From: Octopus vulgaris
Lineage: Eukaryota
Length of the DNA stretch: 64,000 bases
Reading direction: 5' to 3'
Assembly (NCBI GenBank): GCA_951406725.2
Contig: OX597832.1
Coordinates: 65,100,001-65,164,000 of the forward strand
Position 1 is the stretch's first letter, and the number at the start of each line of letters is the position of its first letter. A program made the position numbers and the translations under genes. Shown here piece after piece: positions 1-64,000 of this stretch. The notes beneath the pieces are model-generated. The model searched no databases. It was not told the origin of the DNA and saw only the letters and a program-made list of their open reading frames with translations.

Positions 1-528
1 TATATGTGAGTTTTCAAGGAATATAACGCATGAATATTAATATGGTTTCAAATTTTGCACAAAGCGAGCAGTTTTGCACAAAGTCGACAATATTAACCCC
101 AGTGAATGACTGATACTTATTTCATCGAAAGAATGAAAAGTAAATTCGAACCCAGAGAAATTTGAACTCATAACTTGAACATGGACAGTGTGCCGCGTTT
201 TATAATTAGAGGGTTTAGTTGATACTGTAGACCTCAGTACTTGGCGGGGTGCAACGGAAGTCAGAGTTGACCTCCGCAGCATCACAATCAAGAAAGTGAG
301 AAAAAAGAAACAAATAATGGTTTAAAATTTTGCCACAATGGCTGCAATTTTGAGTGGGTGGGGGATGAGTCGATTAGATCGATACAATTGCTCCACAGGT
401 ACATATTTCAGGGATCCCAATAGTAAAAAATGCCATGTCGACCTCGTTGGAATTTGAACGTAAAGACTGACGAAATGTCGCTGAGCATTTTGCCTGCCGT
501 GCTAACGATTCTGCCAGCTCACCGCCTT
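1..528. repeat. Copy 1 of a diverged local duplication (partner 5457-5995), made of decayed SINE pieces plus unique linker
   Basis: Colinear matches to 5457-5995, e.g. ttttcaaggaatataacgcatgaa, gggtttagttgatactgtagacc, tggtttaaaattttgccacaatggctgcaattttg. Confidence 0.85.
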
Positions 529-537
529 GCTGTTTAT

Positions 538-607
538 GTAATAATAATAATAATAATAATATTAATAATAATAATAATAATTATAATAGTAGTAGTAGTA
601 GTAGTAA

Positions 608-668
<61 letters not shown>

Positions 669-717
669 TGTAGTAGTTGTTGTAGTAGTAATAGTAATAG
701 TAATAATAATAATTATA

Positions 718-756
<39 letters not shown>
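538..756. repeat. Compound trinucleotide microsatellite (AAT)n-(AGT)n-(ATG)n
   Basis: Directly visible; source of the poly-I/V/M ORFs. Confidence 0.95.
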
Positions 757-758
<2 letters not shown>

Positions 759-1300
759 TGCCCTAATGTAGTACCAGGCATTGGCTCTCATGGGTTCTGA
801 TCTTAACTGATTAGAAGTGTTATCATGTACATTATTTTGTCTTGGTATAAATATTCTGCTCAATACCACAGATTTGCTTGTCAGTTGTTTGACTTTAACC
901 AGTTGAGCATGTCCCTTAGTGGCTAACGATATGTGCATCTCTGATCACGAGCAGAAGTAGTGGGGGAGCATCATAGCCGTGTGTTGAGAGGGATTCTTTG
1001 GGGTTTGAATAATTCACCTCTGGAAACATGGGTGTTTTGTTCAACATCCTTAAACAACCCTTATTCAGGGACCTTTTGAGTGGGATGGGTTACTCGACCT
1101 GAAGAAAATTCTAACTGGGCCCCACCTGCAAGGTCATGTGCTGTTTATCTTGATATGAGATCACCATGTCGCGCACATATGGTTGTGATGCATGTGCCTG
1201 GTGTACCCTTATCAGACGGGTAGTGGTGATGGGTATACTGGGCTTCGTATATTTTACCCCAGTGTCACTTTGATGGCATGAACTGCTCTCTCACTCAATA
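757..1300 (+). mobile_element. ~540-bp non-coding interspersed element ending in (AAT)n (here 'family E')
   Basis: Reverse-complement copies at 57237-57691, 59248-59780 and a diverged one at ~55995-56440. The 3' end ...ctctctcactc runs into (AAT)n. Confidence 0.85.
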
Positions 1301-1333
1301 ATAATAATAAAAATAATATTAATAATAATAATG

Positions 1334-1398
<65 letters not shown>

Positions 1399-2591
1399 CC
1401 CAGTGCTCAGCTGGTATTTCCTAGGCCTTGAATTGAAGAAAAGTTAAGTCGACCTCAACTTCTCAGCACTTTGCCCAGCATGGTCACAATTCTACTAGTT
1501 CTACTAGTTCTGATAATTCACAGAATATGAATATCTATTATAGTTGTAAAAACAACGCATTTTCTTGGGTCACCACCGTCTTATGCCACCAGTTTTCTAA
1601 TTATTATTGTAATAATTTCTAATTATTATTGTATGGATCTATAGATACAAAGCACAAAACAAAGTTTGGTAAAGTATTTAAATGCTCTTGTTATTACTTA
1701 AACAAAGGTGAATTCGGAACGAGCAGAAATATGGTGCGAGTAGTGTCAAAGAATCTTTCTCTTCCTGTTTAGACGACATAATTTTGTATTAGATGTATGA
1801 ATCTACTGTTTGTGACAGTTCGTTATAGTCCACACATTGTTACGTTATACGCCTCCAAACTTTAGCATCTATTAGATATATATCCTGTCTACCGTACACC
1901 ATCATCACGTTACAATAGCTATATTTCAGCTGTTGGATATTAAACACGTTTAGTTATGTAAAATTAAGAATGTGAATCGGGAGGCGTTTAATGAAAAAAT
2001 ATTTTTTTTAAAAGTCAAGAAAAGTGCACGCACAAGTTAAATTTCACTACACGTTAACATTGGTCAACACGTTAACCAAATATTTCACCAAATAATAAAT
2101 CGATTATTTGAATAATCGTTCGGTCAATCATTCAATTAGCTAGTTATTTCAAAGTCCTTCAATGACACACCTTTTCTCCACCAGGTTTGCTTCAGGTCCT
2201 TCACGAATGGCGGAAGGACATTGCTAAAGGTAGCCGATTACCTGAGTGACTGCCTGACTAATCAATCAATGAATTAATTGGTTAATGGTTAAGTAGTTCA
2301 TTAATCATTATAAAAGAAGTGAAATAGAGCCATGAACTGTAATTAATATTCACATAAAGGCCGATCTTAGATACAACAAAATCTGTTTCACGAGTTCACA
2401 TCAAGAATTTTGCAAAAATAAAGAACGCACTTTTCTTTACAATCGATAGTATTTTATAAAATGCCCCTTAATATAACAAATTGCCAAAAGAATATCGAGA
2501 AGAACCACAAAACAAAAACAATATATGTTAAGTACATACATATTATACATAAACATCCATCCATCCATATATATATATATAATATTCATAT

Positions 2592-2626
<35 letters not shown>

Positions 2627-2656
2627 ATACACTATATATATATATATATAATATTC

Positions 2657-2692
<36 letters not shown>

Positions 2693-3199
2693 TAATATAA
2701 TATATATATATATATATATATATAATGTGTAATGTATATATCATATATAATATATACGCCCATACATATACGTACATACACACACACTCACACACTCATA
2801 TATATGTATATATAGATATATATTTATGTGTGTTTATGTATTTATATATGTATGTATATATGGTTATGGATATGCCAGTAATATGGTAAAAAATATGGAT
2901 GTAGTATTTTAGAAAGAAGATAGAAAATTGATAGAACATCGAGAAATATGATAAGAGTTATTTTTTGTCTTTACAATCAGTCATAAATCATTTTTTAAGA
3001 TGAAATATTTGTGGGCGATATTAGTTAAAATGCAGCAGTTAGGAATCATGTCATGGTGACACAACACTTAAATTTCTTATTCTTATCACAAATCAAATAT
3101 ATATTTCTTCGCAAATTGTGCAAATATTACTGATACATCAGCTTTTATGCTTTCTCACTCGCTGTAAGATTCGCTGTCTTGCCTCTGTATATATATATA

Positions 3200-3234
<35 letters not shown>

Positions 3235-3247
3235 ATATATGTACATG

Positions 3248-3317
<70 letters not shown>

Positions 3318-3916
3318 CAGAGAGAAATGTGTATATATGTATATATAAGTATATATATATATATATTTACGGGGGGTGGGGTGTTTGTATTGTGCATTTG
3401 TGTTTTCTATTAATGCTTATATATGTACACATGCAAACATAAATGGATACACATATTTATACATACGTATATATTATCATATATGTGTATATGAATACAC
3501 ATACAAGCATATATAAATACAAGCATACATACATTGATACATATGTATATAGTTATTCATCAGCGTTCATATATATACATATATGTATACACACACAGTC
3601 ATTAAATCGTAGTAGACGGTTTGAAATGCCAAGAGATTTTTTAATTATATGAAAACATACTGAAACAAACACATACCCACACACAAACATACGTACACAC
3701 CTATACACAGAAACACTCACATTCAGCATGCACACTCTTAGATGTAATATATATATCATATGTCGTCGAAACTTCGAAGTTACTCTTAATAAAAATATCA
3801 AAATTATTAATCTATATTTTTAGCTTTCATTTAATATTCGCCGTTTTATGAGCTTGTGACCACATATTTTGTTAGATTTATATGTATTCATCTACAAATA
3901 TATGTATGAATATATG

Positions 3917-3954
<38 letters not shown>

Positions 3955-5456
3955 AGGATGGATGCACCTACCTACGTATACATGTATTTGTGTACGAATA
4001 TATTTGTGTATATATGTATATATACATGTATCTATTTATATGTGTATACATACGATTGTATATAATTCTGTATATATATATATGTTTGTATATATATATA
4101 TATATATATATATATGCATATATAAATGTTATGTATATATATATATATGTTTATATATATGTAATGCATATACGTATGTGTATATAACTATATGTACGTA
4201 TATAGATTACAGATTTACATATAATATGCACAAACTCATACATACATATATTTGCATGTGTATGTGTATGTCAATGCATAAATACACATATGCATATATT
4301 TATATGTGTATATATTTTATTACGAGTGTTCATTGTTCTTTGAATCACCAGAAAGAGAATTGAATGTTTCTTATTTACGAAAATAAAATGCAAGTGACTG
4401 GAACATATTACATCTACTTTAAGATAGTCGTGATGAAATATATTACGAACATATTATATGCCTTAATGGTATAAATGCGATGGCGGCTAATTAGCAGGAT
4501 CGATAATGTTGTGGTCAATATATTGTCTTTAGTTACGTCCCTTTCTGTTCATTATTGTTACGTAACAATTCTGTTACAAAATGTCAGAATACTATTTCTG
4601 GAAGCCATTTCATCTTGTACTATGTAGACAAATACAGGTGTATCAATTACTATTCAATAAAACTTCTTGATTTATTAAGATAATCTCTGCCTCTAGAGAA
4701 TATATTATAATTACCAAATGGCAATTAAGATCAGGACCAATATAGAAATCAAAACTTCCCAAAAGCTGACATACCATTAAGGGAGAAGACAGATTTAGTG
4801 TCTTGAGATAAGTATTTTTATCTCCATAACACTCTTCAGCACCAGGGTTATCTTCCCTTCTCTCAATTGGAGATTGTCTTTTGTATTTGGCAATAATAAT
4901 TTGGCAATCATGAATTACTCCTCCGGAGTAAGTCAAATTTAATTTGAAGCACGAATTTATATTGTATGTTATTTGATATGCCTGTATTTATCTATGATGT
5001 TCAAATACATGTCATTGGACACTTAGGCATTTCTCTTTGCTCTCCAAAAACAAAAATCTTAATCCAATAGTAACCGGTTATGGTCGACTTTCGGCGTCAA
5101 AATTGACTTCTGCAGAACTCATTTGATTATTGCACCCGGAAGATGCAACAACAAGCGCCCAAATGCTTTTGTGTTTACGGTTGAATATTACAATGTTTCT
5201 CCCAGTTAGTGAGGCGTAAATATAAAATTATGTGGCCACACTCTTTTACGTCTTCCGGGGGTATAATCAAAAGTAATCGCACTTGAAAAAGTAAGTGTAC
5301 ACGTCGGTTCAGAAGGTTAAGACGTAAGGTAATTAATTTAATGATAGCTGATGTCAACTCAGAGAGAAGAATCCGGGAGATAAAGGAACTGTGAGTAGCT
5401 ATATGATGCTACGTTGTATAAAGACAGCGCATTAAAAAAAAATCTAAGAGCAAAAT

Positions 5457-5995
5457 TATATGTGAATTTTCAAGGAATATAACGCATGAATGTTAATATG
5501 GTTTCAAATTTTGCACAAAGCGAGCAGTTTTGTGGGAGGGAGTAAGTCGACAGCATCAATCCCAGTGAATGACTGATATTTATTTCATCGAAAGAATGAA
5601 AGGTAAATTTGAACCCGGGGAGGTTTGAACTCATAACGTGAATATGGACGGTATTCCGCGTTTTATAATTAAAGGGTTTAGTTGATACTGTAGACCCCAG
5701 TAGTTGGCGGGGTGGAATGAAAGTCAGAGTTGACCTCTACGGTAGCACAATCTAGAAATTAACAAAAAAACAAATGATGGTTTAAAATTTTGCCACAATG
5801 GCTGCAATTTTGTATGAGTGGAGGATGAGTCGATTACTACAATACCAGTGCTCAACTGGTACATATTTTGTCGACCCCAAAAGGATAAAAGGCAAAGTCA
5901 ACCTAGCTGGAGTTTGAATTCAGAACGTAAAGACGGACGATATGCTGCCGAGTATTTTGTCCGTCGAGGTAACGATTCTGTCAGCTTGCCGCCGC
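5457..5995. repeat. Copy 2 of the local duplication (partner 1-528)
   Basis: Colinear with 1-528, including the junctions between SINE remnants. Confidence 0.85.
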
Positions 5996-6721
5996 GAAGT
6001 CTGCAGCACTAATCACTAAGCCTGAAAAAAGCCGCGGAAAAACGTCTTAAGAATTAACTTAAATCAGATAATAGGTGATGATCAGGTAGATTAGCACCGC
6101 CACGACTAACAAACCAATGAAATATATGAATGGATGTTACGCCAAGATTATATTTCTATAGCTGATGAGTCTCGAGTAAGCAGTAGTAAAGTTTAGTATA
6201 AACAATTCCAGGCGACTCCAACGCAAGATATTCAATGTGAGCGTTCCAAATGTTCTATTTTATGTGCTGAGGTCTTACTGAGCTATCCTGCTGTTTCGGA
6301 AATAATTGAGTTGGCTCCTGAAGTTCATCATAACTGTAGTACTGGTATCTAATAATCGTTGTCCTATCTCAAATTTTAACCCTCTTGTCATACATATTAT
6401 AAATAACAAAAGATATGTTTGTGTGTGTAGAGTAAGCGAAACAGCCCAGTTGCCTTCTTTAGATATCGTTTCATTTCGTCACTAGAATCAAGTACATGAA
6501 TTTTTCCGAGGTAACTTACATTTGTTTTCAGAGGTGAGACACGTATCAGTTGTATACTATACTCCATGGTGAACTAAACTACAATACAAGTGCTTTGACT
6601 TATCAAAAGAAAAAGAAAATCCATGAAACTAAAACCAGACATAAAGCGAGACATTATTAATGGCTTCAAATTTTGGCACAATACCAGCGGTTTTGCGGCG
6701 TTTTATGGGGTATGCAGTGAA

Positions 6722-7040
6722 CCTAGTCCTTAGTTTCGAGTCTGGTACTTACGCTTTTGGAAGCATTTGCCGAACTGCTAAGTTTAGACGACGTAAAGAA
6801 GCCAGAACCGGTTGTTAATGGGTGGGTGACAAACACGATACAAACACAAAGACACACACATATACACACACACAAACACATACCCACACACTCGTACCCA
6901 CAAACATGAGAGGCATCTTCACTGTTCTCTTCATTGAAGTTCACTGACAAGACATCGATCGGTCCGGGAATGGAGCAGAAAACACTTTCCAAACTTTCGG
7001 TACAATGGAACTAAGCATTGGACCACATAGTTGCAAAGCG
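6722..7040 (-). mobile_element. Decayed tRNA-derived SINE (family D)
   Basis: Motifs gccgaactgctaagtt, gacgtaaa, ccggttgt and an internal (CA)n, shared with 8915-9281. Confidence 0.6.
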
Positions 7041-8914
7041 GTCCATCAACTCCCAGTGAAGATAAAAAAGATAGCGAGGTTTATCGAAACTTAATGGCGT
7101 CTTGAACACTTGTATTTTGGTTCAGCCGATCGTGGTCCCCATCTGAACACAGTCGAGTTTATACAGAGTGAAACACAGAAAGAGAGAAAAAGAATCGACC
7201 CCTACTACCCAAACCTGAAAATATATTTTACGTTTCAATTAGGAAATAAATGAAAGTCAATGTTAAATTCTGCGAGATTTGAAGTGAGAGCAAACAAACC
7301 CAGAACGTGGAATCTCTCCGACAGTTTAACATCTCTTCCAACTCGCCGCCATCAGAACTATAAACCATCCAATAACAAGGAAATATATATATAGAATAAC
7401 GATCAACTGGCAGCACAAGTTATTTTGTGTTGATTTCATTTAGATAATATTATTTTAACTAAATTATTTTGCCATAAAATGGCGTCGATAAAAAACATAT
7501 ATTGCGCATTTGCCCAGGGAGAAAAGAAACCAATATAAAGATAACACATGAAAATTGAATATTGGTGCTAATAATTGTTGGACGTCCAATAATTTATACA
7601 TCATGTCTCGTACGTATGGGAAAAAATTACCAAAACAAAACATTTTTCTTGTATTTGCTTAAGTCAACAGTTTTACTAAGGAATTCTTATCGTCGGCTTC
7701 ATTGGACTCAGTATTTGAATAATGAATTTACTTTCGTCTTCTTTGGAAAGGTCACGGAGAAAGAAGTCAATCCTTTTCATAACGTAACTAAATAAATGTC
7801 AAAGGATTAGCCTTAAATTCGTCGAAATTTTACAGGCCTCCATTAACCTAGAGATTATCCCGTTCGCCACTGAGTGTATACGAGCAAAAATACGAAGTAT
7901 TCATTTTGATTTGAGTGGGGACAGAGCAAAGTTAAATGAATTATTGCGCTATAGACTGGAAGGCAGTTTTTGTTGGAATCGAAATCACTAGCATTTAAGC
8001 GAGAGTCCCAGGACCTTACCACATAGCCATGACCGTTCACAACAAACAGTGTGGCAAATCTAACAGGTTAACTAGTAGAAGACGGTCTTTGAGCTTGAAA
8101 CATGTGTCCACACATGTTCGTAATTATCATCTTATGTCCAGACTGTAATCTCTCCTTAACAGCATGACAACTTTGAATAAATCTTGAAACTTGAGATCGT
8201 CTCTACTCTTTATATAAAACCGTTAACAATTTCCATTTGGTAATTCTTCAAGAAGTGGAGATAATTTGAATAAATCAATAATTTTTGTTGTATGGTATTC
8301 GATATACTTGTATTTGTCTATGTGTAGACGACTGGCTCTCTGTTACTTTATCTGTTTGCAATCATTTTTTATGTTTCACTTCGCATCTACTTTGACGTAA
8401 CATAGCAATGATGCAGGATTTATCTCATGCCTTCTAATATAGTTCCATAGACATCTAGAATACATTAGAATGCAATCGAAGATGTATTTTAGGCATTTTA
8501 TTATCTCGTTTCATTTTTTTGCATAGTGTATCGAAGAACGCAATACATGCCATGCTTTTCTTGTAAAATATTTATTTCAGTGATATTTGAGGGAGATTTA
8601 TTTGTCCTTGCCAGCAGATCTGAAGACCTCGTATATATTGAGCATCGATGTTGGCCCCTCGAGAAACTGTCCACGGTTCGATAACGCCAGGAAACATGGA
8701 ATTTCCTTAGGATTTTTCTCTTTGACCTCCTCTCTACCTGCCTATCTGTCTGTCTGTCTGTCTGCCTGTCGGTCTGTCTTTGTGTCTGTCTGTGTCTCCT
8801 TTTTATCCCTCGGTGTTCTTAGTCTGAATTTCTTTATCTCACATGCCTTCTTTCCACCCCTTCACTTGTCTCTGTCTCTCCCTCTCTCCTACTCCCCTAA
8901 CTAATAATCTTTTC

Positions 8915-9281
8915 TCTTTTCTTTGTTTTAGTCATTGACTGCGGCCATGCTGGTGCACCATCTTGAAGAACTCCAATACTTATATATTTAAAGCCTGGCA
9001 TGTATTCTATCGGAATCTTCGCCGTACTGCAAGGCTACGGAGATGTAGCACACCAACGCCGGCTGTCAAGCGGTGATGAGGGAAAACACAGACACAAACA
9101 CCACTCTACACACACACACACACACAATAGGCTTCTTTCAGTTTTCGTCTACCAAATCTACTCACAAGACATAGGTTGGTCCGAGCCTGTAGTATCAGAC
9201 ACATGACCAGTGGGGCCACAACGTAGGCTTGAACCAAGAACCATGTGGTTGGGAAGCAAGTGTCTACTTACGCCTGTGCCT
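8915..9281 (-). mobile_element. tRNA-derived SINE (family D)
   Basis: Tail gactgcggccatgctggtgcacc, internal (CA)n, and a head that is the reverse complement of the 9372 copy. Confidence 0.75.
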
Positions 9282-9371
9282 ATTTCTCCATCCTTCATCT
9301 TTTATCTTTGATTTTTGTGAGTCTATGTTACAACACCCATTAGGGAGATTTGGATATATTATCTTCCTTCA

Positions 9372-9712
9372 CAGGTGTAGACGTGGCTGTATGGTAAGCA
9401 GCTTAATTATCAGCCGCATGGTTCCCGGTTCAGTCCTACAGCGTGACACCTTGGGCAAGTGTCTTCTACTATAACCTTGGGCCGATCAAATATGTATATG
9501 TATATGTTTGTGTGTCTGCGTTTGTACCCACCACCATCGCTTGACAACTGGTGTTGGTGTGTTTACGTCCCCGTAAATTAGCGGTCGGCAAAAGATACCG
9601 ATCGGATAAGTACTAGGCTTACAAAGACTAAGTCCTGGGGTCGATTTGTTCGACTTTAGATGCTGCACCAGTATGGCCGCAGTGAAATGAGTGAAACAAG
9701 TAAAAAGATAAA
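9372..9712 (+). mobile_element. tRNA-derived SINE (family D)
   Basis: A-box-like TGGCTGTATGG, B-box-like GGTTCAGTCC, accttgggcaagtg core, tail cagtatggccgcagt. Confidence 0.8.
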
Positions 9713-9902
9713 ATATTTGTTGTGTTAGTATTAATAATAGTATTAGTAGTAGCAGCAGCAGAAGAAGAAGACATTGTCAGCGTTGTAGTATAATCATAAT
9801 GGTTGTTGTTGTAAGAGTAGTAGTAGTAGCTGAGCTGTCGAAGTAGTAGTCGTAACCATATTCACACTATTACTGGCATTATTAGTAATATCAATATTAA
9901 TT

Positions 9903-10296
9903 TTTCTACTCTAGGCACCAAGCCCGAAATATTGGGGAAAGGGCTAGATGATTAGGTCGCCCCCGTACGCAATTGGTACTTAATTTATCGACACCGAAAG
10001 GATGAAAGGCAAAGTCGACCACAGCGGAATTCGAACTCAGAACGTAGCGGCAGACGAAATGCCTATTTCTTTACTACCCACAAGGGGCTAAACACAGAGG
10101 GGACAAACAAGGAAAGACAAACGGATTAAGCCGATTATATCGACCCCAGTGCGTAACTGGTACTTATTTAATCGACCCCGAAAGGATGAAAGGCAAAGTC
10201 GACCTCGGCGGAATCTGAACTCAGAACGTAGCGGCAGACGAAATACCGCTAAGCATTTCGCCCGGCGTGCTAACGTTTCTGCCAGCTCGCCGCCTT
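9903..10296 (-). mobile_element. Dimeric tRNA-like SINE (family A)
   Basis: Two consecutive copies of cgaaaggatgaaaggcaaagtcgacc...gaactcagaacgtagcggcagacgaaat with different tails. Head on the minus strand: aaggcggcgagctggcagaaacgttagc. Confidence 0.85.
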
Positions 10297-11354
10297 GTAA
10301 ATAGCAGTAATAATAACAAAAGTGCTATTGGTACTGGTAGTAATATTAATAACAGCAGCAGTAGCATGCGTCATCATTGTCATCCCCATCATAGTAGTAG
10401 TAGTAGTAGTAGTAGCTGCTGCTGTTGATTAAACCTGAATTAGCAGCGATTGAACAATTCCACTATTATCAAAGATGTTCTAGCTGTGCAACCGAACCTT
10501 CTTTACCAGGGAACATAAGTGTATCAAGGACTACGTAGTCCAATGTGTCATTTTTTGAAAACAAAGCTTGTGAGATGTGATGTAATCCATTGTAACCTAT
10601 CCACTCGTATTTCCTGTATGTTTGAACGATCGTCCATGACCATCTCTTCCTCGATGACTGGCAATTAAAGAGGTTTAATGAGATGAAAGTAATGCAGAAG
10701 CGAATTAAGTGATAATTTTTAAAGAGAAACCATTGGATCAGAGGACAAACTCATGGAGCGAGAGCCGGAGATAAAGAGAGTGAGAGGGGGAAGGAGGAGG
10801 AAAGAAAGAAGGAAAATGAGTGCAGTGAGGGAGAAACCATAATAAAATATAAAAATAAGAGAAAATAATCACCAACATCACCGAATAAAATAAAATAAAA
10901 ATGTTAGAAATAAGAAAATGATAAAAATGATGCGTAGTCACGCAGAATCACTTAAGATGTGGTACGTGACTGACAGCTGTATTTCACAGGCAGGGTTCAA
11001 AATACGGGAAGAGAGAAGGGTGATGTTTCTTTTCTTTTTGTTCTCCTTTTATACATTTATAATATATTTTTTTTAACATTTTGTTTTTTGTTTTTTATTG
11101 AAGAACAGAGGAACAAACTAAGACGACCTAGATTTTGACGGTGAATGGAGATTACCGCCCACTAATTAATATGTGCAGAGAACCACCAACGATAATACAG
11201 CCATCACCAATATCACCGCTGCCACCAACACAACCACCGTAACAATCACCGACACCAGCGCAATCGCTCAACAGTTTAAAATGTGTCTTTCGTTTCTCCA
11301 AAATAAAAAAAGTGCAAACTGACATCATAAAAAGTATTGGAAATAAACAGCGTG

Positions 11355-11730
<376 letters not shown>

Positions 11731-11832
11731 CTCACATAAACATATATATTAATTATTGATTTTATATGAAATACACTCTACATAAACAGTTTAACTGTGC
11801 AATCAAGGGATTGTACAATACTTGTTAGTCGA

Positions 11833-12177
11833 TGGAAGCACTCCGTCGGTTACGACGATGAGGGTTCCGGTTGATCCGAATCAACGGAACAGCCTGCTCG
11901 TGAAATTAACGTGTAAGTGGCTGAGCACTCCACAGACACGTGCACTCTTGACGTAGTTCTCGGGGATATTCAGTACAACAGAAACAGGAAGTAAGAGTGG
12001 GAGAAAGTTGTGGTGAAAGAGTACAGTAGGGATCACCACCATCCCCTGCCGGAGTCTCGTGGAGCTTTTTAGGTGTTTTCGCTCAATAAACACTCACAAC
12101 GCCCGGTCTGGGAATCGAAACCGCGATCCTATGACCACGAGTCCGCTGCCCTAACCACTGGGCCATTGCGCCTCCAC
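11833..12177 (-). mobile_element. tRNA-derived SINE (family B) with 8-bp TSD
   Basis: Minus-strand A box TGGCCCAGTGG and B-box-like GGTTTCGATTCC. TSD ttagtcga at 11825-11832 and 12178-12185. Near-identical copy at 42379-42767. Confidence 0.9.
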
Positions 12178-12940
12178 TTAGTCGAGTAGATACCAAGTTG
12201 TAGAAGGAAAAGTTCGACAGCTATTTAGAAGTTCCGACAGGCTAGCCTTAATCATTCCATTTTCTATAACCTCGAGCCCACTCACACATTGTAAATGAAT
12301 GTAGGAATACGGAGTCTGTGTAGAATCCCCTAGCGAGGATTGCACTTAAAACTGAGAAAAAACGGCACGACATTGCCTCAGACCGTGTTAAGCAGCTTCT
12401 TCCTGGGTGCAATGTCAACGTAGCATCGGCTTCGGTGGTAATCTAAATCTATTACAAGTGAAAACAGAACTTAATGTAGGTGATGTAAGTATTCTATACT
12501 CATAGTCCAGTGACGGAGATCCACTAAAAGATTCGGCAATATAATCCTTGATGTGTACGTATATGAATTCTTCTACACAATCTTCATACACGTTCAGATA
12601 TATGAATACACATCTAGTTCAGAACCAATTCTTTTATGTGATTAACTGTGGAAGATGCATATACATAAATGCATACGTACATACATACATATACATACAT
12701 ACATACATACATACATACATACATACATACATAAATACACACATACATACATACATACATACATACATACATACACACATACATACACACATACATACAT
12801 ACATACATACATTCATGTACATACGGATACATAAATGTTCATGTATGGATTAGTGTTAGAGCATGGTTAAAAATGTAAGCTTTGCGTTCGCAAATATATG
12901 CACACAACACATATTCCCGCGTATATTATACATAGAATAC

Positions 12941-13022
<82 letters not shown>

Positions 13023-13192
13023 CACACATATGTATATGAATATATATTTATGTACACAAGTGTACATATATATATATAAATATATATACATATATATATA
13101 TGCATATATATTTGTATACATGTATATATACGTATTTTTCTGTGTTTTTTGTATATGTGTGTTTGTGTGAATATATATATATATATACACAC

Positions 13193-13251
<59 letters not shown>

Positions 13252-14216
13252 ATATATATGTAAACATATGTGTGTATGCAATAGAAAGAAAGAAAGGAAG
13301 AAAGATGGGCGTATGTAAGCTCCCCAGTATTCGCATATGATTATGCCTCCTACATACCACTATACAATAATCCGCTGGGGTGTTTTATTTTCTGCTTAAT
13401 AAAACATCGATAAACATATTAGAGCGATCAATTATTATTATTGCGGTTTTGAGCACCCATTGAAGGGAAACATCGTAAAATGTTCTTCACAATATGTGTA
13501 TTCATAAATATTTAATGTGATCTCATTGACAACTTTTACTCATTTCCATAGTTTAGATCTATCTTTGTAATTAAATATACATATATATACTTGTATACTT
13601 ACATACATATGTGCGTATGTGATCGCTTATTGTGTGTATTTATATTGACGTAAATATATGTATATATATATGTATATGTGTGTGTGTATGTTCGCGTGTG
13701 TGCGTGTACCCTGTATGTTATATATATTAAAATCTATAGTCACATACACATCCATGCATATATCTATATATCCGTGCGTATGTATCTACGCTGTGTGTAG
13801 GAATCAATGTTTTTATATGAAAATATCTATACATGTATGAAGAAATGTGTCAATGCATCTATGTGTCTCTCCATGTAATTCCTTATCTCTGCACTCACAC
13901 TCACACACATACGCATACACACACACACATACACACACACGCAGATAGATAAGAGTATAAAAGGGCTAAATTATCCTGATGAATACCGAATTATATCATA
14001 AAATGGTATAGATGCAGGATATATATTCGAATTGCATAGTAATCCAGTTTAAATAGATATAGGTACTTGTAAGATCCTATTCGCTTACACTCATATACAT
14101 AGATAGATATTCACACACACACACACACTCACACACACACACACAGATATATATATATATTTGCATACACATATATGTCCATATTAACATATCTTTTTAT
14201 GCATGTATATATATAT

Positions 14217-14447
14217 ATTTCTTTATTGCCCACAAGGGGCTAAACATAGAGGGGACAAACAAGGACAGACAAACGGATTAAGTCGATTACATCGACCCCA
14301 GTGCGTAACTGGTACTTTGTTTATCGACCCCGAAAGGATGCAAGGCAAAGTCGACCTCGGCGGAATTTGAACTCACAACGTAACGACAGACGAGATACGG
14401 CTACGTATTTCGCCCGGCGTGCTAACGTTTCTGCCAGCTCGCCGCCT
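14217..14447 (-). mobile_element. SINE family A monomer
   Basis: Closely matches 10063-10296. Confidence 0.85.
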
Positions 14448-14704
14448 CAGCCTGCTCGCCGCCTCAGCCAGCTCACCGCCTCAGTCAGCTCGCCGCCTAT
14501 GTATTGGGTTGGCAACTAAGTTCCCGCCGTTTTTTAAAAAATCTATGATATACTTTGATACTTTGATAGGTTTCGGCCATTATTGGCCCAGGCCATGTCT
14601 AACTTAATAGCACCACCTGGTACTATTATATTATATATTATATACAGTTATATTTATATATGTATATATATGTACATATACAAACATCTATGTATATATA
14701 TATA

Positions 14705-15190
14705 TTTGGTTGGCAACTAGGTTCCCGCCGTTTTTTCTAAATTTTGGAATTTATTGCATTTTTAAATTTTGGAATCTATTTTTTTCGAGAATTCTATTTT
14801 TGAATCATTTTGAAATCTATTTTCTTCTTTTTTTCCCTAGTTAATTTTAGTTAATTTTTATTTTCAGATCATTAAAATGGAATGTCAAGTTAAAAACGAG
14901 CCTTTTCGACACCTCCTTCTTTTTGCTTTTAATCAAGGTTGTAAGGCCGCAAAAGCTGCTCGCGACATTTGTGCTGTGTATGGAGAGGGTGCCATAGCTG
15001 AAAGAACCGCTCGCGATTCGTGTGCCAAGTTCAAAAATGGAAATGTTGACGTCAAAGATTCACCTCGTTCTAGCCGTCCAGGTGAGTCCGAAAATTCTCG
15101 TCAAACGACAAGGGAACTGGCAGAGAAAATGGAATGCCCCCACACTGCTATAGAGAAGCATCTTCACTCGATGGGAACGGTTCAGAATTT
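14705..15190 (+). mobile_element. Mariner transposon 5' fragment (TIR plus N-terminal HTH of transposase), mellifera-type TIR
   Basis: TA followed by TIR tttggttggcaactaggttcccgccg. ORF 14877: FRHLLLFAFNQGCKAAKAARDICAVYGEGAI...FKNGNVDVKDSPRSSRP...RQTTRELAE, which is a mariner HTH region. Internally deleted and 3'-truncated. Confidence 0.85.
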
Positions 15191-15679
15191 TAAAGATTAT
15201 CGAAAAATATTTCTTTTGTTTTGCAAAGTATTCTTTCGACATCTGTTTCACTAACGCGTACTTAATTTTACAATACTTACAACTATCGAAACAAAATTTG
15301 AACACGCAAGCGTCACACCTTCGGAGACAATTTGAAATAGAAATTAAAAATTCAAACTGGTTCTTAAATGAATTAAATGTCTAGGGGAATATACGGAATC
15401 ATTGAGATGAAAACACAAAATGAAAGAAAAATTAGAAAAAATGAAAAAATATAAGACATGAACAAATGAGTGTGAATATAAGTTTTGAAGCTGTGCGTTG
15501 AATTATATATAATAGGTAGCTATTTGCTGCTGAACATCTGATTATTTCTCAGACAAAGGCAATGCTAGTTGTTTTAACAAATATAAACGATATATGGGGC
15601 TGCGTTCTTAAGGGTTACGAAGGAATGACAAGAGATGAAGGAATTATGAAAATAAAGAACATATTTATGTATCTCATTA

Positions 15680-16200
15680 TGAGTACATGGATATGAAGTG
15701 GACACATCGCATCACTAACACCAAAGTCCTCAACCGCGCGAAGATACCCAGTATATTTCCCCTGTTCCATCAGCGCCATCTGCGCTGGCTCGGTCATATG
15801 CATCGCATCCTGGACGGGAGGATCCTAAAAGACTTCCTGTATGGGGAATTTTCTACGGGCACAAGAGCACGAAGACAATCTCATCGTCATTTCCTGGACG
15901 TCTGCAAGAGAGATACGAAGTTGCTTGATCTGGAAGTCCTGAGATGGGAGGATGTCACAAAATATCGCCCACGCTGGAGACAGACACTGCAAAAGGGGAT
16001 GAGGCCAGGGGAAGAGAAACAAGAACATGCCACAAAAGGAAAGCGCATCCGTGGGAAGGAAAGCCATTAGATTCGGTTAAGAGCTCCTTCAGATGCAGTC
16101 ACTGTATATGTGACTGCTGCACCCATGTGATCCTCGACAGTCACAGCAGACACTACACGACAAAGACGATGAACACCACCACCACCACCACCACCACCAC
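15680..16200 (+). pseudogene. 3' fragment of an RTE-clade LINE (region C-terminal to RT)
   Basis: WTHRITNTKVLNRAKIPSI...LRWLGHMHRILDGRILKDFLYGE...DVCKRD...RPRWR, typical of RTE ORF C-termini, followed by a degenerate C2H2-like CSHC...HSRH and (ACC)n. Confidence 0.8.
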
Positions 16201-16300
16201 GACACGAGGCTGAGATGAGCAATCTTGATTTAGATGCACTGGGGATACATTTCTGCTCATACGGTATGTATAAATGTTTATAATTATGCACATTGAGTTA

Positions 16301-16363
16301 TGTCATACTGATGACGGTAAAGGAAGTTATATCCCTCAACTAGAAACCAATTGATCAATGGCT
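16301..16363 (+). ncRNA. Degenerate minimal hammerhead ribozyme-like motif
   Basis: gtcat-a-CTGATGA-cggt...act-a-GAAA-c-CAATTG-a-TC-a-atggc. Core strands and palindromic stem III are present, with mismatches at the helix bases. Confidence 0.35.
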
Positions 16364-16497
16364 AGACTTTTTATAAAATCTTTTTCTTTCATTTTCCTCG
16401 CTTTCAGCCCGTGTCTATGCGATAAATAAAGTAGATTTAGAGTAATTTGACATCTTCTTCTAGCATGTCGCTCTACCATGTGGCTGTTATAATAATA

Positions 16498-16537
<40 letters not shown>

Positions 16538-16824
16538 TGATGATGACGATGATGATGATTCAGATAGAATCGGGTACTTGAAAAGATATGCGTCAGATAG
16601 GGTTGGATAAACATGTGGTCCCCGCCTATGGATGATAAATATGAAATAGGATATTCCGGTCGTGTACACAGAGAAAACCAACTCTATCAGTATTTAGCGC
16701 CAAGGGGCTGGTCCAAACCACGCGTTACGTTAGTTGTACGTTGGCGCTATACTTCAGGGTGTCCGATATGTAAATTCCCTATGGTGATTATAATTGATTA
16801 CCCCCCACCACGCACACACACATG

Positions 16825-17159
16825 ATCTACCACACAATTGTTTGATTTCAATGGCTGCTGCTCCTGACTGTGACCTTGAAATGGTTGATCACGCATCTGC
16901 CTAGCATTTGTTCTCCAGCATGAAAAAACGATTTGACTGGGAACCAGTATCGTAGTGAGGATGATGTGATATCTGCTGTTGATGACTTTTTCGATCAACT
17001 AGATGAAAGGTTCTTCACCAATGTGATCCAAAGACTGCAACACCGATGGAGGAAATGTGTGGACAATAAAAAGGACAATTTTGAAAAATAAACCCTATTT
17101 GGACACAGCCCATCAGAATAGCTTCGTCAGCCTCTACGTTTTCAGCCGCCCCTCACATA
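16825..17159 (+). mobile_element. Mariner transposase C-terminal relic and right end (different family from 14705)
   Basis: Translates with a frameshift to HLFSSMKK...GNQYRSEDDVISAVDDFFDQLDERFFTNVIQRLQHRWRKCVD...FEK*, then a TIR-like ttttcagccgcccctca. Confidence 0.75.
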
Positions 17160-17594
17160 CAAAAACAATTATGCGTGCCTGGAACTGTAGATGTGTAAGC
17201 GTTCATGAGTAGGCAGGCATGTATTTATCTTTGTAAATCTGTCTTGTTCTTGTCCAAGAACAAAATGCCCACATACAAACACACATGTATATATACATTA
17301 CACACACGAACACACCTAGAAAGTAAACGCTTATATGTGCAAAAACACCCGTATTTTCTGCAACATTTAGCTAATTATCTTAATGATGATTGTTGGAACT
17401 AATGAATGAAATTAATGCCATCACGTTAGAACAGGCAGATGTCATATTCTTCACCTTATCTCTGCTGCTGTAAAAAAGAAAAAAATATAAATGCTTAAAG
17501 TTGAGTGGATGTACGCAATCTGCACATTCGCCATTATTAATTCACGCTAACAGTGACAGTGTGAGAAATAATGAATGAGAGAGATAGATTGCTG

Positions 17595-17651
<57 letters not shown>

Positions 17652-18753
17652 AGAAACCGAGAGAAAGAGAGTGAGAGAGAGAGAAGAAAAGAGTGATAGA
17701 GAGAAGAGGAGAAAAAGAGTGGCACGGAAACAGAGTAGCAGAGAGAAAGAAAAGGGATGGGAAAAAGAAAAGAGAAGACAAAATCAGAAAAAGAAAGTGA
17801 CAAAGTGGGAGAGAGAGAGAAAGAGAGAGAGAGTGAGTGAGTGAGAGAGAGAGAAAGAGAAAGAGAGAGGAGGAGAAGGAGAGAGCGTCGAAGGTACATA
17901 AAGTGTGTTAATTTGTGAATTCCGATAGCGAAGACTTTTCTTTAAATATAAAAGATTTATGAGGAAGGATTAAGAGAATAACAAAAACAATGATGACGGA
18001 AGATCACAAAAAGAAGAGAAAGGGGAAGGAAAGCACGAGGAAAGAATATAAAGTAAAAAGAAGAAGAAGAAGAAGAAGAAGAAGAAGAAGAAGAAGAAGA
18101 AGAAGAAGAAGGAGGAGGAGGAGGAGGAGAAATATGAGAAGACGTAGAAAAGAACAAGTGTGAAAATTCGGAAAACCGTTTCATAAAATTGAGTACATAA
18201 ATACCTAAACAGGTTTATTACAATGAACTTAAAAGCGGTTTATAAATGAAACTTATACGTAATCTCTCACACTTACAAGGCAAATATATTAACTTGCTGG
18301 ATCTCTCACACTTACAAGGCAAATATATTAACTCGCTGGATCTCCGTCGTATTTGAAGACGATTTTCTCGGTTGTTCTCCAAAACTTTTTTATTAGTTTT
18401 AATGTGAGTGGCTCGAATATTGCACAGAAGTTATACCTTCAAGGAAACTTAAGAGGCTATGAACGGGTGCAGTGAAGTAGAATGTGTAGATCTTTGAATT
18501 ACTTGCTACAGCGCCACAAATGGACACCCAAAGATTTAATGTCAAACAATTTTCTGTCACAGAGCTTGTAGTGGGACCACATTTCTGCACTGACTTGAAC
18601 ATACATACATACATACATACATACATACATACATACATACATACATGCATACATACATACATACATACACACATACTCACATACATGCGTTTGTATGTGT
18701 ATATATATATATATAAATATATATATAAACAAAGGGAGAGAGATATGTAAGTG

Positions 18754-18788
<35 letters not shown>

Positions 18789-19014
18789 AAGCGTATACAC
18801 ATGCATACACTTGCATATGTATACTTTACGTGTGTGTATATATATATCTATATAAACATACACATAGGAAGCGAAGTATAGTATTTATATAGGTGTATAT
18901 ATGTGCGTACATGTGTGTGACTTTGTGTGTGTATTATATATATATTATAGAGAGAGATGTATGCATGAGAATATATATATATATGAATGTATAAATTTAA
19001 ATATATATATATAT

Positions 19015-19538
19015 AGGCAGTTTTTACATGCCAGAAGAAGAAGTGAAAACGACCAAAACTACACTGAAGAACAATCTTCAAAAGGAATGAAAAAATAATG
19101 ACTTTTACTTTGTTATATATTCCGCTCAGACCTAGGTTTCTAAATAGTTTTAGCAAATAAAATAATTTGCTAGGCGAATTTTTCTTCAGTGACTGCACCA
19201 TGATAGGAGACGATTAACACGTGTCTCTTCGTTATACATTATAATTTTTCAAATTCACATTATAATTTTTCAAATTCACAGCGCAAGCGCAGTTTCATTC
19301 GGCAGTAAATGATTAACTACCGAATTAATCTTTTAAAAATTGCTAGAAACATATGCGTAAAATATATACAGGTTAGTGAGATTTTTGACTGCTTCTTCTA
19401 GCGTGTAAAAACTGTCTGTTTATGGCAGTTTTCTCTTGTGTTTAAATGTACACTATTATATATTGAGAATATGTTGTCGATTGACTTTTTATACATGCTA
19501 GGCCTCTGGTAGTGACATTTCTAAAAAAAAACTCACAG

Positions 19539-19541
<3 letters not shown>
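19015..19541. mobile_element. Penelope-like non-autonomous insert in (TA)n with inverted arms and a one-sided tail
   Basis: 19015-19049 is the reverse complement of 19383-19417 (30/35 by eye). Tail 19418-19541. Contains a hammerhead motif. (TA)n on both sides. Confidence 0.6.
19124..19196 (-). ncRNA. Type I hammerhead ribozyme motif
   Basis: Minus strand: tca-CUGAAGA-a-aaat...uagcaaau/auuugcua...auuu-a-GAAA-CCUAGG-UC-uga. Palindromic stem III and GUC triplet; stem I is short. Confidence 0.6.
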
Positions 19542-19634
<93 letters not shown>

Positions 19635-19914
19635 TGTATAATTAATTAATAAGGGTGAGAGAATTAGATACTAATTTAATAGTATATCTATTCAACACCA
19701 AGTGGCCTAGTGCTCCGAGAAACCTGGATTATTATAATATTTTATAACATATTATAATATTTTTACAAAATAAATATAAGAGAGTGGTCACTATATGGCT
19801 CACTCTAGCACCAGTTAATCCAAAAGGTTTCAACCACGAAAATACATGTTTCCCATGAAAGTCAGTACGATTGTTAGCTCACACGGACAGGGCAAATAAA
19901 AAATAACAAAAATA

Positions 19915-20011
19915 CAGATTATTTTGGGACAATTGTTTCGCTATTAATGAATTAAATGTAATTTTACTTACAAAAAAAATCCATTTGTAGCTCGTCAGCC
20001 AAAACTATCTG
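19915..20011 (-). ncRNA. Type I hammerhead ribozyme, copy 1
   Basis: Minus strand uuuugg-CUGACGA-gcua...uagc-GAAA-CAAUUG-UC-ccaaaa. Predicted cleavage between 19928 and 19927. Confidence 0.8.
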
Positions 20012-20450
20012 GATGAAATCCACTCAATCACACGCCAGATTTTACCATAACGATAAATACGCGTGTGGTTCAATTGATTACATCCGACGTTATAATTCAA
20101 ATGCCCCAACTAACAGCGCGCCAAACTTTCACGGAAAACAAATACAGCATTTAGAAATAAATGCAGCATAATTATAATTAATTAATAAGGGTGAGAGAAT
20201 TAGATACTAATTTAATAGTATATCTATTCAACACCAAGTGGCCTAGTGCTCCGAGAAACCTGGATTATTATAATATTTTATAACATATTATAATATTTTT
20301 ACAAAATAAATATAAGAGAGTGGTCACTATATGGCTCACTCTAGCACCAGTTAATCCAAAAGGTTTCAACCACGAAAATACATGTTTCCCATGAAAGTCA
20401 GTACGATTGTTAGCTCACACGGACAGGGCAAATAAAAAATAACAAAAATA

Positions 20451-20547
20451 CAGATTATTTTGGGACAATTGTTTCGCTATTAATGAATTAAATGTAATTT
20501 TACTTACAAAAAAAATCCATTTGTAGCTCGTCAGCCAAAACTATCTG
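20451..20547 (-). ncRNA. Type I hammerhead ribozyme, copy 2
   Basis: Same motif 536 nt away. Predicted cleavage between 20464 and 20463. Confidence 0.8.
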
Positions 20548-20752
20548 GATGAAATCCACTCAATCACACGCCAGATTTTACCATAACGATAAATACGCGT
20601 GTGGTTCAATTGATTACATCCGACGTTATAATTCAAATGCCCCAACTAACAGCGCGCCAAACTTCCAATTATAACGTCGGATGTAATCAATTGAACCACA
20701 CGCGTATTTATCGTTATGGTAAAATCTGGCGTGTGATTGAGTGGATTTCATC

Positions 20753-20849
20753 CAGATAGTTTTGGCTGACGAGCTACAAATGGATTTTTTTTGTAAGTAA
20801 AATTACATTTAATTCATTAATAGCGAAACAATTGTCCCAAAATAATCTG
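20753..20849 (+). ncRNA. Type I hammerhead ribozyme, copy 3 (in the inverted arm)
   Basis: Stem I ttttgg/ccaaaa, extendable with cagat/atctg. CTGACGA at 20766-20772. Stem II gcta/tagc, aatggatt/aattcatt, tgtaa/ttaca. GAAA at 20825-20828, palindrome CAATTG, GTC at 20834-20836. Confidence 0.8.
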
Positions 20850-21027
20850 TATTTTTGTTATTTTTTATTTGCCCTGTCCGTGTGAGCTAACAATCGTACT
20901 GACTTTCATGGGAAACATGTATTTTCGTGGTTGAAACCTTTTGGATTAACTGGTGCTAGAGTGAGCCATATAGTGACCACTCTCTTATATTTATTTTATA
21001 TATGCATGTATATATATTTAAGTTTAA

Positions 21028-21078
21028 TTTGTCAAAATATTTTCGTCGCTTTAAGACTGCGACCTGTTCACTGACAAA
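21028..21078 (-). ncRNA. Minimal hammerhead fold with swapped G3-C8 core (GUGAACA)
   Basis: Minus strand uuuguca-GUGAACA-g-gucgc-agucuuaaa-gcgac-GAAA-AUAU-UU-ugacaaa. Perfect 7-bp stem I, perfect 5-bp stem II, palindromic AAAAUAUUUU stem III. Confidence 0.6.
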
Positions 21079-21192
21079 AATCCGTGCTTTTGCGTGTTTC
21101 TTAAATGGCTTACAAACACCTTCCACGCTGCAATTGTTTTCGTATCAGCACACGATCTCAGATCAAATCACTTGCTATGCAAGTACATCTCC

Positions 21193-21268
<76 letters not shown>

Positions 21269-21295
21269 ATGTATATATATATATGTATATGTATG

Positions 21296-21346
<51 letters not shown>

Positions 21347-21356
21347 TATATCTATA

Positions 21357-21514
21357 TATCTATACAATAATATGTTACATTACTCGATAGTCAAGATGAA
21401 ACTCAGAGTTTTATCTTGACTATCGAGTAATGTAACATATTATTGTATAGATAAATTTCCTCTATTTACATAATATTGTGGTCTTTTTCTTTCTTTTGTT
21501 ATCTTACCGTTGTA

Positions 21515-21516
<2 letters not shown>
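21357..21516. mobile_element. Fold-back insert in (TA)n: 48-bp arms, 1-nt loop, ~63-nt tail
   Basis: 21357-21404 is the reverse complement of 21406-21453 (1 mismatch). Tail 21454-21516. Confidence 0.75.
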
Positions 21517-21552
<36 letters not shown>

Positions 21553-22168
21553 TGTATTTCTATATACATTTACATACATGCACATACACACACACACTCA
21601 TGTATAAATATATAAATTTATGTGTACACACGCAGACACAGAGATGCACCACAAACACACAGACACAGACACACACACTCACACACATATATACATACAT
21701 ATATGTATTATACATGCACACACACATACTGATAAACACACAGAGGTAAAGAATGCTTTATGTGTGATGCTGTGAGCTTTCATCTGGTTATTCAATAATT
21801 CCATGTGAAAATTGGTGCGGAATGTGCGAGAGATTAATTAAAAGTTGGCATGTAGGAACTGAAGAAGAAATAAATCATTAAAATATTTCGTTTCTGCTAA
21901 CAGAACCGAAAGAAAAAATATTATTCTCTGTACAAAAGTCAAAATGGTGTCACTATTCTCCACTTCATTTGGTATTCTTGCTTTCTTTTTCTCTTTTTCG
22001 TTCTTGCAATTCTGTTCTGCTTTTTGTCATTTCTGAATGTGCTTTTCTTGCCCACACACTCGCGCGCACACACACATATCGATATATCGAAAATGTATGT
22101 ATGCATATATATACACAGACACATATATAGACACATACACGCACACACACACACACATATATATATAG

Positions 22169-22231
<63 letters not shown>

Positions 22232-22271
22232 CATATACATGCATACGTATATGCCTATATATATATATATG

Positions 22272-22323
<52 letters not shown>

Positions 22324-22444
22324 CATACATATATCTATCTATATATATATATATAAAGCACGCATACTTGTCCGCGTTTGTGCGCGCGTGTGTGTGTGCA
22401 TGCTTGCGAGTGCGTTTTTTTGTCTGTGTGTATATGTTTGTGTA

Positions 22445-22485
<41 letters not shown>

Positions 22486-23114
22486 GTCTGTGTGTGTGTG
22501 TCTTAGTGTTCGTGCTGATAGGTTTGTACTTCCTATTCTCTTCATTGTTGTTTTTTGCATTTCTATTGATTTCGTTGTTTCCTTCTTTCTCCTTTTCTTT
22601 CTTCTGAATGGTCTTCCGTTCTCTTATTTTTCTTTTCTCCGCTGTATATTAAGCAAATTCATCAGGTTTTGCATTTCATGTCACTCTCATTTCTTATAAT
22701 TATAACTGTAATTATAAATACATGACGATGATTATGATCACAATGATATTATATGACAATAATAATTACAGTAATAATAATAACAGCAGCAACAATAAAT
22801 TAACGGTAACATATCTTTAGAAAAAGTAATATCGAACAAGAAGACCTAATAAAAATTGTCAATAGTTTTAGTATTGCCGTAAAATTGAGTATGAAGTGAA
22901 GATTATGTTGTTAGACAAATGTGCGAAATCGACTTTAAGAAATGGCAGAGTAACTAGCACCGAGAAAATTATAATATATCTCGACATTAAAATCGGAGAC
23001 TTAAGTCCACAGTCGCACATACAAATACCTTGATACAGACAAAATACCTAAAATATAGCACGGAATGTCAAAAAGAATGTTTATAGTGAATACTATAGAA
23101 AAGTTGACTAATAT

Positions 23115-24700
23115 CACTGTGCAACACTCAAAAAAGTACAAGAGATCTGTGGCCATTTTTATATTCAAAATGACATGGGGAATCCATTTCTGGCCTTCTT
23201 TTTGTTGAATTAGGTATGCTTTCTACAGAATTGTCAGTTTATAACATTTTTGTCATTAATATTAAATAAAATTCTCTACCGCATTGTAAGATTGGTTTCA
23301 ACCCAGGGCTAGAGACCAATCTTAGTAACACCTACAATATGATTCAAATCTTGTGTTTAATGTTATGTGTTATCTTTCAGATCTTATTTGTTTTCAACAA
23401 TAAGTGCAAGGCAGTGCCAAAATGATCCAAACAGATTCTGTTATATCTGTGGGAAATCGACTTTTGCTAAAGAAAAGCGCAGTATTACACGCCATATCAA
23501 GAAAATATACAAGGCGTACTTCGATTGTTACTTAGGAGACCAGGATAAGTCGTGGGCTCCTCATGTGTGTTACCTTATATGTGTGAAAACATTGTGTGCC
23601 TGCTATGCAGGAAAAAATGATCACATGAAGTTTGGTGTGCAAATGATTTGGCTTGAGCAGAGAGATCACTCTAATGATTGCTATTTCTGTCAACATAACT
23701 TTACCGGCTGTACTACAGCAAAGCAAAAGAAACACATTGTTTAACCCAAATTTGCAATCAGCAATGAGCCCTGTTGAGCACTCAGAAAATTTACCTGTGC
23801 CCAAACCTCCAGATCAAGAAATGCAGAGTTTCAGCAGTGCTGATGAACATTCCAGTGGTGAATGTGTGGTGCCCAATGATCCAGAAAGCGAGAATAAACC
23901 AATACCATTTTCTCAAGAGGCTCTAAATGACTTGTGCAGGGATCTCTCTTTCACCAAAGAGAAAGGTGAGTTTCTGTCATCAAGGCTTCAAGAACGTAAT
24001 CTTCTTGAGAAAGGTGTGAAGATAACACTGTACAGAAAACGTACAGAAGATCTGCTTACATTATTCCCCATGAAGGATAACTTATGCTTTTGTAATGACA
24101 TCACTCAACTTTTTGAGCAACTGGAAATACCATATGATAAAACCAACTGGCGACTTTTCATAGATACATCGAAGGACAGCATCAAAGCTGTTCTGCTACA
24201 CAATGGTAACACTCTGTCTTCTGTTCCCATAGCTTCTAGCACAACCATGAAATCATCATATGAAAATCTGAAAGCAATTCTAACAAGCATACAGTATGAT
24301 CACCATACCTGGCATATTTGTGCAGATTTTAAGGCTGTGGCCATGCTTACTGTATTTCAGCTTGGCTATACTTAATTTTGCTGCTTCCTGTGTTTCTAGA
24401 ATTCCAGAGCAAGAGCCGAACATTATGTACGCAAGGAGTGGCCGATCCGAGATGAAATTGAGCGAAAACCACTTGTGAAAAGTGATAGAATTATTTTTTT
24501 CCCATCTTTGCATATTAAACTTGGTTTGTTTAAGCAATTTGTGAAAGCCTTGGAAAAGGAATCCTCCGCATTTGCATATCTTTCAGAAAAGTTCCCTTCC
24601 CTGAGTCAAGCTAAAATTAAAGGTTTCTTCATAGGTCTCCAAATTCGAAAAATTGTATTCGATGAAGCCTTCATCACACATCTCAAGAGAAAAGAGAATC
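23115..24700 (+). mobile_element. Chapaev3-like (CMC superfamily) DNA transposon, disrupted and 3'-truncated
   Basis: CACTG terminus at 23115. Peptides CQNDPNRFCYICG, WAPHVC, DHSNDCYFC, LNDLCRDL, WRLFIDTSKDSIKAVLLHNGN, WHICADFK, LHIKLGLFKQFVKAL across frameshifted ORFs 23367-24700. Family assignment is from recall. Confidence 0.75.
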
Positions 24701-24889
24701 TTTTCAGTCGATCGCTGAAAAGGTTATTTCTGTGTATCTTCGCATTTATTTGTATGTATCTGGCGTTATACGTCGTGGTTTCTATTTTGAAAAAAAAAAC
24801 AAAACAAAAAAACGTGTGCATACGTCTGTGTCTACGATGCGTAACTTTTCTATTATATGCATATAATTTGCATAAATATATGTATTAAA

Positions 24890-25141
24890 GGAGGGTTCCG
24901 TCGGTTACGATGACGAGAGTCCCAGCCAATACGATCAATGGAACAGCTTGCTCCTGAAATTAATGTGCAAATGACTGAGCAATCCACAGACACGCGTTCT
25001 CGAGGATATTCAACGTGACCCAGAATGGGACAAGGTTGGCCCTTTGAAATACAGCTACTTCTCATTTTTGCCAGCTGGATGGATTGGAGCAACGTGAAAT
25101 AAAGTGTCTTGCTCAATGACAGAACGCGTCGCCGGGAATTG
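24890..25141 (-). mobile_element. Diverged SINE related to family B
   Basis: ccgtcggttacgatgacgag...ggaacagcttgctcctgaaattaatgtgcaa...tccacagacacg, shared with the 11833 copy. Confidence 0.75.
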
Positions 25142-25249
25142 AAGTTATTTATAACTTATATAAGTCTAAATTACGCAAAATGGAAATAACACAAACATGC
25201 CATTTTAACAGATATATTTACCAAAATTACGTAAAAATATCTAAAGAGT

Positions 25250-25685
25250 AAATTCATTCAACACAATCGTCATTAGCCTCAACCATAGCCATTAGACGCC
25301 TTCGGAAATTTCCGCAACTCTTCTGGGCGGTCTCTCTGTTTAAGTAGGTGAATGCTGCCATAATACTTATCTTCAGTTCATCTTTAGTGTAAGAAGGAGT
25401 TTTGTTGGTCACTCGTTTAAATGCTCCGCACACATAATCAAAGGAGTTGCAGTCTGGGGAGTTAGGTAACCAGGTGTTAGGGGTGATATGGTCATAAAAA
25501 ATTTCTGACAGCCATGACTGGTAATTCCTGTTTGTGTGGCATTGTGCAGAGTCCTGTTGCCAGATATAGGGCCTTCCACAGCCTCTATATTGAATCTGAA
25601 GCCGTGTGGAAAGATGAATGGTGGCATAACATCGCCATCACTAGGGATCACTCCAAAAATATGATGTTGACTGGTTGTTTGATTT
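25250..25685 (-). pseudogene. Tc1/mariner-superfamily transposase C-terminal relic (DD37D/maT-like)
   Basis: Minus-strand peptides SDGDVMPPFIFP, QQDSAQCH, WLPNSPDCNSFDY, FRRRLMAMVEA across frameshifts. Confidence 0.7.
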
Positions 25686-25699
25686 TCATATATATATAT

Positions 25700-25975
25700 A
25701 TTGCATGAGGGTTCAAAAGTTTCTTATCGAACAACCAAACAAATGATTTGTTTATAGTGATCAAATGTTTTTTACACATAACCTCTCTCCGTCCTTTAAA
25801 TCGACATTACCTGTGAAAGTGCAACGGGTGCCACATGTCAAATGACAAAATGATCGCAGACAATGTGAAATGAAGTGCTTTGCTCAAGAGCATGACCAAC
25901 GCCCGGTCTAGGTATCGGACCCACATTCTCGCAATCTTATCCAACACCTTATCCAATGAGCCATGCGCCTTCACA
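25700..25975 (-). mobile_element. tRNA-derived SINE (family F)
   Basis: Head on the minus strand gaaggcgcatggctcattgg. Core ctcttgagcaaagcacttcatt. Inverted relative to 28265-28505. Confidence 0.7.
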
Positions 25976-26510
25976 TTATATATTTAGAATGATACCCTTT
26001 AGTGAACATATTGAGAAATGCGCAAAGCAACTGCTACCACAATGTGTAATGTTTCCATTCAATCAATGTACCATTGGAACAACAACACAAGGAAACCTAC
26101 TTCATTGAAAAATATAAGCCAAAACGTAGCCATTTCTAACATTCTTAAATAAGGAAAGCCACCTCATTGAAAAAATATAAAGCAAAACCTAACCACTTGT
26201 AACATTCTATTCCTTCTAAACCAAATCATGTTAAACTAATAAAACCTAGTCATTCCCAACACTTTTGGTTATCTCCCTTATACCGAAAAAAGTTCCTGAT
26301 TACCATCCCCTATCTGGAAGTCCATATTTCACAACATAGCGGAGATATGACACGATATAGGTGAAGAAATTTGAGAAATTTGAAAAGGAATTGCGAAACC
26401 GGTTATTTCTCCTAAAACAATGTTACTATACGCAACATTTTATAACATAATATTTAAATATATTCTTTATCCATATAACACAAGCCTTCTGTAGATTTTT
26501 CGCTTTATTT

Positions 26511-27097
<587 letters not shown>

Positions 27098-28150
27098 TGA
27101 GAGAATTAGGGGTTATGTTGGCCTTATGAAGGGATGGTGTCATCCAAGGATAATATACTGTTTCAATACTTAATATGTATAATCGAATACATATATAAAT
27201 AGAAAAAAATATATGTGTGCACTGTCATGGTCTTATATTTATATTCCCACATTTGTCTACTCTTCTAACAACTTAACATACCTTAACATAGTTTTTTCTT
27301 AATAACATTTGAGCAAGCACACTTAACAGTATTATAAATGTCTGATCATTACTTTCTTATTCAATTACTTTATTTTTGATTGCATTGCTAACTAAACTTA
27401 TATAGACTATATAGTTATTATTCAATTACCTTTATTTGTATTGCTTTGACAACCAAATTTATACTATGTTATAATTATATAAATATATAACTACAAATAT
27501 AATTTTAACACATTACGGAAAAAACCTTAGAGAATTCTCTCCCCTCTTACATCCTACTAGCTTAAAACTGATAATGAAACATAAACCTATTATTCAGACA
27601 TAATAATCTAAATAAACCGTTCCTTCGTTATATTGTTATCTTTCCTTCTATCCTTCCCCATTACTTTTAGCCTGTCATCCCCTCTCTCATCCTCCTCACA
27701 ATATCTTGACCACCATCTAGCACTCCCTTTTTCATTTGTTTCCTTCTTTCTTTCTTCTTTGCTGCCCTATTTATTTTGACTAATACCAATTTCCTTCCTA
27801 AAATACATATCTATTCTCTTCACTCTATCTACATACCCCAACAAGTACGTTCCCAAAATTTCATCCACACCACACAATACCTTTATGAATGAACAGCTCA
27901 TGGAATTTATGTCTCCAAATTATATACATGTAATAAAAAATATGAACTGTCGGATTCTACATACCCTGGACAGGAAGCATTTCCCCCCATTCTACACAGC
28001 ACTTCCTTTGGATAATGGAACTGCAACTATAACATCCAACATACATTTTAATTTTTATTTTTATTCTCTTATTTTTCTTTTCCACACTTTTCCAAAATAA
28101 CTCCTTATATTTAACACTACTAATTCCACTTTAGTTAACTGTCTCATATC

Positions 28151-28198
28151 GTCTCTGATGAAGGGATATTCCTAGTATCCCAGAAAGAGCCTTAGGAC
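28151..28198 (+). ncRNA. Degenerate minimal hammerhead motif at the end of a probable Penelope-like pLTR relic
   Basis: gtct-CTGATGA-a-gggata-ttcctag-tatccc-a-GAAA-gagcct-TA-ggac. Perfect 6-bp stem II; stem III is decayed. Confidence 0.55.
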
Positions 28199-28264
28199 TA
28201 CTTTTCTCTTTATAAATAAATCTCCTGTAAATAAAACACAGCCTTGGTTTCGTAGTATTATCGA

Positions 28265-28505
28265 ACCTCCAAGACAGAGCGTTACGTTGTGCTCTTGAGC
28301 AAAGCACTTCATTCTACGTTGCTTTCGCGATCATTTCGTCATCTGCTGTGTGGTAAACGGTGCACTTGTACAGGTAATGTCGATTTGATGGAGGGAGTGA
28401 GATTATGCTTACATAAACATTTGATCACTATAAACAATAATTTGTTTAGTTGTTCAGTAAGAAATTGCCGAAATCTTATATATCGTCTTACGACAGGGGA
28501 GTCTA
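28265..28505 (+). mobile_element. SINE family F, 5'-truncated
   Basis: ctcttgagcaaagcacttcatt...caggtaatgtcgattt...aaacatttgatcactataaaca. Confidence 0.7.
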
Positions 28506-29005
28506 TGTTATATATATATATATATTCATATACATACACACACAAACACATTATATATATATAAATAAATATATATATCATATATATGTACTATGTATGT
28601 AATATGTATGTATGTGTGTATACATGCAGACGCGTATATAGACGCACACATCAACGCCTATGCTGGTGCTCAAACACCCACATTTATACGTCAAATTATG
28701 TATTCAATGACATCTTAGAAGTTTCTTGATTTGATGTCTGCTTTAAATGAAACGTCTTCTCTGTTATATAGAAGTTATGTTACAATTGTGTCTTTCGGAA
28801 TACGTAAGTTTTAACCATTTGATATTACTATTGCTTGTTCTCGCTTTCTATATCGAATTCATCTTCCATCATCTGTCCTTGTTGAGGCTCTAATGTGAAT
28901 AGAAGATGATGTTTGATAACTATATGCATACGAAAAAATATGTATACATAACTACGTATGTAGAGATATTTATATATATTTATATATATATATGCATAGT
29001 TATGT

Positions 29006-29054
<49 letters not shown>

Positions 29055-29121
29055 ATGGACTGCTATTTTCAGTGAATATTGGTGCCTTGTACCACTAATC
29101 GATATATATATAAATACATAT

Positions 29122-29177
<56 letters not shown>

Positions 29178-29557
29178 CACATGTATATATATATAACATT
29201 CAGTTAATAGAAAAGAAAAAAATTATATGTGTGCGTGTGTATGTGTGTGTGTGTGTGTTTGTGTGTGCGTATATATGTGTGTGCGTATGTATGCATATAT
29301 GTATTTGCTGAAAAACACAACAAGCATCCAATAGGAGATGCATATCACAAATTCCTCTTTAATCACCGTCCGTTCTATAGAGCACAGCTTTTTCTGTTAC
29401 TATCTGTCTCAACTATCATCTCGGTTCGTCCATCCTGTCTGTTCTGTTTGAATTCAAGGGCTACATACCTGACAACTTCAAGCTACAAAATAGTCAACGA
29501 GAGTTGAAATTGAAGAGGGGTATAGTAACAGAAATAGTTGATGCTTATAACTTAAAT

Positions 29558-30370
29558 GTTCCCAGGACTTTTTGGAAAGTTATTAGGATTAACTGGAAAG
29601 TTCTGAGGACATCCTGTAAAGTATCATGGATTTCCTGGAAAGTTCCTAGGATTACCTGGAAAATTCCGAGGATTTTAATGGAAAGTGCCGAGTATTACTG
29701 GAAAGTTCCTAGGATCTCCTGGAAAGATCCGAGAATTTCCGATGATTTCATGGAAAGCGCTGATGATTTCGTGGAATGTTCCGCTTATTCACTAGAAAGA
29801 TCCGAGGATTTCCTGGAATGTTCCGGGGATTACCTGGAAAATTCCGAGCACTCTCTGGAAAGATTCGAGGATTTCATGCAAAGTACGGAGGTCTTCCTGG
29901 AAAGTTCCGAGGACTTCCAATGGATCTTCTGGAAAGTTCCGGGCGCTCCATGCAAATTTCCGAGGACTTCCTGGAAAGTTACAAGGATTTCGTGCAAAAT
30001 TCCGAAGACTGGAAAGGTCCGACGATTTCCGAGGATTTCATGGAAAGCTCTGAGGATTTCATGGAGGTTCCCGAGGATTTCATGCATATTTCCCAGCATT
30101 TTCTTGAAAGTTAAATGGATTTCCCGGAAAGTTCTGATGATTTCATGGAAAGTTCCGAGGCCACCATGGAAATTTCCGAGGACTTACTGGAAAGTTACGA
30201 GCATTTCATGGAAAGTTCCTAGTATTTTCGAGGATTCCATGGAAATTTCCGAGTATTGCATGGAAAATTTCAATGATTTCCTGGAAAGTTCCGAGGATTT
30301 CGTAGAAAGTTCCGATGATTTCCTGGAAAACTCCGACGAATAGGTGAGATATGACTTGCTAGAAAGTTCT
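29558..30370. repeat. 21-bp minisatellite, consensus GGATTTCCTGGAAAGTTCCGA, roughly 35-38 diverged units
   Basis: Visible periodicity; translates as the heptads WKVPRIS / ESSEDFL. Confidence 0.9.
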
Positions 30371-30491
30371 CTATATATATATATGTGTGTGTATATATAT
30401 ACATATTATTAGCCTGTTAAATAGGGATACTTCGACAGTATTTAGCCACCACAATCCCATTTTGTAACAATATATATATATATATATATGC

Positions 30492-30566
<75 letters not shown>

Positions 30567-30986
30567 AGAGACCAAAGTGTACGTACGCCGAATTATGTTT
30601 TATATATAAAAACTTCAAAAGGGGATTGCGGCGGGTAAATACTCTTGATGTATCCTTATTTAACAGGCTAATATTATGTGAAAAGACAATTTGTAAGAGA
30701 TATTTTTGTTGGAAAAACCAATCCTAACCGTTTGTCAGTTGATAATATCGTAATATCTAGAATTCTTGGGAAAATTCCTAATAATAGCTTCACGAAACTG
30801 CAAAGGAAGATTATATTTAATTTGTCTCTCGTAAGCAATAATTAACCAAATAGTTTTACTGTTAGTTACCTTGCTTTTAGTGTAACTATCTTTGAAAGAC
30901 ATAGATTTACTTTTGGAATAATAGTAGTGATATCTTCGAAACATGTGTCGGAAGTAAAAGAATTTGAACATCTCCGTTTACCTCCA

Positions 30987-31046
<60 letters not shown>

Positions 31047-32448
31047 TATGACTCCCTAGCAGTAAGCCCTGCCAATATATGCATATATATATATATATAT
31101 TTATGTATGTGTGTTGAATGTGTAATAAATATGTAGATATTTACGCAAAATTTTAATTGTCTGTCTGTTTGTATGACTACTTCTCTGTCTGTCCATATCT
31201 CTCTCTCCGTGTATATATATATATATATATATATATACATACACATACATTTATATATGTATATATATGCCTCTGTGCTTGCGTATATATTTAAATATAT
31301 ATGTGTGTACGTGTGATTGTGTACAAATATCCATATGTTTATAGTTATATATGTGTGTGTGTGAATGCTTGTGCGTGCGAAAGTATGTGTTTGAGAAATG
31401 CTGAGTGGGTTGCAGAAATTTTAATTTTCGTTTAACTCCTTCCAATACATGTTGATCCGCCTTATTATCAAAGACATAACATTTTGGGCATCACTATTCG
31501 TCCTATATAATAGGACGAGAAACAATATAACTGAATTGGGTGCGCAGTGATGGGATTCTTCTGCATTTAGAATCTCTTTCATTTTGACAAGTTCCCTCGT
31601 TGCACAACAAACGTGGTTTTGCTGAATAAAGTAGCATCATTATATAAACCTATGTGTATAAATTTGAGCCCCTCTCGTTTATCTCCCTTGTCTCTGATTT
31701 TTTCTAATCCTTCAATCCCGTTGACCCCCACCCCCTCTCTCCTCCTTCCATGTGACCGATGCCCGGCTAACCATAGTTTTTCTCTCTTGGCCTGACTGCT
31801 GACCGCCATCACCTTTTATGCCCATCGTCTATGTTCCTGCCTTTAGGCTTTCACTTCATACACACCAGCTCTATTTGATTAGTTCTCAGTCGAAAGACAC
31901 CTGTTATATTCGTGGTGTTTGTATTTGTAATTGCGTACCATGTTCTCCGTTTTTTGCCTTCGTTGCTGTACTCATTCACTAGCTTTCTTACAAAAAAACC
32001 TAATGTTCTTAGCTTAGACTCTTTTGGGGGCAATGAGATCAAACTGTCTCACTTGTAACTGCGCGAAACAGTAAGGACTTATGGTAAACTTGACCTATGA
32101 AAGAAGGACACGATTGACCCGTCTATATTTCCTGTCGTTTTAATTGTTTCTCCTGTACATCTTTGTATCGTATATCTCTCCGAATGTTTTATTGTCCTCC
32201 ATTGCGTTTTATTTTACCATTTTTTGAATGGAACCAGTGTTTACATTTACACAAAACACAAGACGACGAAAGATGAAGGAATAACCTGCAGGTGTATTAG
32301 TTTGACGCTCGGGAAGAATGGAAAAGTCTTTGATATTTGGAGCCTACACTGTTCGTCAGGAAAAGAATGGAGAGAGGACAAATATGCTAAAAGAGCCAAA
32401 AAAAAAGATAAATACTGAGTGAGGATTAAAGGTTCAACATGATAAAAA

Positions 32449-32505
<57 letters not shown>

Positions 32506-33181
32506 TATGCATATGTATATAGTAAGTAAATGGGTGAATATATATATATGTATATGCATATATTTATGTATACCTATATGTGTATATATACATAAGTACA
32601 TGTATATTTATACATAAACATATATATATATATATATGTATGCATGTATATTTATGTATATGTAAATGTATGTGTATGTATGTATCTATGTATCTATCTA
32701 CCTCTCTCTCTCAATTTATGTATATATATAAAATATATATACATGTGTGCATATGTATTTGTGTGTCTGTGTTTGCGCGTGTGTGCGTGTGCGTGCGTGT
32801 GTGTGGTGGTCTATGAGGGAATGTGTTTCAGGATGATAGTGTTGGTGGAAGTTACGATGGGAGCGATTGTCATAATGAACTGACGCTTTGTTAGGGGTGG
32901 ATGTGAATATAAGATGTAGACATCAAGTGTTCTCTAATGTAACGTTTCTTGTTTGTTGTGAAGCTCATCGCTGATGCTGTTGCTGTTGCTGCTGTTGTTC
33001 GCATTACTGGTGGTGGTAATGATGGCGTCGTAAACATACAAAAATGTATAAAACAGTAAATGAAAGAAAACACGTGGTTCTATGGTTGGTATTGGTTTAT
33101 TCACACTATTTTTAAAAATAAACTCATTACCAGTGAGTTTATTGAAATGTAGGGCGCTTATATTTAACGAACGCATACCGT

Positions 33182-33244
<63 letters not shown>

Positions 33245-33248
33245 GTAT

Positions 33249-33311
<63 letters not shown>

Positions 33312-33600
33312 CATGTGTCTATTTCAATTTAATTATCGCTCTTTTCTGAATAATGTGTGCGCATGTCCATGTGTCTATGTTGTATTTATAGTCTCATTCC
33401 AGTTTTCGTCCACCTTCATTCTTTTCTGTTTCTCGCTCTTTCCTTTCTGTTTCACTGTTTCTCGTTCACTCACCCTTCCTAGTGATTTTGTTCTTCTTTC
33501 TCATATATTTATGTATTTATATGTGTACGTCTCCTTACATGCATGCAAGCTTTGATACACTCACACACAATACGTACGTGTAAAAATACAGATGTACAAA

Positions 33601-33652
<52 letters not shown>

Positions 33653-34541
33653 ATACACACACACACACATATATATATATGCGCATTTATTCACACTTTA
33701 CTTTGTGCATATCTCATTATAAACTTATGCATGTGTTATATACTATTTGTGTATTTAACCTATATACATCATCTAAATTGGCTGTGCTTTCTATACCTTA
33801 CCTTTGTATGTGTATATACAGATACTTTATAGAAAAATCCGCATTTTCCATATTTAATGGGGAACTGTGTTCTTTTGAATTTCTTAAGTCTTTGAATATA
33901 CATATATTCAATATTCCTGTTTGGTTAGAATACTTTAGATGTGACGTTGTGTTTCGATCCCACTCAATGGTAGCGCTGATAGATGAAATAGTAAAAACTT
34001 TATTTTAGTCATCAATCATCGCCGCCATTTTAAGGCATCAAAAAATTGTCAAATCTCTTTAAAGAAACGGTGTCACAGTCATAGATTCCATAATGTGACA
34101 ATTCTTATTCTGGTTGATTCTAACATGAATCTTATTCCACTGCCTGGTGGGTAACTTGGTATTCATAATGATGTGGTCTAGGCAAACGAAACGATACTGA
34201 GTCGGAGAAAGGTATATTTTAAAGAGAAAAGTTCATATAACTATCTGTTCTAATTCTCAAGAAATATAATCACTTTTTTTGGGAAATGTTGGCAATAGAA
34301 TATCCGTTGTATAGAGAAAATTAACCAGATCTAAAGAATGATGTGTCAGTAACCCATAATCAATTCATTTAGACTATCATTACAATTGTACTAGACATTT
34401 TTGTACATTGTCATCTCTAAAAACGATCTATCTATTTATCTATCTATCATTACACATACACACACGCACAGAGAGAGACACACACACACATATATATATT
34501 ATATATATACATACATATATCTATACTTAGGCATACACACA

Positions 34542-34596
<55 letters not shown>

Positions 34597-34756
34597 TGTT
34601 GTGTCTGGGGAGAGTCATTTTCTTTGTGTGCCTTATAATGTAACACATTCACTGGTAAAATTTCCCCTTTTTTCTCATTTTTCTAAAATAAGACACAACA
34701 GAATATGCTTCAACACACAAACTCATATAAAGAATCTTGCAAACCAAATCCAAAAA

Positions 34757-34814
<58 letters not shown>

Positions 34815-34817
<3 letters not shown>

Positions 34818-36008
34818 CTGAATTACTCGGTATTGCCCGAGTTAATGCTGTTCCTATCCAGATTATTAAATATTAAATATGAAGATATATATTTTTTCTC
34901 ATAATTATTTCAAAATATCTATATTTCATTTAAGAATATCCAAATTGTAAAGATAATAAAATTTCGAACTGAAGATCTGTCAATGTTGAAGCACCCCAGA
35001 GTAAACAATATTCATTGTGTAATTTTTTGTTGGTTTCCAAATGAATAAATTGTTGCTGCTTCCAACTCGTGAGCAACCAGCATAGAGTTGGCAGTGAGAG
35101 ATGCATGTAGTAGAGATATCAAATCCAACTACCGTGAAGGATTAAACTTGAGGTTTGTTAAGTGAAATAACAAAACTTATTTTGACTGGAAACTGAAGCG
35201 TCTTAGATAGGAATGGAATATGAGAGGAAATTTTGGAATAAAGACATTTTCTTCTTTGTGAATGCTTGTAATGTTTGTTGCATGTAGGACATAGGGCTTC
35301 ATGGAAGTAACAATTTAGCGAGTTCCATTTCACAAGCGAGGTGGGTAAAGATTCATAAGCAACATAATGGATGCATCTAGGTTTAGTGTCAAGTTATGTA
35401 GTGGCATCCCAGTGGGTTTAAGTGTGTTCAGAAATTGAACAGGGTATTGAATACTCTGATCTTGATCGACTGTTGTGTGAATTGGTGGAAAAGTTATTTC
35501 TGATGTATCAGTTAACTTTCGAGGTTCATGATTGAGTTTATCAAACATTTCTTTAGTTGGAGGCAGTATAGCTCTTTGGAATAGCCAGTTTACATCAGTG
35601 TAATTAACAATTACACAGATATTCCCACACACGTACACTCCCACATAGAATGAGACACACATATACTCACATACATATAGTAAGACAGACATACACAGGC
35701 ATATATTTACGAAACAAACGCGCAATTACACACACTCACAGACACATATACATTCATATAAACAATGCGTCATGGTCGTGGTATAAAATGTCCTTTACTA
35801 TCTCATACGCAACGAACTCGCAAAAAAACACACACACACTGACAGACAAATACATGCTCGTCGTCGTCGTGGTATAAAATGTCCTTTAATATGTCGTACG
35901 TAACGAACGTGCAAACACGCACACTGACAGACACATAGACAATCCTCCACAAAATGTGAGGGTATCATCGTCGTCGTCCTGGTATAAAATGACATGTACT
36001 ATAGTTGA
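34815..36008 (-). mobile_element. Internally deleted Helitron with Pif1-like helicase relic
   Basis: Minus-strand peptides WLFQRAILPPT, QYPVQFLNTLKPTGMPLHNLTLNLDASIMLLMNL, QFPVKISFVISLNKPQ, HCQLYAGCSRV. 5' TCAACTATA at 36008. 3' hairpin actcgg-gcaata-ccgagt near 34825-34842; terminal CTAG decayed. Confidence 0.8.
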
Positions 36009-36307
36009 CTACAGAAAGATTAGATTCGAGAACATTGTTTAATCCAAATGTTACATTGTTTTAATCCAAATGAAAATAAAAATTACATTTTGTCAGTCGC
36101 GGTGCCTAATTGTATTACCTTGTAAAATTTGATTTGATTTTGTAGATTCGTTTGAAAATGCACAGGGAAAAGACATTCAGAAAGAGACGCAAAGTATTTT
36201 AAATATAGAGAAGTATATATGTATACATAAAAACCTTTGATATATTCATAAACGATTTTCAATTCTTTATGATATATATTTTGTAATGTAACTTTTAAAT
36301 TCCCTAC

Positions 36308-36417
<110 letters not shown>

Positions 36418-37667
36418 TACATATATATATATCTTCTCTTAGCTATAAGATTCTACAATGTCATCTTTAGTCGATCTAAACCAGATGAGGCCCACTTTAC
36501 TGCGAATAACGAGTTGTGAAATAAAAAAAATATGTCCGTTTACGGAATGCCGGAGAAAATATGTTCTGACATGGCAGAATTGGATTAAATAGGTTTTTGT
36601 GAAGCTTGGTGTGCGATGCAGCTACAATATGTACAAGATTATGAGAAGATAGGAATGAGAGTTGGTGGGGTTGTACTGGTACTGAATAACAAAATTGGTA
36701 GCACGAAAAGCAAATCGTCTTCCTGTATGTACATAAATATTTTACCCTATGTTTTCGAAAAAGAGCTGAGATATGAAACGTGGAGATTTTAAACCAAGAA
36801 AAAAAAAATTAAGATTTAGTATACTTGATAGCGTATACTAGCATATTAATAGGCCCCACTCTCGATTCCAGGAAAAGGAGTTTTTAGTACAAGCAAAAAT
36901 GAGGTCCAACTTCTCATATGAAATTCGAAGTGATATTTTAAGACAATATTTCGGAAAACTGGTGCGTCTTATATGCCATTTAATACATTAATACATAAAT
37001 TTTAGAAGAGTATTCAGGCATAAATAGTTGCTTTTATTTATTAGGTTGCAAGATTTCTGACCGCCTTCAGATTGCTTTTTTCGAAAGTGTTTATGAATTT
37101 CATCGGTCTTAGATGAGCCGTGAAGAAAATTATTTCCTATAAGTATTACCCTTCAGCTGTCGATATATTTTTATCATAATTGTCGGACTTGCAACCCGCA
37201 GCACTGCCCAGTGCGGGACTAACTTCTCGGATGACCACTTACAAGTTAACGCGTTTCTCTCGTAGCAAATCATATTTCACTAAAATTATAATAACAACAT
37301 CGATTCCTATGATGATCGACAGCACGACAGTAATGTTGTTGATATATACTAATACAGCTCTTCATGCTGAAATGAATCGTAAAATGACCTTCTTTTGTTG
37401 TCAAAACAAAACACAAAAAACCCCACAATGTAATAATCAATCGAAGACTGAGATTAATATGTTCGTTGCGACTCTGCCTTACGAAAATTATTGGTGATAT
37501 ATTGTCAATGCGAGGCATCGATTATCAATACTTAGAAAACATCTATTAGAAATAAAGTAAAAATATATTATATTGGTGGAAACTGCTGAAGCCCGTTTTA
37601 TATATACGTACACATACACTCACACACACAAACGCACACATATATATAAGTATGTATATATTTATAT

Positions 37668-37707
<40 letters not shown>

Positions 37708-37842
37708 GTGTGTGTGTGTGTGTGTAGAAATGGATATCTATCACTGTTTGTCTATCTATCTATATATCTATGACACATTCTCTCTCTACATACACATACA
37801 CAAACATGCACGCACACGCACATATACATATATATGTATATG

Positions 37843-38182
37843 TGAAGGCGCATGGCTCAGTGGTTAGAACGTCGAGCTTACGATCGAGAGGTTGTGAGTT
37901 CGAATCCCGGACTGACTGCGTGTTGTGTTCTTGAGCAAGACATTTTATTTCACGTTGCTTCATTTCACTCAGCTGTAGAAATGAGTTGCAACGTCACAAG
38001 TGCCAAGCTGTATCGGCCTTTGCGTTACCCTCGATAACACTGGTGCCGTGGAGAGGGAGGAGGGCGTTATGCATTGGCGGCTGCTGGTCTTCAATAAACA
38101 ATCTTGCCCGGACTTGTGCCTGATAAGGTAACTTTGTAGGTGCAAACCCATGGTCAGTCATGACCGAAGGGTGTCTCAGCAT
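37843..38182 (+). mobile_element. tRNA-derived SINE (family C)
   Basis: A box TGGCTCAGTGG, B box GAGTTCGAATCC, core tgttcttgagcaagaca. Confidence 0.85.
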
Positions 38183-38189
38183 ATATATC

Positions 38190-38315
<126 letters not shown>

Positions 38316-38557
38316 ATATATAGATATATATGCTGAGAACCACTTTGGTCATGACTGATCATAGGATTGCACCTAGAAAATTACCTTCTCAGGTATATAT
38401 ATGCACACACACTTCTTCAAGGAACTTTCCCTAAAATTGAATGTTTGGAGAAGTAGAGAATTTGAATTCTTTATTCCAAATGTGGCTCATCTCTATAGAT
38501 GTTCATATATATACAGGTGTAGCATAGGGATGTTATAGCTTTACGTATATAGATGTA

Positions 38558-38608
<51 letters not shown>

Positions 38609-38628
38609 AGCAGTACATAAAATAAAAG

Positions 38629-38672
<44 letters not shown>

Positions 38673-39093
38673 GATTTATTTTATGGATTGATGGATTTTT
38701 CAAATTGTTAATTTGCAAATATTATACAAATGTTTTCATGCAGAACTGCACTTTATTAAAAAGTCCTTCCGAAAATGAATGTTTGGAAGGGATATATTCT
38801 AAATATAATCAGAGGAGAAAAAGAAAGGAGGAAAAAGGAAGGAAAAAGGAAGGAAGAAAAGAAGGAAAAGAAAAAAGACGGTAGAAAGAAATCTAAAAGA
38901 CTTTCTGTGATGACCAAAGCACACCTGTTTTTATTTTTATTTTCTATTATTTACTTTTTTGTTGAAGAGGTCACCATCCTTAAACCCATTCCAATACAAT
39001 GCTAAAAGGAAGAAATAATTAAATAAATGGTGAATAGGATGGTGAATACTCCTTCTCTCTCCCTTACCCTCTACCTATCTGTCTATCTGTCTG

Positions 39094-39180
<87 letters not shown>

Positions 39181-40773
39181 CTATGTCTGTCTGTCTGTCT
39201 GTCTGTGTATCTATCTATCTATCTATCAATCTATCTATCTATTTTTCTATCTATCTAGCTATCTACCTACCTATATTTCTATCTATCCATCTCCATTGTC
39301 TTGGAACCTCACCAAAATAACAAAAACAATGTTCTATTCTAAACAACATCCCAAAAAACATCTGTTTTATATAAATGAACAAGCTTTTTGATCATTCACA
39401 AAATTCTATTTGACAAGATCTAGAGATGAATGAAAGCGCTAATAATAATGAAGAAATAAAAGGATTTTTTTCCAAAATTCTGACGACTTTGTTTTCTCAA
39501 TATTCAATTCTGTACATCACACCTAATACTCTATTCATACATATATACACACATATAAGATATTGTTTTCGCGTTTCCTTGTTTTTCACCGTTTAGGTTT
39601 GTTTATGATCCAGTAATTTAGCGGTTCTCCAACGTAGAGTGAGAGAATAATTACCAAATTATATTGGATGAATAAAAAGAAACCTTCCTAAGCACTTGGC
39701 TCGATTTGTTCGACCAAAATCCTTCAATGCCGTGTCCCAGCATGGTTGCAGTCCAATAAATGAGACACGCAAAACATAAAAGATAAAGTGTGAAGCAAGT
39801 AAATGAATTCCTCCCACTATTGACCTAATTTTTTATGCATATTTTGATGTTTCGCACGACAAAAACTACCCAACTAAGCAAAGCTTTATTTTTATTCATC
39901 TATTGTGAGATATTCTCTAATGTGAGAATAATTACTCCCAAAACGATATCCGGAGTAATTCCAGAAAAGTTAAAGATAAAAACAATTGAAATCAATAAGG
40001 ACAAAGAAAAAGCAACAAATAAACAAAAACACGTCTCGAGAAGGACAAAAATAAAGCATAAGATAAAGCTAGAGAAGACATGAATTAATAGTTATAAAGA
40101 AATGGCGCCGGTCACATGACAGGCGTGCTTCTGATCACGTGTTATCTGAAGAGCGAGGACGTTAATCCGCCATTATGTAGAGTGCAATTTAATCGGTGCT
40201 ACCAAAACGAAAGCAAGAATCAATAAAATATTACTTATTCCTGGTAAGGAAGAGTAAACCAGGATCAATTAGTCGCCGCTAGATGTCATCATAATCTGCT
40301 TTCTTCAACACCATTCGTCGTCAAATTCCATAGCATTTTACAGAAGTATCACATGAGTAATTGTGTGCTTGAATATGTGTGTGTGTATGTGTATAGGAAT
40401 GTGCTTGTGTGTATATATGTGTGTGTGTGTGAGTGTCCGTGTGTGGGCCTCAGGCTAAATACTTAATAGATACGATATCTATTATAAGTGGTCGTTTAAG
40501 AATTGGTCAGCTATTGTCTGAATTTCTGTCTCTTCTTCACTCTCTCACAATTCACAGACACATACTCACGTGCGCCTACAATCACAAGCACACACACATG
40601 CTTATACGAATCAGTATAAGCATATAAAAGTTATGTGTAAAAAGACGTATAAGAATATGCATACACATACACACGCACACATCTCCACCTGTCCCCGCCA
40701 TCGCTCTATACATACATAAATACATACATACATATATATATATATATATTATATGTATATAAATATATATATG

Positions 40774-40859
<86 letters not shown>

Positions 40860-41267
40860 CGCGTGTGTGTGTGTACATAGTTATACACGCAAAGGCATTG
40901 ACATTCGTCTATAATGACTACTTGTTCACTCATAAATACGCCGTGTTCACGACCCCGTATTCGTTAGCGGTGATGGTTTCACAATATAAATATCCTTTTG
41001 GACACGATATTTAATCAATCGCAAGATATATTCACGGAGGTCTTTCTGCCTATTCCACACACGGAGATGAATCGAAGATATTAATGTATTAGCGGATCGC
41101 TGAGAGATGCAGTAAATGGTGATCCTTGACCGGCGCAATGGGCGGTTAGTATATTTACTATTTAGTATCTGTATATGTCACCCACAAAGAAAAGTATAGC
41201 TGAATACATGATGATTAGTACACACAAATCTATCTATCTAAATATGTATATATGTATATATATATAC

Positions 41268-41332
<65 letters not shown>

Positions 41333-41472
41333 ATATATACATACATATATATATATGTACATACATGTGTGTGCACGTGAGTGCATTCGTGTTCGTGCGC
41401 ACATGTGTGTGCGTGCGTGAATACTTGTGTGTGCCTGTGTGTGTTTGTGTTTATATAATATAATATAATATA

Positions 41473-41531
<59 letters not shown>

Positions 41532-41949
41532 ATACGAGAAATTCAAACTTTATTCCCTCCAAACTCGCTGCGAGTGCTATACCATTTCTATAATGTGGAA
41601 AATATTCCAACAGCATTGCCCAGATGATGGTGGCATCAACTTTAAACTTCATACAAGGCTTGAGCCTCGTGTCATCCACCCTCTACAAAAGCTATGCTCG
41701 CGTCACATGAAAACCCTAAGAATTATTTCACTTTAGCTGGCCCTTCTTTCTTAAGATCATGCCAATACACATGAGAGAGAAAAAAAGGATCTCATAATAT
41801 TCAAGCAACTGCTGAGCAAATTGTCTCAACCAAATTCGAGATAAACCAAGTACATCCGTATATATCTATAAACAAAAACTCTTTACACGAACGGACCATG
41901 GTGCGTAAAGAATATCTTCGGCCAATCATGGTTGAAACTTTTCTAAGTA

Positions 41950-42030
<81 letters not shown>

Positions 42031-42378
42031 GTATATATACACACACATATATATATATATATACACACACACATACGCACACACACACTTTTACACATTT
42101 TAGTCATCTTGACTGCGGCTATGTGGGAGCACTGCCTTTATTCGTACAAATCGACCACGGGACTTATTTTTTTGTAAGCCTAGTACTTAATCACACCAAC
42201 ATAAGCACACCAACATCGGTTGTCAAGTGATTTAGTGGGGGTCATTCATTATCAAACAATACGAATGTATCCATCCATCCATCCATTCATACATCTATTC
42301 ATGCACACATAAACGTATATATATATGTATATAAACATAAATACGTTTATGCGTGCATAAATGGATGGATATATATAG

Positions 42379-42767
42379 TGGAAGCACTCCGTCGGTTACG
42401 ATAATGAGGGTTCCGGTTGATCCGAATCAACGGAACAGCCTGCTCGTGAAATTAACGTGTAAGTGGCTGAGCACTCCACAGACACGTGCACCCTTAACGT
42501 AGTTCTCGGGGATATTCAGCGTGACACAGAGAGAGAGACAAGGCCGGCCCCTTGAAATACAGGTACAACAGAAACAGGAAGTAAGAGTGAGAGAAAGTTG
42601 TGGTGAAAGAGTACAGCAGGGATCACCACCATCCCCTGCCGGAGCCTCGTGGAGAGCTTTTAGGTGTTTTCGCTCAATAAACACTCACAACGCCCGGTCT
42701 GGGAATCGAAACCGCAATCCTATGACCGCGAGTCCGCTGCCCTAACCACTGGGCCATTGCGCCTCCA
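42379..42767 (-). mobile_element. SINE family B, full length, with ~14-bp TSD
   Basis: Near-identical to 11833-12177. gatggatatatata flanks both sides (42364-42377, 42768-42781). Confidence 0.9.
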
Positions 42768-42770
42768 GAT

Positions 42771-42813
<43 letters not shown>

Positions 42814-43546
42814 CACACATAAATAGACACACACACACACATACGTATATTAACATAATTATACATGCATAAAGCTGATGCAATACAAGTCATATAAAGC
42901 GGCTAATTAATTGTGTTAATAATTCAACGTATATCAACAAAATTCTTTTACCTAATTCTGTCCCACTCATTTCACATATAAATTAAAAATATATGGGACC
43001 CTAAAATTCACAGATGTTTTCCAACGAGTTTCGAGCGGAGTAAACCGGTTGGGAGAGAATCTGTGCCACCCATTTTTTCTTTCATTTTATATTATTTTGT
43101 ATTGTGTTTGAGAATTATGTGTGAAAAAAGAAATTGTGGAATTTCGGTATCACGTTTGAAACGATTTCTTTTGTGTTAAGCTTAGATAGAAAGAATGCAA
43201 ACAATTCATATATATATATACAGTGGTGGCCAAAGGTTACCTGACAGTAAATGAAAACCCACTTAATTCTAAGATTAAAATAAAAAGAAACATATATGAG
43301 ACTTTGCTAATACATAGGCAAATGCTGAAAACAAATAAAGCAAATGGGGATAATAACTCACAACATTCAATTATTAAACACTCATAATTGGAGTGAATGA
43401 ATAAAATCCAATATTCAGTATCTATGGAATTTTGATTTATTGTCGAGTGACTTTTGGCCAATGCGGTATGTAGAATATATATATATATATATATATATAA
43501 TGATAAATCTCAGAGCGAGATTATATATATATATATATATATATAT

Positions 43547-43812
43547 CAAATGTAAGGATAAAATTCTTTTCGAAAAAAAAATATTTTCTCGAAAAATTTT
43601 ATCAATGGCCAACATATTAAAAAATACCTTTAACGGTTAAATTTATAAACAATTAATAAATGAGGGCAAAGGAAAAATTCTAATGCCAAATATGCCGAAA
43701 AATTGGACATATTGTCCATTAACCATATAATTATATGGTTAATGGACAACATGTCCAATTTTTCGGCATATTTAGCATTAGAATTTTTTTCCTTTGCCCT
43801 CATTTATGAATT
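43547..43812. mobile_element. Fold-back insert in (TA)n: ~104-nt tail plus ~80-bp arms with no loop
   Basis: 43651-43730 is the reverse complement of 43731-43812, centred on aaccatataa|ttatatggtt. Confidence 0.8.
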
Positions 43813-44389
43813 ATATATATATATTTGTAATCGTAAATTTGATTAGTGTTCTTCAGCTAGATTTACCTAGACAATATTTCAAATGTTGCTACATCAATGT
43901 CAGTATACTTGCTTGAACGCCTAGCCGTTATCAGACCGAGAACAGTGAATAAATGCTTTCCAATGAAAAATAAAATAAAATATTATTATTTCTAGTAATA
44001 TATATATATAAAATAAGAGAATTTGTACAAAATGTATAAACAGGTGATGAATAAAACACCGACACAGTTTCGATTAACTGTTGTTATCCGTAGATTTATT
44101 ATTTATTGCAGGGTAAGTCCTGGGGTCGATTCATTCGACTAAAGGTGGTGCTCCAACATGGCCGCAGTAAATAAAAAATAATGGAATATATAAATGTATA
44201 TATAATTGTATGTATCACAGGATGTTTTGCACGATAGATCAATTTCTGTTGTGGATTTTGATATATAACCCACTGAATCACTGGCACACTTCTCTGGCAA
44301 TACCTTTGTAAACTGACCACCTTCAGGGTTCCAATTTTAGTTTCGTTGAATTAGTTCATTTTTGTTAATTTGCGTGAATATTAATTCAT

Positions 44390-45015
44390 GTGACTAGAAA
44401 TAACCTATACAATATGTGTGAAAGTCAATATCGACAAAGGAATTTTCCAGGTGGACTCGTTGTCCCCTTTAATATTTGTCTCTTGTTTGATCGCTCTCAG
44501 TTTAATACTAAGGGAGGCAAAGGCAGATTATCAGTTCAGAAACAGTAAGGGAGCATGAACCTAGTATAGGAAAGTACTGGAAAGCAAGAAATATATGATG
44601 TAGAACTTTAACATTCAGACTGACAGAACAATGGAAGCTAGAAGGCCTGAACCATTAGTAGTAGATAAAGAGAATAGAATGTGCCAGATAATTGAATTTT
44701 AGAGTCCCAAATCATGAAAAACTCAATATGAGAGATATAGAAAAGATAGCAAAGTACCAACAACTAGCCTTTGAATTACAGAGACTATGGAAAGTGTGGG
44801 TACACCAGTAGATGGAAAATGTACACCAGTAGATGGACAGAGCAAATAGGCATAAAATCCAGTTTAGCACAGCTCCAGAAAATAGTGGTTCTAAGGCCAG
44901 CTAGGATACTTAAGAGGGTTGGTTCTTGGCATCTAAGTTTACTTGTTGTAGCCTGACGTTATGTTTTTTTTTCATTTTCCAACAGTTAAATCTGTTTTGA
45001 GTTTATGAACAAAAA
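44390..45015 (+). pseudogene. Old R4/Dong-like LINE relic (RT piece joined to endonuclease region and 3' end)
   Basis: GIFQVDSLSPLIF, then FNIQTDRTMEARRPE...CQIIEF...LQKIVVL...ARILKRV, followed by (AAT)n. Confidence 0.7.
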
Positions 45016-45036
45016 GAAATAATAATAATAATAATG

Positions 45037-45094
<58 letters not shown>

Positions 45095-45600
45095 CAACAA
45101 CAACAACAACAACAACAGAGAAGCCTGCACTGAATAACAACATGGATTTACTAAACTGGGCTCTCCATTCAAAAACAAATCTAACCCAATGACATCGATG
45201 GAATTAGATACAGGAACATGAGCAAAACTTGAAGGAAACGGCCTTTTAACGAAGATACTAAGAAAAAAAAAAACGAAATTTTACTGCCATACAAAGTACA
45301 GGTTCTCCTACACACGGTGTCTCAATGAAACATCTGCGAAACACACGCGATATCAACACCGAATAGCTTACATATAATAAAATAGAAACGGACCAAAATA
45401 AAAAAAATAGTGAGTACATAAATTGAGTAATTACGCATACACTCGAATGTATCAAAAAATCATATATACACTTTGATACCCATAGGATTACACATACATC
45501 CCAAAGTTGTACACACTATGTGAAAAAAAATAAATTTACAGGACACACACTCACGCACATGAGAGACGTGTCACACACCAAGCAAAAACAAAATCAAAAC

Positions 45601-46070
45601 TTTCTTTGTTTTTCTTCTTATTTTATTCTCATTTTTTCGAACTAACACAGGCAGAGTGAACCTTCCATAAGTTTAAAAAACACCACAAAATAGAACCTTG
45701 TTCGGAGTTAAATCCATCAGCAAAAAATATATATATAGACGAATACAGATCTGTTAGCATTAAGAAACTACGCTACAACAATGTTTACGTGCAGAGAACA
45801 CGGAGACGGTGTTGTCCCAAAAACTTAACCCTAAATTGACAGTTCTTTTTGTTTTCTCCTAATTTTATTATAATTTTTTCGAACTAACTCGGACAGAGGG
45901 AACCCTTCATAAGTTTAAAAAAACACCGCAAAAAAAACTATGTCCGGAGGTAAATCTATCAACAAAAAAATACAGACGAATATACATCTGCTAGCCTTAA
46001 GAACCAATGCTACGAGCAGTGTTTACATACAGAGAAGGTGTTGTCGCAAAACCTTAACCCTAAACTGACA
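45601..46070 (+). repeat. Diverged ~240-bp tandem duplication in the presumed LINE 5' UTR
   Basis: 45601-45841 vs 45843-46070 share ttttttcgaactaac, ataagtttaaaaaa(a)cacc, agacgaata, ggtgttgtc and cttaaccctaaa(t/c)tgaca. Confidence 0.8.
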
Positions 46071-47811
46071 CATCCGTCTCCTAATGTAAGAACCGAAGCT
46101 CGTCATACCTCAATGTTAAAAAAAAAACAAATTACAAGCCGCAATGGTCATCGATCGGAATACGAAAAACCACAAACCCGAATATTGAACCAAATTCTGA
46201 TTGAATAATCAGCTACTGGTTCAAATCGTCCCGACACACAGGAGCTGGACGTACCCTACAATCGGAATATTCCAACAGATGGCCATCCATGCCTGTCATC
46301 AAATAACCAAAAAAAAAAAAGAATGAAATTTGGTCTAGGGAAGATAACAAGGAAGTTCTTAAGGCCTTCTACATTGCCATATATTTCCCCACAGATAAAT
46401 CTAATATTGTACAAACCTACTTCAACTGGAGACAGAAGCACCCTGAAGTAAGACCCTACATAGACAGTAACAAACTTGCCAACGTCAGAAGAAACATTCT
46501 AAAAAAAAAATTACTGACTGAAGTAGAGATTGACCAGATTAAACAAGCAGTAACGGATAAAAAGAACGAAGCTGCAGCTAAAGATGATAATACAGAGGAA
46601 ATAATTATAGGGGCTGATAAAAACGCAGTAAGGATTAAAAGAGTTAGTATAATTGATAGGCAAAGTGAAATACTCACTGAACCAATCATAAACACTATGA
46701 CAGATGAACATCAAATAGATGAAGAAATTCACACAAATATTGACCCAACAAAACCTCATGAGCTAAAGAATCAATTCATGATTGAATGACTGAAAATAAA
46801 AGAAACCAGTATGGATGAACGCGATACACTTCCTAAAATCTGCAACTCTAACCAAAACATGAAGATAATTGGTAAAATCCGCCTTGCACTTAAGGATATA
46901 ATTTCAGCTAATGATGTTAATATTACAGATCTCAACCACCTGTACTATGCATCCACGAAAATCTCAACGATTCTATGTGGTGAAAAGTTAGAAAACACAA
47001 CATTCCCACAAAGAGCCTTCTTGGCAAGAGCGTATCCAACAACAACTTAAACTACTTAGGTCTGACATTGAATGTTTGAAAAACCTTAAGGTTGACAAGA
47101 CTACCAAACCTGCAAAAAGCCCAAACTTAAAGAAAATATATATGAAAACTATACTTGATATTGATGCCACCATAGAAACCATCAATCAAAAGGTATCTGC
47201 TAAAGCTGCCCGAATAGCGAGGTAGGAAAAGCGTTTTAGATTCCTCAAGTACAGCAACATGTTAAAAAATAACCCCAAAAAGTTCTACAGGAAGATAGGG
47301 AAAACACCAGTTACTGTAAAATCTGTACCATCAAAAGTAGTGCAGGAATTTTGGAATAAAATTTGGGCAGAAGAAAAAACACACAACGAAAAGGCTCCTT
47401 GGATTGATAGAATATCTACGGATTAGTATTCCTTAGAGGAGCAAAAGTGGGAGGGTGTTAAGGTAGAAGATATAAGATCTACTCTCAGGATGTCAAGCAA
47501 ATGGAAGTCTCCAGGAAAGTATAAAATTCCTAACTTCTGTTTGAATGCCTTCCCAGAGAGCCATGGACTGCTAACAGAATTTTATAATGATGTTTGCAAC
47601 ACCCTAGTACGATGCCTCCTTGGCTAGTTAATGGTTTAACATTCCTGCTTCCAAAAAGTGAAGAAACAAATAAACCAAAAGCTATAGACCCATGACCTGC
47701 TTAACAACTATGTATAAAATGCTAACATCTGTCCTGACAGAATCTAACTATAGTTTTTTAATAGACAGCAGCATATTTCCTAAAGAACAGAAAGGATGTA
47801 AACGTGGATCC

Positions 47812-48157
47812 TACTTACAGACAAAAAGTTTCGCAGAATAGGCGCTATTTTATACATTTCCAGGCATTTCTTAATCAAGCTATGTGGTAGGCTATCAAAA
47901 GCCTTTTTATAGTCTATCCAGGCTATTGATAAGTTTTTGTGTCGTTTGTGACAATCTTCTAAGATCAACTTCTTGATGAGTAGCTGATCTCATCAAGAAG
48001 TTGATCTTAGAAGATTGTCACAAACGACACAAAAACTTATCAATAGCCTGGATAGACTATAAAAAGGCTTTTGATAGCCTACCACATAGCTTGATTAAGA
48101 AATGCCTGGAAATGTATAAAATAGCGCCTATTCTGCGAAACTTTTTGTCTGTAAGTA
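47812..48157. repeat. 169-bp inverted duplication (8-nt loop) inside the RT domain
   Basis: 47812-47980 is the reverse complement of 47989-48157. The same peptide ILEDCHKRHKNLSIAWIDYKKAFD appears on both strands in the ORF track. Confidence 0.95.
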
Positions 48158-50122
48158 TGAGATCATGGAGAACCACACTAACTTTGAACAATGAGAATGA
48201 ATCTCTAAATGCTGTTGAGGTTAAAATTTCATGTGGCATTTTCCAGGGTGACTCACTATTACCACTCCTTAATACCACTCTCAAAATTGCTCAAAGACGC
48301 ACAGTACGGATATAAAATGCTGGATAAAAATATAAATCAGCTCATTTACATAGATGATTTAAAGCTCTTTGCAAAAAATGACCAACAACTCAACGGTTTA
48401 TTAACGATGGTTAAACAATTCAGTGATGACATCGGAATGCAATTGGGCCTCGATAAATGTGCAAAAGCAAGCTTTATCAAAGGAAAATGACAGAAACATC
48501 TAACGTTTACCTTGACCAGCAGAATGCCATAAAAGAGGTAGACCCAGCAGAAAGCTACAAGTACCTAGGGGTAATTGAAGGAGATGGAATAAGGCATTCA
48601 GTGATGAAGGACAGGATCAGGAGAGAATGTTATCGCAGCGTAAGAGCAATGCTCAAGACAGTTGAACGCGAGAAACAGGATCGAAGCGATCAATGCATTA
48701 GCCATACCAGTCGTAACTTACAGTTTCAATATCGTTAACTGGTCAATTACTGAAATATATAATCTTGACAGAAAAATACGAAAACTGTTGACAATGCATA
48801 GAATGCACCACTCTAAGGCAGATATAGAACGACTTTATCTGCCAAGAAAAGAGGGAGGCCATGGACTTTTACAACTGGCAATAACAATGAAGATTGCTAC
48901 AATTGGCCTAGACACCTATCTGAAAAACTCTGAGGACTGGATGTTAGAACTTGTCTCAAAACATGAAAACAAGAAAGCATGATACTCAGTAACAAAACAG
49001 GCAAAGGGATATCTAAGTGAATTCTGAATACAACAAATTTCGGTATTAGACCTACAAGAAACAAGCACAGAAAAAGCTAAGCGCATGAAAATATGTGCTA
49101 AAACTGCTGCCTTAGATATTCTGAATGTTAAATTGCAAGAAAAACCTCTCAATGGCAAATACCCAGAGAATGCGAGTAATGCAGATGTTGACAAAGCCCT
49201 GACCAATCAATGGCTCATGGCCTCTGGCTTAAAATTTGAAACAGAGGGGCTTATCATAGCAGCTCAAGCTCAATACCTACCTACAAGGAATTACCAGGCC
49301 AACATATCAAAGAACGTCAGTAGTCCAACATGTCGTGTATGTCAACAACAAAATGAAACCATTGATGATGTTGTCTCCAAGTGCAGTCTTCTTGCGCCTA
49401 CAGAGTATCTCAACAGGCATGTTACAGCTGCACAATATATTCACTGGGTAATTTGCAAAAGCCTGGACTTGCCCCATGATAAAACGGGTGGGAACACAAT
49501 CCACCTCCAGTGCTTGAAAATGACCACATCTCACTCCTCTGGAACTTCAGCATTCAAACTGACAGAAAGATAGATGCAAATAGGCCAGACATTATTAAAA
49601 GACTTCAGACAAAAGACATGCCTCCTCATTGATGTTACTGTGCCAATCGATATAAACGTATCTGTCAAGACCTACCAAAAACTGAGCAAATATAAAGATC
49701 TTGAAATAGAAATCAGCAAAATGTGGACCTGAAGACTAAAACAATACCTGTTGTCATAGGTGCCCTGGGAATGATAGTAAAAGGGGTTGATTGCTACCTA
49801 ACTCAGATACCAGGAAACCCCAAAATGGCAGAAATTCAAAAGATAGTGCTCATGGGAAGTGCTCATATCCTACGCAAAATACTTTCTATGTAATCTCAAG
49901 TTTTAAAACAAACATAATTTTCGTATGGTTTTTTAGACATTCACTAGTACAACACTAAGTACAAAACCAAATATATGGCACCCTAGGCATAACATCAACA
50001 CGAGCTTCCAGCTTGTTGTCTCTTGAGGTCTCTGGGTGAGACCTGGAGCCAACTTGTGCAAATGTAAAGCAAAAGTCAAACATAGAATAATAATAATAAT
50101 AATAATGATAATAATAATTATG

Positions 50123-50246
<124 letters not shown>

Positions 50247-50260
50247 TAATAATAATAGTA

Positions 50261-50344
<84 letters not shown>

Positions 50345-50348
<4 letters not shown>

Positions 50349-52087
50349 GACCAACAACTCAAGGGCTTACTAGCGATAGTCAAACAATTCAGTGACGGCA
50401 TCAGAATGCAATTCGGCCTCGATAAATGTGCAAAGGCCACCTTTATCAAAGGACAAATGACAGAAACATCTAACGTTAACCTTGACCAACAGAATGTCAT
50501 AAAAGAACTAGACCCAGCGGAGAGCTACAAGTACCTAGGGGTAATTGAAGGGAACGGAATAAGGCATTCAGAGATGAAGGAAAGGATCAGGTAGAATGCT
50601 ATCGAAGAGTGAGAGCAATACTCAAGACAGAGCTGAATGCAAGAAACAGGATCGAAGCGATCAATGCATTAGCCATACCAGTCGTGACTTACAGTTTCAA
50701 TATTGTTAACTGGTCAATTACTGAAATATGTCAGCTCGACAGAAAAATAAGGAAACTGTTGACAATGCATAGAATGCACCACCCTAAGGCAGATACAGAA
50801 CGACTCTATCTGCCAAGAAAAGAGGGAGGCCGTGGACTTTTGCAACTGGCAATAATAATGAAGATTGCTACAATTGGCCTAGACACCTACCTGAAAAACT
50901 CTGAGAACTGGATGTTAAAACTTGTCTCAAAACATGAAAACAAGAATGCATCATACTCAGTCACAAAACAGGCAAAGGAATATCTAAGTGAATTCCGAAT
51001 ACAACCAATTTCGGAATTAGAGATAGATATACAAGAAACAAGCACAGAAAAAGCTAGGCGCATGAAAACCCGTGCCAAAACTGCGGCCTTAGATATTCTG
51101 AATAATAAATGGCAAGAAAAACCTCTCTATGGCAAATACCCAAAGAGAGCGAATAATGCAGATATCGACAAAGACCTGACCAATCAATGGCTAATGGCCT
51201 TTGGCTTAACATCTGAAACAGAGGGGTTTATCATAGCAGCTCAAGATCAATGCCTACCAACAAGAAACTACCAGGCCAACATATTAAAGAACGGCAGTAG
51301 CCCAACATGTCGTGTATGCCGACAACAAAATGAAACCATTGACCATGTTGTCTCCAAATGCAGTCTTCTAGCGCCTACAGAGTACCTCAGTAGGCATGAT
51401 AGAGCTGCACAATATATTCACTGGGTAATTTGCAAAAACCTGGATTTGCCCCATGAAAAAAACTGGTGGGAACACAATCCACCTCCTGTGCTTGAAAATG
51501 ACCACATCTCACTCCTCTGGAACTTCACCATTCAAACTGACAGAAAGATAGATGCAAATAGGCCAGACATTATATTGAAAGACTTCAGACAAAGAACATG
51601 CTCCCTCATTGATATGACTGTCCCAATCGATATAAACGTATCTGTCAAGACCTACCAAAAACTGAGCAAATATAAAGATCTTGAAATAGAAATCAGCAAA
51701 ATGTGGAAGCTGAAGACTAAAACAATACCTGTTGTCATAGGTGCCCTGGGAATAATAGCGAAAGGGACTGACTGCTACCTAACTCAGATACCAGGAAACC
51801 CCAAAATGGCAGAAATTCAAAAGATAGTGCTCATGGGAACTGCTCATATCCTACGCAAAATACTCTCTATCTAATCTCAAGGTTTAAAACAAACTTTTTT
51901 TTTTTAATTTAAAAAAAAATAAATTTTTTTTTATGTATTAGACATTCACTAGTACAACACCAAAAAAAGAAGAAGACAAAAAACCCCTCAAATATATGGC
52001 ACAGAACTTCCAACCTGTTGTCTCTTGAGGTCTCTGGGTGAGACTTGGAGCCAACTTGTACATACATAAAGCAAAAGTCAAACATAG
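50345..52087 (+). mobile_element. 5'-truncated younger copy of the same R4/Dong family
   Basis: Colinear with 48376-50085. Ends gtcaaacatag followed by (AAT)n. Confidence 0.92.
50609..51874 (+). pseudogene. Open C-terminal part of the R4/Dong ORF: post-RT region, CCHC zinc knuckle, restriction-like endonuclease
   Basis: 421-aa ORF with RLYLPRKEGGRGL, AAQDQ, CRVCRQQNETIDHVVSKC, RHD, RPDIIL...LIDMTVP...KLSKYKDL, PVVIGALG. Upstream frameshift near 50592 and 5' truncation. Confidence 0.9.
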
Positions 52088-52100
52088 AATAATAATAATA

Positions 52101-52179
<79 letters not shown>

Positions 52180-53440
52180 GAATTACCGAACAGAGACTTG
52201 ATTCAACAATTTGAAGCGGAAAGATACTGATACTTTGGTGAAGTAGTCTTCAACGCGATAATGGAAAAGGAAATGAAAGAGCAACTGAGGACGGAGTATC
52301 TTCAAAGACTGAGGTTCGTTTTACGCTAAAAATTGACTGGATGGAATAAAATGCAAGCAGGTAATACGTGGGCGATTGGATCACTTCGGTGTGGGGCGGG
52401 AATTATAAAATGACAATAGAGAGAAATGAAGAAAACGGATACCGAGACAAGAAAAATGTTCATAGTACACGGAACCTTCCACCATAAGATAGAAACCAAG
52501 AGGCTGTACTTATCCAGAAGAAAGGGTAGGAGAGGTTTGATTAGTTACAAGCGCTGTATCGAAGCAGAGGAAAACAGCTTACAGTGGTTTGTAAAAAATG
52601 CCATGGAGCCACTGTTGAAGCACATGAATAAAGGCCATCGTCATCAAAACTGGAAATTGTTTAACTAAGGAAATAGTTAAACAAGAGATGAACACAAACA
52701 CAAAAAGAAAAAAAAAACATGGAACGAAAAGAAAATGTACGGTCATTTGCAAGAGATGTGAACGCCAAGTTATACAGACGACCTGAAGTGACCTGAAGAT
52801 AGAAACAAAAGCACTCATATGCACAGCTCAGGAACATGCGCTAAGGGCCAATTATATGAAGTGCAGAGTAGACAGCACTACCGATAGCGATAAATGCAGA
52901 ATGACAATGTGGCAAGTATGATCCATTGGGATCGCCGTAGAAGCCACGGTCTACAAAGAGCAAAGACGTGATATGACCAAACCCCAGAAGGAGTCACCGG
53001 AATGAGAATTCTGAAATTTTGTGGGATTCAATGACACAGTGCGATCACTCAACCAGACATCGGAAACCGGGCATTGTTGCGGTGAATAAAGAAAGAAAAT
53101 GTATGATATTCGACATAGCATGCCCCGGTGACAAAATGATCAGTGTGAAAGGAGAAGAAAAAGCAAACAACTATGTCGATTTGAAGTGAGAAATACGAAG
53201 GTTGTGGTCAATGAGGGGAGTAGACGTTATACCAATAGTAATTGGAAGTATCCGCGCTCATCTACCAGCATGACGGAAAAAGACTGGTGCGCCTACAAAA
53301 GTCAGCATTGTTTGGAACTGCAAGAATTTTTCGCAGGGATCTTGAAGCATGACCAATAAACAAGTGTCACCTTAGTCCGCTAGCTGTGGACAGCTGACAC
53401 TTTCCATCATACCCATCAAAGTAAGTTATGAGCTTTCAAC
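52180..53440 (+). pseudogene. Decayed 3' half of a second, more distant R4/Dong-like family
   Basis: EYLQRLRFVL, NTWAI, RLYLSRRKGRRGLIS, ALICTAQEHALRANY, DIACPGD, with many stops. Confidence 0.8.
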
Positions 53441-54722
53441 ACATAATAATTATGCAAATTAGGGACTCCTTCATAGAGTAACTGCTGCGTTTGTTGAGTA
53501 TATAAACAGTTTGGCTGCTTGTTTCTCTGGAGACTGTCAGAATGATGCAGACGCCGCTGATGTTCGACAGATCGTTTAGATTGTTCTTCATGTTTTTTTC
53601 AGTCTGAGGAGAAATGGCTGAAAATTTCCCCATTATACCACATGATACACATACACATGTATATATAGACAGGTAGATTGATTGATAGATATAAAGGTAG
53701 AAATCAGGGAGTGGAGGCTGATTCCGCATTCCTTGACCAATCCGCATCATTTTAATTAGTCGCTTAATGTATTTAACACTTCAGAAATTGCACAACTAGG
53801 AAGTGAGAGGGCATAAATAATATCCTTAGTAGCTAACCGCTTCTAAATCAGTAGTGGGCATTAGTCCTTAAGAATTGACTCTAGTTGAAGAGAACAGTAA
53901 CAGATTACAAAGTGAATACTGAACTGTTGTGTCCAGAAAACTCAGTCACCTAAAGAGAAATTGCTATGGTATTGCAATATACAAAGTAAATTATCTTATA
54001 AAGTTTATCTATTTTTATTTATTATCTATTTGATTATCTATTTATTTATATATATATTTATTTACTTATTTTCCGTCATTTCTATTGGTTGGACCGGTTA
54101 ATTTGAATTTATGTTTTACGATGTGAGTTTTTTTTTGGGGGGGGGTTTCACTAAGTTAATCTAATCAAATGATTATTATATCCTCAACGAGGAGTTTATA
54201 TTGTGTGAATTAGGGTTAGTTCAGTAAAATAGTTTCTACGTGTAAATAAAGAGATGATATTTTCCAGTATAGTTCAAATAGTACTATTATGATGTGTTAG
54301 TTCGTATATTATAAAAGAATATTCCAGTGATAATTTCTTGTATCTAAGTGTCGATGAAACGATTGTAATATTATGCAATGAAACGTGTTCTAACTCCATT
54401 CTCCCTGTTAAAATTTATATAAACTCCACAGATAGTCTCGGATTGTGGGATGTAACGTTAGGAAAACGATCAATACTCGCTCTAAAATCGTATCAGATAA
54501 CAAATACTCGTATATTGCCGTTCTAAAACAGACTCCAAGGTAAATAACCCAACTGAATTGATACAGCTATTTATAAATATATACATGTTGTGTATATATA
54601 TAAAAATAAAATTGATAAGAGAAATGAGGTGAGAGAGAAGATATTTATTGCATTCGTTTACAAGTTTCATTACACAAACACACACATATATACATATCTC
54701 TCATTCGTTATCTATAAGTATA

Positions 54723-54776
<54 letters not shown>

Positions 54777-54883
54777 TACATACATATGTATATGCTTTTA
54801 AGCACTCATAAACATGTATGTACGTATGTATGTATACATGCATCAATGTAGGTATATATTTATGTTTGTATATATATATATAT

Positions 54884-54920
<37 letters not shown>

Positions 54921-55994
54921 TATATACATCCATATACACAAATAGACACATACACATACATACTCATACACGTAGATACATACACACATATTCAATTACA
55001 CAAGCACATACCTACATTTGCCCATGTATTCTATGGCGAGTAGATGGTAAATTTGGAAGTAAGGCTATACGCATCGATGAAAAATATGTGTTTGTGCGTG
55101 TCTCTACGCAAGGATATATACGTAAACATATACACACACACGTGTACATATGTACTGGGATCTATTTCTGTCAACGTGTATATGTGTATATGTATGTGTG
55201 TATGTGTATATGTGTGCTTGTGGGTGCGTGTGTGGATGGATGCAATGTATCTCTAAAGTTTTCAAGATATCATGATATTGATTCTGGAAAACTTCCTTTC
55301 AAACTTATACATTGGGAGTCGTCAAAATATTGGCAAAATGCCTTTTCGAGTATTCCCAAGAATCCTTCGTGTGTTTACGACTGTAATAGTTTATTTGCGT
55401 TTCCTAATGTTAACTTCTCCTAAATACCGTCTTAGAATTTGCTGCTGGAACATTCGCTCCGTATATTACACTACAATATTACGCAGCATCTGTACTTCTT
55501 TCCTTGCCAGATGCAAAATTCTTTAATCAGAATATATTTGCATCAAAGACCGATTCCTTTGCCAGCAGACAAAATCCAGTTTGGTTTAATTAAATTCAAT
55601 CGATTTCACACTAAATCAGAAGGCTCGTATTTATAGTTATGTCTATAATTGTTTATACCATCCCTATCGCAATACTAGAATGGCACTTGGTGTTATTACT
55701 TCCGGAATCCACGACTGTATTTGATCTCTGCACGTAAACGTGTTTTTCCCCGATTTTCTAGCGTTTCTCCCAATATTTCGCTTTTTAATATGATTCTTTG
55801 AGGGCAATGGATTAACGTCCATTGTTACTATTGTTAAGGGGGTGAGCTGGCACACCGGGCAAAATATTTTGCGACATTTGTTAGTTTTTAAGTTCTGGTT
55901 TCAATTCCACCATGGTCGATTTTGACATTCATACTTTCGGGGTCGACAAGGAAAGTACTTCCTCTCAAAATGTTGTTATTATTTTTATCATCAT

Positions 55995-56440
55995 TATTAT
56001 TGAGTGAGAGAGCAGCGCACACCATTGAAGTGACGCTGGGATACAAATATGCGAGACCACACGTCCGATAAGGGCGTGTGGGACATAGTGATCTTATATC
56101 AAGATACACAGTGCACGAATTTGCAGGTGGGGTGTCCCATCCCACTCAAAAAATATCTGGACAAGAATGGTTTAATGATGATTAATTAAATACGCATATT
56201 TCGAGAGAAGAATTATTCAAACCCTTAAGAATCCTTGTCAGCACAGGGCTATGACGCTCCCCCAGTGCTCCTGTTCGCGATCAGAGATGCAAATGTCGCA
56301 GCCACTAAGTAACGTGCACAACTGGTGAAGGTCAAGCAACTGACCTGCAAATCAGCGATAGTGAGCAGAATATTTAACACCAAGACGAACCATGTACAAT
56401 AACCTTTCTTAATCAACTAATATCAGAAGTCAAGAGAGCC
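55995..56440 (-). mobile_element. Diverged copy of family E
   Basis: ttgagtgagagagcag...atcttatatcaagata...ttgcaggtgggg...gatcagagatgc...caactggtgaaggtcaagcaactgac. Confidence 0.7.
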
Positions 56441-56747
56441 ATATGAAATCATCACCATCATTATGACTGATTTGCTTCCAGTTCGGTTTTATTCCCTGAA
56501 AGTTTTAAGTGGGTAGCGGGTTACAACCAGTAACCTAGGTACCCACTTGCTTGCAATAGCCTTTCAAGTGCTTTAGGCATTCCTGATAAGCTTTCTTGTT
56601 GCTAAGAAGCAGGCATTTTATCGAAGCTGTACAAGATATTCTATTCTACTCTCCTTCAGCCATTCGTATATATCTTGGCTTACAGTTCCAATGAAACATT
56701 TATTATAGGCAGAACATTTACAGTTTTCCCTATTATAATAGGTACAA

Positions 56748-56828
<81 letters not shown>

Positions 56829-56836
56829 CATTATTA

Positions 56837-56879
<43 letters not shown>

Positions 56880-56917
56880 ACGCACCAGCTATGATAGGAA
56901 TTGTTTCTTTTTCTTCT

Positions 56918-56964
<47 letters not shown>

Positions 56965-56979
56965 TTATTATTATTATTC

Positions 56980-57176
56980 TCTTTTACTCTTTTACTTGTT
57001 TCAGTCATTTGACTGCGGCCATGCTGGAGCACCGCCTTTAGTCGAGCAAATCGACCCCGGGACTTATTATTTGTAAGCCCAGTACTTATTCTATCGGTCT
57101 CTTTTACCGAACCGCTAAGTGACGGAGACACCAGCATCGGTTGTCAAGCAATGCTAGGTGGACAAACACAGACACA

Positions 57177-57178
<2 letters not shown>
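56980..57178 (-). mobile_element. 3' part of SINE family D
   Basis: tttcagtcatttgactgcggccatgctggagcaccgcc...gacaaacacagacacac. Confidence 0.8.
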
Positions 57179-57236
<58 letters not shown>

Positions 57237-57237
<1 letters not shown>

Positions 57238-57691
57238 GAGTGAGAGAGCAGTGCATGCTATCAAAGTGACGCTGAGGTAAAATATACAAAGCCCGGCATA
57301 CCCATCATGACTACCTCTCTGATAAGGGCACACCAGGCACATGCATCACAACCATATGTGCGCGACATGATTTCATATCGAGATAAACAGCGCATGACCT
57401 TGCAGGTGGGGTCCAGTTAGAATTTTCCTCAGGTCGAGTAGCCCATCCCACTCTAAAGGTCCTTGAATAAGGATTAAGGATGTTGAACGAAACACCCAAA
57501 TTTCCGAAGGTAAATTATCCAAACCCCAAAGAATTCTTCCCAACATATGGCTATGAGGCCCCCCCCACACTACTTCTGCTCGTGATCAGAGATGCACGTA
57601 TTGTCATTCACTAAGGCACATGCTCAACTGGTTAAGGTCAAGCAACTGACAAGCAAATCTGTGACATTGAGCAGAATAATTGCTGTAGCCC
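57237..57691 (-). mobile_element. Family E copy, 5'-truncated, between (ATT)n tracts
   Basis: Reverse complement of ~850-1300. Confidence 0.85.
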
Positions 57692-57769
<78 letters not shown>

Positions 57770-58054
57770 CATATGCAAATTCACAGCTTGTTTTGATGGA
57801 TATGATGAAAAGTGTCAACTGCTTACTCCAAGCAATGCTGAATTTTGTAGGTGTTCTACCTTCACACTTGCACCGATCTTTTTCAGCCATGCTGGTAGTT
57901 GGGAGCTGATTCTTCCAAGTGTACTATTAGTATCACATCTGTCCTCTTCATTGATCACAGCCTTCATATTTCCCAGTTTAAATCGATATAGTTGTTTCTT
58001 TTTATTTCTTCTTCTTTCATATTGACCCTTTTGTCACAGGGGCATGCTATGTCG

Positions 58055-58055
<1 letters not shown>
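57770..58055 (-). pseudogene. 3'-terminal fragment of the R4/Dong-like family seen at 52180-53440
   Basis: DIACPCDKRVNMKEEEIKRNNYIDLNWEI matches 53110-53190. Flanked by (ATT)n. Confidence 0.7.
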
Positions 58056-58140
<85 letters not shown>

Positions 58141-58389
58141 CATTATTATTATCAATGTCATCTTCAAATTCTTTTCCGAGTGTATTCCTGAGCCCTAGGG
58201 CAGAGGAACCCACTGTATACATTAGCAGCTGATTAAAACAAACATACCAGATTGTTCATTTACAAAGTCATGTGATAGAGATAAAGAGAAGAAACACAGA
58301 GAAAAAGGAAAGAAAAAAACAATAAAAATTAAACAAAGTAAAAGAAAAGAAAAGGAAGGAAAATTCACAGTAACAATGTTTTTCTCAGT

Positions 58390-58800
58390 ACGTGTGACAT
58401 ATCAATTAAGGCACTCTTTTTCATCTTCTGAATGGATGGTAAGCCAGGGACCATTCTTGCATAATTTTCAGTTCCTGTTTTTTATCATACCAAGGGCTCC
58501 TATATTCACTTGTATTGTAATCGTCTTCAGATACCACATCTTTTCGATTTAGATTAGCAAATCTTTATATTTTCTAAGTTAATCAAATTATTTTGCTGAG
58601 ATATTATGGTCACAGGGCATACTCATGTCAGTCAGTAAACAGACATGTATTGGTCTTTCACAACAACATCTTTATTTGCTTTCATGGTCCGGTCTGCACA
58701 TACTGTAAAGTCCCAAAGTCCCATTTTCACATTAGCTTAATAGCTGCCGGTCAATAAGCTCTGGTGTTGAGAAACCAAGATGAAGCCATCACACTCTGAG
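58390..58800 (-). pseudogene. R4/Dong-like endonuclease-domain relic
   Basis: Minus strand WDFTVCADRTMKAN, DMSMPCDHNIS, RKYKDL, IEKMWYLKTITIQVNIGALGMIKK. Confidence 0.7.
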
Positions 58801-59174
58801 CTCCGTAGCCACCGATGAGAGTGTTTCTGGTATACATCAGCTTTTTGGCCATGGACCACATATTTGCCATACAAAGGTTTTTATTCCCACCTATCAGCCA
58901 ATTGTTGAACCGCATTTTGCTTTGCTATTGATTTCAACTTGTTTGCAACTAGAGTTGCAGTATTTCTATCATTCCGTTCTACCTGGGTATAATGCATAAA
59001 CTCACCAGGTAATTTTTGTCCTCCATAACAGAATGAAGCTTCTTACGTCTTTCTTGGTTTTCAACAAGTTCTAGCATTCAGTCCTTAGATGTTTCAATTT
59101 AATTTGACTGTCCGTTTGTGGTTATTTTGTAAGATATTTAAATTGGATCAAGCCTCGACCTCGTTGAACTCTGG

Positions 59175-59247
<73 letters not shown>

Positions 59248-59248
<1 letters not shown>

Positions 59249-59780
59249 GAGTGAGAGAGCAGTTCATGCCATCAAGGTGACACTGGGGTAAAATATACGA
59301 AGCCCAATATACCCATCATGACTACCCGTCTGATAAGGGTACACCAGGCACATGCATCACAACCATGTGTGCGCGACATGGTGATCTCATATCAAGATAA
59401 ACAGCACATGACCTTGCAGATGGGGCCCAGTTAGAATTTTCTTCAGGTCGAGAAGCCCATCCCGCTGAAAAGGTCCCTGAATAAGGATTGTTTAAGGATG
59501 TTGAACGAACCGCCCAAAGGTGAATTATTCAAACCCCCAAGTATCCCTCTCAACACATGGCTATGATGCACCCCCAGAGATACACATATCGTCAGCCACT
59601 AAGGGACATGCTGAACTGGTTAAGGTCAAACAACTGACAAGCAAATATGTGGTATTGGGCAGAATATTTGCTGTAGCCCATCTTTTATACCACGAGAAAA
59701 CAATGTACATGATAACACTTCCAATCAGTTAAGATCAGAAGCCACGAGAGCCATTGCCTGGTACTGCATCAGGGCATTTA
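59248..59780 (-). mobile_element. Family E copy, near full length, between (ATT)n tracts
   Basis: Reverse complement of 757-1300 with small deletions. Confidence 0.88.
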
Positions 59781-59806
59781 CTATTTATTATTGTTATTAT
59801 TATTAT

Positions 59807-59837
<31 letters not shown>

Positions 59838-60226
59838 ATCGTTATCATCATTATTATTGTTATGATTCTCATTTTTATTCTTATTACAAAACTGTTCAAT
59901 ATTTGGTAGATTGAGGCAAATTTCCACTACATCACCTGCTACACCTCTGTGTCTGCGGTGTGTGCAGCATTGTGTGTTCTTTTCCGCTGTTGGGAGTGTT
60001 CAAACTCTTCTGAGTACTGTATTGTGTTAGTTTCTGCATTTTTCCTTGAGGTGTGGAGCTGTCTTTTGCTGTGTTACTGCTTGTATTGTGTGCTGAGTGT
60101 GTAATGCTTTGGTTTTCTAGCTTGCTGGTGGGAGTTTTTTTCTCTGGATAAATATTGTTTAGAGTATGTCTTGTATTTGTGGGTTGTTTTATTTAGGTTG
60201 TATTATTGGATTGATAATTTATTCAT

Positions 60227-60565
<339 letters not shown>

Positions 60566-60890
60566 CTGTTGTGTTGCTCCCAGCATTAATTTTTTAAAAG
60601 GCGGATGAATGTAGGGCGAATTTCCCAATTATGCGCCTTTAGATCGAAAGCAGATGAAGTGGAGAGTGCACTTGCCCTAGAGGTCAGGGCGTTCGTGGCT
60701 TCTATGGACTTTCAGCGAGAAGCCCTTGGAAGCCTCCCTGTTTCGTGGATTTATTATGATTTTTATTGTTATTACCTATTTACACCTAAATCCTGCTCAT
60801 TTTGTCTTATGCTGTCCTCTGTCGTCCCCAGGCTTTTATATAAATTCTCAGTGGTGAATAAAGAAAACGTCATTATTATTATTATCATCA

Positions 60891-60937
<47 letters not shown>

Positions 60938-61849
60938 GCTACTACTATACTGAGCATAAGTAGTGTGTAGTTTACAAAGACAATGAAAACAACTGGCATC
61001 TGGAATATTTCCAGAATTGAGTCAGTTCCCAGGATTTGATTAAAATAGTTAATCAGAAGAACCAAACCACTGCAAGTACATTTAATAGATTACTAAAATG
61101 ACCAGAATTAACATCTGTGTAGTTACTGCAGAGGAAAACAATATTGATTCTGAAAACCAAACACATCCGAAACCTTAAAAAAAAGATAACTACAGACCAA
61201 TAATCACAAACAGCATTCTCTACCCATTTCTCTTTCTCCCAATATATATGTGTGTGTGCATGTGTGTGTGTGTGTTTGTGTGTATAAAAGGCTTGTCGCT
61301 CATCTATAACTTAATAACAACGTTCGAAGGGAAAAGAAAAACAGTTTTCCTGTTAGAGTGTATGGATATAAAAAAGAGTTATTGGTAAACAGAAGTTATT
61401 GCAAGCAGCAAATAGAGACCGAAAATCTAAGCGCAGAATGGATTGATTACCAAAGAAGCCTTTAGCTGCATAGCACATAACTGGATATTGGAAACATAGC
61501 ACATACAGTGGATAGCCTTAGTATGAAGGCAATACATCAAGCACGCAGTGCCAAACCAGAACACATCGATAACACAGCATGGTAAAGATAATATGATAAA
61601 ATCTAACTGTCACATGAAGAACATTTCAGAAAATCTCCTTATCCCCAATGTAAGTTGCTTATAGAATCTGAATCCATTAACACATTTACAACATAAGAGC
61701 ACCGGCAGTTAAAATACTGAGCCGACCTGCAAACAATCTCTCTCAGACAGATGAAGTAAAATTATAGACAGCTGACAACAACTAGCTGAAGTGCCTAGTA
61801 AATGGTGCATAAATGTGGTTGTGATAAATTGGATGGGATTAAAGTAATA

Positions 61850-62040
61850 TGTCAGACATAATATTAGACGAGGAAAAGTAATTGGAACTGAGGTTATATT
61901 TACAGATTGAAAACCGAGAATTAGAACAGAACACATCATACAAATACTTTGGAGCAGATGAAACTAATGCGATGGAATGCAGAGGAATGAGGGAGTAACT
62001 GGGACCCAAAATACCGAAGAGAAGCTAAACTTATATTTAA
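61850..62040 (+). pseudogene. Small R4-like RT C-terminal relic
   Basis: YKYFGADETNAMECRGMRE...KYRRRAKLIF resembles the YKYLG...YRRVRAIL segment of the other copies. Confidence 0.45.
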
Positions 62041-63159
62041 CAATAGCTATCTCTAATTTATTGTGTCTTAGCTATAAATTAAAGCAGCAGATTGTTGTTT
62101 CAAGCTAACAAATAACACAGCTAACTACAGTATTCATATTCTTGGTGGGTTAATTTCATTTCAGATCGACGCTTTAAAAGTCAGCTTAATGATTTCAGGG
62201 TGAGATTTTGCCACTCCAACGAGAGAAAAAGGATTTTAAAAAATGAATAGTTTTAAAACATCATGTAATGTCAAGAAGTGAAAGGCTCATTTTAACAGTT
62301 TTCGCTAACCAAACAACCAAGTAAAATCCCTAGCTTATACTATGGCAGTACATTACACCATTCATTTTTGAAATGCTTAATGCTGTAGAAAATAAGATAA
62401 ACAGGGATAATTACCCTTCCTATTACTGGCTTCGGGTGTTTACCTGCCAGGCAAGTAATTCATCTGAGACCGTGTGTTGAAAATAAAACAATTACAGCAT
62501 GAAAGTTACATATCCACACAAAAACACACATCGACTGTTAACTTAACCATTTTCCATTTGATGTCAATTTGAAGCCTAAATATACTTGGTGTGACAAAAA
62601 TCTTAATATCAAATAATAAAAGAAATCAGCACCTCACCCTACCCTGTCTAGAGTGAGGACCAGGGACTTGAAGAGCTTGGAATTCGAAAGCCAACAGTTC
62701 CTTAGTATCTTGCATAAAAGTCTGCGAGACCTAGATGGAGTTGGGGAAGATCACTTGCAGATTAACGTGCCAGATGAGACTACATTGCGGCAAGTAACTC
62801 AAACGATGACAGCGATAACCAAATCACTTCTTCACCAGAAGTTAATCACAAAAAGAATGGTGCCCCAGTATGGCCGTAAGCTTTGGGTTGAAACACATAA
62901 AAGAATAAAGAATAAAAGTAGTGTGTTTTTAATAAATGATATCTGTTGATGGAAATTAAGCAAGATTTTTTTTGTTTTGCTATCATTTGTTTATACATCA
63001 AAACAATATGAAATTTAAAAAAAGACTTGCTGATTATTTAAAACTAAATATGAATTCACAAATTGGGTTATTTTATTCTGAACTTTACAAAGAAAGGATG
63101 GACGTCTTCTCCAATAAAATAAGAATATGGAGTTTTCGTATCTTTTATCTTGCTTTTTA

Positions 63160-63207
<48 letters not shown>

Positions 63208-63499
63208 ACAAGGTGTATATAATACTCATTACATATCATTCATTTATAGAGTAAATTTGGCTTACAGCTGTTTCCAATAGTCATTAAAAGCACGTTACTG
63301 ATAATCTTTACTCAATTGGCCTATTGATCAGTTGAGAAAAATTGAACGTCCTATAAAAATTAATGCCACTTTCGTCGGAGCCATTAATGGTTATAACCAG
63401 CAATATCTCTCACAAAATTTAGAACCAGAAAGTAGCATTCATTTTTTAGGTCAATTTTTCTCAACTGATCAAGTGATGTGTATTTTTTGCTTGTACCTC

Positions 63500-63702
63500 C
63501 TCTAGCCATGTCTGGCTAATAAGGGCCGGTTTCCCGGCTTCATTGGCGTAAAGGTTCCCCAATGATGCAGGAGGAAAGATTGAGAGAAAGTGTGGTGGAA
63601 GAGTCAGCAGAAGTTTGCCATTACCTTCTGCTGGAGCCGCGTGGCGGTTAGGTGTTTCACTCATAAACACACACATTGCCCGGCCTGAGATTCGAATCCG
63701 CG
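63500..63702 (-). mobile_element. SINE fragment related to family B, with a different tail
   Basis: gagagaaagtgtggtggaagagt...taggtgtttcactcataaacacacacattgcccgg...ttcgaatccgcga. Confidence 0.65.
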
Positions 63703-63735
<33 letters not shown>

Positions 63736-64000
63736 TGTATGTATGTATGTATGTATGTATGTATGCATATATATAAACAAAATATCCCATCAAGAGTAAA
63801 AGTATTTTCAAAAATATTAACTAGAGTATGGCTGGGATGTAACCGTTAATCAAATAGCCGCCCTCAACTTCCACCACAGCCTCAAGATGAATACCTCCTT
63901 AATCTTGGTCACCAGTGTTGCAGCTGGAGCAGTTAGTGGTCTTCTCAACCGCCACTAACCTATATTAATCATTCGGTTTAAAATCGTGGCAATTAGGAAG

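Follow-up and report, generated by a model that had tools for sequence, protein, structure and literature searches.

The window (the whole 64,000-nt stretch of Octopus vulgaris DNA that was analysed) contains an insertion built of two head-to-tail units and a third, inverted arm, the parts of which are located in Table 1. The direct repeat has a period of 536 nt, with 100% identity between positions 19637–20128 and 20173–20664. An earlier note on this DNA had described a 536-bp head-to-tail unit followed by a 331-bp inverted copy; both the period and the arm are confirmed, but the second unit lacks the last 44 of the 536 nt and so amounts to 492 of 536. The identity of the copies, judged by eye at the time, is indeed complete over the spans compared, that is, between the two direct units and between the inverted arm and unit positions 461 to 131. 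The unit is non-coding, as had also been concluded: it has 32% GC, stop codons in all six frames and no tRNA-like part. The placement of the insertion inside (TA)n holds for the left side, whereas the right side shows the duplicated target only. What had been overlooked is a 16-nt word that flanks the whole insertion and occurs only twice in the 64-kb window, and is therefore a target-site duplication. We identify the locus as a single, recent insertion of a non-LTR retrozyme, a tandem repeat that bears hammerheads and encodes no protein.

Table 1 Features of the insertion and its flanks, in positions of the window
Feature	Position	Strand	Remarks
(TA)n microsatellite target	19542..19631		left of element
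Target-site duplication, left copy, 16 nt	19625..19640	+	overlaps element end by 4 nt
Full 536-nt unit	19637..20172	-	RNA is read from the minus strand; priming site A (RNA 3' end) lies at the outer end
"Tail" of ~130 nt between sites A and B	19637..19766	-	on left arm; missing from inverted arm
C(C/T)CT(A/T)AT-WWW motif just inside site A	19646..19655	-	also at both ends of the candidate helper
Type I hammerhead 1	19915..20011	-	core 19998; predicted cut 19928/19927
Predicted 536-nt cleavage monomer or circle	19928..20463	-	from predicted cuts and fold z scores
Second unit, 492 nt, truncated on RNA 5' side	20173..20664	-	identical to first unit
Type I hammerhead 2	20451..20547	-	core 20534; predicted cut 20464/20463
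Two filler bases at 5'-to-5' junction of arms	20665..20666
Inverted arm, 331 nt	20667..20997	+	full identity with unit positions 461 to 131; priming site B lies at the outer end
Type I hammerhead 3	20753..20849	+	core 20766; predicted cut after 20836
Same C(C/T)CT(A/T)AT-WWW motif just inside site B	20982..20991	+
Target-site duplication, right copy, 16 nt	20997..21012	+

The structure is read from assembled sequence and its copies are 100% identical, so that the tandem and the fold-back might be suspected of being assembly artefacts. We regard the probability of this as practically negligible given that the target-site duplication is intact and that the same architecture recurs with different junctions at 54 loci, with haplotypes specific to each array.

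Several other features of the window are recorded here in their own right. A high-copy repeat of another kind (21013–21190), with a contig depth in the thousands in three sequencing runs, adjoins the right target-site duplication; on the minus strand, it contains CUGAUA immediately before GAAA, as well as an ACAAUUG stretch. A near-perfect hairpin of about 85 nt (21363–21447) lies within a (TA)n tract and is possibly a tiny fold-back insertion. Further away, a degenerate 21-nt tandem array (29381–30340) forms a 320-codon open frame, and the open frames at 46307–51870 and 23647–24890 bear a by-eye likeness to parts of a non-LTR retrotransposon and of a DNA-transposon-like protein, respectively.

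Each of the three copies carries a complete type I hammerhead with an intact core, in line with the earlier reading, and the cleavage sites predicted at that stage were reproduced exactly. In each hammerhead, stem I has 7+5 bp, the core reads CUGACGA, the stem II region spans 52 nt, and stem III is the palindrome ACAAUUGU, which offers 2 bp as a monomer and 8 bp as a dimer. The ribozyme is not of the minimal type found in Penelope-like elements (PLEs): with a 2-bp stem III and a palindromic loop, it has instead the canonical metazoan form, with an unusually long stem II. Short palindromic stems III are described as typical of metazoan type I hammerheads, which are expected to need a dimer (PMC4209133). 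Rfam searched over 17000–24000 yielded 51 matches at E<=1 with no hammerhead family among them, probably because of the long stem II.

The hammerhead region folds better than expected (z = -4.9; 0 of 200 shuffles equally good), and across 26 variants picked from the 90 distinct ones found, 93% of the cells are paired compared to 30–41% in slid controls; these sequences are related, so shuffle counts are not to be read as probabilities. Changes on both sides are seen at 10 of 31 hammerhead pairs, 7 of them in stem I, which we interpret as maintenance of the structure by compensatory changes. Among the array haplotypes, variable sites are not significantly scarcer in the core than elsewhere in the unit (2/18 versus 122/536 sites, p 0.39). 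The monomer that would be released by two successive cuts is predicted to be strongly folded as well, with a z score of -6.8 as a linear molecule and of -7.2 as a circle, 68% paired, and this fold is strand-specific (circular fold of -151 kcal/mol for the minus strand versus -112.5 for the plus strand). The lowest-energy fold of the monomer mispairs the core, and the active fold costs 5.6 kcal/mol. Self-cleavage, activation by dimerisation and the 536-nt circle are predictions.

An exact-pattern search of the 2.8-Gb assembly (227 contigs) found 2,179 hammerheads of this form, and reversed-pattern controls found 0. Position 7 is C in 1,031 of the matches and a different base in 1,148. The first 100 matches of the two patterns correspond to 26 and about 40 loci, respectively; by extrapolation, the genome would contain roughly 700. 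Many full copies elsewhere are 99–100% identical to the unit in the window, and tandem arrays reach at least 18 units in a row. The family is young and has recently spread to hundreds of sites. We mapped 105 non-redundant loci, consisting of the best DNA matches and the first pattern matches on contig C1, a sample biased to young, hammerhead-containing copies, and analysed 98 of them (segments of at least 90% identity), dropping 7 older copies near 70–80%. At one copy (L022), the flanks appear to be duplicated over about 60 nt, far more than the 15–16 nt at other loci. The genome also harbours further families of hammerheads with a long stem II (L034/L150, L141–L143, L149, L151, L152, L092, L099 and L312:9558–9869), some of which form small inverted pairs that sit within (TA)n next to the ends of PLEs, and one of which, with the palindrome ACUCGAGU, is weakly related to the hammerhead of the 536-nt family.

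A linkage of the unit to an ORF for a reverse transcriptase (RT) and GIY-YIG endonuclease, the genome-wide check that the earlier note had envisaged, was seen at none of the ~100 loci examined out of roughly 700, with three PLE proteins as queries; the profile search of the genome was run with PF01541. None of the copies examined serves as a terminal repeat to a coding element, and the family therefore qualifies as a non-LTR retrozyme. Three loci with nearby ORF fragments (L147, L217, L224) were considered as ORF-linked copies and rejected, being separate insertions divided by (TA)n or by a target-site duplication. At L222, an old Hydra-like RT fragment is found at a distance of 247 nt from the copy, which is tentatively read as an insertion into that fragment.

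These observations bear on the alternative that the unit is simply the pseudo-LTR of an autonomous PLE and that the loci are 5'-truncated copies of it. Inverted arms, a tail and TA targeting do give the loci the look of truncated PLE copies as these are described in PMC8557442, 24 of 57 retrozyme families in Xenopus have Repbase homologues that are nearly all PLEs according to the text of 10.64898/2026.07.22.740005, and the loci examined are ~100 of roughly 700. Against this stand the presence of another unit upstream of each unit, with runs of at least 18, the separation of the ORF fragments just mentioned from the neighbouring copies, and the lack of significant nucleotide similarity between the unit and the termini of either of the two young PLEs of this genome, so that we consider a pseudo-LTR origin very improbable.

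The ends of the copies indicate how the retrozyme moves. Among the 98 loci, 54 are inverted, with the RNA 3' ends pointing outward, 43 are simple and 1 is complex. Nearly all outer ends (139 of 148) fall at two sites of the unit, 78 at site A (unit ~1–5) and 61 at site B (unit ~130), and (TA)4 adjoins 133 of the 148. The two sites are strictly paired: 44 of the 54 inverted loci combine A with B, none combines A with A or B with B, and 10 are unclassified (binomial p about 1e-13). Three of these 10 are cut by a fetch edge or an N gap, and several have rearranged ends that retain A or B sequence. The locus in the window conforms, its left end being at site A and its right end at site B. At L217, where the target is not TA, one end is at A and the opposite one at B, and a clean 15-nt duplication fixes both. 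Duplications of 16 nt are found in the window and at L201; at most other loci, the duplication is unreadable inside (TA)n. A cluster of 5' ends of non-inverted copies at unit 240–293 (10/38) was considered and disappeared once the junction ends were added.

The resulting arrangement, an inverted 5'-truncated copy with a tail on one end only, is the footprint of PLEs, the tail of which is "present only at one end" (PMC8557442), with the distinction that the tail is ~130 nt long here, outside the PLE range of 30–40 nt. In vitro, as reported in PMC11167929, a PLE uses two internal sites of RT initiation, and its enzyme, a predicted dimer, nicks both strands. Because the A and B ends match both the PLE tail and the dual internal starts, we infer that the inserting enzyme was Penelope-like, and mobilisation of the retrozyme by such an enzyme appears very likely from this analysis. 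The initial reading of the locus as a retrozyme or a non-autonomous Penelope-like system thereby holds at the level of DNA, the family being dispersed, tandem and marked by a Penelope insertion footprint.

The genome contains two young, intact PLEs, both of which target (TA)n. One of them (L311–L326) has ORFs of 821–862 aa at 12 of the 16 loci fetched, with 7 copies 98.4–99.7% identical to an eighth. It features a DKT motif, a CxCX5C linker, CxxC and CxH around the E and N of the endonuclease and a canonical hammerhead, a match to the Hydra clade that was read from the translation against section 11 of PMC8557442, with RWK reading KWK here; by these motifs, we classify the intact element as Hydra-like. 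In this element, RT and endonuclease are separated by an asparagine-rich insert, and the downstream hammerhead follows the end of the ORF after about 3.5–4 kb, a span that exceeds the elements of under 3 kb described for the clade (PMC8557442). The other young PLE (L091–L104, L106 and many of L037–L060) encodes a 781-aa RT-GIY-YIG protein and has a hammerhead with a UUGAUAA core (U3–A8), the palindrome ACAUGU and ends 30–40 nt apart; an upstream ORF of 479 aa and repeated CCAAT/TGACGT-like blocks in its terminal repeat were also observed.

The Hydra-like PLE shares several particulars with the retrozyme. All 10 of its distinct two-arm loci are of the A+B type, its hammerhead has the same stem III palindrome, and the 10-nt end motif is found twice at its two ends, 84 nt apart, and twice in the unit, just inside the ends, compared to none in the other PLE and an average of 0.06 in shuffles of the unit, with the caveat that the motif was defined after the ends had been seen. 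Overall homology between the unit and the Hydra-like terminal repeat was not detected, 100 of 300 shuffles having aligned as well. The element with the 781-aa ORF, the first autonomous PLE found, was demoted to a less likely helper in view of its 30–40-nt tail, its different palindrome, its lack of the end motif and its lack of similarity to the unit. The Hydra-like family is thus our best candidate for the helper, an assignment that we would put at about an even chance. More speculatively, the 536-nt circle may be a viroid-like satellite of this Hydra-clade PLE that mimics the two priming motifs of the latter, docks on the helper RNA through ACAAUUGU as a mixed hammerhead dimer and is copied by the dimeric enzyme in rolling-circle mode from two fixed starts, one per target strand. 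We deem this full scenario unlikely; if true, it would supply a named retrozyme–helper pair with a readable mechanism.

The internal variation of the arrays bears on the nature of the template. Within the 98 loci, 65 arrays have three or more units, and substitutions per unit amount to 0.59 within arrays versus a median of 11 between arrays. The 65 arrays fall into 44 haplotype groups, and 13 variants are fixed in a single array and private to it, 8 of which occur on both arms, private meaning here among the 98 sampled of about 700 loci. In 18 of the 65 arrays, including ones of 14 and 9 segments, there is no substitution at all; among the long arrays, L172 and L156 have none and L154 has two singletons. 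Rolling-circle copying predicts repeated bottlenecks of one unit that are each followed at once by multimerisation, and the near-clonal arrays fit this prediction. Inner ends are distributed throughout the unit: near the cut, at unit 281–296, there are 3 of 146, where 4.4 would be expected. At least two cut sites are crossed by 86 of 153 arms; the template is therefore not a cleaved linear monomer that is copied a single time. We think it probable that the main template is the circular monomer.

An alternative model, proposed by Li et al. 2026 (10.64898/2026.07.22.740005), would have PLE-made insertions of one or two units lengthened in place by unequal crossing-over, as in satellites. It could account for the correlation, a weak one, between array length and internal divergence (rho 0.26, p 0.04) and for the approximate repetition of blocks of variants in L153 and L181. 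Such a process is hard to reconcile with long arrays almost or wholly devoid of variation, with minor variants of which 137 out of 153 are singletons and with shared variants of which 2 out of 16 are confined to adjacent units, nor would it be expected to leave both arms multimeric, as they are at many loci; we therefore view it as improbable.

The variants that do recur present a problem of a different kind. The 16 recurrent minor variants occur in 8 of the 65 arrays, on non-adjacent units, and these arrays are therefore not the product of a single monomeric circle. In four long arrays (L155, L181, L153 and L166), variants recur on both arms and on units that are not neighbours; L155 combines alleles found fixed at other loci, and L181 and L153 show a partial periodicity of variants. 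Template switching, multimeric circles or conversion might each be involved in these four arrays. Furthermore, two of the haplotype groups hold 9 and 11 arrays, so that master loci also fit the data.

All this, together with the arms that read through cut sites, is compatible with a scheme in which the same retrozyme and the same Penelope-type enzyme are at work and the template is an uncleaved multimeric transcript from a small number of long master arrays, or separate monomers are used in turn as the enzyme switches template, the hammerhead being dispensable for insertion. In the one PLE that has been reconstituted, from anole, the text of PMC11167929 likewise reports unprocessed RNA as the dominant substrate and hammerhead mutants that had no effect on insertion; cleavage in vitro was obtained for 1 of 9 Xenopus retrozyme dimers (10.64898/2026.07.22.740005). 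Yet copying from multimers can only shorten arrays and should build up internal diversity, whereas the diversity within arrays is about 20-fold below that between them and the 65 arrays represent 44 haplotype groups; the compensatory changes that maintain the hammerhead also speak against its being dispensable. We accordingly rate this scheme as rather unlikely.

Of 24 entries for sequencing runs, 20 contain the stretch, with run types that are guessed or unrecorded and none that is recorded as RNA. Contigs of four runs guessed to be RNA cover the unit, contigs being blind to strand, ends and circularity. In one run (X7), the unit is covered as a closed cycle by a contig of 565 nt, which exceeds the unit by about 30 nt; tandem DNA would give this as well as a circle. 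A back-splice read joining 19928 to 20463, which had been put forward as evidence of a circle, is identical letter for letter to the junction between genomic tandem units; because the genomic tandem carries the same junction, such reads cannot discriminate a circle.

Taken together, the explanation that we favour, and consider reasonably likely, is that of a retrozyme pasted into the genome by the RT-endonuclease of a PLE, which probably copies its way round the predicted 536-nt RNA circle. In the proposed sequence of events, an array would be transcribed, probably by read-through or by Pol II, given the stretches of 8, 5 and 6 U in the RNA. Neighbouring hammerheads would then pair their ACAAUUGU palindromes and excise a monomer, which a host ligase would close into a circle. 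The enzyme would nick both strands of AT-rich DNA 12–16 nt apart, one nick priming at site A and the other at site B. Each cDNA would run for a variable number of rounds, after which two cDNAs would join 5' to 5', or one would join the target.

The enzyme and the template of animal retrozymes are left open in PMC7229834 and 10.64898/2026.07.22.740005, as far as these sources were available, and the mechanism of retrozyme mobilisation is still to be elucidated according to Li et al. 2026 (10.64898/2026.07.22.740005). The octopus family is young enough to preserve the insertion footprint, with exact priming coordinates and a strict rule of one site per strand, a rule that also bears on how Penelope-like enzymes produce inverted insertions. 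Since the genome contains both a candidate helper and an alternative to it, each of them intact, the identity of the helper and the rolling-circle mode of copying can be tested in an existing in vitro format (PMC11167929).

Non-LTR retrozymes have been demonstrated in coral, mussel and axolotl (PMC7229834), so the class is not new to molluscs. The giant squid genome paper reports hammerheads as a count only, 235. Our literature search returned no description of the 536-nt family or of paired priming in retrozymes, and the family may be catalogued in Repbase or Dfam. Like the metazoan non-LTR retrozymes described in PMC7229834, the octopus family consists of tandem non-coding repeats of low GC with one type I hammerhead per unit, a 2-bp stem III, target-site duplications of more than 4 bp and a highly self-paired predicted circle. 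It differs in the length of the unit, 536 nt versus about 170–400 nt, with a stem II region of 52 nt here, and in that the circle is predicted from DNA alone, whereas those of metazoan retrozymes were seen by northern blot (PMC7229834). In the accessible portions of that work, we found no paired priming sites, inverted arms or named helper; it was proposed there, and not shown, that RT copies the circles into cDNA in tandem and that PLEs are candidates for the helper (PMC7229834). The retrozymes of Li, Clavereau and Pollet 2026 (10.64898/2026.07.22.740005) likewise contain two consecutive units with complete hammerheads and co-occur with PLEs, and 536 nt lies within their range of 51–972 bp. 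Their case, built on vertebrates with insects and coral as outgroups, is based on co-occurrence and on homology to pseudo-LTRs (10.64898/2026.07.22.740005), whereas in the octopus no pseudo-LTR homology is detectable but the insertion footprint is readable.

With PLEs, the family has in common the inverted 5'-truncated copy, the extension at one end, internal RT starts downstream of the hammerhead and AT-rich targets (PMC8557442, PMC11167929); it departs from them in its longer tail, in encoding no protein and in the strict A+B pairing counted at 44 loci. The Chlamys elements such as MRC1 are non-autonomous partners of PLEs that also form multicopy head-to-tail insertions, but these resemble their autonomous partners at the 3' end and belong to a clade mostly without canonical hammerheads (PMC8557442). 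The octopus family thus agrees, in each DNA-level property that was tested, with the known class of metazoan non-LTR retrozymes, and what appears to be new is its mechanistic insertion footprint, with paired and fixed priming sites.
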